Below are positions 1 through 64,000 of a stretch of 64,000 nucleotides of DNA, piece after piece. How positions within the stretch are numbered: the stretch's first letter is position 1; each line of letters begins with the position of its first letter. Below the pieces are notes generated by a model. It made no database searches. It saw only the letters and a list, made by a program, of their open reading frames with translations, and was not told the DNA's origin. The position numbers and the translations under genes were made by a program. The stretch comes from Ruminococcus sp. (lineage in GTDB: Bacteria > Bacillota > Clostridia > Oscillospirales > Acutalibacteraceae), in NCBI GenBank assembly GCA_017433905.1, contig JAFRGI010000026.1, positions 52,790-116,789 of the forward strand. The letters are read 5' to 3'.

Positions 1-654
1 GAAATCACGGGCGTGATCCTCACCAAGCTCGACGGTGATACCCGAGGCGGCGCCGCGCTGTCTGTCAAAGCGGTCACAGGCAAGCCGATCAAGTTTGCAG
101 GCACAGGTGAAAAGCTCGACGATATCGAAGTATTCCATCCCGACCGTATGGCGAGCCGTATTCTCGGAATGGGCGACGTACTGACGCTAATCGAAACCGC
201 ACAGACGAAGCTCGACGAAAAAAAAGCCGAAGAGATGGCGCAAAAAATGCTAAACAACAAGCTCGACTTCAACGATTTGAACGAGCAGTTCAACCAGATC
301 AAAAAGATGGGACCGCTCAAGGGAATTCTTTCAAAGCTTCCGGGCATCGGCAACCAACTCGACGATATGGATATCGACGACAGGCAAATTGACTGGCTAC
401 AGGCGATGATCTTCTCCATGACGCCCGCCGAAAGAGCTAACCCTTCCCTGATCAACCCCTCGCGCAAGCGCCGAATCGCGGCAGGCTCCGGCAGATCGGT
501 TGAGGAAGTCAACAAGCTGCTCAAGCAGCTTGAGCAAATGCAAAAGGTCATCAAGCAGATGAAAGGCGGCAAGGGCTCCAAAAAACGTCGCAAAAACAAA
601 ATGCTTCCCGGACTCGGCGGCATGCCGATGGGCGGCGGTAATATGCCGTTTTAA
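1..654 (+). CDS. ffh: Signal recognition particle protein Ffh, C-terminal part (5' end outside window)
   Basis: [29 protein letters not shown] and M-domain [11 protein letters not shown] motifs; precedes rpsP. Confidence 0.97.
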
Positions 655-717
655 TCGCTATTCTCCCATTGCAAAATGGTGAATATATTTTTAAATCAAT
701 GTATAGAGGTGTTAATT

Positions 718-963
718 ATGGCAGTAAAAATCAGATTGAGAAGAATGGGTTCCAAAAAGGCTCCCTACTACAGAGTTGTCGTCGCAGATTCCAGATATCC
801 CAGAAACGGCAGATTTATCGAGGAAATCGGTACGTATGATATCCTCAAAAAACCTTCCGAATTCAAGGTAGACGCGGAAGCTGTAAAAAAATGGATCGCT
901 AACGGCGCACAGCCGACCGATACCGTGAAGGCTCTGCTCAAGAAAAACGGCATTATCGACTAA
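718..963 (+). CDS. rpsP: 30S ribosomal protein S16
   Basis: [35 protein letters not shown]; ATG at 718 after GAGGTG RBS. Confidence 0.98.
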
Positions 964-987
964 CCGCAGACAGAAAGGATCACACAT

Positions 988-1221
988 ATGCAGGAGTTAC
1001 TTGCTATTATCGCCAAAGGCTTGGTGGACGATCCCGGCGCAGTCAGCGTTGACCGAGATGAACCCAACGAAGAAGGCGTGACCGTCTACCACATCCACGT
1101 AGCCGAGGACGACATGGGAAGAATCATCGGCAAACAGGGTCGAATCGCCAAAGCAATCCGCACGATCGCCAAAAGTGCATCTATGCGCATGGATGAAAAA
1201 GTGATGGTCGAAATCGACTAA
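988..1221 (+). CDS. khpA: KH-domain RNA-binding protein KhpA
   Basis: DMGRIIGKQGRIAKAIRT KH motif, 77 aa, usual position after rpsP. Confidence 0.93.
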   Translation: MQELLAIIAKGLVDDPGAVSVDRDEPNEEGVTVYHIHVAEDDMGRIIGKQGRIAKAIRTIAKSASMRMDEKVMVEID

Positions 1222-1227
1222 GACTAA

Positions 1228-1390
1228 AAGCCGCACCGCACCTTCAGGTGTGCGGATTGCGTAGAGAGTTTTTTTCGTCAGAGTGCACAATAAACGGAAG
1301 TCAGGCTGACGCCTTGCCGAAAATTTTTGGGTAGTCTGACGGAACAATATCCAAGCAAGACGTGCGACGCGAATTGTGCGGTATTACCTA
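1228..1390. repeat. Palindromic MITE/REP-like dispersed repeat, copy A
   Basis: Core TTTTTCGTCAGAGTGCACAATAAACGGAAG...CTGACGGAACAATATCCAAGCAAG...GAATTGTGCGGTATTACCTA is nearly identical to 13690-13845 and related to 5625-5791. Confidence 0.85.
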
Positions 1391-1446
1391 AAAAATAAAA
1401 CGCTGTGAATACGGAGGCATTTCCCGTATCTTCACAGCGTTTTGTT

Positions 1447-1749
1447 TTACATTTTCCCCGCCAAGGCTCTGCCGAGCCAAATATCGGCAATATCCATCGC
1501 AAGGTAAAAACCCCGCTTTTCGCTGGTCTTGACGATCGCCTTTCTCGGTAAGAGATACGGATCCGTCGCCATCAGCTGAACCGTAATTTTATCGGCAATC
1601 TCCACACCGCCGACTTCCTTTTTAGACTTGATCTGCAACCTAATCACATACGGTTCTTCCATGTTACCATAGTAAATTTCGTCGCCGCAGCGGACGAGTG
1701 GTCTGCTTTTATAGGTCGAGAACTCTTTCGATGCTTTCGCTTCTGCCAA
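1447..1749 (-). CDS. Hypothetical protein
   Basis: 100-aa ORF, TTG start with AAAGGA RBS, directly downstream of the ireB-like gene on the same strand. Confidence 0.75.
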   Translation of the reverse strand: MAEAKASKEFSTYKSRPLVRCGDEIYYGNMEEPYVIRLQIKSKKEVGGVEIADKITVQLMATDPYLLPRKAIVKTSEKRGFYLAMDIADIWLGRALAGKM

Positions 1750-1765
1750 AAGGCATCATCCTTTC

Positions 1766-2011
1766 TTAAACATTGAGGTAAGATTTCACCAGTGCTTCTA
1801 ACAGATCGTCGCGGTCAATTGCGCTGATAATATTGCGCGCGTTGTTGTAGGTCGTAATATACGTGGGATCCTCGCTGAGAATGTAACCCACAATCTGGTT
1901 GATGGGATTATAGCCCTTCTGCCGCAGCGCATCGTATACGATTGTCAACCCTGTTTTGATCTGGTCGTCTTTTTCCTCTCCCAAGGAAAAGATCATTGTT
2001 TTTTCTAACAT
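1766..2011 (-). CDS. ireB: IreB/ReoM family regulatory phosphoprotein (UPF0297)
   Basis: [29 protein letters not shown] signature. Confidence 0.92.
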
Positions 2012-2090
2012 ACCGAAGCACCTCCCTTTTATCTATTCTATTATTATACAGGAAACAGCGTAAAATTGCAAGGGTTTTTAGCAGTTTTGT

Positions 2091-4457
2091 TCATCGCAAA
2101 GCAACATTTATTTTATTGAGATTATCAATGATCCGATCCATAATCTCCTGCACCTCGGCAGAGCTAAGTGTGCGCTCGGGGGAGGAAAACTCAAAGCGAA
2201 TCGCAATGCTGTGGAACGCTTCTGTATCGTAGGTATCCACAATTCTGGCACCGCGCAAAATGCCCTTTCCCTCGTCCTTCCAGCAACAGACAAGATCGGC
2301 ATAAAATACACCCGCAGGTACAATAACGCTGATATCATAATCCATCGGCGGGAATTTGGAGGGTTCCTTGTAAGAAACGGAATCGTTGGTGACGGCGGCA
2401 AATTCGCTCATATCCAGCTCTGCAAACACAATACTGCTTTTTTTGTCAATCTTCTTGCCGACAGTCGGATGGACAACTCCCATTGTACCTATTTTCTTTC
2501 CGTCTAAGAAAACAGCATTAAGATTGACCGGATGCTCATAGCTGTGCTGCGCCTGCACGGCTTGGTAAGAGAGGGGCTTATGCTTGATATCGTCTGTAAG
2601 AACCGCCAGCATGTCCCTCAGCTCAAAATAGAGGGTGCGTACATCCTTCTCCTTACTGTAGAGCGTAACCGCAAGCTTTTTATGCTCAGCACAAAGGCCG
2701 TTTTCGTCCAGTCCTTCCACAACTCTGCCGATCTCAAAAATACCAAACTCGGGTGCATAACCCACATTCGAATTAATCTGACAAAGCTGTGTCGGGATCA
2801 TGGAACTGCGAAGAGTTTCCATATTGGGGTTCGTCGCATTGAGAAGCTTTACATTCTCCTCCACGGGAATGCCAAGCGCTTTCTGTTCATCTGCGTACGC
2901 CCAAATGTAGGAATGCACCTCATGCAGGCTGTAACGTTTAACCAGTAGATCCTTTATACGATCCTCGTTATTCTTGACCACGTCCTCACGCACCGGATAG
3001 AGCGGCGAACGGGTAGTGTGGATCTCAAAATTATCATAACCGTAAATGCGCGTAATCTCTTCGATGATGTCGGCGTTCATGGTCACGTCCTTAGTCGCTC
3101 TCCACGAGGGTACCGTCACATCAAAGGCACTGTCGTTCAGCGTCACGGTAAAGCCGAGACTGGTGAGCGTTTTGACCATCGTGTCATTGTCCATCTCAAT
3201 ACCCGTGTAGCGGTCGACAAAAGCCTTGTCAAACGTGAGATTGATCTGCGGATAGCGGAACGCATACGCATCCGTAAGGGCAGAAACCACCTTGACGTCT
3301 CTGTCATATTTCATCAGCAGATACAAAAAGCGTGCAATGGCAGGAACGGTCATCTCGGGATCAAGACTTTTTTCATAACGCATCGACGCGTCTGTACGAT
3401 GTGCCAGACGAACCGTCGATTTACGAACGGACGCCGCGTCAAAGGTTGCAGATTCCAGCGTCAGCGTGGTGGTATCCTCTACAATCTCGGAATCCAAGCC
3501 GCCCATAATACCCGCAATCGCGACAGGGGTGTTATCGTTACAAATCATCAGGGTATTCTCGTCGATATGTCGCTCTACACCATCGAGAGTTTGGAATTCA
3601 AACGGCTGCGCAAAACGCTTGATACGGATTTTCCCTACTTTACGCGAATCGAAGGCATGCATAGGCTGACCCATTTCCAGCATAAGGTAGTTCGTAAGAT
3701 CAGCAAGGAAATTGATACCGCGCATACCGCAGTAAAACAAACGAATCCGCATATTCACGGGACTGACGGAACGTGTGATATTCTCCATTTGCAGGCAGGA
3801 ATAGCGCTGACAGAGCGGATCCTCGATCTTCATATCAACCTTTTGCAGCGCATCATACGCCGTCAAATCCGCTGTATCGAGAGCTTTGAGCGGTCTGTCC
3901 GCCAAAGCAGCAAACTCGCGTGCGATGCCGTAGTGTCCCCAGAGGTCGGGGCGGTTGGTAAGCGACTTATTGTCAACTTCAAAAATGATATCGTCGATTG
4001 CATACAGTTCCTTGATATCCGTACCGTTGGGTACATCTTCGGTGATATCCATAATACCCGAATGGTCGTCACTGATTCCGAGCTCCGACTCGGAACAGCA
4101 CATGCCATATGACATATGCCCCGCAAGCGGACGCGGCGCAATTTCGATTTCTCCCAGTTTTGCACCCACCTTGGCGAATGCCGTTTTCATACCGACACGC
4201 ACATTCGGCGCCCCGCAGACAACGTCGGTCAACTCAGGCTCACCCGCGTCCACCTGCAGCAGATGAAGCTTTTTGGAGTCCGGATGATTCTCGACGGATT
4301 TGATTTCCGCCACCACCACACCGCTGATGTCGGCTCCCTTAAAGAAAATCTCATTTTCCACCTCCGCCGTAGAAAGTGAAAAGCGATGAATCAGCTTCAC
4401 CTTATCAAGACCCGTAAAATCTACGAAATCCGAAATCCAGTTCATTGACAGGAACAT
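2091..4457 (-). CDS. pheT: Phenylalanine--tRNA ligase beta subunit
   Basis: OB-fold VVCGAPNV, NRPDLWGHYGIARE, B5 VPSWR...EEITRIYGYD, C-terminal anticodon-binding domain; follows pheS. Confidence 0.96.
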   Translation of the reverse strand: MFLSMNWISDFVDFTGLDKVKLIHRFSLSTAEVENEIFFKGADISGVVVAEIKSVENHPDSKKLHLLQVDAGEPELTDVVCGAPNVRVGMKTAFAKVGAKLGEIEIAPRPLAGHMSYGMCCSESELGISDDHSGIMDITEDVPNGTDIKELYAIDDIIFEVDNKSLTNRPDLWGHYGIAREFAALADRPLKALDTADLTAYDALQKVDMKIEDPLCQRYSCLQMENITRSVSPVNMRIRLFYCGMRGINFLADLTNYLMLEMGQPMHAFDSRKVGKIRIKRFAQPFEFQTLDGVERHIDENTLMICNDNTPVAIAGIMGGLDSEIVEDTTTLTLESATFDAASVRKSTVRLAHRTDASMRYEKSLDPEMTVPAIARFLYLLMKYDRDVKVVSALTDAYAFRYPQINLTFDKAFVDRYTGIEMDNDTMVKTLTSLGFTVTLNDSAFDVTVPSWRATKDVTMNADIIEEITRIYGYDNFEIHTTRSPLYPVREDVVKNNEDRIKDLLVKRYSLHEVHSYIWAYADEQKALGIPVEENVKLLNATNPNMETLRSSMIPTQLCQINSNVGYAPEFGIFEIGRVVEGLDENGLCAEHKKLAVTLYSKEKDVRTLYFELRDMLAVLTDDIKHKPLSYQAVQAQHSYEHPVNLNAVFLDGKKIGTMGVVHPTVGKKIDKKSSIVFAELDMSEFAAVTNDSVSYKEPSKFPPMDYDISVIVPAGVFYADLVCCWKDEGKGILRGARIVDTYDTEAFHSIAIRFEFSSPERTLSSAEVQEIMDRIIDNLNKINVALR

Positions 4458-4471
4458 AGTACCTTACCTCC

Positions 4472-5527
4472 TTAGTTATCGTCATCGGTAAACTGCGACA
4501 GGGCTTTGAGATTACCGCTGTTGAGATCGCGAATATCCTTAACGCTGTATTTCATCATGACAAGACGCGTCAGACCGAGACCAAAAGCAAAACCCGTATA
4601 CGTATCGGGATCTACACCGCCCTCACGCAGAACGTTGGGATGAATCATACCGCACGGACAAAGCTCCAGCCAACCGCTGTGCTTACAGGAGGGGCAGCCC
4701 TCTCCGCCGCAAATCTCACAGTTGATATCCAACTCAAATCCCGGCTCAACGAACGGGAAAAAGCCGGGGCGCAGGCGCACTTTGATATCTCTTTGGAACA
4801 CCTCGGAAAGCATGGTTTTCATAAAATATATAAGATTGGAAATTGAAATACCCTTGTCCACCATCATGCCCTCCATTTGAAAGAACGTGTTTTCGTGGCA
4901 GGCATCTGTCGCCTCGTTACGGAAACAGCGTCCGGGAAAAATCGCCTTGATGGGCACGCCGTTTTCTACCAGATTTTTTCTGTATTTGCGAAGGATCGCA
5001 TTCTGCGCAGCAGAGGTCTGTGTCTTGAGGAGCTGACCGTTTTCCAGATAATACGTATCCTGCATATCGCGCGCCGGGTGGTGCTTGGGGATATTGACAG
5101 CTTCAAAACACTCGTAATCGGTCACCACCTCGGCATAATCTTCCACGGTGAATCCCATTGATTTGAACACCGACTCGCACTGTCTTTGCGAGAGGGTAAC
5201 GGGGTGATAGGAGCCGCGTGTCAATTCCGGAGGGGTGGTCACATCGAACACAGGCATACGTTTAATTTCCGCCTCAATCGCTTTTTCGTTCAGTTCCTCG
5301 ATCTTTCGCTCAATCAGCTCGGCAGTATTCGCCTTGAGCTTGTTCACCTCCGCGCCGAAGGTTTTTCTTTCGTCATTGCTAAGATCCTTCATTCCCTTGA
5401 GCAGCGCGGTAACACTGCCCTTTTTGCCGAGATAGCTGACTCTTAGCTTATCAAGCTCGGCGAGGTCTGTCACCTCACCCAGCTTTTGCTGGATTTTTTC
5501 TCTGAGAAGATCAATTCTGTTATCCAT
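4472..5527 (-). CDS. pheS: Phenylalanine--tRNA ligase alpha subunit
   Basis: HPARDMQDTYY, RPGFFPFVEPGFE, GFAFGLGLTRL. Confidence 0.97.
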   Translation of the reverse strand: MDNRIDLLREKIQQKLGEVTDLAELDKLRVSYLGKKGSVTALLKGMKDLSNDERKTFGAEVNKLKANTAELIERKIEELNEKAIEAEIKRMPVFDVTTPPELTRGSYHPVTLSQRQCESVFKSMGFTVEDYAEVVTDYECFEAVNIPKHHPARDMQDTYYLENGQLLKTQTSAAQNAILRKYRKNLVENGVPIKAIFPGRCFRNEATDACHENTFFQMEGMMVDKGISISNLIYFMKTMLSEVFQRDIKVRLRPGFFPFVEPGFELDINCEICGGEGCPSCKHSGWLELCPCGMIHPNVLREGGVDPDTYTGFAFGLGLTRLVMMKYSVKDIRDLNSGNLKALSQFTDDDN

Positions 5528-5624
5528 AATTTCCTCCTGTCAAAATATGATAAAGCGTTATTCAAAAGTGCAGCGGGCAACCTCTCCCGCTCAAAATCAA
5601 AAATGTTTCCATCTTTTCAATATT

Positions 5625-5791
5625 GAGGGCAATACCGCATAATGTTGGTGTACGGATTGCGCAGTAAGATTTTTCGTCAGGTTGGACAAATAATCCGTTC
5701 GCATACTGCCGTATGGGGGCTGATTTCGGGGCAAGCTGACGGAATAATATTAAAGCAAGGCGTGCGCCATGAATTGTGCGGTGCTGCCTTA
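5625..5791. repeat. Palindromic MITE/REP-like dispersed repeat, copy B (in the pheS leader)
   Basis: Terminal IR GGCAATACCGCATAAT / ATTGTGCGGTGCTGCC; internal TTTTCGTCAG...CTGACGGAA stem shared with copies A and C. Confidence 0.8.
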
Positions 5792-5804
5792 GATAATGCA
5801 TAAT

Positions 5805-6050
5805 GCAAAAAACCTGCACGATCCTAAAACCGTGCAGGGACGAAACATTTCCGCGGTACCACCCTGATTTCCGCAAGCGCAGACTCTCATTGTGCCTGTA
5901 ACGGGGCAAACCGTCAGAACCTACTGTTTTTTCAGCCCTGCCACTCGGGAGTGAACTTCACACTGAGCCGTTCTAACGCGCTTTCAGCCGCCGACGCATC
6001 TCTCTTTCAAAACGGTGATTCCGTGCTACTCTCTCCGTCGCTGTGTTATC
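5805..6050 (-). ncRNA. T-box riboswitch (Phe) upstream of pheST
   Basis: Minus strand: AGAGA and GCTGAAAG stem I motifs, specifier TTC (5953-5955), AGTA and CCGTTA boxes, T-box AGGGTGGTACCGCG (5852-5865), terminator CCTGCACG...CGTGCAGG followed by a T run. Confidence 0.93.
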
Positions 6051-6083
6051 CTTTAAAAACTTTTATTAACTTAATACGTTTGT

Positions 6084-6112
6084 ATTGTACCACGTTTTTT
6101 GAAAATTTTCAA
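6084..6112 (-). promoter_or_regulatory. Sigma-A promoter for T-box/pheST
   Basis: TTGAAA-17 bp-TACAAT with TG extension. Confidence 0.7.
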
Positions 6113-6327
6113 GTGGAAATGTGCCGTTTCATAGAGTTATGTTATTTCCTCGGCAGTCACTGCGAAGTTTCGGCAAGCTCTGCACCTTTCTGCAACTGAC
6201 AGAGAGCGTCGTTTCATCAAAGTCACGTTTTTGATCGTCTGCTGCCATCGCTATGATCCAGACGACCAAATCTTAAAAATCTCCCTGCAAAACAAAAAAA
6301 CACCACTTTCGTGACAGGTTTTTTGCT

Positions 6328-7417
6328 TTGGCGGAGGACAAGGGATTTGAAGTCTTGAGGTTAGTGTATCATAACGTTTCACTATGTAGCAATTTCCGCT
6401 ATTTCAAGCCATTTTCAGTATATCGGTGTTTCATTTTGTTGCACTTCATTTCACATTGATAAAGAACACATAAAGAACACGAAAATCAAAAAGAAGTAGC
6501 CAAAGACGGTATGAATCAAAAAACAGGCGGTGGGCTATCCGAGAAAACGCAAAAGCATTATCTGACATTTATTAGTGATGTAATGCTCTACGCGAAAAAA
6601 TGCGGTTACATTGACAACAATCCTTGTAGAGATATTACCTTTACAAAATCAGCGAAAAAAGAAAAAGAGGTGTATTCTCTTGATGAAGCTAAAGCGTTAT
6701 TAGCGGCAATCGACGAGAAAGCACCATTGAATTACAGACTATTCTTTAATTTGTTGGCTTACAGCGGCATGCGGCGCGGTGAAGCGTTAGGTTTGGAATA
6801 TAAGGATATTAACTTTGAAACGTCCGTATTAACCATTTGCAGGACGTCAAATTATCATCAAGGATATGGAGTATACACCGATACCCCGAAAACAAAATCA
6901 AGTTATCGTTCTTTGTATATCCAAAACTCTATTATTAAATTGATTCAGCGGTTGCGTGAAGAACAACAAGAGCAAGCGAAAAAATGCGGTGATTTGTGGG
7001 TTGAATGTGACAGGCTTTTTACAACTTGGAACGGCAAGCCGTTACACCCGAGCGCACCCTACAAATGGCTTAAACGCTTCTGTGAGAATGAGAAACTAAC
7101 ATTTAAGGCATTGCATAGCTTTAGGCACTTCGTAGCTTCACAGGCATTAGCAAGCGGCATTGACGTGAAAGCGGTATCAAATATGTTAGGGCATAGCCAA
7201 ACAAGCACCACGCTAAACATTTACGCTCACGCCGTTCAGCAGGCAAACGAGAACGCATTAAACAGCGTTGCAAAATTGCTTGAAACATGATAATACATAA
7301 CGAATAAAGAACACGATAAAGAACATAGAGATGTCCGAGCAAAAAAGAAAACCCGAAAACGGCTTAAATAAGCCATTTTCGAGCTTCGTGGGGTTGGCGG
7401 AGGACAAGGGATTTGAA
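6328..7417. mobile_element. Collapsed integrative element at the tRNA-Ser(GCT) 3' end
   Basis: 24-bp direct repeat TTGGCGGAGGACAAGGGATTTGAA at 6328-6351 and 7394-7417 (tRNA 3' end) flanks an AT-richer segment containing only an integrase fragment. Confidence 0.9.
6511..7290 (+). pseudogene. Tyrosine integrase, N-terminally truncated
   Basis: GMRRGE, TPKT, HSFRH, LGH and IYAH catalytic motifs present; ORF begins inside the core-binding domain; 259 aa against ~400 typical. Confidence 0.85.
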
Positions 7418-7484
7418 CCCTCGCGCCGCGTTAGCGACCTACTCCCTTAGCAGGGGAGCCTCTTCACCACTTGAGTAATCCTCC
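7395..7484 (-). tRNA. tRNA-Ser(GCT)
   Basis: GGAGGAT acceptor stem, anticodon arm CTCCC-CTGCTAA-GGGAG, long variable arm, GGTTCAAATCC, encoded CCA. Confidence 0.96.
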
Positions 7485-7523
7485 GTGCAGTAAATCTATA
7501 AAACATATGGTAATTGAAATATT

Positions 7524-7612
7524 TGGCGGAGAGAAAGGGATTCGAACCCTTGGTCCCTTGCGGGATCACTAGTTTTCAAGACTAGCTCCTTAAACCACTC
7601 GGACATCTCTCC
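7524..7612 (-). tRNA. tRNA-Ser(TGA)
   Basis: GGAGAGA acceptor stem, anticodon arm CTAGT-CTTGAAA-ACTAG, long variable arm, GGTTCGAATCC, encoded CCA. Confidence 0.96.
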
Positions 7613-7640
7613 GTGTCGTCCGACTGTATCATCGTGGAAT

Positions 7641-7741
7641 ATTTTATCATAACAATCTGCTTTTGTCAAGTCATAATTTCAGATTCCCCGTTGATTTCAA
7701 ACAGAAAAACCCTTGTCAAACTTTCGAAACTGTTGTATAAT
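7641..7741. promoter_or_regulatory. Divergent sigma-A promoters for the tRNA-Ser pair (-) and proS (+)
   Basis: Minus TTGACA(7664-7669)-17-TAAAAT(7641-7646); plus TTGTCA(7713-7718)-17-TATAAT(7736-7741). Confidence 0.7.
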
Positions 7742-7774
7742 GGGAGCGTTATGTACTGATACGGAGGAAAGATT

Positions 7775-9214
7775 ATGGCTCAAAATAAAAAAATGGTCGA
7801 GGCGATTACCAGCCGCGACGAAGATTTTGCAAAATGGTATACCGATATTGTCAAAAAAGCGGAATTGGTGGATTACTCGGGCGTCAAAGGCTGCATGGTC
7901 ATCCGTCCCTACGGCTATGCCATTTGGGAATTGATGCAGGCGAACATGGACAGACGCTTCAAGGAAACCGGACACGAAAATGTTTATATGCCGATGTTCA
8001 TCCCCGAGAGCCTTCTGCAAAAAGAAAAAGATCACGTTGCCGGCTTCGCCCCCGAATGCGCATGGGTAACCGTCGGCGGTCAGGAAAAGCTAACGGAACG
8101 TCTGGCAGTACGTCCAACCTCCGAAACGCTTTTCTGCGATCACTATAAAAAAGTTATTAAAACATACCGCGATCTGCCCAAGCTGTACAACCAGTGGTGC
8201 AGCGTTGTCAGATGGGAAAAAACGACCCGCCCTTTCCTGAGAACGTCGGAGTTTCTTTGGCAGGAGGGACACACGATGCACGCCACAGCCGAGGACGCAC
8301 AGGAAGAGACCCTGAAAATGCTGAAGGTCTACGAGGACTTTTATGCGGAAACCCTCGCGATCCCCGCGGTCGTCGGACGGAAAACCGAAAAAGAAAAATT
8401 TGCGGGCGCGGAAGCGACCTACACCATTGAGCCGATGATGCACAACGGCGTCGCGCTCCAGGGCGGCACCTCCCATTATTTCGGCGACGGCTTTGCCAAA
8501 AGCTTTGGTATCGCCTTCACAGGCAAAGACAACAAGCTGCACTATCCCCACCAAACCTCATGGGGTACATCTACCCGCATGATCGGTGCGCTGATTATGG
8601 TACACAGCGATGACGACGGACTGGTTCTGCCGCCGAAAATCGCGCCGATCCAGGTCGCGCTGATCCCCGTTGCTCAGCACAAGGAAGGTGTTCTTGAAAA
8701 AGCCGGCGAGCTCAAAGCAGAGTTGATCAAAAATTTCCGTGTGAAACTTGACGACAGCGATCATGCGCCCGGCTGGAAATTCGCAGAATACGAAATGAAG
8801 GGCGTACCTGTGCGCGTAGAGATCGGTCCCAAGGATATTGAAAAGAATCAATGCGTCGTGGTACGCCGCGACACCAGAGAAAAAGCGTTTGTGCCGCTCG
8901 ATGGTCTGAGCGAATACATTGAAGAACTGCTTGTGACCATTCACAAGGATATGTACGACCGCGCAGCAAAAAACATGGCGGAAAAAACCTTTGTCGCCAC
9001 CACACACGCAGAATTTATTGACACCGCCAAAAAACGTCCCGGTTTTATCAAAGCGATGTGGTGCGGCGATTCCGCCTGCGAGGATCAGCTCAAGGAAGAG
9101 ACAGGAGGCGTCAAGAGCCGCTGCATTCCCTTTAAGGAGGAAAACTTCGCCGATACCTGTGTCTGCTGCGGCAAGCCCGCCAAGCATATGGTATTTTGGG
9201 GTAAGCAGTATTAA
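7775..9214 (+). CDS. proS: Proline--tRNA ligase, archaeal/eukaryote-like type
   Basis: [40 protein letters not shown]-terminal Zn domain ending FWGKQY. Confidence 0.97.
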
Positions 9215-9262
9215 TACGCTTGCCGGCGACACAACATTTTATCATACGGAAGGAGTGAGAAT

Positions 9263-10195
9263 ATGCCGATTAAGGTACAAAACAATTTGCCTGCGATCAA
9301 GGTGCTTAAAAGTGAAAATATTTTTGTTATGCCCAACGAGGTGGCGCTCAAACAAGACATCCGTCCGCTGAAAATTCTTATCCTCAATTTGATGCCCACC
9401 AAAATCGCCACGGAAACACAATTACTCCGTTTGCTCGGCAACAGTCCTCTTCAAGTGGACATTGAACTGCTGCAAATGGCATCTCACACCTCCAAAAATA
9501 CTTCTCCCCACCATTTGACCACCTTTTACAAAACCTTTGCCGAGATCAAAAACGACACCTTTGACGGTTTGATTATCACGGGCGCGCCCGTGGAACACCT
9601 GCCGTTTGAAGAAGTCGATTACTGGCAGGAACTGTGCGAAATTATGGAATGGTCAAAGCACAATGTCTACTCCACCTTTCACATCTGCTGGGGCGCACAG
9701 GCAGGCTTATATTTTCATTACGGCATCCGTAAATATCCACTGGACAAAAAACTCAGCGGCCTCTATGAACATAAGGTTCTCCATCCGCTCCATCCGCTGA
9801 TGCGCGGCTTTGACGACCGCTTCTGTATTCCGCATTCGCGTTATACCACGATACGTTTGGATGAAATCAAACGCTGCCCCGGGCTTGAGGTGCTCGCCGT
9901 CAGCGAAAAGGCAGGGCCCGCTATTATCTGCAACAAGTCGGGCAGACAAATGTTCGTCACCGGTCACGCGGAATACGACCGTGAGACACTGGCCAACGAA
10001 TATTACCGCGATATTAGCCGCGGACTGAACCCCAACATTCCCTGCAACTACTTTCCCGGCGATGACGCCGCACAAACACCGCCAATGGTTTGGCGCAGCT
10101 ACGCCACGCTGCTCTACACCAACTGGCTCAACTATTTTGTCTATCAGGCAACCCCCTACGACCTTAGGGACTTGCTGAAACGATATCCGCATTAA
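9263..10195 (+). CDS. metA: Homoserine O-acyltransferase MetA (Glu in GAPVE suggests acetyl specificity)
   Basis: [34 protein letters not shown]. Confidence 0.95.
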
Positions 10196-10285
10196 CAAAC
10201 ATGATTTCGGGCGTGCCATGCACGCCCATACCTATATCAACCGATACACACCCACATTTCAGGCAATCATACCAGGGAGGCGGTT

Positions 10286-11728
10286 ATGAAACCGGAAAAT
10301 ATGGCAATGCTGTGTGATTTCTATGAATTCACCATGTCTAACGGCTATTTCAAAAACGACTTTTACAAGCGCAATGTTTACTTTGACGTTTTTTTTCGCA
10401 AGGTACCCGACAACGGCGGATTTGCTGTCGCAGCGGGTCTGGAACAGGTAATTACGTATCTTAACGATCTGCACTTTAACGAGGAAGATATCGTCTATCT
10501 TCGCTCCAAAGGTATTTTTGACGAAGCGTTTCTCGCTTATTTGAAGAATTTCCGCTTCACCGGCGATATATGGGCTGTTCCGGAGGGAACGCCCGTCTTT
10601 CCCAACGAACCGATTCTCACCGTACGCGCGCCCGCAATCGAAGCGCAGTTGATTGAAACCTACATTCTCCTTTCCCTCAACCACCAAACTCTCATCGCCA
10701 CCAAAGCGAACCGCATTGTCCGCGCGGCGCAGGGCAGGGCTGTATTGGAATTTGGCTCCCGGCGTGCGCATGGCGCTTCAGGTGCGGTTCTCGGCGCGCG
10801 AGCAGCCTATATCGGCGGCTGCACAGGAACTGCCTGCACCCTGACTGACGAGTTGTACGGAGTCCCCGCGGGAGGCACAATGGCGCACTCATGGGTACAG
10901 ATGTTTGAAAGCGAATACGATGCCTTCCGCGCTTACTGTGAACTGTATCCCGACAACCCCACGCTCCTTGTTGACACCTACAATACACTGCGCAGCGGTA
11001 TTCCCAACGCGATCAAGGTGTTCCGCGAAGTTCTGCTTCCGCAGGGCAAAACAAAATGCGCCATCCGTCTGGATTCGGGCGACATCTCCTATCTGTCCAA
11101 GAAAGCGCGTCATATGCTGGACGAAGCAGGACTGACGGAATGTAAAATCACAGCCTCCAACGCCCTCGATGAAAAACTGATCCGCGATCTGATGATGCAG
11201 GGCGCGCAGGTAGACACCTTCGGGGTAGGCGAACGGCTGATCACGTCCTCCGATTCTCCTGTGTTCGGCGGCGTATACAAGCTTGTTGCCGTAGAAAATG
11301 CAGAGGGAGATATTGAGCCAAAAATCAAGGTAAGCGAAAACGCCGCCAAAATCACCAATCCACATTTCAAAAAAATCTACCGCTTCTATGACAACGAAAG
11401 CGGCAAAGCACTTGCCGACGAGCTCTGCGTCTACGACGAGGTGATCGACGACAGCAAACCCCACACCATTTTTGATCCCAACGCTACATGGAAAACCAAA
11501 ACGCTGACCGACTTTACCGCAAAAGAACTACAGGTACGCATATTCAAAGAGGGCATCTGCGTCTACAACACTCCGTCAATCCGGGATATCGCTGCCTACT
11601 GCCGCGAGCAGATCGACTTGCTTTGGGATGAGGTAAAACGCTTTGAGAACCCGCACAATTACTATGTCGACCTCTCGGAACAACTATACCAAATCAAAAA
11701 TATTCTTTTAAGCGTCTACAAAATGTAA
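10286..11728 (+). CDS. pncB: Nicotinate phosphoribosyltransferase
   Basis: EFGSRRAHG, GTMAHSW, LVDTY, IRLDSGD, GGVYKL. Confidence 0.95.
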   Translation: MKPENMAMLCDFYEFTMSNGYFKNDFYKRNVYFDVFFRKVPDNGGFAVAAGLEQVITYLNDLHFNEEDIVYLRSKGIFDEAFLAYLKNFRFTGDIWAVPEGTPVFPNEPILTVRAPAIEAQLIETYILLSLNHQTLIATKANRIVRAAQGRAVLEFGSRRAHGASGAVLGARAAYIGGCTGTACTLTDELYGVPAGGTMAHSWVQMFESEYDAFRAYCELYPDNPTLLVDTYNTLRSGIPNAIKVFREVLLPQGKTKCAIRLDSGDISYLSKKARHMLDEAGLTECKITASNALDEKLIRDLMMQGAQVDTFGVGERLITSSDSPVFGGVYKLVAVENAEGDIEPKIKVSENAAKITNPHFKKIYRFYDNESGKALADELCVYDEVIDDSKPHTIFDPNATWKTKTLTDFTAKELQVRIFKEGICVYNTPSIRDIAAYCREQIDLLWDEVKRFENPHNYYVDLSEQLYQIKNILLSVYKM

Positions 11729-12178
11729 AATTCATTCCCGTGTAAGCTGCATAAAAGATGTCCGATTTATGAAAACTATTTACGGGACTGTAACAAATCG
11801 AGTTTTACTCGAACAGAACAAATGCGTCTTTATATTGCTTTTGCGGAATTTTATCAAGACGGTTACAAACATTGGAAATTCCCAAGACAAATGTGACAAA
11901 TCTTTCATCGTTTGAGTACAACTTCGCCAAAAAACGGTTACAATTTTCAGAACTCGTTGACTTTACTACGTTTTTGTAGTATCATTTTCTACAGACAATT
12001 CGTTGAGTTACAGTCATGTAACCGTCACACCTCGTGTTTTTTAACCAAAATGTAATATATTTTGTGCTTCAAACCGATTTTTTTATTCATTTGCCACTAT
12101 ATATTGTGATTGGTACAGCATATTGTTGCAGACTTATTAGTTGCCTTAAATCCTCAGCAAGAATTGGAGTGTCAACAT

Positions 12179-13480
12179 TTGGAAAAGTTTGTTGTTAACG
12201 GCGGTACGCCTCTTTTCGGAGAAGTGAATATCAGCGGTGCGAAAAACGCAGCTGTCGCAATTATCCCTGCGGTCATTCTCTGCGACGAGCCCTGCCGAAT
12301 TGAAAATATTCCCAACATCAGTGATGTTACCCTTATCAGTAAAATTTTGCAGCAGATGGGCGCAAAGGTAAAGAGAATAGATAAAAATACTCTCTTCATC
12401 GATCCCACTCACATCCATTCCAGCACAGCGACAACCGACTCGGTCAGAGGCATGAGAGCCTCCTATTACCTGCTCGGCGCTCTGCTCGGCAAATACGGCA
12501 AGGCGCGCGTTGCACTGCCCGGCGGCTGCAACTTCGGTGTACGTCCGATTGACCAGCATCTCAAAGGCTTTGAGGCACTCGGCGCAGAAACAAGACTGGT
12601 CGACGGCGCGATTATCGAAGCAGCATGCAGCGAAACGGACGGTCTTGTCGGTACGCATATCTACCTTGACGTGGTTTCTGTCGGCGCAACCATGAATATC
12701 ATGCTCGCCGCAAGCCGCGCAAAAGGCTTGACCGTCATTGAAAACGCAGCCAAGGAACCGCATATTGTTGACCTCGCTAACTTTCTGAACTCAATGGGTG
12801 CAGATGTCAGAGGAGCTGGTACCGACGTCATTAAAATTCGCGGCGTCTCCGCAATGCACGGTATCACCTATTCGATCATCCCCGATCAGATCGAGGCAGG
12901 CACCTATATGTGTGCAGCAGCGGCAACACGCGGTCGCATTACCATCAATAATATCACGCCCAAGCATTTGGAATCCATTTCCGCAAAATTCCGCGAAATG
13001 GGCGTTAAAATCACCGAGTATGATGAAGCGATTATCTTTGACGCGTCTGTAAAGCCGCTGAAAAGAGTGAATATCAAAACCTTGCCGCATCCCGGCTTCC
13101 CCACCGACTGCCAGCCGCAGTTTACCGCGCTGCTGATGAGCGTTCCCGGCACAAGCATTGTCAACGAGAACGTCTGGGACAACCGCTATCAGTATATCAG
13201 TGAATTGATCCGCATGGGTGCACATATCTCGGTAGAAGGCAGACTTGCTATCATCGAGGGCGGCACACCGCTGACAGCTGCTCCCGTCAGCGCCACCGAC
13301 CTAAGAGCCGGCGCAGCAATGATTATCGCAGCGCTGCAAGTCAAAGGTACCACGGAAATCTCCAGCATCCAGTACATCGAAAGAGGGTATGAGGATGTCG
13401 TCGAGAAATTCAAAGCGCTCGGCGCAGATATCAAAAAGGTTTACTTTACCGGCGACAATGAGCAAGAACTCAGAGCCTGA
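12179..13480 (+). CDS. murA: UDP-N-acetylglucosamine 1-carboxyvinyltransferase
   Basis: ISGAKNAA, LPGGCNFGVRPID, PDQIEAGT, PGFPTD, DLRAGAA; TTG start after GGAG. Confidence 0.95.
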   Translation: MEKFVVNGGTPLFGEVNISGAKNAAVAIIPAVILCDEPCRIENIPNISDVTLISKILQQMGAKVKRIDKNTLFIDPTHIHSSTATTDSVRGMRASYYLLGALLGKYGKARVALPGGCNFGVRPIDQHLKGFEALGAETRLVDGAIIEAACSETDGLVGTHIYLDVVSVGATMNIMLAASRAKGLTVIENAAKEPHIVDLANFLNSMGADVRGAGTDVIKIRGVSAMHGITYSIIPDQIEAGTYMCAAAATRGRITINNITPKHLESISAKFREMGVKITEYDEAIIFDASVKPLKRVNIKTLPHPGFPTDCQPQFTALLMSVPGTSIVNENVWDNRYQYISELIRMGAHISVEGRLAIIEGGTPLTAAPVSATDLRAGAAMIIAALQVKGTTEISSIQYIERGYEDVVEKFKALGADIKKVYFTGDNEQELRA

Positions 13481-13689
13481 TTATTCACGGAAAGGTTTAG
13501 ATATTGAAACCTTTCCGTTTTTTCATCAGTCCCGAAAACCGCCCGCCGCCGAAAATGCTTTCCGATTCCGGCATCGTTTCGACACACAGGACCAGAGTTT
13601 TTTAACGATGCATTTCGCAGTCACCATACAGTCACTTTGTACCTGTATAATATTCTTATAGAACAAATCCATGGGGTTTTGAGGTTTTT

Positions 13690-13845
13690 TATAGGCAATA
13701 CCACACCATTCGCGCCGTGAGATTTTTCGTCAAAGTGCACCAATAAACGGAAGCAAGGCTGACGCCTTGCCGAAAATTTTCGGGCAGTCTGACGGAATCA
13801 TATCCAAGCAAGGTGTGCGCCGCGAATGGTGCGGTGTTGCCTATA
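13690..13845. repeat. Palindromic MITE/REP-like dispersed repeat, copy C (best preserved)
   Basis: 23-bp terminal IR TAGGCAATACCACACCATTCGCG / CGCGAATGGTGCGGTGTTGCCTA (21/23 match), a further TA on each side, inner hairpin GCAAGGC-TGAC-GCCTTGC. Confidence 0.88.
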
Positions 13846-13912
13846 CATAAAAAGGTGCTGTCTTTGACACCGGCGCTTCTCTATGCCCCCGAATCGAAAA
13901 GGAGTTAATAAA

Positions 13913-14812
13913 ATGAAACCATACGCCGCCCTTACGCTCACAGCCATATTGCTTCTCTGCACGCTCACCTTTGCAGGTTGCAAAGATAGCAATCTATATA
14001 CATATCCGCGTGAGGAACAGATGAAATCCCAAACTGCCATTTTGATCAATATGGACAACCAACAGCCCGTCTACGAAAAAGCCGCGGACAAGCGCATGTT
14101 CCCTGCCTCTACAACAAAAATCATGACCTACATCATTGCCCGTGAAAGCATCGATGATCTGGATGCCACACGCATTCAAGTCAAACAGGAGCTTCTGGAT
14201 CAGCTCTTAGACTCCGGTTGCTCGATGGCGCACCTCAATCAACATGTCGGCGAAACCATGAGCGCACGGGACATGTTTTACAGCATGCTGCTGCCTTCCG
14301 GAACCGACGCGACGCTGGCGCTCGCCGATTATGTCGGAAACGGCAATCTCGACACCTTCGTCGAGATGATGAACGACAAAGCAAAGACACTGGGCTGCAA
14401 AAACACGCATTTCACCAATCCCAGCGGTCTGCATGACGATAACCACTACACCACGGCACGCGATCTAAGTACAATAACGCAATATGCGCTGTCGGTTCCC
14501 GACTTTGCCACGATTACCAATACCAAGGAATGGCTCTGCGAAGGTGACACGGAACCGCTTACCAACACAAATTATATGATTGATCCGGCACACCCCGAAT
14601 TTTATTATCCCGCCGCCAGAGGCATTAAAACCGGCACCACCGATCAAGCCGGCAGATGTCTGGTCACATCTGCCGACAGTCGAAACCGAAAATTCCTGTT
14701 AGTGCTGATGGGCGCGCCGTATCAGGAAGGAAAGTACGTAGAATACGACACCTTTACAGACGCCAAGGATATTTTTAACTGGGCTCTGAATGAGCTTCAG
14801 TTGAAGCAGTAA
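13913..14812 (+). CDS. D-alanyl-D-alanine carboxypeptidase (peptidase S11), lipoprotein
   Basis: PASTTKIMT (SxxK), HFTNPSGL, KTGTT; lipobox FAGC. Confidence 0.9.
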   Translation: MKPYAALTLTAILLLCTLTFAGCKDSNLYTYPREEQMKSQTAILINMDNQQPVYEKAADKRMFPASTTKIMTYIIARESIDDLDATRIQVKQELLDQLLDSGCSMAHLNQHVGETMSARDMFYSMLLPSGTDATLALADYVGNGNLDTFVEMMNDKAKTLGCKNTHFTNPSGLHDDNHYTTARDLSTITQYALSVPDFATITNTKEWLCEGDTEPLTNTNYMIDPAHPEFYYPAARGIKTGTTDQAGRCLVTSADSRNRKFLLVLMGAPYQEGKYVEYDTFTDAKDIFNWALNELQLKQ

Positions 14813-14952
14813 CGCTTCCCTGTTGCGGAAAGGGTTGTGACTCTGTCACGCCCTTCCGCTTCTTTTTTTCATTTGTTATGTTGTTCTCAAAAACATCTTG
14901 CAGCTTTCTCAAAAATATGCTAAAATTTGCTACGGATAAAAGGAGTGAGGAT

Positions 14953-15741
14953 ATGGCGCGAATCGTACCGCTGTTCAGCGGAAGCAAGGGTAACTGTTAT
15001 TACATCGGCACAGCCGCTCAGGGCGTTTTGATTGACGCGGGGCGCAACTGCAAGCAAATCGAAACGGCAATGGAGACAAACGGACTGAGCATGAAAAGCG
15101 TGGGTGCTGTGTTCGTCACCCACGAGCATATTGATCACTGCGCTGCATTGAAGGTGCTGACAAAAAAGCACAAGCTGCCTGTCTTTGCGAGCGAGGGCAC
15201 GCTGCAAGCGCTCGCCGCGCGGGACAGAATCACCCCTGACGTCAAGATACAATTGATCCGCGACGCCGCCGACCTCGGCGATATGCGCGTACAGCGCATT
15301 AATACGCCGCACGACGCGGCAGAGAGCTGTTGCTACCGCATTATCACCCCCGACGGAAAAACAGCCATGATCGCAACGGATATCGGTCACGTCACCGAAG
15401 AAATCCGTTCGGCGCTTGCAACATGCCAGCTTGTGGTGCTCGAATCGAATCACGATATCGAAATGCTGCGCACGGGACCGTACACCTATATTCTTAAAAA
15501 ACGTATTCTCTCCGACCACGGGCACCTTTCTAATGACGCGTGTGCAGCAGAACTGACACAGTTGGTGCGTACCGGCACCCTGCGTCTGATGCTCGGGCAT
15601 CTCAGCGAAATAAACAATACTCCGCAAATTGCGCTGCGCACCTCCGTCGCGGAATTGGAACGTGCGGGAATGAAATATAAAAAGGACTATACCCTCGACG
15701 TTGCCCCGAGCACACCGGAGGTCAAGAGCGTGATATTCTGA
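14953..15741 (+). CDS. MBL-fold metallohydrolase, YycJ/WalJ-like
   Basis: SGSKGNC, THEHIDH, ESNHD, GHLSN; usual position before rlmH. Confidence 0.88.
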   Translation: MARIVPLFSGSKGNCYYIGTAAQGVLIDAGRNCKQIETAMETNGLSMKSVGAVFVTHEHIDHCAALKVLTKKHKLPVFASEGTLQALAARDRITPDVKIQLIRDAADLGDMRVQRINTPHDAAESCCYRIITPDGKTAMIATDIGHVTEEIRSALATCQLVVLESNHDIEMLRTGPYTYILKKRILSDHGHLSNDACAAELTQLVRTGTLRLMLGHLSEINNTPQIALRTSVAELERAGMKYKKDYTLDVAPSTPEVKSVIF

Positions 15742-16226
15742 TGTTAAAAATCAATATACTTTGTATCGGAAAAATAAAAGAAAAATATTTTGCCGACGCA
15801 GTCGCCGAATATGCCAAGCGGCTCGGCGCGTTCTGTAAATTTGCCGTTATCGAACTGCCGGAGGAGAAAATCCGCGACAATCGTCCTAACGCATCACAGA
15901 TTAACGAAGTGCTCCGCGCCGAGGGCAAGAACCTTCTCAAAAAAATCGGCGCGTCCGACTGCGTCATTGCCCTGTGTATCGAAGGCAACATCATTTCGAG
16001 CGAGGAACTGTCGCACACGCTCGACCGACTGGCGCTCAGCGGTAAGAGCACGGTGGATTTTGTCATCGGCGGCAGCTACGGATTGAGCGACGCGGTTAAA
16101 CGCCGCGCCGACATACAACTTTCCATGAGCCGCATGACCTTTCCCCACACCATGGCACGGATGATTTTGACCGAACAGATCTACCGCGCTTTCGAAATCA
16201 GTACCAACGGCAAATATCATAAATAA
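15741..16226 (+). CDS. rlmH: 23S rRNA (pseudouridine1915-N3)-methyltransferase
   Basis: FVIGGSYGL, SRMTFPH, EQIYRAF...GKYHK. Confidence 0.96.
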   Translation: MLKINILCIGKIKEKYFADAVAEYAKRLGAFCKFAVIELPEEKIRDNRPNASQINEVLRAEGKNLLKKIGASDCVIALCIEGNIISSEELSHTLDRLALSGKSTVDFVIGGSYGLSDAVKRRADIQLSMSRMTFPHTMARMILTEQIYRAFEISTNGKYHK

Positions 16227-16244
16227 TCGTGCAGAGGAGTTCCT

Positions 16245-17984
16245 ATGGCTTTAGACGGTATTTTTTTACGACATATCAAACACGAAATCGAAAAAGAAAT
16301 CCTCGGTGCGCGCATCCATCAAATCTATCAACCCAACCGCGACGAGCTGGTGCTCGTTTTGCGCGGCTATTCGGGCAGCAAAAAGCTCCTGCTTTCGGCA
16401 AGAGCCAATTCTCCGCGCGTCAATTTCACGGAACACGCACCCGAAAACCCCACTCAGCCGCCGATGTTCTGCATGCTGCTGCGCAAACGTCTGGGCTGCG
16501 GCAAGTTGGTCGGCGTACGGCAGTTGGAATGCGACCGAGTGCTCTTTCTTGACTTTACATGCACCAATGAACTGGGCGATACCGTGCCGCTGACAATCGT
16601 CTCCGAGATCATGGGCATGTACAGCAACATCATCCTCCTTAATCGGGAAACAAACGTGATGATTGACGCACTCAAGCGCGTCGATCTGACCGTCAGCAGC
16701 AAACGCATGATTCTGCCTAACCTCACCTATGAACTGCCTGAGGCGCAGAACAAATACAACCTTCTCACATCATCTCCCGACGAGATCGCCGCACACATCC
16801 GCTCACTGTCCGCAGAAATGCCGCTGAGCAAAGCTGTCCTCACATCGGTTCAGGGCGTATCTCCGATCATCGGGCGTGAAATGGAGCACCGTGTCTGTGA
16901 AGGCGCTACCAATCGTTTGGATGATTCTTTGTATGACAAGCTGACAGAGGAACTCCTCCAACTGCAACTGCTGGTTAAAACCTGCGCCGGCACCCCCTGC
17001 ACGGTCTACCGTGAGGACGGCAAACCGATGGACATCGCGTTTTTGCCGGTGACCCAATACGGCAGCTTTGCACGCACGGAACACGCGGAGAGCTTCAACC
17101 GCGCAATTGACAGCTTCTATGACGAACGCGACCGGCAAGATCGCATGCGTGTCAAAACGCACAATCTGAATAAGCTGCTGCAAAATCTTCGAGATCGCAC
17201 GGCACGCAAACTGCAAAAGCAGCGCACGGAGCTGTCCCGTTGCGCGAACAGAGAACAACTGCGCATCTGCGGCGACCTGCTGCAGGCGAATCTGTACCGC
17301 ATTGAGCGCGGCGCAACGTTTGCCGATGTAGAAAACTTCTATGACGAAAACGGCGAAACACTACGCATCAAACTAAATCCCGCCATCTCCCCTGCCGCGA
17401 ATGCGCAAAAATATTACAAGGATTATCAGAAAGCCAAAAATGCCGAGACATTCCTCACCGAACAACTTCAAAAAGGCAAAGCGGAACTGCAATACCTCGA
17501 TTCGGTACTTTACGAGGTTTCCCGTGCGGAAACGGCACGCGAGCTGACCCAGATCCGAGAAGAACTGATCGGACAAGGATATCTGCGCGCGCCAAAAGGC
17601 AAACAACCAAAACAGGCGGCACTGCCGCCGCTGCAATTTACCTCCTCTGACGGATTTACCATCTATGTCGGCAGAAACAACCGCCAAAACGATTTGCTGA
17701 CCCTTAAAACAGCCGCCAAAACGGACGTCTGGCTGCATACCAAGGATATTCACGGCTCACACGTGATCATTGCTGCCAAAGGCCGTGAGGTCAGCGAAAC
17801 CGCCATTACAGAGGCGGCGCGTCTCGCGGCATTCCACAGCAAAGCACGGTCAAGCTCCAACGTGCCCGTCGATTACACGCTCGTCAAATACGTCAGCAAG
17901 CCTGCGGGAGCAAAACCCGGCATGGTGATCTACGTCAACAATCACACCGTTTATGTTGATCCCGCGGAGAATACGGAGAGTTGA
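16245..17984 (+). CDS. rqcH: Ribosome quality control factor RqcH (FbpA/NFACT family)
   Basis: MALDG, PPMFCMLLRK, EIMGMYSNIIL, VGRNNRQND, WLHTKDIHGSHV, KPGMVIY. Confidence 0.93.
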   Translation: MALDGIFLRHIKHEIEKEILGARIHQIYQPNRDELVLVLRGYSGSKKLLLSARANSPRVNFTEHAPENPTQPPMFCMLLRKRLGCGKLVGVRQLECDRVLFLDFTCTNELGDTVPLTIVSEIMGMYSNIILLNRETNVMIDALKRVDLTVSSKRMILPNLTYELPEAQNKYNLLTSSPDEIAAHIRSLSAEMPLSKAVLTSVQGVSPIIGREMEHRVCEGATNRLDDSLYDKLTEELLQLQLLVKTCAGTPCTVYREDGKPMDIAFLPVTQYGSFARTEHAESFNRAIDSFYDERDRQDRMRVKTHNLNKLLQNLRDRTARKLQKQRTELSRCANREQLRICGDLLQANLYRIERGATFADVENFYDENGETLRIKLNPAISPAANAQKYYKDYQKAKNAETFLTEQLQKGKAELQYLDSVLYEVSRAETARELTQIREELIGQGYLRAPKGKQPKQAALPPLQFTSSDGFTIYVGRNNRQNDLLTLKTAAKTDVWLHTKDIHGSHVIIAAKGREVSETAITEAARLAAFHSKARSSSNVPVDYTLVKYVSKPAGAKPGMVIYVNNHTVYVDPAENTES

Positions 17985-17994
17985 ACAAAAACTC

Positions 17995-18023
17995 TTTACA
18001 ACCTCGGAAAATTGTAGTATAAT
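17995..18023 (+). promoter_or_regulatory. Sigma-A promoter for ilvBNC
   Basis: TTTACA-17-TATAAT. Confidence 0.65.
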
Positions 18024-18068
18024 GTAGTTTAATCGTGATAAATCCTACGGAAAGGGAGGCAATCCAAA

Positions 18069-19700
18069 ATGATTAGCGGCGCTGAAATTATGGTGAAATG
18101 TCTGGAGGCCGAGGGCGTAAGCGTCATCTTCGGTTACCCCGGTGCAACAATCTGTCCGTTCTACGACAAAATATATGATTCTACCGCGATCAAACACATC
18201 CTTGTCCGTCAGGAACAAAACGCCGCACACATGGCGAGCGGTTACGCACGTTGCAGCGCAAGCGGCATTCCGGGCGTCTGCGTTGCCACCTCGGGTCCCG
18301 GTGCAACCAACCTGATTACGGGAATTGCAACCGCATACACGGATTCTATTCCTCTGGTTGCCATTACAGGTCAGGTGCGCAGCGATTTGCTGGGACGCGA
18401 CGTCTTTCAGGAGGCAGATATCACCGGTGCGTGCGAACCCTTTGTCAAACACAGTTACATTGTTAAAAAAACCGAGGATTTGCCGAGGGTATTCAAGGAA
18501 GCCTTTCACATCGCCTCAACCGGCAGAAAGGGTCCCGTGCTGATCGACATTCCGATGGACATACAGGAAAAGGAAATCGAAGATTTCACTTATCCCGAAA
18601 GCGTTAACATTATCGGCTACAAGCCCACCACCAAGGGACATGCCATTCAGGTGAAACGTGCGATCGAGGCGATCCGATCCAGCCGCCGTCCGCTGATTGT
18701 TTCCGGCGGAGGCGTACTGCTTTCCGGAGTGAAGCCCACCTTCCAGGCATTTGCCGATACGACAGGCATCCCCGTCATTTCCACGATGATGGGCATTGGC
18801 GTCATGCCAAGTGAACATGAGCTGTATCTCGGTATGCTCGGCACCCACGGTAAAACAGTGGCAAACCGCGCCCTCCACGATGCGGATGTCGTGATTGTTT
18901 GCGGCGCGAGACTCGGCGACAGAGCTGTCGCGACTCCCCACCAAATGAGCGAAAACACCACTGTTATTCATATTGATATTGATCCCGCCGAAATCGGTAA
19001 AAACGTTAAAACAGAAATTCCGATTGTCGGCGATATGAAAAACGTTATGAATATGCTCATTGAGAGCATCGGCGACTACAAGGTCTCCAAGCAATGGCAG
19101 GAAACCGTCAAGACATGGAAAAAAGATTTTCTGCGCGTTCCTCCCGTCTTTGAGGGATTTGTCGAACCGCGCACCCTGATTGCCCATCTCAGCGCTATGC
19201 TGCGCTCCAAAGCAATACTCGTTGCCGACGTGGGACAAAATCAAATTTGGTGCGCCAACAACTTCCGCATCCGTGAAGGACGCTTCCTCACCACCGGAGG
19301 TATGGGCACCATGGGTTATTCGATCCCCGCTGCTGTCGGCGCAAAGCTTGCCCGTCCCGAACGCGATGTCGTTGTCGTCTGCGGCGACGGCAGCTTCCAG
19401 ATGAGTATGAACGAACTGGCAACCATTGCAGGCAATAACCTTGCCGTGAAAATTATTATTATGCGCAACCACCGTCTTGGTATGGTGCGTGAGCTTCAGG
19501 ACAAAAATTACAACTGCCGCCACAGCGCAACTGTTTTGCAGGGCGATCCGGACTTTCTCAAAATCGCCGAGGCATACGGCATCGACTACGCCGAAGCAAA
19601 TTCCAACGCAGAGGCAGAAAGTATTATCAAGGGCATTGTAGATTCGGACAAACCGTTTATTCTTGTCTGCAGCGTATACCCCGACACTCCGTCGATATAA
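18069..19700 (+). CDS. ilvB: Acetolactate synthase large subunit
   Basis: FGYPG, ATSGPGATNL, DVGQNQIW, GDGSFQM TPP-binding motif. Confidence 0.96.
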   Translation: MISGAEIMVKCLEAEGVSVIFGYPGATICPFYDKIYDSTAIKHILVRQEQNAAHMASGYARCSASGIPGVCVATSGPGATNLITGIATAYTDSIPLVAITGQVRSDLLGRDVFQEADITGACEPFVKHSYIVKKTEDLPRVFKEAFHIASTGRKGPVLIDIPMDIQEKEIEDFTYPESVNIIGYKPTTKGHAIQVKRAIEAIRSSRRPLIVSGGGVLLSGVKPTFQAFADTTGIPVISTMMGIGVMPSEHELYLGMLGTHGKTVANRALHDADVVIVCGARLGDRAVATPHQMSENTTVIHIDIDPAEIGKNVKTEIPIVGDMKNVMNMLIESIGDYKVSKQWQETVKTWKKDFLRVPPVFEGFVEPRTLIAHLSAMLRSKAILVADVGQNQIWCANNFRIREGRFLTTGGMGTMGYSIPAAVGAKLARPERDVVVVCGDGSFQMSMNELATIAGNNLAVKIIIMRNHRLGMVRELQDKNYNCRHSATVLQGDPDFLKIAEAYGIDYAEANSNAEAESIIKGIVDSDKPFILVCSVYPDTPSI

Positions 19701-19712
19701 TGAGGTGACCGT

Positions 19713-20204
19713 ATGCAATATACATTATCCATTCTCGTTGAAAACCATGCGGGCGTGCTCTCGAAGATTTCGGGATTGTTTTCGCGCCGCGGCTTCAATA
19801 TCGACTCTCTCGCGGTCGGCGTCACCAATGATCCTACCGTTTCACGAATCACGATCGTCGCAAACGGCGACGAATATGTGGTTGAACAGCTGGAAAAACA
19901 GCTGAACAAGGTCATCCCCGTGATTAAAGTCAAACGTCTCACAGAGGGGGAATTTATCAGCCGCGAGTTGATTTTGATTAAGGTACACTGCGCTCCCTCC
20001 AAACGCGCGGAAATCATCAAAACTGCTGAAATTATGCAGGCAAAAATCGTTGACGCCGCACCCAACTGCGTAACCGTCGAATATTGCGAGACCTCGGCTC
20101 GGATCAAAACGCTCATCGACATGCTCAAACCCTACGGTATCCGAGAAATTGTCCGCACGGGCACGATTGCGATCGATCGCGGCAACACATCCGTCTCGAT
20201 CTAA
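19713..20204 (+). CDS. ilvN: Acetolactate synthase small subunit
   Basis: ACT domain VENHAGVLSKISGLFSRRGFNIDSL. Confidence 0.95.
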   Translation: MQYTLSILVENHAGVLSKISGLFSRRGFNIDSLAVGVTNDPTVSRITIVANGDEYVVEQLEKQLNKVIPVIKVKRLTEGEFISRELILIKVHCAPSKRAEIIKTAEIMQAKIVDAAPNCVTVEYCETSARIKTLIDMLKPYGIREIVRTGTIAIDRGNTSVSI

Positions 20205-20282
20205 AGCATTAAGAAAACACGGCATACACCTTGCCTGCACATACATATCATTTCGTTTACCAAATCATTTATTTTACAATAA

Positions 20283-21356
<1,074 letters not shown>

Positions 21357-21371
21357 TCCACACAAACTTTG

Positions 21372-21399
21372 GGGAGACCCGTGCGGTCTCCCTTTTTTT
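21372..21399 (+). terminator. Intrinsic terminator after ilvC
   Basis: GGGAGACC-CGTGC-GGTCTCCC followed by TTTTTTT. Confidence 0.8.
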
Positions 21400-21410
21400 G
21401 CAGGTGAAAT

Positions 21411-21626
21411 ATGGAAAACAACTTACTGCAGCGCATCAATGAGCTGGCAAAAAAGAAAAAGACCGCCGGTCTGACCGAGGAGGAACAGGCAGAGCAAAAA
21501 AAGCTCTACAAAATCTACCTCGGAGAAATCCGTCAACAGTTTAGCGCAACCCTCAATAACGTGGAGGTCGAAAACCCCGACGGCACGGTCACCCCGTTCA
21601 AGGAAGCATACAAAAAGAAAAAGTGA
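21411..21626 (+). CDS. DUF896 (YnzC/UPF0291) family protein
   Basis: RINELAKKKKTAGLTEEEQAEQ signature. Confidence 0.85.
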   Translation: MENNLLQRINELAKKKKTAGLTEEEQAEQKKLYKIYLGEIRQQFSATLNNVEVENPDGTVTPFKEAYKKKK

Positions 21627-21694
21627 GCATGATTAGGCTGATTCCGAAAAGGATGTTTTCAGTTTAAGGCGGTGCCCTATGCGCGGCGGACAGT

Positions 21695-22060
21695 TTAGGC
21701 TGTCCGCCTTTCGTCTTGTTTGGTTTCTTCTGCTGCGTCGGTTGTGTTCGGCAGAGCGAAGGTTCCAATGTAGCGGAAATAGATGTCGATTTGCTGCGAT
21801 GAGGTTTGGCTGTGCTTTTTCTCACGCTCGTGAACAACGATTTTGCTGATGAAGGTTCGCAGTACCTCCGGCGTCAGTTCCTCTACATGAACATATTTCC
21901 TGACAATATCAAGGAACTTCTGCACATTGGTACACTCGCTTTTGAGTGTATCAATTTCTTTTTGCAATCCTGGAATCGCCGCTTCCAGTTCTTTTTGTTC
22001 ATCGTTGTAATCAAGGGATAACATTCTATATTGCTCATCGCTGATACGTCCAAGAACGTT
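21695..22060 (-). pseudogene. C-terminal DUF4368 fragment of a large serine recombinase (TnpX-like)
   Basis: GRISDEQYRMLSLDYNDEQKEL...ELTPEVLRTFISKIVVHE...QQIDIYFRYIG; catalytic N-terminus absent. Confidence 0.82.
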
Positions 22061-22289
22061 AGGCCGCACTGTCAAAATCATTATCTATGAGCCGCTTCAC
22101 GCCGTCTATAACCGTGTGCTTGTTGCCTAAATCAAAAATGGAATTTACAACGTAATCCTTTTTGCCGATAGTGTATAGGTGTTGAGTGATCAGCTGACTG
22201 TTTTCTATCTTGAAGTTAGTTCTCCGATTAATAGCCACCGCCACAGAAGACTGATAGTCCGGTTGAGTTATAATTCTGATTTCATCCAT
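22059..22289 (-). CDS. TnpW-like transposon-encoded protein
   Basis: YTIGKKDYVVNSIF...VIDGVKRLI pattern; lies directly upstream of the recombinase fragment. Confidence 0.65.
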   Translation of the reverse strand: MDEIRIITQPDYQSSVAVAINRRTNFKIENSQLITQHLYTIGKKDYVVNSIFDLGNKHTVIDGVKRLIDNDFDSAA

Positions 22290-22304
22290 TCAAAAATCCT
22301 TTCT

Positions 22305-22681
22305 CTACATACCACCCAGAGTGTTTTTATGCTCATGGTGCGGTTTTTTGTTTGTGATGCAATCTTCGGTGTAAGTGTCGTTGTCGATAATATTCATCAC
22401 GTCTGCAGCCAGATATGCCGAATCAATTCCCAAATCACCAGCAGGATAGTCGTGATAAGAGAAGCTATCGTTTCGCCCTTCGCGATACGCACACACCAGT
22501 CAAGCATCAGCCAAGACTTACCGACCTTCGGGGAGCCGCCGATGATGGCAAGTCCCTGCGGCAACAAATCCTTTATTACAAATTTTGTTGCCGGCAAGTC
22601 CATATCCATCAGTGTTGTACCCTCAACGGAATTGAACATTTTTTTCATTTCTAAATCGTCATACATAGTTTTCACCTCCAA
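22305..22681 (-). pseudogene. AAA-family (RepA-like) ATPase N-terminal fragment joined to the tail of another element gene
   Basis: LLPQGLAIIGGSPKVGKSWLMLD Walker A; similarity ends after RIAKGE; a second frame (22305-22470) reads like a protein C-terminus. Confidence 0.7.
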
Positions 22682-23650
22682 TCTTTTTATGTACCCACCT
22701 CACTTATATGGAGTGGGAAAGGCGTTTTGAGGGGTCATTTTTGAAAACTTTTTTCTGAAAATCGAATTTTCTATGTTCTGCACAAACAGAGAAAGAAAAA
22801 ACTATTTAATTTCACAATAGTTTTTTTCGGAAGTATAACCCTCTCTATCTATTGCACTTAAAACAGCGTTTTCGGGCATTGCTTTTAAGAAAAAGTTAAA
22901 ATCAAATGACACATTCTCTTTTATGCACAAATTATCAAACTCAAATTTAGTTGTTTTCACAACAGAGCTTTTCAAAAACAATCCTCTACCTATTGCACTC
23001 AAATCGATGTTTATTAGACCTGATTTTTAAAATTTTTCAAAAAAATCAGCGTATTATACAAATGACAGAAAAGAAAGCTGTGAAATATCACACGCAAAAT
23101 CATCTCTCTACTTATTGCAGTAAAAACGGTCTTTTCGGACCCATATTTTCAAAAAACATTGTTTACAAAGGTGGTTTCTCTGTTTTGCATAAATTCCGAA
23201 ACCTAATTTTAGTCATTTTTTCAACTGAAAATGGATTTGCTAATAATTCCGTATACTTTGATTACAGCATATTAAATAATTAAAAAAACAAAAAATATAT
23301 TTTCCAAACACCCTTGCAATTTATGATTATGTAATGTACTATACAAACGCTTCACGCGGCTCTTTGTTGTCACACAAAACACATAGCTTCAGTACTGCGA
23401 CATAATCAAAAAGGCACAAGCTTCAGAATCCATCCGGACTCCGGGCTTGTGCCTTTTTACGCCCACAAACCGCGACAAATCCGGTGTGTGGGCTTTGTTG
23501 TGCGATGTCGGGTACATTCTCCAACATTTTACTTGCGCGATACGGGACGAAACAGGGCGCGTCAGTTTTTTGCGCTGCTCATCGCTTCAACTATCAGCCT
23601 TACAGCCAAAGAAAAACCTCGGACAAACGCATTTTTTCAGGATGTAAATT

Positions 23651-24835
23651 TTACTGCAAACCAGTATTCTGAAACGCTTGACTTAAATCTTCTATCAGGT
23701 CGTTCACATCCTCAATTCCTACGCTGAAGCGGAAAAAGCCGTTGTGAAATTCTTCGGGATAGAGATATTGCCGCTCGTCATTTTCACCGAGAAAGACTAT
23801 CAGGCTCTCGTCGTGGCCGAGCGAGACGGCGGAGGTAATGATATTCAGGCTTTGCACAAAACGATTATGCGTATCGTGGTCAGCTTTAAGCCCGAAAGAA
23901 AGCACACCGCCAAAACCGTTTATCATCTGCTTTTTGGCGATTTCGTGACCGTTGTTACCCTCAAGACCCGGATAGGCTACAAAGCTGACGCACGGCTGTT
24001 TTTCTAACCACAGCGCGATTTTGAGCGCGTTGTCGTTATGCCGCTGCATACGTAAAGGCAAAGTTACCGAGCCGCGCATAATCAGCCACGCGTTAAACGG
24101 GCTGATTGTCGCCCCGAGATTCACCTGCGCCTGCGCGCGGACAATATCGAGGTGCTCCTTTTTACCGATAATTGCTCCGCCCATTGCGTCGCCGTGACCG
24201 TTGATATATTTGGTAAGGCTTTCAACAACAAAATCCGCGCCGAGCTCAATCGGGCGCTGACTGTAGGGCGAAGCGAAGGTATTGTCAACAGAGAGCAGGG
24301 CTCCGTTTTCGTGGGCGATTTTTGCAATCTCCTCTATGTCGGAAACGCTGAGGGTCGGATTGCCCGGTGTTTCGATATGTATCAGCTTGGTGTTTGATTT
24401 AACGGCAGCCCTGACGGCTTCCAAATCGCTGGTATCAACAATGGTTGTTTCAACCTTAAATTTATTGTTAAAAAGCTCATTGAGCAGTCGGTAAACGGCG
24501 ATGTATGTAACGCTTGAAAAGATGACGTGATCGCCTGTTCGCAGCAGCGAAAAAAACAGTCCCGACAGCGCGGCTACTCCGCTTGCGAGCACTACGCAGT
24601 CCTCGCCGCCTTCAAGAGAAGCGAGCTTTTCCTGCAAATATTTTTGGTTCGCTCCGCCGTTACGCGTATATAAATTGCCGCCAGCCGACGACCAGTTCAT
24701 GTCGGTGGGGTCATACGGCAGGGCGTAGCTGTTAGCCATTGTAATAGGACGGCGGATAGCGCCCGTTTCTTTATCAATCTCGTTGCCGATGTGTACGGCA
24801 CGGGTAGAAAAATCCAAATTATTATGCTGTGACAT
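23651..24835 (-). CDS. PLP-dependent Cys/Met metabolism enzyme (cystathionine gamma-synthase/lyase or methionine gamma-lyase family)
   Basis: YTRNG, LASGVAA, ETPGNP, VDNTFASP, SLTKYINGHGD, AVSLG, FRFSVGIED. Confidence 0.9.
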   Translation of the reverse strand: MSQHNNLDFSTRAVHIGNEIDKETGAIRRPITMANSYALPYDPTDMNWSSAGGNLYTRNGGANQKYLQEKLASLEGGEDCVVLASGVAALSGLFFSLLRTGDHVIFSSVTYIAVYRLLNELFNNKFKVETTIVDTSDLEAVRAAVKSNTKLIHIETPGNPTLSVSDIEEIAKIAHENGALLSVDNTFASPYSQRPIELGADFVVESLTKYINGHGDAMGGAIIGKKEHLDIVRAQAQVNLGATISPFNAWLIMRGSVTLPLRMQRHNDNALKIALWLEKQPCVSFVAYPGLEGNNGHEIAKKQMINGFGGVLSFGLKADHDTHNRFVQSLNIITSAVSLGHDESLIVFLGENDERQYLYPEEFHNGFFRFSVGIEDVNDLIEDLSQAFQNTGLQ

Positions 24836-25358
24836 CTTTTGTATTCCTCCTTAACAGCTTTTGCCTGAAGCTGCGGATATTACCCGAAGTAAATCCCATC
24901 GGGCAGATTGTGCACCATTGGCGCGGCGTGAATAAAATTCCGTTAATGATTGCCAATACGGTTGCTGTTTCCATAAAAATTAGTACTGCAAAACCAAGCG
25001 CATCAATTCCGCGCGGAACAACAAGTATCAGCATAACGGCAAAGCTTCCCATCATAACGCCCCACAGCAGAGGGCAAAACCATTTTTTATAATATAATTT
25101 CGGACGATTTAAGCCGAAATTTACTATCGCTCCGATTTTACCAATCAGAGAGCCGCGCGGACAGATTCGCGCACAGTGCATTTTTCCTCTGCCCGAAATT
25201 GCGATAATGATAGGCGTAAACATACACACAAATCCGAACAAACCGAATGGATGCCAGAAATTTGCCGCTGTCATCCACAGGACAGAGATAATCCAAGACC
25301 AATCCTGTATGCTCGGAATCCACTTTTTGCCGCCTACGGTAATACTCTTTTTCCTCAT
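24822..25358 (-). CDS. Small membrane protein with two CxxxCP motifs (NapH/MauN-like 4Fe-4S binding)
   Basis: About 4 hydrophobic helices, HCARICPRG and WCTICPMG. Confidence 0.78.
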   Translation of the reverse strand: MRKKSITVGGKKWIPSIQDWSWIISVLWMTAANFWHPFGLFGFVCMFTPIIIAISGRGKMHCARICPRGSLIGKIGAIVNFGLNRPKLYYKKWFCPLLWGVMMGSFAVMLILVVPRGIDALGFAVLIFMETATVLAIINGILFTPRQWCTICPMGFTSGNIRSFRQKLLRRNTKDVTA

Positions 25359-25369
25359 AACTTGCCTCA

Positions 25370-26074
25370 CTATTTGCTTTTCAGCCGCTTGTCGGTGGAT
25401 TTCGCAAGGCGGGTGCCGACGCTTTGGAACAACTGCACCAGCAGCACCAAAATCACAACGGCAATCAGCATTACCAAATATTTATAGCGGTAATAGCCGT
25501 AGTTAATAGCGATTTTTCCCAAACCGCCTCCGCCGATGATGCCGCTCATAGCCGTGTAGCCGAGCACGGTTGTGACGGCTATTGTGACATTTGAAATCAG
25601 CGAGGGCACGCTTTCGGGTATCATCACCTTCGTAATAATCCGAAAAGGCGACGCGCCCATGCTCTGCGCGGCTTCTATGATGTTGGGGTTTATCTCGCGC
25701 AGGCTGCTTTCGACCAGTCTTGCGACGAACGGAAACGCCGCGATAACAAGCGGAACAATGGACGCCGTGGTGCCGACGATGGTGCCGACTATCAGGCGCG
25801 TCAGAGGGAATACCAATATCATGAGAATCAAAAACGGCACGGAACGAAGCACGTTAATCAGCACGTTCAAAAATCCCATAAAAGGCTTCGGCAAAGGCAG
25901 AATTCCGTCCTTTTCGCCGACCACAAGCAAAACGCCGAGCGGCAGACCGATGATAACCGCAAAGAGGGTGGCGAGAACGGTGACGTAAAAGGTCTCCCAC
26001 AACGCGAGCGGCATATCGTTTATGACAATATCCCATGTTTCCTGCAACACCTCTTGTGAAAACAAATCTCCCAT
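25370..26074 (-). CDS. metI: Methionine ABC transporter permease
   Basis: RSVPFLILMI, PFVARLVESSL, GGGGLG, YGYYRY. Confidence 0.92.
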   Translation of the reverse strand: MGDLFSQEVLQETWDIVINDMPLALWETFYVTVLATLFAVIIGLPLGVLLVVGEKDGILPLPKPFMGFLNVLINVLRSVPFLILMILVFPLTRLIVGTIVGTTASIVPLVIAAFPFVARLVESSLREINPNIIEAAQSMGASPFRIITKVMIPESVPSLISNVTIAVTTVLGYTAMSGIIGGGGLGKIAINYGYYRYKYLVMLIAVVILVLLVQLFQSVGTRLAKSTDKRLKSK

Positions 26075-27075
26075 TACTTTACCTCCTCTACCGTAATACC
26101 GTTTAATGCACGCAAATAATCTGCCGCTCTCGCGGCGGTAACGCCGTCATTCGGAAAGCTGAGCAGCATACTGCCGAACGCCTTGTCGCCGACGCTCTTT
26201 GTAGAGGCGTACAGTATGTTGGCGCAAACGCCAATTTCTACCGCCATTTTGGCAATCAGCGGCGTATTGGTGGATGATGAACCGTTGAACACCACACGCA
26301 GAACATCCTGCGAATCCTTGCGTATTAAAAGTGCGTTCTCGCCGTCGGGGAACACCAAATGCTTTGCGGCCTTTGACTTTGGCGCACTGAAAATGCGGTT
26401 GACCGTGCCTTGTTCCACTACCTCGCCGTCCTCCAAAATCGCCACATTGCGGCAGATTTCCTCAATCACACTCATCTGATGTGTGATGATGACAACGGTA
26501 ATGCCGAGCTTTTCGTTAATCTCCTTAATCAGTGAGAGAATTGACTGTGTCGTTTTGGGGTCGAGCGCCGAGGTCGCTTCGTCGCACAGAAGAACCTTTG
26601 GGTTTGTTGCAAGTGCTCTCGCAATAGCTACACGCTGCTGCTGGCCGCCCGAAAGCTGCGCGGGATAGGAATTCGCCTTGTCGCGCAGGCCGACAATTTC
26701 CAAGAGCTCCAACGCGCGCTTTTTGGCTTCTTTACCGTATTTGCCCTCCAGCTCCAGCGGAAAGCATACGTTTTTCAGACAAGTACGCTGCATAAGCAGA
26801 TTAAAGCCCTGAAATATCATCGTGATGTCGCGGCGGATGTTTCTGAGTTCTTTATTACTGAGTGTACTTAAATCCACACCGTCCACCCAAACGCTGCCGG
26901 AGGTGGGGCGTTCCAATAAATTAATACACCGCACAAGGGTGCTTTTTCCAGCTCCGCTCATACCGATTATACCGAAAATATCGCCGTCCTGAATAGTGAT
27001 GTTGATGTTTTTCAGTGCGTCGAGCGTTCCGTCGGGCGTGGAGAAGGTTTTGGAAAGATTTTTTAATTCTATCAT
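26074..27075 (-). CDS. metN: Methionine ABC transporter ATP-binding protein
   Basis: GMSGAGKST, LSGGQQQR, LLCDEATSALDP, C-terminal NIL-like domain. Confidence 0.93.
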   Translation of the reverse strand: MIELKNLSKTFSTPDGTLDALKNINITIQDGDIFGIIGMSGAGKSTLVRCINLLERPTSGSVWVDGVDLSTLSNKELRNIRRDITMIFQGFNLLMQRTCLKNVCFPLELEGKYGKEAKKRALELLEIVGLRDKANSYPAQLSGGQQQRVAIARALATNPKVLLCDEATSALDPKTTQSILSLIKEINEKLGITVVIITHQMSVIEEICRNVAILEDGEVVEQGTVNRIFSAPKSKAAKHLVFPDGENALLIRKDSQDVLRVVFNGSSSTNTPLIAKMAVEIGVCANILYASTKSVGDKAFGSMLLSFPNDGVTAARAADYLRALNGITVEEVK

Positions 27076-27169
27076 GAGGCTGCCTTTCTATAGGTGTTGC
27101 CTATAACATTTTTTGAAAATGCGCCGACCGTAACAAAACAGTCGGCGCGAAAGAAAAGGGATGTAAAAC

Positions 27170-28024
27170 TTATTTGAGTGCGTCAACGGTTGTCTGCTTG
27201 CCGCCGTAAAGACCGAGGGGTTCCACGTGAATCGTCGCTATGGAAACAAGCTTTGTACCGTTTTCGGCGTTGAAGTCCTCGAGATAAGGGAGATGCTGGA
27301 AGTAGTTTGCGTCGAGCTCGCCGCTGTTTACAACGTTGTTCAGCTGAACGTAGTCGGTATATTCCTTGATGTCAAGCGTAATATCCTTCTCCTTGAGTAT
27401 ATCCTTTACAACCGCCAGAATTTCGGCGTGAGGTGTAGGAGAAGCCGCTATAGTGATTTTTTCTCCCTTTATCGCGTTATAGTCGATTGAGGAATCGTAG
27501 CCGTCTGTGGGGTTGGCAACAACGCTTACAACAGAGCCGTCGTATTTTTTATTGATGAAATCTACAACCTTCTGACTTTCGAGCGCCGCCTTTAACGCGA
27601 GCAGCTTGGGCTCTTTTTCCCTGCCTTCCTTGACGACAAGGATGTTGCCGTAGGCTGACGCCGAGCCCTCAATGCCGAGCGAATCCTTAACGGGGTTTAA
27701 GCCTGCCTCGATTGCATAGTTTGAATTGATGACAGCGTAGTCCACATCCTGCTTTGCGTTGGGAACCTGAGCCGCCTCTACCTCCTTGAACTCAATGTTT
27801 TTCGGGTTTTCGGCAATATCCTTCGGCGTAGCGGCAATACCGGCGCCGTCCTTGAGCTTGATGTAACCGAGCTGATCTAAAAGCAGAAGTGCTCTTGCTT
27901 CGTTTGTGGTATCGTTGGGAATTGCGATTGTGAGTGTTTTTGAGGTTGACGAGCAGCCTGCAAAAGCGATTGCAGAGGTGAGTATCAGTACTGCTGCCAA
28001 TATAATTGCTGTGATTTTTTTCAT
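27170..28024 (-). CDS. metQ: MetQ/NlpA methionine-binding lipoprotein, circularly permuted
   Basis: Lipobox FAGC; PNDTTNEARALLLL, INSNYA, ASPTPHAEIL, DANYFQH and HVEPLGLY all present but with the two halves swapped. Confidence 0.88.
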   Translation of the reverse strand: MKKITAIILAAVLILTSAIAFAGCSSTSKTLTIAIPNDTTNEARALLLLDQLGYIKLKDGAGIAATPKDIAENPKNIEFKEVEAAQVPNAKQDVDYAVINSNYAIEAGLNPVKDSLGIEGSASAYGNILVVKEGREKEPKLLALKAALESQKVVDFINKKYDGSVVSVVANPTDGYDSSIDYNAIKGEKITIAASPTPHAEILAVVKDILKEKDITLDIKEYTDYVQLNNVVNSGELDANYFQHLPYLEDFNAENGTKLVSIATIHVEPLGLYGGKQTTVDALK

Positions 28025-28052
28025 GATGATTACTCCTATATAATTATTTATG

Positions 28053-28958
28053 TTAGTTCACCTTGCCGCCTTCGACTACAAGCTTTTCCTCGTAATCAGA
28101 GCCGTAAGTGCCTGTGAGGGTTGCTTCATAGTCGGCGTGGAAGAAGTTTTCCTTGCCGAGTGCTTCGATTTCGCTGTTAATCCAATCAAGCAGCGTTTTG
28201 TTGCCCTTTGAAACAGCAGGAGCGATGGTGTCCTTGCTGCCGAGCTCGGGAATACCGACGGTGTAGCCCTTATTTTGAAGTGCGTATGCGATAACCTCGG
28301 TGTTATCGTTTGCCCACGCGGCAGCCTGACCGTTTTCAAGCGCGGTTTTCGCGTTGGCGTAAGTGTCGTACTTCTGGAGCTTGATGTTGGGATATTTTTC
28401 GGTGAGATAAGTCTCGGCGGTTGTGCCTGTGATAACAATAACCTCGTCGTCGGCTTTGAGCTCGTCAAGGCTCTTGATAACTCTGCTGTCGGGGGAAACA
28501 ACGCCGAGGGCTACGTTCATATAGGGCAGAGCAAAGTCAACCTTTTCGGCTCTTTCATCGGTTACGGTAAAGTTCGCTAAAACAACATCAACCTTGCCGG
28601 TCTCTAAAAACTCTACGCGGCTTGCCGCTTCGGTGGACACAAATTCTACGTCAACGCCCAAATCTTTTACAAGGCGGTTTGCAAAGTAAACGTCATAGCC
28701 CTGATATTCGCCGTTTTCATCTACATAACCAAAGGGGTTTTTGTCGGAGAATACGCCGATTTTAATTTTTCCGCTGCTCTTGATTTCGTCAAGCGTGCGG
28801 TAAACAACGTCTGCCGTGCTGCTATCCGCCTTATCAGCAGTGCTTGCTGTGCTGTTTGACGTGCCGCTTTCATTGCCTGCGCAGCCGGCAAAAGACGCGA
28901 TTAGCAGGACAGCTGCCGAGAGAATTGTCAATACTTTTACAAAAATAGATTTTTTCAT
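28053..28958 (-). CDS. Polar amino acid (probably cysteine, CjaA-like) ABC substrate-binding lipoprotein
   Basis: Lipobox FAGC; IGVFSDKNPFGY, LANFTVTDERAEKVDFALPYM. Confidence 0.88.
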   Translation of the reverse strand: MKKSIFVKVLTILSAAVLLIASFAGCAGNESGTSNSTASTADKADSSTADVVYRTLDEIKSSGKIKIGVFSDKNPFGYVDENGEYQGYDVYFANRLVKDLGVDVEFVSTEAASRVEFLETGKVDVVLANFTVTDERAEKVDFALPYMNVALGVVSPDSRVIKSLDELKADDEVIVITGTTAETYLTEKYPNIKLQKYDTYANAKTALENGQAAAWANDNTEVIAYALQNKGYTVGIPELGSKDTIAPAVSKGNKTLLDWINSEIEALGKENFFHADYEATLTGTYGSDYEEKLVVEGGKVN

Positions 28959-28980
28959 ATAAATCTTCCTTTCAATTATT

Positions 28981-29730
28981 TTATTTAATATGTTCAAACT
29001 CAAACGTGTGCAGGAATTTTTGCGCGCGTTCGGTTTTCGGATGGTTAAAGAATGTGTGCGGCGCGCCTTCCTCAACAATTTCGCCGTTATCAAGGAAGAT
29101 TACGCGGTCGCTGACAGCTTTCGCAAATTCCATTTCGTGGGTGACAATCAGCATAGTGCTGCCCTGACGGGCAAGCTCCAGCATTGTGTCAAGCACCTCG
29201 CGCACCATTTCGGGATCAAGTGCGGCGGTAACCTCGTCAAAGAGCATTACCTCCGGGTGCATACACAACGCTCGGACGATTGCAACACGCTGTTTTTGTC
29301 CGCCTGAAAGCTGACGCGGATAGCTGTCTTTTTTATCTGAAAGTCCGACCTTGTCAAGAAGCTGTTCGGCTTCGGCGACCGCCTCTTTTTTGTCACGCTT
29401 TTGAACAAGCGTCGGAGCGAGAATAATATTCTGTAAAACGGTCTTGTGCGGAAACAGGTCGTAGCTTTGAAACACCATTCCAACGCGCTGCCTCAGCTTT
29501 GTGATTGTCTTTGATTTGCTGTCAATAATTTCATCATCCAGCTTTATCACACCGCTCTGAATCGGCTCCAAGCCGTTAATGCAGCGCAGCAGCGTGCTCT
29601 TGCCGCAGCCGGACGGCCCGATAATCACGATAACCTCGCCCTTTCGGACACTGAGGTTAAAGTCCTTTAAAATCACATTGCCGTCATAGCTTTTCGTCAA
29701 ATGCTCAATTTTCAGAAGTGTGTTCGCCAT
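28981..29730 (-). CDS. Polar amino acid ABC transporter ATP-binding protein
   Basis: [28 protein letters not shown]. Confidence 0.92.
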
Positions 29731-30407
29731 TAGTTGCTCCACTTCCTTTCCAAGTGCTTTGCCAGTATGCTGAACGGCCAGCAGGCGATAAAATACAAAA
29801 CAAAAACCGTTAAATAAATTCCAAACGCGGCATTGGGAGAGGTCATTCGGTTGGCTTCAATAATCTGCTGGCTGACCTTAAGCACCTCCACCACGCCGAT
29901 CATCATGACGAGGCTGGTGGTTTTTATCATTCGGGTAATCAAATTGATTGAGAGCGGAACAAGCTGACGTACCGCCTGCGGAATGATGATAGTAAAATAG
30001 GTTTGAGATTTTGTCATACCAAGCGCGAACGCGCTTTCATACTGATGCTTAGGCACGCTGATAACCGCGCCGCGCACCAAATCGCCCATTTCTGCCGTGC
30101 CCCAAAAGGCAAACACAATGATTGAAGCTGCTTCGGCGTTAAGGTCCCAGCCGAACACCCTTGTCGTACCGAAAAAGACTAAAAACAACAGCACCATCTG
30201 CGGCATAATGCGGACAATTTCAAGATAAATCCGCGACAATGCTCTGATTGCAGGATTACGGAACGTCATCAGTATTCCGAACAGCACACCGAGAATTAGG
30301 CTTAATGCGACTGCAATCAGGCTGATTTCCAGCGCCTTCCATAAGCCGCCCAAAAGCCGCAGAAGGTTGCTTCCCTTAAACAGCACGTCAAGTCCCAAAG
30401 CTTGCAT
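29730..30407 (-). CDS. Polar amino acid ABC transporter permease
   Basis: [10 protein letters not shown]...[13 protein letters not shown] loop. Confidence 0.9.
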
Positions 30408-31047
30408 AGCGCAGCCTCCTCTCCAGCACTGTGCCGAGAATAGACACCGGCAGCAGAATGATGAGATAAAAAACGACAAGCAGCGCCAAATATTCCGCCG
30501 TATTGTAATACAGACCGATTAAATCTTTTGCGCGGAACATCAAATCCATCAGGCTGATTGCGCTAAACACGCTGGTTTCCTTTAGCAAAAAGATTATATT
30601 TGCCACGAAAGCAGGTGTGCTGTACGATAAAGCCTGTGGCAATATAACGTGAATCATCACCTGAAAATCTGTCATTCCCAAGCTCAGCGCGCTCTCGCGC
30701 TGCACACTGTCAATTGCCTCAATGCCGCTGCGGAAAGCTTCGCTCATATAACTGCCGCCAAGCAATCCCAAGCCAAGCCAGCCGCAAACCTCGGCGGAGA
30801 TTTTTACGCCGATTTTCGGCAGCGCAAAATACAGAAAAAACAGTTGAATTAAAAGCGGCGTGTTACGAAATATTTCAATGTAGATTTTGAAAATCACGCT
30901 CAGCACCGGAATACGAAAGTGAATGACAACCGCCGATACCAAGCCGATAAGCGTTGCAAGCGCTACGCCAATCCAACCGATTTTAAGCGTCAGCAGCATT
31001 GCGTCCCAATATAACGGAATACTTTTTGATATTACGTTCCAATCCAT
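30388..31047 (-). CDS. Polar amino acid ABC transporter permease
   Basis: FRNTPLLIQL, YMSEAFRSG, QRESALSLG, LLKETS. Confidence 0.92.
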   Translation of the reverse strand: MDWNVISKSIPLYWDAMLLTLKIGWIGVALATLIGLVSAVVIHFRIPVLSVIFKIYIEIFRNTPLLIQLFFLYFALPKIGVKISAEVCGWLGLGLLGGSYMSEAFRSGIEAIDSVQRESALSLGMTDFQVMIHVILPQALSYSTPAFVANIIFLLKETSVFSAISLMDLMFRAKDLIGLYYNTAEYLALLVVFYLIILLPVSILGTVLERRLRYASFGT

Positions 31048-31073
31048 TCTGCCGCCCCCTAATTTGAATTAAG

Positions 31074-31139
31074 TCAACATCGCCGCATTCGCCCGAACCT
31101 ATAGTTCAAACGAAGCAGGCGTGGAAAATGCAAGTTCAT
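31074..31139 (-). CDS. Candidate 21-aa leader peptide MNLHFPRLLRLNYRFGRMRRC
   Basis: ATG with AAGAGGTG RBS, between the promoter and the first permease gene; below the ORF-track length cutoff. Confidence 0.5.
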   Translation of the reverse strand: MNLHFPRLLRLNYRFGRMRRC

Positions 31140-31159
31140 TTTACAACACCTCTTTTATT

Positions 31160-31257
31160 CCTACTAAGTTAGTAGGCTTGTTGGGTATTATTATATTCTC
31201 ACTTTCCCCTTTTGTCTAATCTTCAAAAGCTATTGACGGCAATAGGTTTTGCCTATA
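31160..31257 (-). promoter_or_regulatory. Promoter of the amino-acid ABC operon with an upstream MET-box-like site and a downstream CymR/Rrf2-like palindrome
   Basis: TAGACA(31213-31218)-17-TATAAT(31190-31195); AATAGGTTTTGCCTATA at 31241-31257; CCTACTAAGTTAGTAGG at 31160-31176. Confidence 0.7.
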
Positions 31258-31294
31258 AGTAAAACATCAACAAAAAACCGGCGGTTATTGAAAA

Positions 31295-32227
31295 TTAACC
31301 GTCGGTTTTTTCTGTATTGAGGGTGTTTTTCAACTCCTCAATATACATTCTGCCCACCTTGCTGAGCAAAAGATTTTTCTTTGTGATATATCCAACCTTC
31401 ATCGTTTCACCGGGATGATTGTCATCGGGCGCGAAGGGCACAGCGGTAAAATCCGAGCCGTTCAACTCCTCGCAAATGATACCCGAACAAAGGGTGTATC
31501 CGTTTAAGCCCACCATCAAATTAAGCATAGTCGCCCTGTCTGTTGCCCTAATCATACGTGGGTATGGATAGGACGCCAGAATTTCCTCGGCAAAGTACAT
31601 TGAACCGTTGCCGCCCTGTTCAAACGACAGGCAGGGATAGTCCTTCAACTCGTCAAAGGAAATACGCTCTTTATTTGCCAGCGGATGTCCCTTCCACAAA
31701 TACACATATGCCTCGCAGCTTATAAGCTCGTGAAATTCCAAGTGATTTTGCCTGAGCAGCTTGCCGATAACAGGCATATTAAAGCTGCTGAGGTAAAGTA
31801 TCCCGATTTCACTGTTCATATTGATTACATCGTCAATAACCTTCTGCGTTTGCTCCTCGCGTATGGCAAACTCAAATTCCGAGGTATCGAGCTTTTTTAC
31901 CAGCTCGACAAAGCTTTTTACCGCAAAGGTGTAATGCTGTGTTGACACGGAAAACATCTTTTTTCGGTTACCGTTTTCTCCGTAGCGTTCCAACACATTT
32001 TCAAACTGACCGTAGAGCTCACGGGCGTAGGCAAGAAATTCAACACCCTCGTTCGTAAGAGTAACGCCCTTGCCGCTGCGGTAAAAAATGGTGATACCAA
32101 GCTCTTTTTCAAGCTCCTTTATGGATTCCGTCAGCGACGGCTGAGAGATATACAGCACCTCGCTCGCTTTGTTAAATGAGCTCTGATTAGCAATGGTTAT
32201 TGTATATTTTAGTTGTTGTATTGTCAT
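31295..32227 (-). CDS. LysR-family regulator, MtaR/CpsY/MetR-like
   Basis: MTIQQLKY, ISQPSL HTH; FSVSTQHYTFAV, SEIGILYL, DRATMLNLMVGLNGYT. Confidence 0.9.
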   Translation of the reverse strand: MTIQQLKYTITIANQSSFNKASEVLYISQPSLTESIKELEKELGITIFYRSGKGVTLTNEGVEFLAYARELYGQFENVLERYGENGNRKKMFSVSTQHYTFAVKSFVELVKKLDTSEFEFAIREEQTQKVIDDVINMNSEIGILYLSSFNMPVIGKLLRQNHLEFHELISCEAYVYLWKGHPLANKERISFDELKDYPCLSFEQGGNGSMYFAEEILASYPYPRMIRATDRATMLNLMVGLNGYTLCSGIICEELNGSDFTAVPFAPDDNHPGETMKVGYITKKNLLLSKVGRMYIEELKNTLNTEKTDG

Positions 32228-32231
32228 TACG

Positions 32232-33165
32232 TTATTGTTTCTCACCCCTGTCAAAATCAATTAAATCCTTTATCACTTCGCCCGCAATAATCAAACCGGC
32301 AGCAGAAGGCACAAAAGCGGTTGAACCCGGAATATCCCTTCGCTGTGTACATTTACGCGCGGTACCGGGAGGGCAGATACAATGCTTTCGGCAACTAATG
32401 GACATATCTTCAAGCGGTCTGATTGGCTTTTCCTTTGAATAAACAACCTTTAAGCTTTTTATACCGCGCTTGCGGCACTCGTAACGCATTACCCTTGCAA
32501 GCGGACATACAGAGGTTTCGTAAATATCCGCAACCTCAAACGCGGCCGCGTTTACTTTGTTTCCCGCGCCCATTGAGCTGATTATCGGTGTTCCTGCTGC
32601 TTTTGCGTTCATCACAAGCTCCAGCTTACCCTTGACGGTATCGATTGCGTCAACAATATAATCGTATTCGGTAAAATCAAACATATGCTTTGTTTCGGGC
32701 ATATAATACTACTCTCTAATAAAATCCTTTAACATCTGCCGTGTAAAATTTCGCAGAACTGCGTTGTCGTCCTCGGAATCCGTCAGGATTCCTGCGTCCT
32801 CCGCCTTGTTCTGCAAAATTTTCCATCGACATCTGTTTAAAAGTATTTTATCAGAGACTAGTATAAAAGGTTTTGTGAGTAATCACTTTACAATCGGGAT
32901 TAATGGAGTGAATCCTCTTTTCGGCAACATCAACCTTGTATTAACCAACGGTATCACGCGTTGCAAGAAGCTGACGATTAAGGTTTGTCAAACAAATCCT
33001 GTCATCATCAATTAAATCTATCGCGCCAACTCCCGAACGCGCAAGCGCTTCTATCGTATAGCCTCCTACACCTCCAACACCGAATATAGCAACACGGGAT
33101 TGCGAAAGCTTTTCCATAGCTTCTATTCCAAATATTAACTGTGTTCTTGAAAACTGATTAAGCAT
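32232..33165 (-). pseudogene. tcdA: ThiF/TcdA-like (tRNA threonylcarbamoyladenosine dehydratase) pseudogene
   Basis: FGVGGVGG, TNLNRQ, VDAID, SSMGAGNK, CPLARVMR; in-frame TAA at 32941-32943 and a 160-bp insertion at 32706-32865. Confidence 0.88.
32706..32865. mobile_element. 160-bp MITE-like palindromic insertion
   Basis: ~55-bp imperfect terminal IR and central GGAATCC-GTCA-GGATTCC hairpin; removing it restores HKTF-Y-MPETK. Confidence 0.88.
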
Positions 33166-33231
33166 ACATAACCTCATACGTAAATATAGACGACATTAAA
33201 ATGCCGCCGGTTCAAAGTATAGTCTATTTAA

Positions 33232-33280
33232 CCTATCTATATAGTAGGCTAATTATATAATATCATTTCTGAATTGTCAA
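33232..33280 (-). promoter_or_regulatory. Consensus sigma-A promoter for tcdA-lysR with a downstream CymR/Rrf2-like palindrome
   Basis: TTGACA(33275-33280)-17-TATAAT(33252-33257); CCTATCTATATAGTAGG at 33232-33248. Confidence 0.72.
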
Positions 33281-33462
33281 GTGGCATAACTGTTTTATCT
33301 TTATATATAACAGCAATCATAAAAACAGCGAACCATTATGATGTTCATAACAGTTCGCTGTTCAGTTTGTTTAGGCTCCCAATCGGCTGTTTCTCTTGTG
33401 GTTTCAAATCATCCTTATGAGAATGAGCCTTTGGCTCACTTTTTCTTTTTAAACGGATCATA

Positions 33463-35496
33463 TCATTTGATTTTCAACAACCGTGCCGTATAGAGCACGC
33501 AAAGGACACAAACACCGGTGTCGGCAACCACAGACATCCATATGGCGGCAAAACCGAAACATGCAAGAAGGATAACCGCAGCCTTGACCGCAAGAGCAAA
33601 GATGATATTGGTTCGAATGGTCCGTATCGTTCGGCGTGCAGTTGCGACTGCCTTGGGCAGCGCATGGAGCGTGCCGCCGGAGAGCACGGCATCCGCCGCC
33701 TCAATCGCCGCCTCGCTTCCAAGCCCCATCGCAACGCCGCAGTCGCTTGCTGTCAACACAGGCGCATCATTAATACCGTCTCCTACAAAACAAACGCCGC
33801 TCCCGAGAGACTTCACGGCATAGAGTTTATCCGCAGGCAGTAAACTCGAACGGTAACTGTCTATACCCACTTCCTCTGCAACTGTCACTGCTGCGCACTG
33901 GCTGTCCCCTGTAAACATAACCGTTTGGTGTGCACCGAGCTCTTTTAGCTGTTCAATCACCTCTTTGCCCTCTCTGCGAACGGTATCGGTAACCTGAACC
34001 GCACCGATCAGCGCACCGTCCAGCGTCAAAAAAACGTTATATTCCCGTAACTGCTCAGGTATATCTTCATGCAGTTTGCCGCAGAACAGTTTTTTTCCGT
34101 TCCATACCCCCGATGTTCCCTGTCCTGCTATTTCTCTGTAATCCGTGAGTACGATATCGGACACATTTGTCCCGCAACATATCGCACGCGCAATCGGGTG
34201 TGAGGAATAAGCTTCCGTCGCTGCAGCAAAGCGCAGAATATCCGATTCAGTGTAATCAGAAACCGATACGATTTTTTTAACGCACAGATTCCCTGTCGTC
34301 AGAGTTCCCGTTTTATCGAATACAAAATTCCTTGACGCAGCAAGAGCTTCCAAATATCTGCCGCCTTTGATCAGCATACCCTGCCGCGATGCCGCGCCGA
34401 TACCCGAAAAGTAAGCGAGCGGCACGGAAATGACAATCGCACACGGACAAGACGCCACCAAAACCACCAGAGCATTGTATGACCACTGACCTAAGGTACC
34501 CCAACCCATCGAGGGCGGTAAAACAGCCATCAAAACCGCCAATCCGACTACAATCGGTGTGTACACAGAGGCAAAGCGGGTGATCAGCTTTTCGCTTTTT
34601 CCCTTTTGCGCAGCAGCGTCCTCTATCATTTGAAGAATCCGCGTTGCTGTACTTTCGCCAAACGCTTTGGTCGTACGTACTTTCAACATACTATCTCCGT
34701 TAATTGCGCCGCTGACCACCTCATCGTTTTCCGCAACCAAAACCGGCACACTTTCTCCTGTCAGCGCTGCATTATCAACAGCGGAACTTCCCTCCACAAC
34801 CACACCGTCTATCGGAATCCGTGCGTGGGGCTTAACTATGATGATTTCTCCAACAGCGACACTATCTGCCGCAACTTCCTCCTCATGACCGTTGTGCAGC
34901 ACCACAGCGGTATCGGGACAGATTTGGCTAAGCTTTTCGATATCGCGTCGTGACGCATCGACAGCAGCATCCTCAATCCACTCACCGATAGTAAAGAGAA
35001 TCGTCACCATCGCTCCTTCCATGTATTCGCCGAGACAAAAAGCGGCAATAATTGCCACAGACATTAATACCGTTTCTTCAAAACGAAGCTTTATCAGGTT
35101 TTTGAAGGCTTTGACAAAAACTTTCCAACCTGCAAGCACCGTCGCCAAAAGGCTGAATGCAAACACTATAATATTGACCGACTCAAAAGGAAGCGTCCAA
35201 TGAATAACCAATGCAGCCGCGCCGCACACAATCGCAATAATGAGCAGCCAGTGCTCTGTTCGAAACCCTTTCTTTTCCTGTGTGTCGTTATCGGTAACCG
35301 TCACGCCTTCCTCCGTATCGTCACAGATTTGTTGAATTTCGGCAAGCGGTCTTTTTTTTGAGGTCTCAAACCGCAGCGTTTTGGTTGCAAAATTGAAACT
35401 GACGTTTTCATAACCTTCCGTCACTGCAATTTTCTGTTCAATCTTACCGGCACAATGGGCGCAGTTGAGATTTTCCAATGTAAACGTGTATTTCAT
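33463..35496 (-). CDS. cadA: Heavy-metal translocating P1B-type ATPase (Cd/Zn/Co; CadA/ZntA-like)
   Basis: N-terminal CAHC HMA domain, LTGES, SCPC, DKTGT, HP, VGDGINDAP. Confidence 0.9.
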   Translation of the reverse strand: MKYTFTLENLNCAHCAGKIEQKIAVTEGYENVSFNFATKTLRFETSKKRPLAEIQQICDDTEEGVTVTDNDTQEKKGFRTEHWLLIIAIVCGAAALVIHWTLPFESVNIIVFAFSLLATVLAGWKVFVKAFKNLIKLRFEETVLMSVAIIAAFCLGEYMEGAMVTILFTIGEWIEDAAVDASRRDIEKLSQICPDTAVVLHNGHEEEVAADSVAVGEIIIVKPHARIPIDGVVVEGSSAVDNAALTGESVPVLVAENDEVVSGAINGDSMLKVRTTKAFGESTATRILQMIEDAAAQKGKSEKLITRFASVYTPIVVGLAVLMAVLPPSMGWGTLGQWSYNALVVLVASCPCAIVISVPLAYFSGIGAASRQGMLIKGGRYLEALAASRNFVFDKTGTLTTGNLCVKKIVSVSDYTESDILRFAAATEAYSSHPIARAICCGTNVSDIVLTDYREIAGQGTSGVWNGKKLFCGKLHEDIPEQLREYNVFLTLDGALIGAVQVTDTVRREGKEVIEQLKELGAHQTVMFTGDSQCAAVTVAEEVGIDSYRSSLLPADKLYAVKSLGSGVCFVGDGINDAPVLTASDCGVAMGLGSEAAIEAADAVLSGGTLHALPKAVATARRTIRTIRTNIIFALAVKAAVILLACFGFAAIWMSVVADTGVCVLCVLYTARLLKIK

Positions 35497-35501
35497 GACC
35501 C

Positions 35502-35801
35502 TCACTCCATCAGATGCTCGATACCCATTTTGATGATTTTATTAACATGGTCGTCGTCTAGCGAATAATAAATCTGCTTTCCGTTCCGACGCGCGCGGAC
35601 AAGCTTATTATTGCGCAAAACACGCAGCTGGTGTGAAACGGTACTCTGCTCCATATTCAATACATCGGCAATACAGAGCACACTCATCTCTCCATCGGCC
35701 AATGCATACAGGATTCGCAGCCGAGTGGAATCGCCGAACACCTTGAACAAATCTGCTAACTCAAACAACAAATCTAAATCAGGCTTTTCATTCCGATCCA
35801 T
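35502..35801 (-). CDS. ArsR/SmtB family metalloregulator
   Basis: LFKVFGDSTRLRIL, QSTVSHQLRVL, YSLDDDHV alpha5 site. Confidence 0.93.
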   Translation of the reverse strand: MDRNEKPDLDLLFELADLFKVFGDSTRLRILYALADGEMSVLCIADVLNMEQSTVSHQLRVLRNNKLVRARRNGKQIYYSLDDDHVNKIIKMGIEHLME

Positions 35802-35820
35802 AATATCACCTCAAGCTTTG

Positions 35821-35881
35821 TTCATATGATTATATGTTCATTTGTTTGTTTTATTATAGCACATGTATCAGGCTTTGTCAA
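35821..35881 (-). promoter_or_regulatory. Promoter and SmtB/CzrA-type operator of the arsR-cadA operon
   Basis: TTGACA(35876-35881)-17-TATAAT(35853-35858); imperfect IR CATATGATTATATGTTCATTTG at 35823-35844. Confidence 0.75.
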
Positions 35882-36021
35882 GCTTTATCTGCGGATTTCA
35901 ATAAGCGCATCCAGAAAAGCTTCTGATTTGTCACGAACACGGCTTCGTTTTTTTGTGTGGACAAGCGGAGCGGCATTTGTTATAATAATGATAATCGATA
36001 TTTGTTTCGAAAGGTAAAATA

Positions 36022-36864
36022 ATGGATAAATTTATCAATAACCGAAAAATAACGGCATTATGGACTTGTGCTGTTTACGGAATCATCTGCTGTACAGCAG
36101 CAGGCTGCACGCGGTCGGGGAACAAGACTTCGCCTTCTGCAGCCCCTGCCACTGCATCCGACACGACGGATTCTCAGCCTTCAACCGCGCCGATGGATAC
36201 ATCCGCTACGTCTGACGAGGCAACGACGAACGGCAGTTTGATTGATATAGACGTCATAATCCAGGACGAACTGGAGTCGGGATGCGAGATATATGCAGCA
36301 GTGATGCTGCTTCATCATTACAACTACAACGTGGACGAGTTCACCCTCACGCAGGATTATTTACCCGTCAGTCCGACTTATTTCGGCTACGACGGAAATT
36401 ACTACGGACCCGATATGAATTCCGCTTTCGCAGGTGAACCGGTGTTAGGCTACGGCGCCTACGCGCCCGTTTTGGAACGGACGATCAATGATTATCTTGC
36501 AGACCAGGAGACAACGTATTCCGCCGTGGTGGAAAAAGGCATCACGCTGGATAATCTTTGTAATAAATACATCGACGCAGAGGATCCCGTGATGGTCTGG
36601 ATCACCACTGATATGGAACTGCCCGAGGATTATGTGACATGGACGGTGGACTTCGCGGACGAAAACGCCGTCACGGAACCGGGAGATGATTTCTCTTGGC
36701 CGATCAACCAGCATTGTGTGTTGCTGACTGGATTTGACAGCGAAAACTTTTATTTTGCAGATTCGCTTGAAGGAACTATTACCTGCTATGACCGCGAACA
36801 GTGTGAAAAAGTTTTTGAGGCAATCGGTTCACAGGCGGTTGCGCTGCAGCACCAAGAAAACTGA
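36022..36864 (+). CDS. C39-like peptidase domain lipoprotein
   Basis: Lipobox AAGC, Ser/Thr/Ala-rich linker, QDELESGCE (Q...C), HCVLLTGFD, FADSL. Confidence 0.8.
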   Translation: MDKFINNRKITALWTCAVYGIICCTAAGCTRSGNKTSPSAAPATASDTTDSQPSTAPMDTSATSDEATTNGSLIDIDVIIQDELESGCEIYAAVMLLHHYNYNVDEFTLTQDYLPVSPTYFGYDGNYYGPDMNSAFAGEPVLGYGAYAPVLERTINDYLADQETTYSAVVEKGITLDNLCNKYIDAEDPVMVWITTDMELPEDYVTWTVDFADENAVTEPGDDFSWPINQHCVLLTGFDSENFYFADSLEGTITCYDREQCEKVFEAIGSQAVALQHQEN

Positions 36865-36881
36865 ACAGGAGAGAAAACGAC

Positions 36882-39341
36882 ATGGCTTTTTTCGGAAAAT
36901 TGTATCTGGATAAAGAAAAGGATATCATCATTGAGTTGGATATGACCGAAGAATGTCTGCGCTATACTTTACGCACGCCCAACCACGCAAAAGGTAACTT
37001 AATCACCAATCTCGCACTACTCTGTGGTTTGCCGCTGAGCACGGGAGACGACGGTTTGAAGGTGATCCGCAACGAGGTGCCTTGCTATGTGGACGAGCGT
37101 AACCGCGAGGTGTACGTCCTGCGTCTGGCAGATACCAAAGTCGCGAATATCTATCCGAACGGCGCCATCGAACGCAAAGCGTATATTCCCGCTATTTCCA
37201 AAACGCTAATGAGCCAGACGAAAGACTACCGCTTGGATGTTCAAAAAACGCTTGTCAAAACTTATATACGACGCGAATATAAGTTCTGCACAGACCTGCA
37301 CACGCATATGAGCGCAAATCTCGACGCGGATCTGCTGATTGCTCTCGGGGTCTATCATCAAATCCGGTATCCGCTGTATTACATCAAAAAACTGCAGCTC
37401 CGCTGCACGGAAGAACAGAACCGCTTACTCACTAAACGACGAAAGGAAGCGGAAAAACGATTCGCAGACTCTCCGCTCAGCGGCAAGTATCTTGCGCGGA
37501 AAATAGATGACAATACTTTTATCAACTTCGCCGATTTTATTCTCAATAATTTGGGAAACGCAGCTTATAATATTCCCAAGATCCGCGCTTCGCTGACCAT
37601 TCTCAAGGACGGTCAGGCGGTGTTTACCAATTTGGAAAAGGTCTATTTGTACCGTTATGTGTTTACCAAAGGAATTCCCTTTGAAGAGCATATTTCACTG
37701 ATCAATTACGGCAGTATTCCCGATCAGGATATCGTGGAGGCTATCGGACAGATGATACGCGACGGCGCCGATCCCCGATACAAAGATTTGTCGTTGTACC
37801 AAAACAAGCTGCTTTGGATTGCGCGCAGCAGCAAAAAGCGCGGCGTGACTTATCTGGAGATTTCCGACACTGCTCTTGTAAAGCCCGCGAGCGCAGCGCA
37901 GACGCTGGCGCAGGCGCACACCGTACTGCCGCACATTACGCGTGAAACGGGTGTAACCATCCGTTTTTTGGCAGCACTGCGACGCATTCCGCTAACGATT
38001 ATTCGCGACAAAGCAGCTCCACAGGAGGATACGCAGCGCCAGCTGCGTGTGATTCGTGCCATTGCCGACGATCCTTATGTCGCAGGCAGCGATATTGTCG
38101 GCGAAGAGATCAACGATATACGCGAGCTGCGCGATGTCATCGGAGAACTGGTGAGCATTGCCGCGGAGCATAAGGGCTTTGTCATTCGGATCCACGCCGG
38201 CGAAAATGACGGTCTGCGCGATAACGTTGCCAATTCCCTTGCCTGCGTGCGCGAAGCATTGGCGGAGGGACAGCCAATACCTCGTTTGCGAATCGGTCAC
38301 GGACTGTATACCGCCAATCTGCGTTCGCCGCGCGGCCGACAACTCATGCGTGAGCTCCGCGATAGCGGGGCGGTGCTGGAATTTCAGCTTACCTCCAACG
38401 TACGTCTGAATAATCTCAGCGCGCTCGGCAATCATCCGCTGCGGCAGTATCTGCACGGCGGCGTCCGGTGCGTGCAGGGAACAGATGGCGGCGCTTTGTA
38501 CGGTACGGATTCCATCGACGAACAGCTCGCTCTCGAGCGTCTGCTCGATCTTTCCCGCGAAGATATGCTTGCCATGAAACGTGCCGAGAACGAAGTACTG
38601 GCACAGAGCATGCTCGATTTTGAGGAAAAATCCAGCATGTTCGACGCACAGATAAACGGCGATATAGAGACATTTCTGAATGAACGTATCGCACAGATCG
38701 TGCCGGTAAAAACGCCGATTGTGATTGCGCCGCAAAAGCTGGACAGTACAGAATGCCTTCGGGAGCAAATTCGGGAGCTTCCTGCCGATAAAGTACCGAT
38801 CGTGCTGCTCGGCGGCAGCTTCAACAGCAACCGGCACGACACGCGCGTCAAAGAACCTTTGCGCATTCTTCTTCGCGAACTGATCAACCGACTCGATCCC
38901 AAACAGGTCTGCTTTGTGATCGGGAACCGGCTAACGGGCTATGAGCGCGAATTGCTGCATTTCGCAGACGGCAGGTTCGAGATTTTTGCCATCGTTCCCA
39001 CGCGCATCTCGGCAGCGGAGGCGCGCCGTTTGCAAAAGAGCGGCGTCGGCGTACGCGTATCCATTGAGCCGGCGCGGATGGCGTTGTATAAAAGCTTTGC
39101 CTATGAAATTTTTAAACGCCGTCCATCGGTGGTGATCGCTCTCGACGGCAATTCCGCCGGTGCAAATACCGTTCAGGAAGCACATAACGGAAAAAAAGAA
39201 TCGCGGATTTTTGTTAACCGCCGCGCACCTATGCTCTGCGCAAAAGCGCTCGCTATTCAGGGCTATGTTACCTTTGTCGAGGACGTCCGCTCCGTAAACG
39301 TGATTTTGCGAGATGTTCAGCGTATGTACCAAAGCATGTAA
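36882..39341 (+). CDS. Adenosine/AMP deaminase-family protein with a C-terminal SLOG-like domain
   Basis: DLHTH (H140/H142), IHAGE (H438/E441), RIGHG (H473), EFQLTSN, GTDG (D535); C-terminal PIVLLGGS...VIALDGNSAGANTVQEA. Confidence 0.8.
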   Translation: MAFFGKLYLDKEKDIIIELDMTEECLRYTLRTPNHAKGNLITNLALLCGLPLSTGDDGLKVIRNEVPCYVDERNREVYVLRLADTKVANIYPNGAIERKAYIPAISKTLMSQTKDYRLDVQKTLVKTYIRREYKFCTDLHTHMSANLDADLLIALGVYHQIRYPLYYIKKLQLRCTEEQNRLLTKRRKEAEKRFADSPLSGKYLARKIDDNTFINFADFILNNLGNAAYNIPKIRASLTILKDGQAVFTNLEKVYLYRYVFTKGIPFEEHISLINYGSIPDQDIVEAIGQMIRDGADPRYKDLSLYQNKLLWIARSSKKRGVTYLEISDTALVKPASAAQTLAQAHTVLPHITRETGVTIRFLAALRRIPLTIIRDKAAPQEDTQRQLRVIRAIADDPYVAGSDIVGEEINDIRELRDVIGELVSIAAEHKGFVIRIHAGENDGLRDNVANSLACVREALAEGQPIPRLRIGHGLYTANLRSPRGRQLMRELRDSGAVLEFQLTSNVRLNNLSALGNHPLRQYLHGGVRCVQGTDGGALYGTDSIDEQLALERLLDLSREDMLAMKRAENEVLAQSMLDFEEKSSMFDAQINGDIETFLNERIAQIVPVKTPIVIAPQKLDSTECLREQIRELPADKVPIVLLGGSFNSNRHDTRVKEPLRILLRELINRLDPKQVCFVIGNRLTGYERELLHFADGRFEIFAIVPTRISAAEARRLQKSGVGVRVSIEPARMALYKSFAYEIFKRRPSVVIALDGNSAGANTVQEAHNGKKESRIFVNRRAPMLCAKALAIQGYVTFVEDVRSVNVILRDVQRMYQSM

Positions 39342-39466
39342 ATTAGGAAACACATATGCATCGCTAACGATGTATTCTGCGTATCGAAGATATATGCGGA
39401 GAGGGTGGAAGATGATCGTTCCATCCTTCCCAAACAAAACCGAATCTAACAGAGGAGAGTGATTTT

Positions 39467-40006
39467 GTGAAAAACAAATTATACGAACGGGCAAGACTGG
39501 CAACGCGCGAGCTTTGCGAAACAGCACAACTGAAAAAAGGCAATGTGATGATTGTCGGCTGTTCTTCAAGCGAAATCGGCGGCGGCGTTATCGGACATAA
39601 TTCGAGCGTAGAAATCGCCGAGGAGGTATTCGGCGGCATTTACGACGAGCTTCGAGAGCGCGGCATTTATCTTGCGGCGCAGTGCTGTGAGCATCTCAAC
39701 CGTGCGATTGTTACCGAACGCGCAGCGGTTCCGTATGCCAATGAGGTCTGCGTAATGCCGCAGCCAAAAGCCGGCGGTTCATTTGCAACAACGGCATACC
39801 GCACCTTTAAGGATCCCGTGGTACTGGAGGAGATCCGGGCGGATGCCGGGCTGGATATCGGCGGTACGCTGATCGGTATGCACCTAAAAAAAGTTGCCGT
39901 ACCCGTCAGACTAAGCATTGACCACATTGGTGAAGCGATTCTCCTTGCAGCGCGTACCAGACCGAAATATATCGGCGGCAGCCGAGCGGTTTATCCCGGT
40001 GAATAA
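39467..40006 (+). CDS. TIGR01440/UPF0340 (YwlG-like) protein
   Basis: VGCSSSE, QCCEHLNRA, KAGGS, GTLIGMH, RPKYIGG. Confidence 0.9.
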   Translation: MKNKLYERARLATRELCETAQLKKGNVMIVGCSSSEIGGGVIGHNSSVEIAEEVFGGIYDELRERGIYLAAQCCEHLNRAIVTERAAVPYANEVCVMPQPKAGGSFATTAYRTFKDPVVLEEIRADAGLDIGGTLIGMHLKKVAVPVRLSIDHIGEAILLAARTRPKYIGGSRAVYPGE

Positions 40007-40095
40007 GAATAACAAAAAGACGGCGATTCTCTGGCAATCGCTGTCTGTATACCATGGCTTGTTTCATAAATGATAAAACGCTTAAAAAGAGAGGA

Positions 40096-41130
40096 TTATA
40101 TACTGTTCTCGAGAAGTGCCATTAAATTTTCAGCCGTGAAACGCTTGTCTGTATCAAATGCGGCATTCAGTGCTTCCGTATTGTCATAGGAATGCTCCAC
40201 CTCTTTGGAGTACCGCTGCAAAATGCGCATGCGCGGATACGGATAATCCTTTGCCGCAAATAATGCATCCATCTTTCCCGTCACGATGTAGGCACAGACA
40301 ATGCGCTGAATCGAATAGAGCACGTCGCCCGAATGAATGGCCTCCAGATAGTAACGATATACATAATACAACGCAAATTTCTCAAAATCGCAGGCAAAAT
40401 CCGCGCGGACGTTCAGCAGTTCCGCGTGCCGGACGGTTTCTTCCAGAGCAGATTTCCAAGCGTCGCTCATGATTTCGAATCGCAAATGCATATCGAAAAT
40501 AAAGCTGTCCCCGCTGCTTTCTGTGTTATCCAGACAAAGCGGAGAAGGCTCCTCGCCGCGCAGCAAACTCTGCACTTGTGCATTGAATTCCAGACAATCT
40601 GCAAGACGAATTGCAAACGGTTCACGATCGTCGAGCAGCAAGTCCAGCGTACGCTCGCGCGCCTTCAGCAGAAAACTCATGAAATCATCACTGTTTTCGC
40701 AGGTATGCAGCTCCTGCTCTCCGCCGAAATCCGCATATGCCTCTCGTGAATGGCGCAGCATAAAACGCGCCGCTTCTGGACAGGCAAAAGAGAGAATATG
40801 CTCGCAGAAATCATCATAATTGACAGCGACGCGCGGAAAATCAGCACAGGTTTTGCTGAGATGTTCTTCTCCGACACCGATAAAAATATCGCAGAGCATG
40901 TCTTTGTTCCAAAACGGGCATCTGCCCTCCGTGGCAGGAAACACGCGTTCTCCGTATTCGTCTGTCACGGCAAACGCACGCATTTTGTCACCCAGAGGTC
41001 CCTGTACGGTGCGGTAAAACGCTTCGGTTTCACTGTCAAGGTCGATGTCCCAGTCCTTGCAGCAGCTATCCTCGCAGCGGTTGGCAATGCACCTGAATTC
41101 ATGATAAAAGCTCGGATAAATGTCCGGCAT
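40096..41130 (-). CDS. FliB (flagellin lysine-N-methylase) family Fe-S protein
   Basis: FRCIANRCEDSCCKDWDIDLD, CPF...LCDI, TCADFPR, LSFACPEAA. Confidence 0.8.
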   Translation of the reverse strand: MPDIYPSFYHEFRCIANRCEDSCCKDWDIDLDSETEAFYRTVQGPLGDKMRAFAVTDEYGERVFPATEGRCPFWNKDMLCDIFIGVGEEHLSKTCADFPRVAVNYDDFCEHILSFACPEAARFMLRHSREAYADFGGEQELHTCENSDDFMSFLLKARERTLDLLLDDREPFAIRLADCLEFNAQVQSLLRGEEPSPLCLDNTESSGDSFIFDMHLRFEIMSDAWKSALEETVRHAELLNVRADFACDFEKFALYYVYRYYLEAIHSGDVLYSIQRIVCAYIVTGKMDALFAAKDYPYPRMRILQRYSKEVEHSYDNTEALNAAFDTDKRFTAENLMALLENSI

Positions 41131-41368
41131 GACGTCACTTCCTTATACGCCGGGTAGACTAAACAACCCCCGGATCTTTCGGGCTTTGGCATATTTTCCT
41201 TCCCCGCAGTCATCATAATATCACATTTTTTATCGTTTGGCAATACGCTTTGCTTTTTCGAAAAGCGCCTGAAAATGCACGAGAAAGCATTTGACGCCGC
41301 CTTGACAAACCCACTGTAAAATGCGATAATATATGACATGTATAAACATAAACTGAAGGAGAGATTTT

Positions 41369-44062
41369 ATGGCTAAAGAGATGGCAAAATCCTATAAGCC
41401 CTCTGAATTTGAGGACAGAATCTACGATTTTTGGCTGAAAGGAAATTATTTTCACGCAACACCCGATCCCGATAAACAACCGTATACCATCGTCATGCCG
41501 CCGCCCAACATCACGGGTCAGCTGCATATCGGTCATGCGCTCGACGAAACCCTGCAGGATATCCTGATCCGTTACAAACGTATGTCGGGCTATTCCGCTC
41601 TCTGGCTGCCCGGCACCGATCACGCCTCCATTGCCACGGAGGCAAAAATCGTTGAGACAATGCGCGCGGAGGGCATTTCCAAGGATGAACTCGGACGCGA
41701 AAAGTTCCTGGAGCGCGCATGGGAATGGAAGCGCGAGTACGGTGGCAGAATTACCAGACAGCTCCGCAAATTAGGCGTCAGCTGCGACTGGGAACGCGAG
41801 CGGTTCACTTTGGATGAGGGCTGTTCCGAGGCTGTACGCGAAGTCTTTGTTAAGCTCTATGAGGACGGAAAGATTTACCGCGGCAACCGCATGGTTAACT
41901 GGTGTCCGCACTGCAAAACCTCTATCTCCGACGCAGAGGTGGAATATGAAGAGCAGCAAGGTCATTTTTGGCATATTCTCTACCCTGTCAAGGAAACGGG
42001 CGAAATGCTGGAAATTGCCACTACCCGTCCCGAAACCATGCTCGGCGATACGGCTGTTGCTATCAATAAGGACGACGAGCGCTACAAACACCTTCATGGC
42101 TGTCATGTTGTGTTACCGCTGATTAACAAGGAAATCCCGATCGTCTGCGACGAGCATGCCGATATGGAAAAAGGTACGGGCGTCGTCAAGATCACCCCTG
42201 CCCACGATCCCAACGACTACGAGGTCGGTCAGCGGTGCAGTCTGCCGATTGTCCGCGTCTTTACCTACGACGGTCATATGACGGGCGCGAAGGATGTGAA
42301 GGCATACGAAGAGTTAAAAGCATCCGGTCGTCTTGCCGAAAAGGAACCCGAGGTACTCGACTGCGGCAAATACGCAGGTATGTCTACCGCAGAAGCAAGA
42401 GAGGCAATCGTTGCCGATTTGACAGCGCTCGGCCTGCTGCGTCAGGTAAAACCACTCACACACGATGTCGGCACCTGTTACCGCTGCCACACCACCATCG
42501 AACCGATGGTGTCCAAACAGTGGTTTGTTCGCATGGAACCGCTTGCCAAACCTGCCATTCAGGCAGTGCGCAACGGCGAAACAAAATTTATTCCCGAACG
42601 CTTTGAAAAGATATATTTCCATTGGATGGAGAATATTAAAGACTGGTGTATTTCGCGCCAGCTCTGGTGGGGACACCGTATTCCTGCCTATTACTGCGAG
42701 GAGTGCGGCGGTGTAACGGTAGCAAAGGAAGCACCGTCGGCTTGCTCCCGTTGCGGCTGCACACATCTGACGCAGGATGAGGATACGCTGGATACGTGGT
42801 TCAGTGCCGCGCTCTGGCCGTTCTCCACGCTTGGATGGCCGAAAAAAACTGCCGATCTGGACTATTTTTACCCCACCAATACGTTAGTTACGGGCTACGA
42901 TATCATTTTCTTCTGGGTGGCGCGCATGATTTTTTCCGCTATTGAGCACATGGGTCAAGCGCCATTCGATACGGTATTTATTCATGGTATCGTCCGTGAC
43001 GAACAGGGCAGAAAAATGAGCAAATCCCTGGGCAACGGCGTGGATCCGCTGGAGGTCATTGAAAAATACGGCGCTGACGCCCTGCGCTTCCTTCTTGTCA
43101 CGGGTAACTCTCCGGGAAATGATATCCGTTATTCCGAAAAACGCATCGAGGCATGCTCAGGCTTCGCCAATAAGCTCTGGAATGCTTCGCGTTATGTGCA
43201 TATGAACATCGACGACTACGACGTCAAAAATGAATTCCCCGAGGTTCTCGCCACCGAGGACAAGTGGATCCTTTCCACTCTCAATTCCGTGGCAAAAGAG
43301 GTCAACGAAAACCTGGGTAAATTTGAGTTGGGTATCGCCGTACAGAAGGTCTACGAATTCATCTGGGACTGCTACTGTGACTGGTACATTGAGTTGAGCA
43401 AAGCGCGCCTGCAAAGCGAAGGCGAATCCGCGCAGAACGCGCGTCAGGTGTTGCTGTATGTGCTTGACCAAATTTTGCGGCTGCTTCATCCGTTTATGCC
43501 CTATATCACAGAGGAAATCTGGCAGACAATCCCCCATGAGGGTGAAACCGTTATGCTGTGCGCTTATCCGACGTATCGACCCGAGTTGGATTTCCCCGAG
43601 GCAGCACAGGAAATGCAGCGCATCATGGACGCAATCCGCGCTATCCGTAACCGCAGAAACGAGATGAATGTACCACCCTCACGCAAGGCAAAAATTTATG
43701 TCGCCACCAAATTCCCCAAGACTTTTGAGGATGGTCAGGCGTTCTTCATCAAACTTGCTTCGGCGAGCGACGTAGAAGTTGGTGAAAGTTTTACGCTGGA
43801 GGGTACGGTGACGATCGTTACGCCGGACGCAAAGGTGTATATCCCTATGGACGAATTGGTCGACAAGGAAGCCGAGCTCAAACGCCTCGGCAAGGAATTG
43901 GAGCAGCTCCAAAAACGCCTTGCGCAGTCTGAAGGAAAGCTGAACAATCAGGGCTTTGTTTCCAAGGCGCCCGCCAGCGTTGTTGAAGGCGTAAAAAAAC
44001 AGGCTGAAAAGGAAAAAGAGCAAATTGCTTTGATGGAAGCAGCAATTGCAGCACTGAAATAA
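41369..44062 (+). CDS. valS: Valine--tRNA ligase
   Basis: PPPNITGQLHIGH, WCISRQLWWGH, KMSKS, C-terminal coiled coil. Confidence 0.98.
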   Translation: MAKEMAKSYKPSEFEDRIYDFWLKGNYFHATPDPDKQPYTIVMPPPNITGQLHIGHALDETLQDILIRYKRMSGYSALWLPGTDHASIATEAKIVETMRAEGISKDELGREKFLERAWEWKREYGGRITRQLRKLGVSCDWERERFTLDEGCSEAVREVFVKLYEDGKIYRGNRMVNWCPHCKTSISDAEVEYEEQQGHFWHILYPVKETGEMLEIATTRPETMLGDTAVAINKDDERYKHLHGCHVVLPLINKEIPIVCDEHADMEKGTGVVKITPAHDPNDYEVGQRCSLPIVRVFTYDGHMTGAKDVKAYEELKASGRLAEKEPEVLDCGKYAGMSTAEAREAIVADLTALGLLRQVKPLTHDVGTCYRCHTTIEPMVSKQWFVRMEPLAKPAIQAVRNGETKFIPERFEKIYFHWMENIKDWCISRQLWWGHRIPAYYCEECGGVTVAKEAPSACSRCGCTHLTQDEDTLDTWFSAALWPFSTLGWPKKTADLDYFYPTNTLVTGYDIIFFWVARMIFSAIEHMGQAPFDTVFIHGIVRDEQGRKMSKSLGNGVDPLEVIEKYGADALRFLLVTGNSPGNDIRYSEKRIEACSGFANKLWNASRYVHMNIDDYDVKNEFPEVLATEDKWILSTLNSVAKEVNENLGKFELGIAVQKVYEFIWDCYCDWYIELSKARLQSEGESAQNARQVLLYVLDQILRLLHPFMPYITEEIWQTIPHEGETVMLCAYPTYRPELDFPEAAQEMQRIMDAIRAIRNRRNEMNVPPSRKAKIYVATKFPKTFEDGQAFFIKLASASDVEVGESFTLEGTVTIVTPDAKVYIPMDELVDKEAELKRLGKELEQLQKRLAQSEGKLNNQGFVSKAPASVVEGVKKQAEKEKEQIALMEAAIAALK

Positions 44063-44312
44063 AACAAAACGGAGGGAGCGTGTCAAAACACGCCCCTCAA
44101 CTTTTTCTATGGAAAAATACTTGCTCACCTGTCAAAAAACATATCACGATGAGAATGTTTGTCGCCTTAACGACCATGTTCGTATAACACAGAAGAAAAC
44201 CGTGCTTACGTCATCTGAAACAATTGACAAACGCCGCTGAAAAGGGTAAAATATACCATTAAGGCACCAACGCACATGCCGAAGAATAAAACCTTTTTCA
44301 AAGGAGCATAAC

Positions 44313-45035
44313 ATGCCTGTATATAAAATCGCAGAACTCCCCATCCGTATTATACCCGTTACACCGCAAACCGAACAACGGCTTCGCCCCTATTGGACGG
44401 ACAGCGAAACATTTGAATTTGACGCCTCCACTAATCCCGCGGAGATCGAAGCATTTATCGCTAAATCTGAAAAAAAATGTCTGCCTTATCTCGCAGAAGA
44501 CGCGCTTGTGCTGACCAAAATCAGCAAAGCCATCCTAAATGGCTATAACGGTTGCTTTTTTCATTCTTCGAGTCTGGCGCTCGACGGCGAGGGTTACCTC
44601 TTTACCGCTCTCAGCGGCACAGGAAAATCGACCCACACCAAAAATTGGTGCACGCTGTTCGACAACCGCATCACCATGATCAACGACGATAAACCGCTCA
44701 TTCGCAAAATGCATGACGGCTATTATGTCTGCTCCACTCCCTGGATGGGCAAATCAGACATCGGATGCAATATGAGCGCCCCGATCAAGGCAATATATGT
44801 TTTGAAGCGCGGCGAAAAAAACATCGCCGTTCCTACCACGCCTGCCAAACAAATTCGTCAGCTGATGGAAGCCACGCTGCTGCCGGAAAACAAAGAAAAT
44901 ATGGTCAAACTGCTCTCACTGTTCAACGACCTGTTTCTGCACGTCAAGTTGATCGAGCTATACTGCACTCCCGACATTGACAGCGCACGCGTGGCATACG
45001 AAGCGGCACAAAAACCGCAAACAAATACTGACTAA
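44313..45035 (+). CDS. HPr-kinase-like P-loop protein
   Basis: FFHSS, ALSGTGKSTH, INDDKPLIR, STPWMG. Confidence 0.7.
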   Translation: MPVYKIAELPIRIIPVTPQTEQRLRPYWTDSETFEFDASTNPAEIEAFIAKSEKKCLPYLAEDALVLTKISKAILNGYNGCFFHSSSLALDGEGYLFTALSGTGKSTHTKNWCTLFDNRITMINDDKPLIRKMHDGYYVCSTPWMGKSDIGCNMSAPIKAIYVLKRGEKNIAVPTTPAKQIRQLMEATLLPENKENMVKLLSLFNDLFLHVKLIELYCTPDIDSARVAYEAAQKPQTNTD

Positions 45036-45050
45036 AAAGGAGAATTCTTT

Positions 45051-45899
45051 ATGCTGCCTCCCGTAGTATCCGTTGACAATATGCGACGCAGCGACGCGGA
45101 AACCATTGCCAAACGAGTTTCCTCCGCCGAGCTCATGCGCCGCGCTGCACAGGGTATTTATGACTCCGTAACATTTACCGGAAAAGTCGCAATTATCTGC
45201 GGCTCCGGCAACAACGGCGGCGACGGCTATGCCCTCGCGTGTATCCTGTTGCAAAACGGCATTACTCCGACCGTCTTTCGCCTAAGCGACAAATTTTCCC
45301 CCGACGGGCTGTACTTCTACCGCAGCGCCCTCGAAATGGGATGCGAAGAAGGCAGCATTTGCCTTCCCGCTCCGTTTGAAGGCTACGATATCGTTGTCGA
45401 CTGCATTCTCGGCACCGGCTTTCGCGGCACACTCAGAGAGGATATTCGCCGCGCGATCGAAGCCATCAACGCCTGCACTGCTTTCGTGGTTTCCGCCGAC
45501 ATCAACAGCGGCGTCAACGGCGACACAGGCGTTGCGGACATCGCGGTTAACTCCGACCTGACCGTTTCTATCGGCGCTTACAAAACAGGTATGTTTCTTG
45601 CAGACGCGCCCTTCTATATGGATAAGCTGGTCAACGTCGATATCGGAATTGATCTGATTGACGAACCGTACCGTCTGATCGACTTTGATCAGGTATCCCT
45701 TTTTGAGGGATATAATTCTACCGTGATAACAACGGAGGAATTTCTAGCCCAAACCGGAACTACCCCCGACACCTGCGACGCAGGCGGCATGATTGCCGAG
45801 ATGACCCGGACACAACGCAAAACCGTTGTGGTCAAATCCGAACATACAGCCGTCATCGGCGACCTCAACTACGTTTATTTTGCGGCAGACTATATTTAA
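45051..45899 (+). CDS. nnrE: NAD(P)H-hydrate epimerase (YjeF N-terminal domain)
   Basis: LMRRAA, CGSGNNGGDG, VDCILGTG, ADINSG. Confidence 0.88.
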   Translation: MLPPVVSVDNMRRSDAETIAKRVSSAELMRRAAQGIYDSVTFTGKVAIICGSGNNGGDGYALACILLQNGITPTVFRLSDKFSPDGLYFYRSALEMGCEEGSICLPAPFEGYDIVVDCILGTGFRGTLREDIRRAIEAINACTAFVVSADINSGVNGDTGVADIAVNSDLTVSIGAYKTGMFLADAPFYMDKLVNVDIGIDLIDEPYRLIDFDQVSLFEGYNSTVITTEEFLAQTGTTPDTCDAGGMIAEMTRTQRKTVVVKSEHTAVIGDLNYVYFAADYI

Positions 45900-45920
45900 G
45901 GCAATATTAAAGGAGACACT

Positions 45921-46337
45921 ATGCGTAACTTTTTGGAAAAAATGACGATCTTCATGCAGGGACGCTACGGTATGGATACCCTCAACGGCTTCTTACTGAT
46001 ACTGTCGATGATTATTTGGACGTTCAACATCTTTGTATTTAACCGCCTTGCGCATTACATCATCATGGTCGTGCAGATGCTGCTGATTGGCTGGGTCGTT
46101 TTCCGCGCGCTTTCGCGCAACATCACGATGCGTTCCGCAGAAAACCGCGCCTTTCGCAAAGCATATGATCCCGCGAAAAAATGGGTACAATTGACCTACC
46201 AGCGTATCCGCGAACGCAAAAACTATCGTTACCTCAAATGCCCCGTCTGCAAAGCGCAGCTGCGCGTACGCAATGTCAAGGGCAAACATAATGTGCGCTG
46301 CCCCCGGTGCAAAAGCGAATTTGAAAAAAAGATTTAA
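45921..46337 (+). CDS. Membrane protein with a C-terminal zinc ribbon
   Basis: FMQGRYGMD, two TM helices, CPVC...CPRC. Confidence 0.8.
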   Translation: MRNFLEKMTIFMQGRYGMDTLNGFLLILSMIIWTFNIFVFNRLAHYIIMVVQMLLIGWVVFRALSRNITMRSAENRAFRKAYDPAKKWVQLTYQRIRERKNYRYLKCPVCKAQLRVRNVKGKHNVRCPRCKSEFEKKI

Positions 46338-46476
46338 TCAGCAGCTTCTCTCTCCTGCTGATTCAGCCGCTTTGCGCCTGCGCTCTCTTGCCCACTTTAG
46401 CTCTTGACTTTTGCCGTTTATGTGATATACTGGAATTACAAAAGAGAAGGCAATGCCTTTGGAAAGGAAGGAACTT

Positions 46477-46770
46477 ATGGCTGAGGAAAAGATGATGGAA
46501 GAAATGGAAAACGAAATTCCGCTGGTTACTCTTGAGGACGAGGAAGGCAACGAGGTGGAATTTGAGTTTCTCGACATCGTAGAATATGAAGGTGAGGAAT
46601 TCATCGTCCTGATTGAAAACGACGAGGACACCGATGAGGTGGTCATCCTGAAAATTAATCCAATTGACGATGAAACCGAAGAATATGTCAGTATTGAGGA
46701 TGAGGAGCTTTTGGATAAGCTGTTTGATATCTTCAAGAAAAAATATGACGGAGATATCAACTTTGAGTGA
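46477..46770 (+). CDS. DUF1292 domain acidic protein
   Basis: VTLEDEEGNEVEFEFLDIVEYEGEEFIVL. Confidence 0.88.
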   Translation: MAEEKMMEEMENEIPLVTLEDEEGNEVEFEFLDIVEYEGEEFIVLIENDEDTDEVVILKINPIDDETEEYVSIEDEELLDKLFDIFKKKYDGDINFE

Positions 46771-46917
46771 TTCGGCAGCGGTGCAAATGCGCCGCTGTTT
46801 TCTTTGTACCCTACACAAACCCGCTGCGCGCTCCACAGCCCTTGCCACACCAAATAAATCCTGACAGATTTACCATTTAGTCACCGGACTTAAATACAAA
46901 ATTAGCTAAACTAATTC

Positions 46918-46946
46918 TTGCATTCAACCGATAAATACGGTATAAT
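46918..46946 (+). promoter_or_regulatory. Sigma-A promoter of the nuoE/nuoF/gltD-like operon
   Basis: TTGCAT-17-TATAAT. Confidence 0.7.
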
Positions 46947-46982
46947 ATGAGTAATTATGAAATTGGGAATGGAGGCTTGTAG

Positions 46983-47465
46983 ATGGATCATAAAACAGTG
47001 GATTTATCCCTGCTGGACGGAGTTCTTGCGGAATACGCGTCCGTCAAGGGAAGCTTGATTACCATTTTACAACACACACAGGATATTTACGGCTATTTGC
47101 CGCGCGAGGCGATTGAGCTGATTTCCGAGAAAACCGGAATCGCCACCTCCGAGATCATGGGCGTCGGAACCTTTTACACACAGTTCCGCTTTGAGCCTGT
47201 CGGTAAATATCTGATTATGCTTTGTCAGGGAACAGCCTGTCACGTTAATTCCTCCGAGCTGATTTTGCAGACCATCAAGGATGAACTGCATATCGAGGAC
47301 GGTCAAACCACCGAGGACGGTCTGTTTTCGCTCAAATGCGTGGCGTGTCTCGGTTGCTGTTCACTGTCCCCCGTTATGATGATTAACGAGGACACCTACG
47401 GCAGCCTGACGCCTGAAAAGACCAAAAAAATTTTGAAAGAATTAAGGGAGGCGGCGCAGCAGTGA
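46983..47465 (+). CDS. NuoE/HydC-like [2Fe-2S] subunit (StnA-like)
   Basis: CQGTACH and CLGCC motifs. Confidence 0.9.
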   Translation: MDHKTVDLSLLDGVLAEYASVKGSLITILQHTQDIYGYLPREAIELISEKTGIATSEIMGVGTFYTQFRFEPVGKYLIMLCQGTACHVNSSELILQTIKDELHIEDGQTTEDGLFSLKCVACLGCCSLSPVMMINEDTYGSLTPEKTKKILKELREAAQQ

Positions 47466-49207
47466 GAATCGTGATCGGTCAAGGCTCCTGCGGTATTGCC
47501 GCGGGCGCCGAAAAAGTCAGAAAGGCGCTCTTAGCCGCCCATGTAAATCCCGCCGATGTATCCATTACGGGTTGTATCGGCATGTGCTGGCTCGAGCCGA
47601 TTGTCGACGTATATGACGACAACAACCAGCTTACCAGACTCGTCAGAGTCAATGAGAACGACGCTGCCGCGATTGCTTCTTTCATGGAGACCGGCGACAG
47701 CAGCGCAGTGGAAAGCCTGAAGGTCAGCGAGGAGGACAGCGAATTTCTCTCCAAACAAACCCGTATTGCACTGCGCAACTGCGGTATCATTAATCCGGAG
47801 CAAATCGATGCCTACACCGCAGCAGGCGGCTACTCGGCTCTCAAAAAAGCGCTCTGCGACCTGACTCCCGAGGAAGTTATAGAAATCATTAAAACCTCCG
47901 GTCTGGCAGGCAGAGGCGGCGCGGGCTTCCCGACATGGTTCAAGTGGAATGCTGCGCGTCAAAGTGCGGGCGAGGAAAAATACCTCATCTGTAACGCCGA
48001 CGAGGGAGATCCCGGTGCCTTTATGGACAGAGCAGTTATTGAGTCTGATCCCCACAACCTGATTGAAGGCATGCTGATCGGTGCATACGCCATCGGTGCA
48101 AAACACGCGGTCGTTTATGTCCGTGCAGAGTATCCGCTCGCTATCAAACGTCTGAAAAATGCTATTGCGCAGGCAACAGAAAAGGGCATCATTGGAGAAC
48201 ACATTTTCGGATCCGACTTCTCATGCGATTTTACAATCAAGGCGGGCGCAGGCGCGTTTGTCTGCGGTGAAGAAACGGCTCTGATCGAGAGCCTGGAAGG
48301 CCACAGAGGCATGCCCAGACTCAAGCCTCCCTTCCCTGCTCAGTCAGGCTTTTGGAGAAAGCCGTCCAACATTAACAACGTTGAAACCTTTGCCAACGTC
48401 AGCTGGATTATCAACAACGGCGGCGAGGCATTCGCGGCAATGGGCACCGATGGCTCCAAGGGCACCAAGGTATTCGCTGTCACCGGTAAGGTTAAACGCT
48501 CCGGTCTGGTAGAGATCCCGATGGGTAAAACCCTGCGCGACGTTATCTTTGACATCGGCGGCGGTATGAAAACCGACAAAGCATTCAAGGCTGTCCAGAT
48601 GGGCGGACCCTCGGGCGGATGTATTCCCGCCAACCTGATCGACACCGTTATTGATTATAAGGCTCTCGGCGCTACAGGCGCCATTATGGGCTCCGGCGGT
48701 ATGGTTGTCATGGACGAAAGCACCTGTATGGTCGGTATGGCAAAGTTCTTCCTCGACTTTACCGCCAAGGAAAGCTGCGGCAAGTGCATCCACTGCCGTA
48801 TCGGTACTAAGCGTATGCTCGAAATGCTGGAGCGTATCACCAAGGGCGAGGGCAAAGAAGGCGATATTGAACTGCTTGAAGAGCTGTGCTACTCCATTAA
48901 GGACGGCGCGCTCTGCGGTCTCGGTCAAACAGCCCCCAACCCCGTACTGACCACCATTAAATATTTCAGAGACGAGTACGAAGCCCACATCAAGGATCAA
49001 AAATGTCCTGCAGGTGAGTGCAGCGATCTAATTGAATACAAAATCATCGCCGACAAGTGTAGAGGATGCACGCTCTGCGCGAAAAACTGCCCTGTCGATG
49101 CGATCAGCGGCACGGTCAAAAATCCCCATGTGATTAACACAGAAAAATGCATCAAGTGCGGCAAGTGCTACAGTTCCTGCCGTTTTGACGCCATTGTCAA
49201 GGAATAA
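47462..49207 (+). CDS. NuoF/HydB-like FMN/NADH-binding subunit (StnB-like)
   Basis: GRGGAGFPT, NADEGDPG, GAGAFVCGEETAL, ESCGKCxxC, two C-terminal [4Fe-4S] motifs. Confidence 0.92.
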   Translation: MRIVIGQGSCGIAAGAEKVRKALLAAHVNPADVSITGCIGMCWLEPIVDVYDDNNQLTRLVRVNENDAAAIASFMETGDSSAVESLKVSEEDSEFLSKQTRIALRNCGIINPEQIDAYTAAGGYSALKKALCDLTPEEVIEIIKTSGLAGRGGAGFPTWFKWNAARQSAGEEKYLICNADEGDPGAFMDRAVIESDPHNLIEGMLIGAYAIGAKHAVVYVRAEYPLAIKRLKNAIAQATEKGIIGEHIFGSDFSCDFTIKAGAGAFVCGEETALIESLEGHRGMPRLKPPFPAQSGFWRKPSNINNVETFANVSWIINNGGEAFAAMGTDGSKGTKVFAVTGKVKRSGLVEIPMGKTLRDVIFDIGGGMKTDKAFKAVQMGGPSGGCIPANLIDTVIDYKALGATGAIMGSGGMVVMDESTCMVGMAKFFLDFTAKESCGKCIHCRIGTKRMLEMLERITKGEGKEGDIELLEELCYSIKDGALCGLGQTAPNPVLTTIKYFRDEYEAHIKDQKCPAGECSDLIEYKIIADKCRGCTLCAKNCPVDAISGTVKNPHVINTEKCIKCGKCYSSCRFDAIVKE

Positions 49208-49215
49208 GGAGGGGT

Positions 49216-51423
49216 GTGAACATGGTCAATTTAACAATTAACGGTAAAGCGGTTCAGGCTCCCGAAGGCTCCACAATTTTAGACGCAGCACGCCTGGCGG
49301 ATATCTACATTCCGACCCTCTGCTATGACAAAGCTGTCGAGGTTTACGGCGCCTGTGGTCTCTGCGTTGTGGAAGCGCAGGGTATTCCCAAGCTGCTCCG
49401 CTCCTGCTCTGCCAAGGTCAGCGAGGGAATGGTCGTCAATACGGAGAGCGAGCGCGTTGTTCAGTCCAGAAAAATCGCGATGGAGCTGCTGATGTCTGCC
49501 CACGACGGCGACTGCGTAGCTCCCTGTCAACTGAACTGCCCGGCAAAAACCGATTGTCAGGGCTACGTCGGTTTAATCGCCAACGGCGAATACGACGCTG
49601 CCATCAAACTGATTAAGAACAAAATCCCTCTTCCTGCTTCTATCGGACGCGTATGTCCCCATCCCTGCGAAAAGGCGTGCCGGAGAAAGAATGTCGAGGA
49701 ACCGATCAATATCGCGCAGCTCAAAGCGTTTGCAGCCGATCTGGATTTGAAAGCGGACAGTTATATTCCCGCGTGCATGCCTTCTACCGGCAAAACTGTT
49801 GCCGTCATCGGCGGCGGTCCTGCAGGTCTAACCGCTGCCTATTATCTGACCATCATGGGACACAGCGTCACCGTTTACGACATGATGGATCAAATGGGTG
49901 GTATGCTCCGCTACGGTATTCCGCAGTACAGACTTCCCAAGGAGGTACTGGACAAGGAAATCGCTATCATTGAAAAGACAGGCGTCAAGTTCGTCAACCA
50001 TGTGAAGCTCGGCAAGGACTTTACCGTTGCCTCTCTGAAAGAGAAAAATGACGCGGTCATCGTTGCGGTCGGCGCGTGGAAATCCAGTTCTATGCGCACA
50101 CCCGGCGAAGATTTAGAGGGCGTATACGGCGGCATTGACTTCCTCAGAGCCGTTATTCAGGGCAATGCACCTGCTATCGGCGAAAAAGTCGCCATCTGCG
50201 GCGGCGGCAATACCGCCATGGATGCATGCCGCACGGCTGTGCGTCTCGGCGCAAAAGAAGTATATGTCATTTATCGCAGAACTCGTAATGAAATGCCTGC
50301 CGATAAGCTGGAAATTGACGAAGCGGAAGAAGAGGGCGTTATCTACAAGTTCCTTACGAATCCGCTCTCGTTTAACGGCGAAAACGGTAAGCTCAAGTCC
50401 GTTACGCTCCAACACATGGAACTCGGTGAACCCGACGCTTCCGGCAGACGCAGTCCGGTTCCGATTGAGGGCAAAACCGAGGAAATCCCGCTCGACAGCG
50501 TAATTCTTGCAATTGGACAGAAGCTTGTCGCCGAGGATGTCTCTGAATTGACTCTCAATAACCGAGGCAATATTGAATCCGATCCCGATTTCTTCACCAC
50601 CGATATGGAAGGCGTGTTTGCCATCGGCGACGCAACTAACAGAGGCGCGTCTATTGCGATTGAAGCCATCGGAGAAGCTGATCGCTGCGCCAAGGCCGTT
50701 GATGCATTCTTAAACGGTCAGGAGCTGGATACTCGTGTACCATACATCAGCAAACGCGACGAGAATACTATTGACTATTCCGACCGCCAGAAACATGACA
50801 GACTCACCCCGAATGTGCTTCCTCCCGAGGTAAGAAAAAAGAACTTTGACGAGGTTTCCCTTGGCTTCACAGAGGATAAAGCACGCGAAGAAGCCAAACG
50901 CTGTCTCGAATGCGGATGCCGCGAGTACTTTAAGTGCAAGCTGCTCAAGGTTGCACAGCGCTACGACATCATGCCCGAGCGTTTTCAGGGCGTTATGCCG
51001 CAGAAATATACTCACGATGAAAATGCGTTTATCGAGAGGAATACGGCAAAATGTATTCTCTGCGGCTTATGTGTACGTTCCTGCCGTGAGGTCATGAATC
51101 TTTCCTCCATCGGTCTGCTTGGTCGCGGCTTCACAACGGATGTCTCGCCTGCATTCGCTCTGCCGCTCGATCAAACCAACTGTAACAACTGTGGTCTCTG
51201 CGTACAGCTCTGTCCGACCGGATCACTGACCGAAAAATTTGCGCTTGAAAAGCAAGTTCCTCTCGATGAGCAATATACGGAGGAATTTGTGGACATCAAC
51301 GGCAACCGTTCCTCTGTGCTGGTATCGCGCTACAACGGTAAGATTCTCAGAGTCATTCCCAACGATGAGATATCTCGCAACAGCGGTCTCAGCCGTGACG
51401 AGCTTATGTCGAAGATAAAATAA
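49216..51423 (+). CDS. Fe-S flavoprotein: NuoG/HydA-type N-terminus with an inserted GltD-like FAD/NADPH module (StnC-like, short)
   Basis: IPTLC...GACGLC...SC, APCQLNCP, GRVCPHPCE, GGGPAG, GGGNTAMD, CILCGLC, CNNCGLC; no H-cluster or Mo domain. Confidence 0.85.
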   Translation: MNMVNLTINGKAVQAPEGSTILDAARLADIYIPTLCYDKAVEVYGACGLCVVEAQGIPKLLRSCSAKVSEGMVVNTESERVVQSRKIAMELLMSAHDGDCVAPCQLNCPAKTDCQGYVGLIANGEYDAAIKLIKNKIPLPASIGRVCPHPCEKACRRKNVEEPINIAQLKAFAADLDLKADSYIPACMPSTGKTVAVIGGGPAGLTAAYYLTIMGHSVTVYDMMDQMGGMLRYGIPQYRLPKEVLDKEIAIIEKTGVKFVNHVKLGKDFTVASLKEKNDAVIVAVGAWKSSSMRTPGEDLEGVYGGIDFLRAVIQGNAPAIGEKVAICGGGNTAMDACRTAVRLGAKEVYVIYRRTRNEMPADKLEIDEAEEEGVIYKFLTNPLSFNGENGKLKSVTLQHMELGEPDASGRRSPVPIEGKTEEIPLDSVILAIGQKLVAEDVSELTLNNRGNIESDPDFFTTDMEGVFAIGDATNRGASIAIEAIGEADRCAKAVDAFLNGQELDTRVPYISKRDENTIDYSDRQKHDRLTPNVLPPEVRKKNFDEVSLGFTEDKAREEAKRCLECGCREYFKCKLLKVAQRYDIMPERFQGVMPQKYTHDENAFIERNTAKCILCGLCVRSCREVMNLSSIGLLGRGFTTDVSPAFALPLDQTNCNNCGLCVQLCPTGSLTEKFALEKQVPLDEQYTEEFVDINGNRSSVLVSRYNGKILRVIPNDEISRNSGLSRDELMSKIK

Positions 51424-51471
51424 ATACAAACACACACATGTTACGTTGTTTGTCAAGCGTCATTACTTTCT

Positions 51472-51563
51472 AAAAAAGCCGCCGTACGGCGGCTTTTTTG
51501 CAGTCTTGAAAAAAAAATCCTTCTAAAAAAGACAGTCCTGACAAAGCAAGACTGTCTTTTTTT
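51472..51563. terminator. Two bidirectional terminators between the convergent stnC-like gene and tuf
   Basis: AAAAAAGCCGCCGTACGGCGGCTTTTTT and AAAAAAGACAGTC...GACTGTCTTTTTTT. Confidence 0.85.
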
Positions 51564-51582
51564 ATTAATGAGATATAATAAA

Positions 51583-52785
51583 TTACTCGTTGATAGCGAT
51601 AACGGCACCGGAACCAACCGTTCTACCACCCTCACGGATAGCGAAACGGAGACCTACCTCAATAGCGATAGGAGTGATCAACTCAACATCCATCTCAACG
51701 TTATCTCCGGGCATGCACATCTCAACGCCCTCAGGCAGAGAGATGGTACCGGTTACGTCAGTTGTTCTGAAATAGAACTGGGGACGATAGTTGTTGAAGA
51801 AAGGAGTGTGACGGCCACCCTCGTCCTTGGTCAGAACGTAAACCTGACCGCGGAACTTGGTGTGGGGATGAATGGTACCGGGCTTTGCAAGAACCTGACC
51901 TCTCTGAATCTCAGTTCTCTGCACACCACGAAGGAGAACACCTACATTGTCGCCTGCCTCAGCATAGTCAAGAGTCTTTCTGAACATCTCAAGACCGGTA
52001 ACAACAACGGTTCTCTTCTCGTCGGTAAGACCAACGATTTCAACAGACTCAGAAGTATTGATCTGACCTCTCTCAACTCTACCGGTAGCAACTGTACCAC
52101 GACCTGTGATGGTGAAAACGTCCTCAACAGGCATCAGGAAGGGAAGGTCAGCCTTACGGTCGGGAGTAGGAATGAACTCGTCTACAGCGTCCATAAGGTC
52201 ATGAATGCACTTGTACTCGGGAGCATTGGTGTCCTTAGAATCGCTGGTAAGAGCAACATAAGCGGAACCCTTGATGATGGGTGTATCGTCACCGGGGAAC
52301 TCGTACTCGTTGAGGAGATCACGGATCTCCATCTCTACGAGCTCAAGAAGTTCTTCGTCATCAACCTGATCGGTCTTGTTCATAAATACAACAATGTAGG
52401 GAACGCCTACCTGACGGGAAAGCAGGATGTGCTCTCTGGTCTGGGGCATAGGACCGTCAGCAGCGGAAACAACGAGGATAGCACCGTCCATCTGAGCAGC
52501 ACCGGTGATCATGTTCTTAACGTAGTCAGCGTGTCCGGGGCAGTCAACGTGAGCATAGTGACGCTTGTCTGTCTCATACTCAACGTGAGCAGTATTAATG
52601 GTAATACCACGCTCTCTCTCTTCGGGAGCCTTATCGATGTTCGCATAATCTACGAAATCAGCGTCTCCCTCAAGGTTGAGAACCTTGGTGATAGCAGCGG
52701 TGAGTGTGGTCTTACCGTGGTCAACGTGGCCGATTGTACCAATGTTAACGTGGGGCTTATTTCTTTCAAACTTTTCTCTTGCCAT
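51583..52785 (-). CDS. tuf: Elongation factor Tu
   Basis: [26 protein letters not shown]; own promoter TTGATT-17-TACAAT at 52840-52868. Confidence 0.99.
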
Positions 52786-52984
52786 GAGAAATTCCTCCTT
52801 AAGCTTTGTAAATGATATATTTACAATGTATTTTAGATTATTGTACCAACTTTTATGAAAAAAATCAATACTTTTCAATCGTGCAGCAAAACTTTTTTAG
52901 TTTTGGTACACGTTATACGGAAATGTTCATCAGACTGCGACGAAATCCATTTCCTGAGCAATGCATTAGAACCTATTGGAACGC

Positions 52985-55081
52985 TTAGTCCTTCTTGCGG
53001 TCGCTCATAATCTTTTCGGCAATGTTCTTGGGAACCTCGGCGTAGGTGTCGGGCTCCATAACATACTGACCGCGCCCCTGTGTCTTGGAACGCATGTCCG
53101 TCGCATAACCAAACATCTCGGAAAGCGGAACATGAGCAATAACTCTCTGTACGCCGTTGTCAGCTTCCATAGACTGAATCATACCGCGGCGAGAGTTGAG
53201 GTCGCCGATAACATCGCCGAGATATTCCTCGGGGGTAATGACGGAAACCTTCATAATCGGCTCAAGCAGCACAGGATCAGCTTTCTTCATCGCGCTCTTG
53301 AATGCCATAGAACCGGCAATCTTAAACGCCATTTCGGAGGAGTCGACCTCGTGATAAGAACCATCATAAAGCTCAACCTTAACGTCAACAACGTTGTAGC
53401 CTGCCACAACGCCGCTGAGCATAGCTCCCTGTATACCCTGATCAACAGCGGGGATGTACTCCTTGGGGATTGCACCGCCGACAACGGAGTTAACAAACTC
53501 GTAGCCATGATCCTTGTTGGGAAATACGTTAATCTTAACGTGACCGTACTGACCCTTACCGCCTGACTGACGAGCATACTTCTCGTCAACGGAAGCTTCC
53601 TTGCGGATGGTCTCTTTATAAGCAACCTGCGGAGCACCGATGTTTGCCTCTACCTTGAATTCACGAAGAAGTCTGTCGACGATAATCTCCAGGTGAAGCT
53701 CACCCATACCGGCGATAATAGTCTGACCCGTTTCTTCATCGGTGTATGCTTTAAAGGTGGGATCTTCCTCTGCGAGCTTTGCAAGCGCAATACCCATCTT
53801 TTCCTGACCTGCTTTGGTCTTAGGCTCGATGGCAACGCGGATAACCGGCTCAGGGAATTCCATGGATTCAAGGATAACCGGAGCTTTTTCATCGCACAGG
53901 GTGTCACCGGTGGTAGTGTTTTTCAAACCAACCGCGGCAGCAATATCACCGCTGTAACAGCATTCAATATCTTTTCTGTCATTGGCGTGCATTTGCAGAA
54001 TTCTGCCTAAACGCTCTTTGTTACCTTTGACGGAATTGTAAACAGTTGTGCCGGCGTCAACCTTACCGGAATATACGCGGAAGAAACAGAGCTTTCCGAC
54101 AAAGGGGTCGGTCGCAATCTTAAACGCGAGCGCTGCAAAGGGCTCGTCGTCGGAAGCGGGTCTTTCTTCTTCTTCATCCGTATCGGGATTAACACCTTTG
54201 ATTGCAGGAATATCGGTAGGTGCGGGCATGTAATCAATGACCGCATCCAGCATCATCTGGACGCCTTTGTTGCGGTAAGAAGAACCGCAGGTGACAGGAA
54301 CCATTGTGTTTTCTATGGTTGCCTTTCTGATGACGCGCTTAATCTCCTCAATAGAGATGTCCTCGCCGCCGAAGTATTTCTCCATGAGTTCCTCATCCAG
54401 CTCCGCAACGGATTCAATGAGCTTCTCGCGGTATTCATTGGCAAGATCCTGCATATTCTCAGGGATTTCTTCCTCAGAATAATCTGTGCCGTCCTCATTG
54501 TGATAGATTTCTGCCTTCATTGTCACAAGGTCAATGATACCGGTGAATTCGCTCTCCGCGCCGATGGGCAACTGAATAGGCACGGCATTACATTTTAATC
54601 TGTCTTTCATCATCTGAACAACATGGTAGAAATCAGCACCCATGATGTCCATTTTATTAACGTAAACCATTCTCGGTACGCCGTAGTTATCCGCCTGACG
54701 CCAAACCGTCTCGGACTGGGGCTCAACGCCGCCCTTGGCACAGAGAACCGTAACAGAACCGTCGAGCACTCTTAGGGAACGCTCTACCTCAACAGTAAAG
54801 TCAACGTGTCCGGGGGTGTCGATAATATTGATTCTGTGCTTTTTATACTGGTGCTTACTGCCTTCCCAGAAAGCGGTGGTCGCAGCAGAGGTGATGGTGA
54901 TACCACGCTCTTTTTCCTGCGCCATCCAGTCCATGGTGGAAGCGCCGTCGTGGGTCTCGCCGATCTTATGGTTTACGCCGGTGTAGTACAGGATACGCTC
55001 GGTTGTAGTCGTTTTACCGGCATCGATGTGCGCCATGATACCGATGTTTCTGGTTTGTTCCAGTGATACCTGTCTTGGCAT
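52985..55081 (-). CDS. fusA: Elongation factor G
   Basis: [36 protein letters not shown]. Confidence 0.99.
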
Positions 55082-55126
55082 AAAGTCCTCCTATAATTGT
55101 TAGTCCAAATAATTCGAACAAGCGAA

Positions 55127-55681
<555 letters not shown>

Positions 55682-55781
55682 TCAGTTACCCGACAATATA
55701 TAAACATCTGCCGCATAGCAGAAACTTAATTAGCTTAAGTCATAAGAGTTTTGTCAATTCCTTCAAGAGCTCGTCAGGCTC

Positions 55782-56198
55782 TTATTTTTTCTTGGGACGC
55801 TTTGCGCCATACTTAGAGCGACTCTGCATACGTCCGTTGACACCCTGTGCATCAAGGGTACCTCTGACGATGTGGTAACGCACACCGGGGAGATCCTTTA
55901 CACGGCCGCCGCGGATCAGGACAACACTGTGCTCCTGAAGGTTGTGACCGACACCGGGGATATAGGAACTGACTTCAATACCGTTCGAAAGTCTGACTCT
56001 GGCGATTTTTCTCAGCGCGGAGTTCGGCTTTTTCGGGGTAGCTGTCTTAACAGCGGTGCAAACGCCTCTCTTCTGGGGAGAATTCTGGTTAATGGCAATT
56101 CTTTTTTTGGAATTCCAACCTTTCAGAAGTGCAGGAGCCTTTGCTTTCTTCTCAGAAACCTCTCTGCCCTTACGTACCAACTGGTTAAATGTAGGCAT
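55782..56198 (-). CDS. rpsL: 30S ribosomal protein S12
   Basis: [22 protein letters not shown]. Confidence 0.99.
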
Positions 56199-56490
56199 AT
56201 TTTTCCTCCTTTCCTAAACAAAATGGGAATTGATAAACTTTGCGGGCATCCCTTTTGCCTCTACCTATAAAAAGGCGCAGTGATAGAATGCTCCACGATT
56301 ATCTATTATAAACCACCTTACGGCATTTTGTCAAGGCTTTTTTCCGCTTTTATCGCGTCAACTGCTCAAAAAAAACAGACAGCCGCGCAAGCTGTCCGTT
56401 CCTGTTTTTTAACTGCATGTTGACCGGTTTTACTGAATATCCGTGATGCGCGGGAGCCAAGCAGCTTATCGCTCAAAGCCTCAGGCACTT

Positions 56491-57792
56491 TTACGAAGCG
56501 TCCGTTTTCTCCTCCCCTGCAGCGAGCTTTTTTTGCAGCTCTTCTCTGCCAACGGCTAACATTAATTTGATACGGTTTTCCTGATTGACCTTCGGCGCAC
56601 CGGGATCGTAGTCAATTGTAACAATATTGGCGTTGGGGCGGATCTCCTTAATTTTGCGGATCGCACCCTTGCCGTTGATATGGTTAGGCAGACAGCCGAA
56701 CGGCTGGGTACATACGATGTTTTCATAGCCCGTGTCGGCAAGCTCGATCATCTCTGCCGTCAACAGCCAGCCCTCTCCCATCTTACTGCCGTAACCGATC
56801 ACGCCCTTGACCAAATCCTTTGTGTGCGCATACTGGTGAGGCGGCACAAAGTCAAAGCGTTTCGCCGCCTCCACCATCAAGGTTTCGAGCTTGGTAAGAT
56901 AATCAAGAAGCGCCTTGCAAAACTCAAATTTCAGGCGGTTACCGCCGAATATCTTATAATCCTCGATACGGTTATCCACCTTAAACGACGCAAAGCCCAT
57001 CAGACCGGGAACGCAAACCTCACAATCCTGCTCGGCAAGAAATTCCTCCAGCCCGTTATTAGCCATTTTGGAATACTTGACGTAAATTTCACCCACAATG
57101 CCAACCTTAACCTTCGGCACACGGTTGACGGGAATTTTGGAAAAATCCTTTGTCAGCTTGTGGAGGGTCTCGTCTATCTCCTCCAGCGTATAGCCCTTAC
57201 CCTCGACAAGCATATCGTCAATGCGGTCACTCCACCGGTCAACAAGCTCCATGGTTTCGCCTTTATTAATCTCATAGGGCTTAATTTGGTTGGCGAGAAG
57301 CATAAGCTGATCGCCGTAAACCAACCCGCCGACAAAGCGGCGAATCAATGGCAGGGTCAGCGAAAATCCGGGATTCTTCTCCATGCCAAAGGAAAGCGAT
57401 ATCACGGGTACAAACTCAAATCCCGCCTTTTTGAGCGCCTTGCGCAGCAAGAAGATGTAGTTGGATGCACGGCAGCCGCCACCCGTCTGGGTAATCATCA
57501 ACGCCGTCTTGTGCACGTCATATTTTCCGCTCTGCAGTGCATGAATAAACTGACCGATAACAAGCAGCGCAGGATAGCAGGTATCATTATGCACGTATTT
57601 CAATCCCGTCTGCGCAATTTCGGGACCGGTCGTCTCAAGCAGCTCCGCCTTGAAACCATAGTGAATAAAAACATTTTTGAGCATTTTGAAATGAATCGGC
57701 GCCATGTTAGGCATCAAAATTGTATACTCGCGCTTCATCTGTTTGGTAAAAAGCAACCGTCCGGTTTTTTTGTCGTATTTTAATTCTGCCAT
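56491..57792 (-). CDS. 2-hydroxyacyl-CoA dehydratase-like protein (partner of the activase)
   Basis: NDTCYPA, TGGGCRASNY, VGEIYV, GEGWLL, QPFGCLPNH. Confidence 0.82.
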   Translation of the reverse strand: MAELKYDKKTGRLLFTKQMKREYTILMPNMAPIHFKMLKNVFIHYGFKAELLETTGPEIAQTGLKYVHNDTCYPALLVIGQFIHALQSGKYDVHKTALMITQTGGGCRASNYIFLLRKALKKAGFEFVPVISLSFGMEKNPGFSLTLPLIRRFVGGLVYGDQLMLLANQIKPYEINKGETMELVDRWSDRIDDMLVEGKGYTLEEIDETLHKLTKDFSKIPVNRVPKVKVGIVGEIYVKYSKMANNGLEEFLAEQDCEVCVPGLMGFASFKVDNRIEDYKIFGGNRLKFEFCKALLDYLTKLETLMVEAAKRFDFVPPHQYAHTKDLVKGVIGYGSKMGEGWLLTAEMIELADTGYENIVCTQPFGCLPNHINGKGAIRKIKEIRPNANIVTIDYDPGAPKVNQENRIKLMLAVGREELQKKLAAGEEKTDAS

Positions 57793-57819
57793 CGTTTGTT
57801 TCCTTACATTAACGCGGGA

Positions 57820-60723
57820 CTAATCCTTGTCAATCGCGGCGAGCAAGCTGCGAATACGAATCTTGACCGCGCCGAGATTGGTAATTTCGTCAATTTTTAT
57901 CTGTGTATAAATCTTATTTTTCTTCTCGAGGATCTCGCGCACCTCATCCGTCGTAATCGCGTCGACGCCGCAGCCGAAGGATACCAACTGCACCAACTCC
58001 ATATCCTCGCGCGTTGTCACATATTTTGCCGCCGCATAAAGACGCGAATGATAGGTCCACTGATTGAGCACACCCGTAAAGAAGCGATCAACGCGCGAAG
58101 AAATCACATCCTCACTAACAATCGCCACGTCAAAACCGGCGATCAGCTTATCAATGCCGTGATTAATCTCGGGATCAATGTGATACGGTCTGCCGGCGAG
58201 AACAAAGATTTTTTTGCCTTCCTGCTCCGCCTTACGGATAATCTCATCTCCCTTTGACTGCACCTTTGCTCGGTACAGTTCCTGCTCCTCATACGCTTTC
58301 TTTGCCGCCACGCGTACCTCATTAAGGCTGAGATCGGGAAAATAAAAGCTCAGACGCTCATATGCTTTTTTCGGGAAATCCTTGGGTCTGTGAATACCGA
58401 AATACTCTTTGATAAAGTTGACCTTTTTGACGTCCTTCATATTGTTGCGGATAACCTCGGGATAGTAGGCAACAACAGGACAATTGTAGTGATTATCTCC
58501 GAGATGCTCATCAAAATTGTAGGATAGGCAGGGATAGAAAATCGTCCCCACACCGTCGTCAATCAAGCTCTGCACATGACCGTGCATCAGTTTAGCGGGA
58601 AAACAAACCGTATCACTCGGAATTGTCTGCTGCCCGCGGTGGTAGAGCTTACGCGTGGAAAACGGCGAATGTATCACCTCAAACTTCAGTTCCGTAAAGA
58701 AGCGGTACCAGAAAGGGTACAGCTCAAACATATTCAGTCCCATCGGAATACCAAGCTTGCCGCGCAAACCTTCAACCGGCCGATAGGTCTCGAGCAAACG
58801 GAGCTTATACTCATATATATTCATGCCCGTAACGGGCGCTTTTTTTGTAACGGGACGCTCGCACCGGTTCCCGGCAATGTATTTTCTTCCGCTGCCGAAC
58901 GAATTGATTGTCAAACGACAGTTATTACTGCACAGTCCGCAGTTTGTCACCTTGATCTCATGCACAAAGTCGCGCAGTGTCTTCGCGTCGGCAATCCTGC
59001 TGCCGCCTCTGCCCCTGGATTTTTTCATGGCGTACAGCGCCGCGCCGTAGGCGCCCATCAAACCCGCGATATTGGGTCGGACAACCTCCACGCCCATCTC
59101 CATTTCAAACGCACGCAGCACGGCGTCATTCAAAAAAGTACCGCCCTGCACCACAATCTTTTTGCCGAGCTCATCGGGGCTGGATGCACGAATCACCTTA
59201 TACAAAGCGTTTTTGACAACACTCAACGACAGTCCCGCAGAAATATCCTCGATCGTTGCACCGTCTTTTTGCGCCTGCTTAACGCTGGAATTCATAAAAA
59301 CCGTACAGCGCGAACCGAGGTCAACCGGACGCTTGGCAAACAGACCCAGTTTCGCAAATGATTCGATATCGTAACCGAGGGCGTTGGCAAAGGTCTGCAA
59401 AAAGCTTCCGCAGCCCGAGGAACATGCTTCGTTGAGAAAAATGTTGTCAATCGCACCGTTATGGATTTTAAAACACTTAATGTCCTGACCGCCGATGTCG
59501 ATAATAAATTCCACATCCGGCATAAAATATTTCGCTGCCGTAAAATGAGCGATCGTCTCTACAATGCCGTAATCAACGTCAAAGGCATTCTTGATAATAT
59601 CCTCTCCGTAGCCTGTAACGGCAGACGACGCAACGTCGATATCGGAGTTGACCGCGTAAACCTCTTCCAGAAAACTCTTGATGATTTCGACGGGATTGCC
59701 CTTGGAAGGCAAATATTTAGAATAAAGCATTTCGCCGTCGGCATTGAGCACCACACCCTTAACTGTAGTAGATCCGGCGTCCATACCGATATAAGCTCTG
59801 CCCCTGTAACTTTTGAGGTCTTTTTGCCTGACATTCGCCTTGGCATGGCGCTTGGTGAAATTTTCATACTCACCTTTGCTGATAAACAGCGGCTGATTAA
59901 AGGCAAAGTTGCCCGAACCGCGATATTTTTTGACCGCATCAATCACCGTGTCAAAGTCAATTGGCTGTTCGGCGCAAAGAGCCGCGCCACAGGCGACATA
60001 ATAAAGCGAATGGTCAGGACAAATCCCCTTTGTGCCGAGGGTACGATCAAAACAATTACGCAACTCACTCATAAAAGTCAGCGGACCGCCTAGATAAACA
60101 ACCTGACCCTCGATTTCTCTGCCCTGCGCCAGTCCTGCAACGGTTTGGCTGACAACGGCATTAAAGATACTTTCGGCAATGTCGCTCTTGCGCGCGCCCT
60201 GATTCAGCAAAGGCTGAATATCGGTTTTGGCAAACACGCCGCAGCGGGATGCGATCGTATAGGTCTTTTCATACTGCCGGGCGAGACCGTCCATTTCCTC
60301 GAGCGGCACATCCAGCAGCGTCGCCATCTGATCAATAAACGCACCCGTACCGCCGGCACAGGTACCGTTCATCCGCACTTCGAGACCGTTGGTCAGGAAC
60401 AAAATCTTTGCATCCTCGCCGCCGAGCTCAATCACCACATCCGTGCCGGGGATAAAGGTATTTGCCGCCACACGCGTGGCATAAACCTCCTGCACAAAGT
60501 CAATTCCGCAATCCTGTGCAACCCCCATACCGGCCGAACCCGAAAGCGCGACAAGCGCATGCTCGACTCCGTCAATTTCCCTGCGGACACGATTGAGTAA
60601 TTCCGCGATCTTCTCGGTAATCTGAGAGTAATGGCGCTCGTATGTGTTGTAAATCAACTGATTGTTCTCATCGAGCACGACGCACTTAATGGTAGTCGAG
60701 CCGATATCAAGTCCTAATTTCAA
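57820..60723 (-). CDS. Acyl-CoA dehydratase activase with two BadF/BadG/BcrA/BcrD ATPase domains and a DUF2229-type domain
   Basis: GLDIGSTT and GMDAGSTT; ELGGED and DIGGQD; CAGGTG and CSSGCG; SDTVCFPAK, SFGCG. Confidence 0.88.
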   Translation of the reverse strand: MKLGLDIGSTTIKCVVLDENNQLIYNTYERHYSQITEKIAELLNRVRREIDGVEHALVALSGSAGMGVAQDCGIDFVQEVYATRVAANTFIPGTDVVIELGGEDAKILFLTNGLEVRMNGTCAGGTGAFIDQMATLLDVPLEEMDGLARQYEKTYTIASRCGVFAKTDIQPLLNQGARKSDIAESIFNAVVSQTVAGLAQGREIEGQVVYLGGPLTFMSELRNCFDRTLGTKGICPDHSLYYVACGAALCAEQPIDFDTVIDAVKKYRGSGNFAFNQPLFISKGEYENFTKRHAKANVRQKDLKSYRGRAYIGMDAGSTTVKGVVLNADGEMLYSKYLPSKGNPVEIIKSFLEEVYAVNSDIDVASSAVTGYGEDIIKNAFDVDYGIVETIAHFTAAKYFMPDVEFIIDIGGQDIKCFKIHNGAIDNIFLNEACSSGCGSFLQTFANALGYDIESFAKLGLFAKRPVDLGSRCTVFMNSSVKQAQKDGATIEDISAGLSLSVVKNALYKVIRASSPDELGKKIVVQGGTFLNDAVLRAFEMEMGVEVVRPNIAGLMGAYGAALYAMKKSRGRGGSRIADAKTLRDFVHEIKVTNCGLCSNNCRLTINSFGSGRKYIAGNRCERPVTKKAPVTGMNIYEYKLRLLETYRPVEGLRGKLGIPMGLNMFELYPFWYRFFTELKFEVIHSPFSTRKLYHRGQQTIPSDTVCFPAKLMHGHVQSLIDDGVGTIFYPCLSYNFDEHLGDNHYNCPVVAYYPEVIRNNMKDVKKVNFIKEYFGIHRPKDFPKKAYERLSFYFPDLSLNEVRVAAKKAYEEQELYRAKVQSKGDEIIRKAEQEGKKIFVLAGRPYHIDPEINHGIDKLIAGFDVAIVSEDVISSRVDRFFTGVLNQWTYHSRLYAAAKYVTTREDMELVQLVSFGCGVDAITTDEVREILEKKNKIYTQIKIDEITNLGAVKIRIRSLLAAIDKD

Positions 60724-61139
60724 AAGACCGCCTCCGATGGTTTCATCCGCTTTCGCGGCAGAATCACCTTAGAGCCTGTTTTAAGATGCTGCTATGAAAT
60801 CCGCATCTGCCGAGCTGCGAAACAGACTCATGAATCCATTTGTATCCTCATTCCATTATCTTTCGAGACGTTTTTGCCGGTAATCTGCACACCTCGCACT
60901 TCCCTGTAACCCCGTCTCGACACAATTATCTATAATCACTTTATTATAATGCTTTTTCACGCATTTATAATTCTATTATAGAATTATATGTTTCAATTAA
61001 TGATTATATCATTGTTCTCACGCTTATGCAAGCGGCAATTTTCGGAAAACATCTGCAAAAACTATCTTCTCCGCATGGACGGTATATTCGAAAAGGAGGT
61101 TTGACAACCTGTCGGACCTCCCGAAACACGGATAAATAC

Positions 61140-62741
61140 TCATCTGCGTTCATTTTTTTGTCTTAAAATAACCGACGCATGAGCAGGCAGCTTAAGTGCA
61201 GAACCGCTCAAAGAGGCTTTTTTCTCACCTGTCGAGAGATCGGCAACCAGTTCGGGCTTCTTGAGCATATCGTCCGTAATCGTGATCTGTTTGACGTTTT
61301 CTCCGTCAAAGTTATGGAGCACCATAACCTGCTGTCCGTCATACTCCGTGACAAACGCACCGACCGACTCATCTCCCATATCAGGCGTCTGTGTAATAAT
61401 ACCACGCGCTATTTCAGGATTTTGCAACTTTGCCCGAATGATTTTGCGATAAAAATTCAACAGTGAGTTTTTATCGGCAAGCTGCTGCTTTACACCGCCG
61501 TATCGGGGCGGATCAAAGGTATCTCCCGCCCCCGGGACTTGAATCTTCTGCATGTTCTCGCTGTCAAAGACCATCGGCGTACGGAAATTCTCGTCACCCG
61601 ACGACTCGGGTGACGTCATCCCGATTTCTTCTCCGTAATAGGTAAAAGAATTTCCCGGGAACAACATATAAACGGAAGCGGCAAACTTTTCAAAATCCTC
61701 CCCTTTACTTTCCAGAACATTGGCAATACGCAGCTGGTCGTGGTTGGAAAGAAACATAGCATTCATTGCGTCAGGATTTGCCTCGCGCATTTTCTTATCG
61801 TATTTACTGACCTTGGAAACAAGTGATTGACCGTTGCGCAGGGAAACAGACTCGACAACAGCGCCCGAAGCCATTGCAAACTTAAATGCAAACTGACTGT
61901 CGATACCGCTTTCGTACAACTCCTTGATATCCATGTCCCCCGACCACGTTTCGCCGACCAAATACACATCGGAATTAATTTCGCGGCAAGTCTTGACAAA
62001 CCAACCAAGAAATTCCTTTCCGTCCGTTTCTTTATTCGAAAAGTATTTGCACGCGTCGAGACGGAAACCGTCCACGCCGCGATCCAGCCAGAATTGGACG
62101 ATTTTGGTAAATTCCCCGCGCGTTTTTTCGGAACTAAGGTTCCATTCGGGCATATCGAGAGAGAAATTCGCCTCGCACGCGTAGTCGCCGATAGAAACCA
62201 CCTGCGTACCGGAATGAAAGTAATCCTTCGGGTGGATTTCAAAATATGCAGCGTTGCCGTCCAGTTTTCCCTCTTCCACCTCTTTTACAGCCTGTGTAAA
62301 CAGAGGATTTTGTGATGAGATATGGTTGAGTACCAGATCTATGATCAACTTAATGCCGCGCTTGTGACATTCCTCCACGAGGGTATCAAAGGTCTCGAGC
62401 GTACCAAAAGCCGGGTCGATGTCATAATAGCTTTCGACATCGTATTTGTGGTAAGATTTTGACGGCATGATCGGCGTCAACCAAATACCGTCTACGCCCA
62501 GATCCTCTCCTGCGTTTGGATCACCGTCATTGAGATAGTCGAGCTGTGAGATAATTCCCTGCAAATCGCCCGTACCGTCACCGTCAGAATCGCAGAATGA
62601 CTGCGTAAATATTTCATAAAAATTGCGGAATTTATCCGTCGAGGCAAACGCCTTGCGACTTTCTGCCGTGTCTGCACAACCCGACAAACCCACTCCGCCG
62701 AACAGTACTGCACATAATATAGACGCTATTATTTTCTTCAT
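61140..62741 (-). CDS. GH13 alpha-amylase family lipoprotein
   Basis: Lipobox LSGC; DSDGDGTGD, DLVLNH, DGFRLDA, VGETW, FLSNHD, YYGEEIG. Confidence 0.9.
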   Translation of the reverse strand: MKKIIASILCAVLFGGVGLSGCADTAESRKAFASTDKFRNFYEIFTQSFCDSDGDGTGDLQGIISQLDYLNDGDPNAGEDLGVDGIWLTPIMPSKSYHKYDVESYYDIDPAFGTLETFDTLVEECHKRGIKLIIDLVLNHISSQNPLFTQAVKEVEEGKLDGNAAYFEIHPKDYFHSGTQVVSIGDYACEANFSLDMPEWNLSSEKTRGEFTKIVQFWLDRGVDGFRLDACKYFSNKETDGKEFLGWFVKTCREINSDVYLVGETWSGDMDIKELYESGIDSQFAFKFAMASGAVVESVSLRNGQSLVSKVSKYDKKMREANPDAMNAMFLSNHDQLRIANVLESKGEDFEKFAASVYMLFPGNSFTYYGEEIGMTSPESSGDENFRTPMVFDSENMQKIQVPGAGDTFDPPRYGGVKQQLADKNSLLNFYRKIIRAKLQNPEIARGIITQTPDMGDESVGAFVTEYDGQQVMVLHNFDGENVKQITITDDMLKKPELVADLSTGEKKASLSGSALKLPAHASVILRQKNERR

Positions 62742-62852
62742 GTGAAATCCCCCTTTGCGCTCCTGCGCTGCTGTCACATATACATGGAAAAAACAACGGG
62801 CAGCAGCCGTTGACTGCTGCCCGTAAGAGCAAAATATCCGAAATGTAAGAGA

Positions 62853-63713
62853 TTAACCCTTAACGCCACCCGCAGTAACGCCTTCAACATAATAACGCTG
62901 CATAATGAGGAATAGCGTTGTAATCGGGATCGCAACGAGTACGGACCCCGCAAGGAACTGCTTGTAATAAGAGTTGATAAACTCTGCACTGACCATGGAC
63001 TGCAAGCCAATCGCAACGGTGTAGAGTTCACGCTTATCACCCATGATGATCTTTGCCAAAATGAAGTCGCACCACGGACCGATAAATGAGGTCAGTACCG
63101 TGTAAACTACAATCGGCTTTGACATTGGCAGGATGATTCTCCAGAAAATCTGGTTTTTCGTTGCACCGTCTATAGTCGCCGCTTCGTCAAGCGCGCGCGG
63201 AATAGTATCGAAGAAACCTTTTGAAATCTGGAAACCAAGACCCGCACCGGAGCTGTAGCAGATAACCAGCGCTATAAGGTTTTGGTTGAGACCCATTGCC
63301 TTAAGCAAATAGTAGATCGCGATCATGGTCATGAATCCGGGAAACATGCCGAGGATCATGGCGACGTTCATCAATTTCTTTCTGGCGCCGAATCTCAAAC
63401 GGCTAAAAGTATAGGAAACCGCCAGTACGGAAATGGTGGATATCATGCAGCTGAATATCGCTACCACCAACGTATTCAGAAACCATCTGGGAAAATTAAT
63501 GGAAGATGAACCGCTTACATTGAATAACTCGATATAGTTATTCAATGTCCACTCGTGCGGAATTAAATAGGGAACCGTTGTCATTGACTCTTGACGGAAG
63601 GAGTGAAGCACCAAATAAACGAACGGAGATATCCAAATGATACCGAGAATGGCAAGAAGAATATAGATAAAGAAGTTCGCGATGCGTCTTCTGAATTTAT
63701 AACTTTTAATCAT
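62853..63713 (-). CDS. Maltodextrin/sugar ABC transporter permease (MalG-like)
   Basis: KGFFDTIPRALDEAATIDGA, GVTAGGVKG. Confidence 0.9.
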   Translation of the reverse strand: MIKSYKFRRRIANFFIYILLAILGIIWISPFVYLVLHSFRQESMTTVPYLIPHEWTLNNYIELFNVSGSSSINFPRWFLNTLVVAIFSCMISTISVLAVSYTFSRLRFGARKKLMNVAMILGMFPGFMTMIAIYYLLKAMGLNQNLIALVICYSSGAGLGFQISKGFFDTIPRALDEAATIDGATKNQIFWRIILPMSKPIVVYTVLTSFIGPWCDFILAKIIMGDKRELYTVAIGLQSMVSAEFINSYYKQFLAGSVLVAIPITTLFLIMQRYYVEGVTAGGVKG

Positions 63714-64000
63714 GAGAACGCCTCCTCATCCTTCATCGACTTCGAATTGTTGTATACAATCAGGGAGATAGTCGCGCAGACAATGAATACCAAAATACCG
63801 ATAGCCGCCGCGAGACCGTAATCCTGCGTATCCATGGACAACTTAAACAGCCATGTAACAAGGATATCGGTTCGACCTGCCTGATAATACTGCTCTGTGG
63901 AAGGACCTCCTCCTGTCAGCAGATAGATAACGTTGAAGTTATTGATATTGCCGACAAACGTTGTGATCAACTGCGGCGTTGTAACAAAAATCATGTACGG
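63710..64000 (-). CDS. Sugar ABC transporter permease (MalF-like), C-terminal part only
   Basis: NINNFNVIYLLTGGGP, TDILVTWLFKL; runs off the window end. Confidence 0.85.
   Translation of the reverse strand, partial: PYMIFVTTPQLITTFVGNINNFNVIYLLTGGGPSTEQYYQAGRTDILVTWLFKLSMDTQDYGLAAAIGILVFIVCATISLIVYNNSKSMKDEEAFS

Follow-up and report, generated by a model that had tools for sequence, protein, structure and literature searches.

The window, that is, the whole stretch of 64,000 nucleotides analysed, is a piece of housekeeping chromosome carrying valS, pheST, proS, tuf, fusA and transporter genes. Within it lies a forward-strand gene of a rumen bacterium for a protein of 819 aa, in which a deaminase barrel is followed by a domain predicted to adopt the SLOG fold. 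The gene, its parts and its upstream neighbour are arranged as follows:

36022..36864, + strand: gene of a peptidase C39-like lipoprotein (Pfam), 17 nt upstream of the start
36867..36871, + strand: ribosome-binding site AGGAG, with the ATG 10 nt downstream (sequence)
36882..39341, + strand: whole gene, N-domain, deaminase barrel, linker and SLOG, 819 aa (ORF, Pfam, AF2 model)
36882..37280, + strand: N-terminal beta-rich domain, aa 1-133, matching no known family (Pfam, model, alignment)
37281..37361, + strand: barrel strand 1 with HxH (H140, H142) and S144 at the murine D19 position (alignments)
37362..37796, + strand: helical lid segment, aa 161-305, exceeding that of ADA by ~100 aa (model, alignment)
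37797..38627, + strand: remaining deaminase TIM barrel, aa 306-582, with HAGE at 438-441, H473 and D535-G536 (Pfam, alignment, fold)
38628..38780, + strand: variable helical linker, aa 583-633 (model, alignment)
38781..39338, + strand: SLOG-fold domain, aa 634-819 (predicted model, structure search, alignment)

The sequence-only reading had placed the gene at 36882..39341, and we recovered it there as a forward frame with an ATG start, together with the ribosome-binding site, all the residues that had been named (H140, H142, H438, E441, H473, D535 and G536, each in its proposed place) and the three C-terminal motifs that had been quoted, which start at 639, 678 and 750. Homologues made up 5571 of the 7999 candidates scored, the best 120 of them being full-length with 70-100% identity, and an independent public run yielded a contig that covers 35851-41517 with five letters differing; these homologues and this contig exclude both chance and an assembly artefact. 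Because contigs from RNA runs with flat cover speak for the sequence and not for transcription, we use them in the former sense only.

In the AF2 model of the whole protein (118 sequences; pLDDT 87.9, pTM 0.84) the N-domain is beta-rich, the barrel carries a long helical lid, the linker is helical and the C-domain is of the alpha/beta type. Mean identity among 32 homologues was 68% in the N-domain, 64% in the barrel, 56% in the SLOG domain and 28% in the linker. The N-domain, with 32 of its 133 positions invariant in these homologues, is conserved on a par with the enzyme part, and no position of the linker is invariant (0/58). The N-domain belongs to no Pfam family, and its Atlas structure matches all had a TM under 0.5. 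A BFVD fold search returned no match at E 0.001. Pfam and the predicted models bear out the proposed architecture of an unfamiliar N-domain, an intact deaminase barrel and a SLOG fold. The insertion of ~170 aa that had been placed after HxH amounts to a net ~100 aa, the segment from HxH to strand 2 measuring 184 aa versus ~82 in the Salmonella ADA.

The sole Pfam match of the protein is A_deaminase (PF00962; aa 314-588, E 1.6e-16), and the barrel has what defines the adenosine/AMP deaminase superfamily, namely a TIM barrel with HxH, H, the catalytic E, H and D, all six residues (H140, H142, H438, E441, H473 and D535) being conserved without exception in 42 diverse relatives. The AF2 barrel matched ADA and ADAL best (Z 25.6, rmsd 3.6, 315 aligned), with Foldseek concurring, followed by the immune deaminase Cad1 (8z3k; Z 21.5, rmsd 3.5, 321 aligned, confined to residues 122-582), RdrB (Z 18.0) and AMP deaminase (Z 16.4). 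The fold, HxH, HAGE, GHG and the catalytic Asp are shared with classical ADA (PF00962, TIGR01430; 6n9m, 6n91) and with ADAL/MAPDA (8qch, 6ijm); the protein differs from classical ADA in being 2.4 times longer, with two additional domains, and in the replacement of two aspartates. It scored 46 bits against the TIGR01430 cut-off of 216.55, and far under the cut-offs of the NCBIfam ADA models generally. In our alignments the equivalent of murine D19, an Asp two places past HxH that binds the 5'-OH in ADA, is S144 and that of D296 is G536, so that neither aspartate of classical ADA is present.

The relatives comprise the clade of the window protein and a distant branch with ~30-35% identity to it, and the two replacements extend through both. 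In a redundant set of 124 close proteins the D19 position is N in 109, S in 14 and another residue in one, never Asp, and Gly follows the catalytic Asp in all 124. Among 162 distant proteins the D19 position is A in 133 and never Asp in the 156 that could be parsed, and Gly follows the catalytic Asp in 143 (14 unparsed, five other). Furthermore, all 32 relatives compared keep ten Arg or Lys residues of the lid and barrel unchanged, those of the lid (R206, R235, K242, K253, R258 and K263) having a putative role in phosphate binding.

The accessible text of the DeaR preprint (PMC13733733) holds that D19 shuts out phosphorylated substrates and that its loss marks the AMP deaminases, which do not have it, and the ADP deaminase DeaR. 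TaqCad1, which has neither D19 nor D296, converts ATP and not AMP or ADP, deaminates adenosine barely or weakly, and loses its ATP activity when D296 is restored, according to the accessible portions of PMC12669630. Since both adenosine-fitting aspartates are replaced here as in that ATP deaminase, the substrate, judged from the residues, is likely to be a phosphorylated adenine nucleotide and not free adenosine. The altered substrate recognition that had been read from the DG pair therefore holds, and a second change (D19 to S, N or A) completes the match to TaqCad1. Which of ATP, ADP and AMP is used the sequence alone cannot tell. We regard ATP or ADP as the leading candidate, at somewhat under an even chance; AMP is a tentative second choice, an ADP-ribose or NAD-type substrate seems doubtful, any other compound improbable, and adenosine most improbable of all.

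Folded alone, the C-terminal domain reached a pLDDT of 96, and the predicted model has the Rossmannoid fold of the SLOG superfamily, as the sequence-only reading had anticipated. The best match in the structure search (VIA) was the Moco carrier MCP (Z 13.7, rmsd 3.1, 158 aligned), with further matches to LOG proteins, DprA and TRPM MHR1/2, including that of TRPM2 (Z 12.0, rmsd 3.5, 185 aligned). The top 20 rows span Z 13.7-10.2, and 19 of them are what we take to be named SLOG-superfamily proteins, rank 6 being unannotated; the first unrelated fold appears at Z 9.8. The SLOG domain of ThsA stands at rank 24 (Z 9.6, rmsd 3.8, 152 aligned), and YpsA (2nx2) gave Z 8.3 (rmsd 4.3, 144 aligned). The SLOG call rests on the predicted fold and on distant relatives and not on Pfam, whose SLOG models scored in none of 40 window-clade C-terminal domains; a PDB sequence search with the window-clade C-terminal alignment likewise gave no SLOG match. 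Sub-threshold matches to Toprim were contradicted by the fold.

The earlier assignment of this domain to the YspA type found no support, the relatives pointing to LSDAT/TRPM. The YAcAr Pfam model matched none of 40 near domains, one of 13 distant ones (E 0.006) and one of 48 (1e-5). In the distant branch a TGGT loop is kept in 132 of 162 proteins, LSDAT_prok matched 13 of 13 (all below the curated cut-off), and nvTRPM2 was the best PDB sequence match (E 0.007), the TGGTNxG loop being common to both; the distant and window-clade SLOG profiles align over 176 columns (probability 84%, E 7e-6). Because the loop and both matches occur in an alignable branch, the SLOG domain is probably LSDAT/TRPM-derived and not of YspA type. 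LSDAT corresponds to the MHR1/2 region, which binds ADP-ribose in TRPM2 (accessible portions of PMC13143021 and PMC6759353). The window clade has IG[NSH][RK]LxGYE in place of the TGGTNxG loop of the relatives. Across the SLOG domain 23 of 164 positions are invariant, many of them polar (among them G644-G645-S646-F647, E688, Y736-K737-S738, G756, S758, N762, Q765, N769 and K788), and the window clade shows little or no variation in GGSF, YKS, GNS, N762, Q765, N769 or K788. This pattern suggests that the pocket is kept in a remodelled form, and the remodelled loop may have altered or abolished ligand binding. SLOG clades comprise enzymes as well as sensors (PMC9503650, in its accessible part).

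Among known systems, Cad1/CAAD (9c67, 8z3k, 9mmw; accessible portions of PMC11645235 and PMC12669630) likewise places a Rossmann-type nucleotide sensor on an ADA-fold barrel. Its equivalents of D19 and D296 are lost, as here; however, its sensor is an N-terminal CARF, whereas here the sensor-like domain is a C-terminal SLOG, the N-domain is an extra beta-rich one and the lid is longer. In addition, type III CRISPR accompanies Cad1, and neither cas neighbours nor, in five carrier genomes, Cas10 were found here. ThsA (SIR2-SLOG; 7uxs, 7uxt) also carries a C-terminal SLOG on an enzyme, and the portions of bioRxiv 2022.05.07.491051 that describe its binding of 3'cADPR name G289-S290, which contact the diphosphate, besides other residues; the G645-S646 loop after strand 1 is their putative equivalent. 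In contrast to ThsA, the effector here is a deaminase, the SLOG match ranks low and no ThsB partner was found. TRPM2, whose MHR1/2 is an LSDAT SLOG accompanied by NUDT9-H, shares the fold, relatives have the TGGTNxG loop in common with nvTRPM2 and some of them also a Nudix domain, but here there is no channel and in the window clade the loop is remodelled. RdrB (8fnw), eukaryotic AMP deaminase (2a3l) and DeaR (PMC13733733, as far as accessible) are similarly large, with barrel insertions and without D19, yet none contains SLOG, and no RdrA-like ATPase or reb neighbours were seen here. Without CARF and Cas10 the protein is Cad1-like in layout and active site and yet no member of Cad1, nor of Thoeris or RADAR. 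The literature that we searched describes no SLOG-deaminase fusion, although the survey of SLOG clades by Burroughs et al. 2015 and its supplements may list the architecture; the accessible portions of PMC7159879, PMC13276650 and PMC11645235 do not mention it. The protein consists of known parts in an undescribed architecture. To our knowledge, sensor-gated nucleotide deaminases are known from immunity only (Cad1, RADAR).

The gene is a lone chromosomal one without nearby defence partners. The scan of 42 + 4 window ORFs found no TIR, cyclase or cas gene, in agreement with the sequence-only reading, which had noted their absence and that of RdrA from the window. Among 117 of the 143 immediate neighbours (26, mostly orthologous repeats in close kin, were dropped) there was one each of TIR_2 (directly upstream at locus L033), Fic, WYL, TnpV and Nudix, and no cas gene; the other neighbours scanned were metabolic or of no known function. 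An adjacent RdrA AAA+ ATPase neither occurs in the window nor recurs in 80 related loci. No family is a neighbour in more than 12 of these loci by our crude ORF calling, ABC ATPases being the most frequent; a FliB-like neighbour is common to six, and a nucleoside hydrolase occurs in three from two lineages (L022 and L078, with L025 added by clustering). An operon with the C39 peptidase or with DUF436 was considered and rejected, these being lineage-specific neighbours (3/80 and 0/80 loci).

PADLOC matched no model to the 819-aa protein, and its CARF_ADA model was matched by 13 of 15 relatives through the deaminase part. We found no match among 72,556 plasmids or in viral contigs, and the matches in phage records were ordinary add genes only. 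Our search of the genome of origin (74% complete) found no TIR, ThsB_TIR included; in five carrier genomes, two of them complete chromosomes, ThsB_TIR and Cas10 (Cmr2 or Csm1; TIGR02577, TIGR02578) were missing from all, and unlinked TIR_2 genes occurred in three. In codon use the gene is typical, ranking at the 62nd percentile among 448 ORFs, and its GC3 is that of the median. The neighbours, PADLOC, the plasmid and viral searches and the TIR and Cas10 searches give no support to the defence role that the sequence-only reading had put forward. Metabolic control, its other proposal, fits the context better, although the rarity of the gene leaves room for a specialised or conflict role.

With regard to distribution, 405 of 487 pattern matches in GTDB genomes encode a relative, and the best 80 of the 405 come from rumen and gut Ruminococcus, Lachnospiraceae and Erysipelotrichaceae; cultured carriers include Ruminococcus sp. 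JE7B6 and JL13D9. The gene was present in six of 36 congeners, in none of 400 genomes of the order, one of 400 of the phylum and three of 398 of the class, a rarity that argues against core metabolism. A valS tree was built quickly from 30 of the 36 congeners and the genome G000, leaving out six non-carriers; on it, the gene is found in six of the seven members of one clade (SH-aLRT 100) and in one outlier, requiring three gene changes versus a shuffled mean of 6.5. It also lies near valS in the complete genome G002. Host families are intermixed on the gene tree (nine changes against a minimum of four; FastTree, NCBI labels), and a rare, family-intermixed distribution of this kind typifies conflict genes too. 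Because clade retention and synteny stand beside rarity and intermixed host families, we regard this as an accessory gene that is occasionally transferred between gut lineages and then retained.

Taking together the fold, the catalytic residues, the loss of the aspartates, the lack of defence partners and the retention within a clade, the explanation that they best support, and to which we give an even chance, is a ligand-gated adenine-nucleotide deaminase, a stand-alone enzyme of the chromosome that would tune the adenylate pool. A nucleotide ligand would bind the SLOG domain, the ligand-bound domain would gate the Zn/Mg-dependent barrel, and the barrel would deaminate ATP, ADP or AMP, so that the adenylate pool falls under stress; in eukaryotes, regulated AMP deaminase exerts a similar control of the adenylate pool. 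We infer the catalysis, the substrate, its gating by a ligand and a role in metabolism or stress; a sensor-gated enzyme is plausible. The explanation is weakened by the rarity, the intermixed families, the scarcity of purine-metabolism neighbours, the remodelled SLOG loop and the role of Cad1 enzymes, the nearest to share the active-site changes, as immune effectors. This last resemblance, together with the sensor-and-deaminase layout, the ThsA match, the patchy cross-family distribution, the CARF_ADA matches and the TIR_2 genes at L033 and in three carriers, would suit an orphan immune or dormancy effector, in which an NAD-derived ADP-ribose-like signal made elsewhere in the cell reaches SLOG and triggers ATP-to-ITP conversion and a growth arrest like that of Cad1. 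We consider such an effector unlikely, given that PADLOC did not match the protein itself, a TIR stands beside the gene in only one of 117 neighbours, ThsB_TIR and Cas10 were missing where searched, no plasmid or viral copy was found, and the gene is stably retained in its clade and in synteny.

The remaining explanations concern metabolism in other ways. Were the TRPM-like SLOG to bind ADP-ribose-type compounds, the deaminase could make inosine forms of them, or of Nudix-released AMP, and so clear a metabolite or signal. The LSDAT_prok and nvTRPM2 matches, the ligand of TRPM2 MHR1/2 and the Nudix domain fused in seven of 48 relatives scanned point this way, but every LSDAT match is sub-threshold, the window clade has a remodelled loop and no Nudix fusion, and a Nudix partner would equally fit the removal of ITP (compare CAAD in the accessible part of PMC13276650), so that we hold this to be quite unlikely. 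To a constitutive purine-salvage deaminase, with SLOG either structural or a LOG-type nucleosidase feeding the barrel, we give an equally low probability. LOG enzymes and the Moco carrier are among the best fold matches, nucleoside hydrolases adjoin the gene at three loci, and classical ADA is missing from five of the six carrier congeners; against this, the sequence PGGxGT..E, which we take to be the LOG motif, is absent, a separate LOG gene exists in five of five carriers, and the adenosine-specific aspartates are lost. Classical ADA itself occurs in five of the 36 congeners, with both deaminases in one and neither in 26, which does not support a simple takeover from classical ADA; nor did we find support for a replacement of adenine deaminase. 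If the preferred reading of a ligand-gated deaminase is right in that the enzyme is SLOG-gated, chromosomal and without a signal-making partner, it would correspond in bacteria to the regulated AMP deaminase, or else be an immune effector with an unknown signal. It would also offer a soluble single-gene test of the ligands of prokaryotic LSDAT (TRPM-type) SLOG domains and a first functional context for the uncharacterised PGDYG domain.

The PGDYG-like domain (PF14083, all matches sub-threshold) is fused or adjacent to the deaminase in the distant branch, the source names of which include Saccharibacteria, Clostridia, Bacilli, Christensenellaceae and Alphaproteobacteria MAGs. A profile seeded with fused copies only matched 13 of 27 distant loci, of which five are strong neighbours, three are fusions close to the seeds and five are weak (E 0.004-0.03), the counted loci L130-L133 being near-identical. 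It matched one of 80 window-clade loci, where the lone match is a GNAT fusion 2.7 kb away. Against PDB the profile found nothing and against PHROGs only families of unknown function, and a search of five carrier genomes, run without a positive control, came back empty; the PGDYG/PF14083 literature that we searched describes no SLOG-deaminase fusion. These sequences hint that the distant branch with PGDYG or Nudix forms an undescribed nucleotide-centred module from which the window clade arose, and it looks as if that clade has lost the partner. In its fullest form, which we put forward as a speculative and rather unlikely proposal, the family would be the effector of an undescribed nucleotide-signalling module of bacteria, in which a TRPM2-type ADP-ribose-sensing SLOG is coupled to an ATP-to-ITP deaminase. 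In small-genome gut and environmental lineages it would work alongside either a PGDYG-like protein or a Nudix domain serving as off-switch, and in rumen Bacillota it would have been domesticated into a switch of the adenylate pool or of dormancy that stands alone.

A deoxyribosyltransferase-like domain is fused in one of the 48 relatives scanned, and one copy of the gene product lies inside a 4275-aa protein with Fic and PGDYG. Single distant loci have an HD and small alarmone synthetase pair, PurO or NT5C nearby, and a resolvase was present at three distant loci and Cas9 at one.

A recurrent neighbourhood signal was found among the distant-branch relatives of the deaminase-SLOG protein (about 30-35% identity, several lineages), where a PGDYG-like domain was adjacent or fused to deaminase-SLOG at 13 of the 27 loci, as against one of the 80 loci of the window's own clade. 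A literature search yielded no description of a PGDYG-like domain next to deaminase-SLOG. Distant-branch examples (positions within each locus) are:

L121:2562-3206, adjacent gene
L122:68-703, adjacent gene
L125:46-693, adjacent gene
L129:5411-5914, adjacent gene
L124:3082-3396, adjacent gene
L137, L138 and L142, domain fused to deaminase-SLOG

At L142 (1-10959) a giant protein of 4275 aa, P0251, carries deaminase, PGDYG-like and Fic domains. An HD_4 hydrolase plus small RelA/SpoT synthetase lies directly 3' of the deaminase-SLOG gene at one locus (L121:6268-8063).

Scanning of 117 immediate neighbours at window-clade loci revealed a sole TIR linkage, a TIR_2 gene that, in a single MAG from Lachnospiraceae, lies 58 nt 5' of the homologue (L033:2-634). 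An inosine-uridine nucleoside hydrolase directly adjoins the homologue at L022, L025 and L078, spanning two lineages. Within the window itself we identified:

6511-7287, phage integrase, truncated-looking
21698-22081, DUF4368 fragment
40099-41130 (-), FliB-like gene (flagellin lysine methylase family)
46983-51423, gene cluster for three subunits (NuoE-like, NuoF-like, GltD/Fe-S) of an electron-bifurcating hydrogenase-like enzyme or an NADH-dependent oxidoreductase

The first two are mobile-element remnants far from the deaminase-SLOG gene, and the FliB-like gene is syntenic with that gene at 6 of 80 loci.

Two close orthologues (L054:6001-8439 and L059:6001-8439) each contain one in-frame TAG, at different positions (codons 178 and 632), each aligning with Glu or Gln of the other, and a gene in the neighbourhood likewise contains a TAG that aligns with Glu; these codons may reflect TAG readthrough or pseudogenes.
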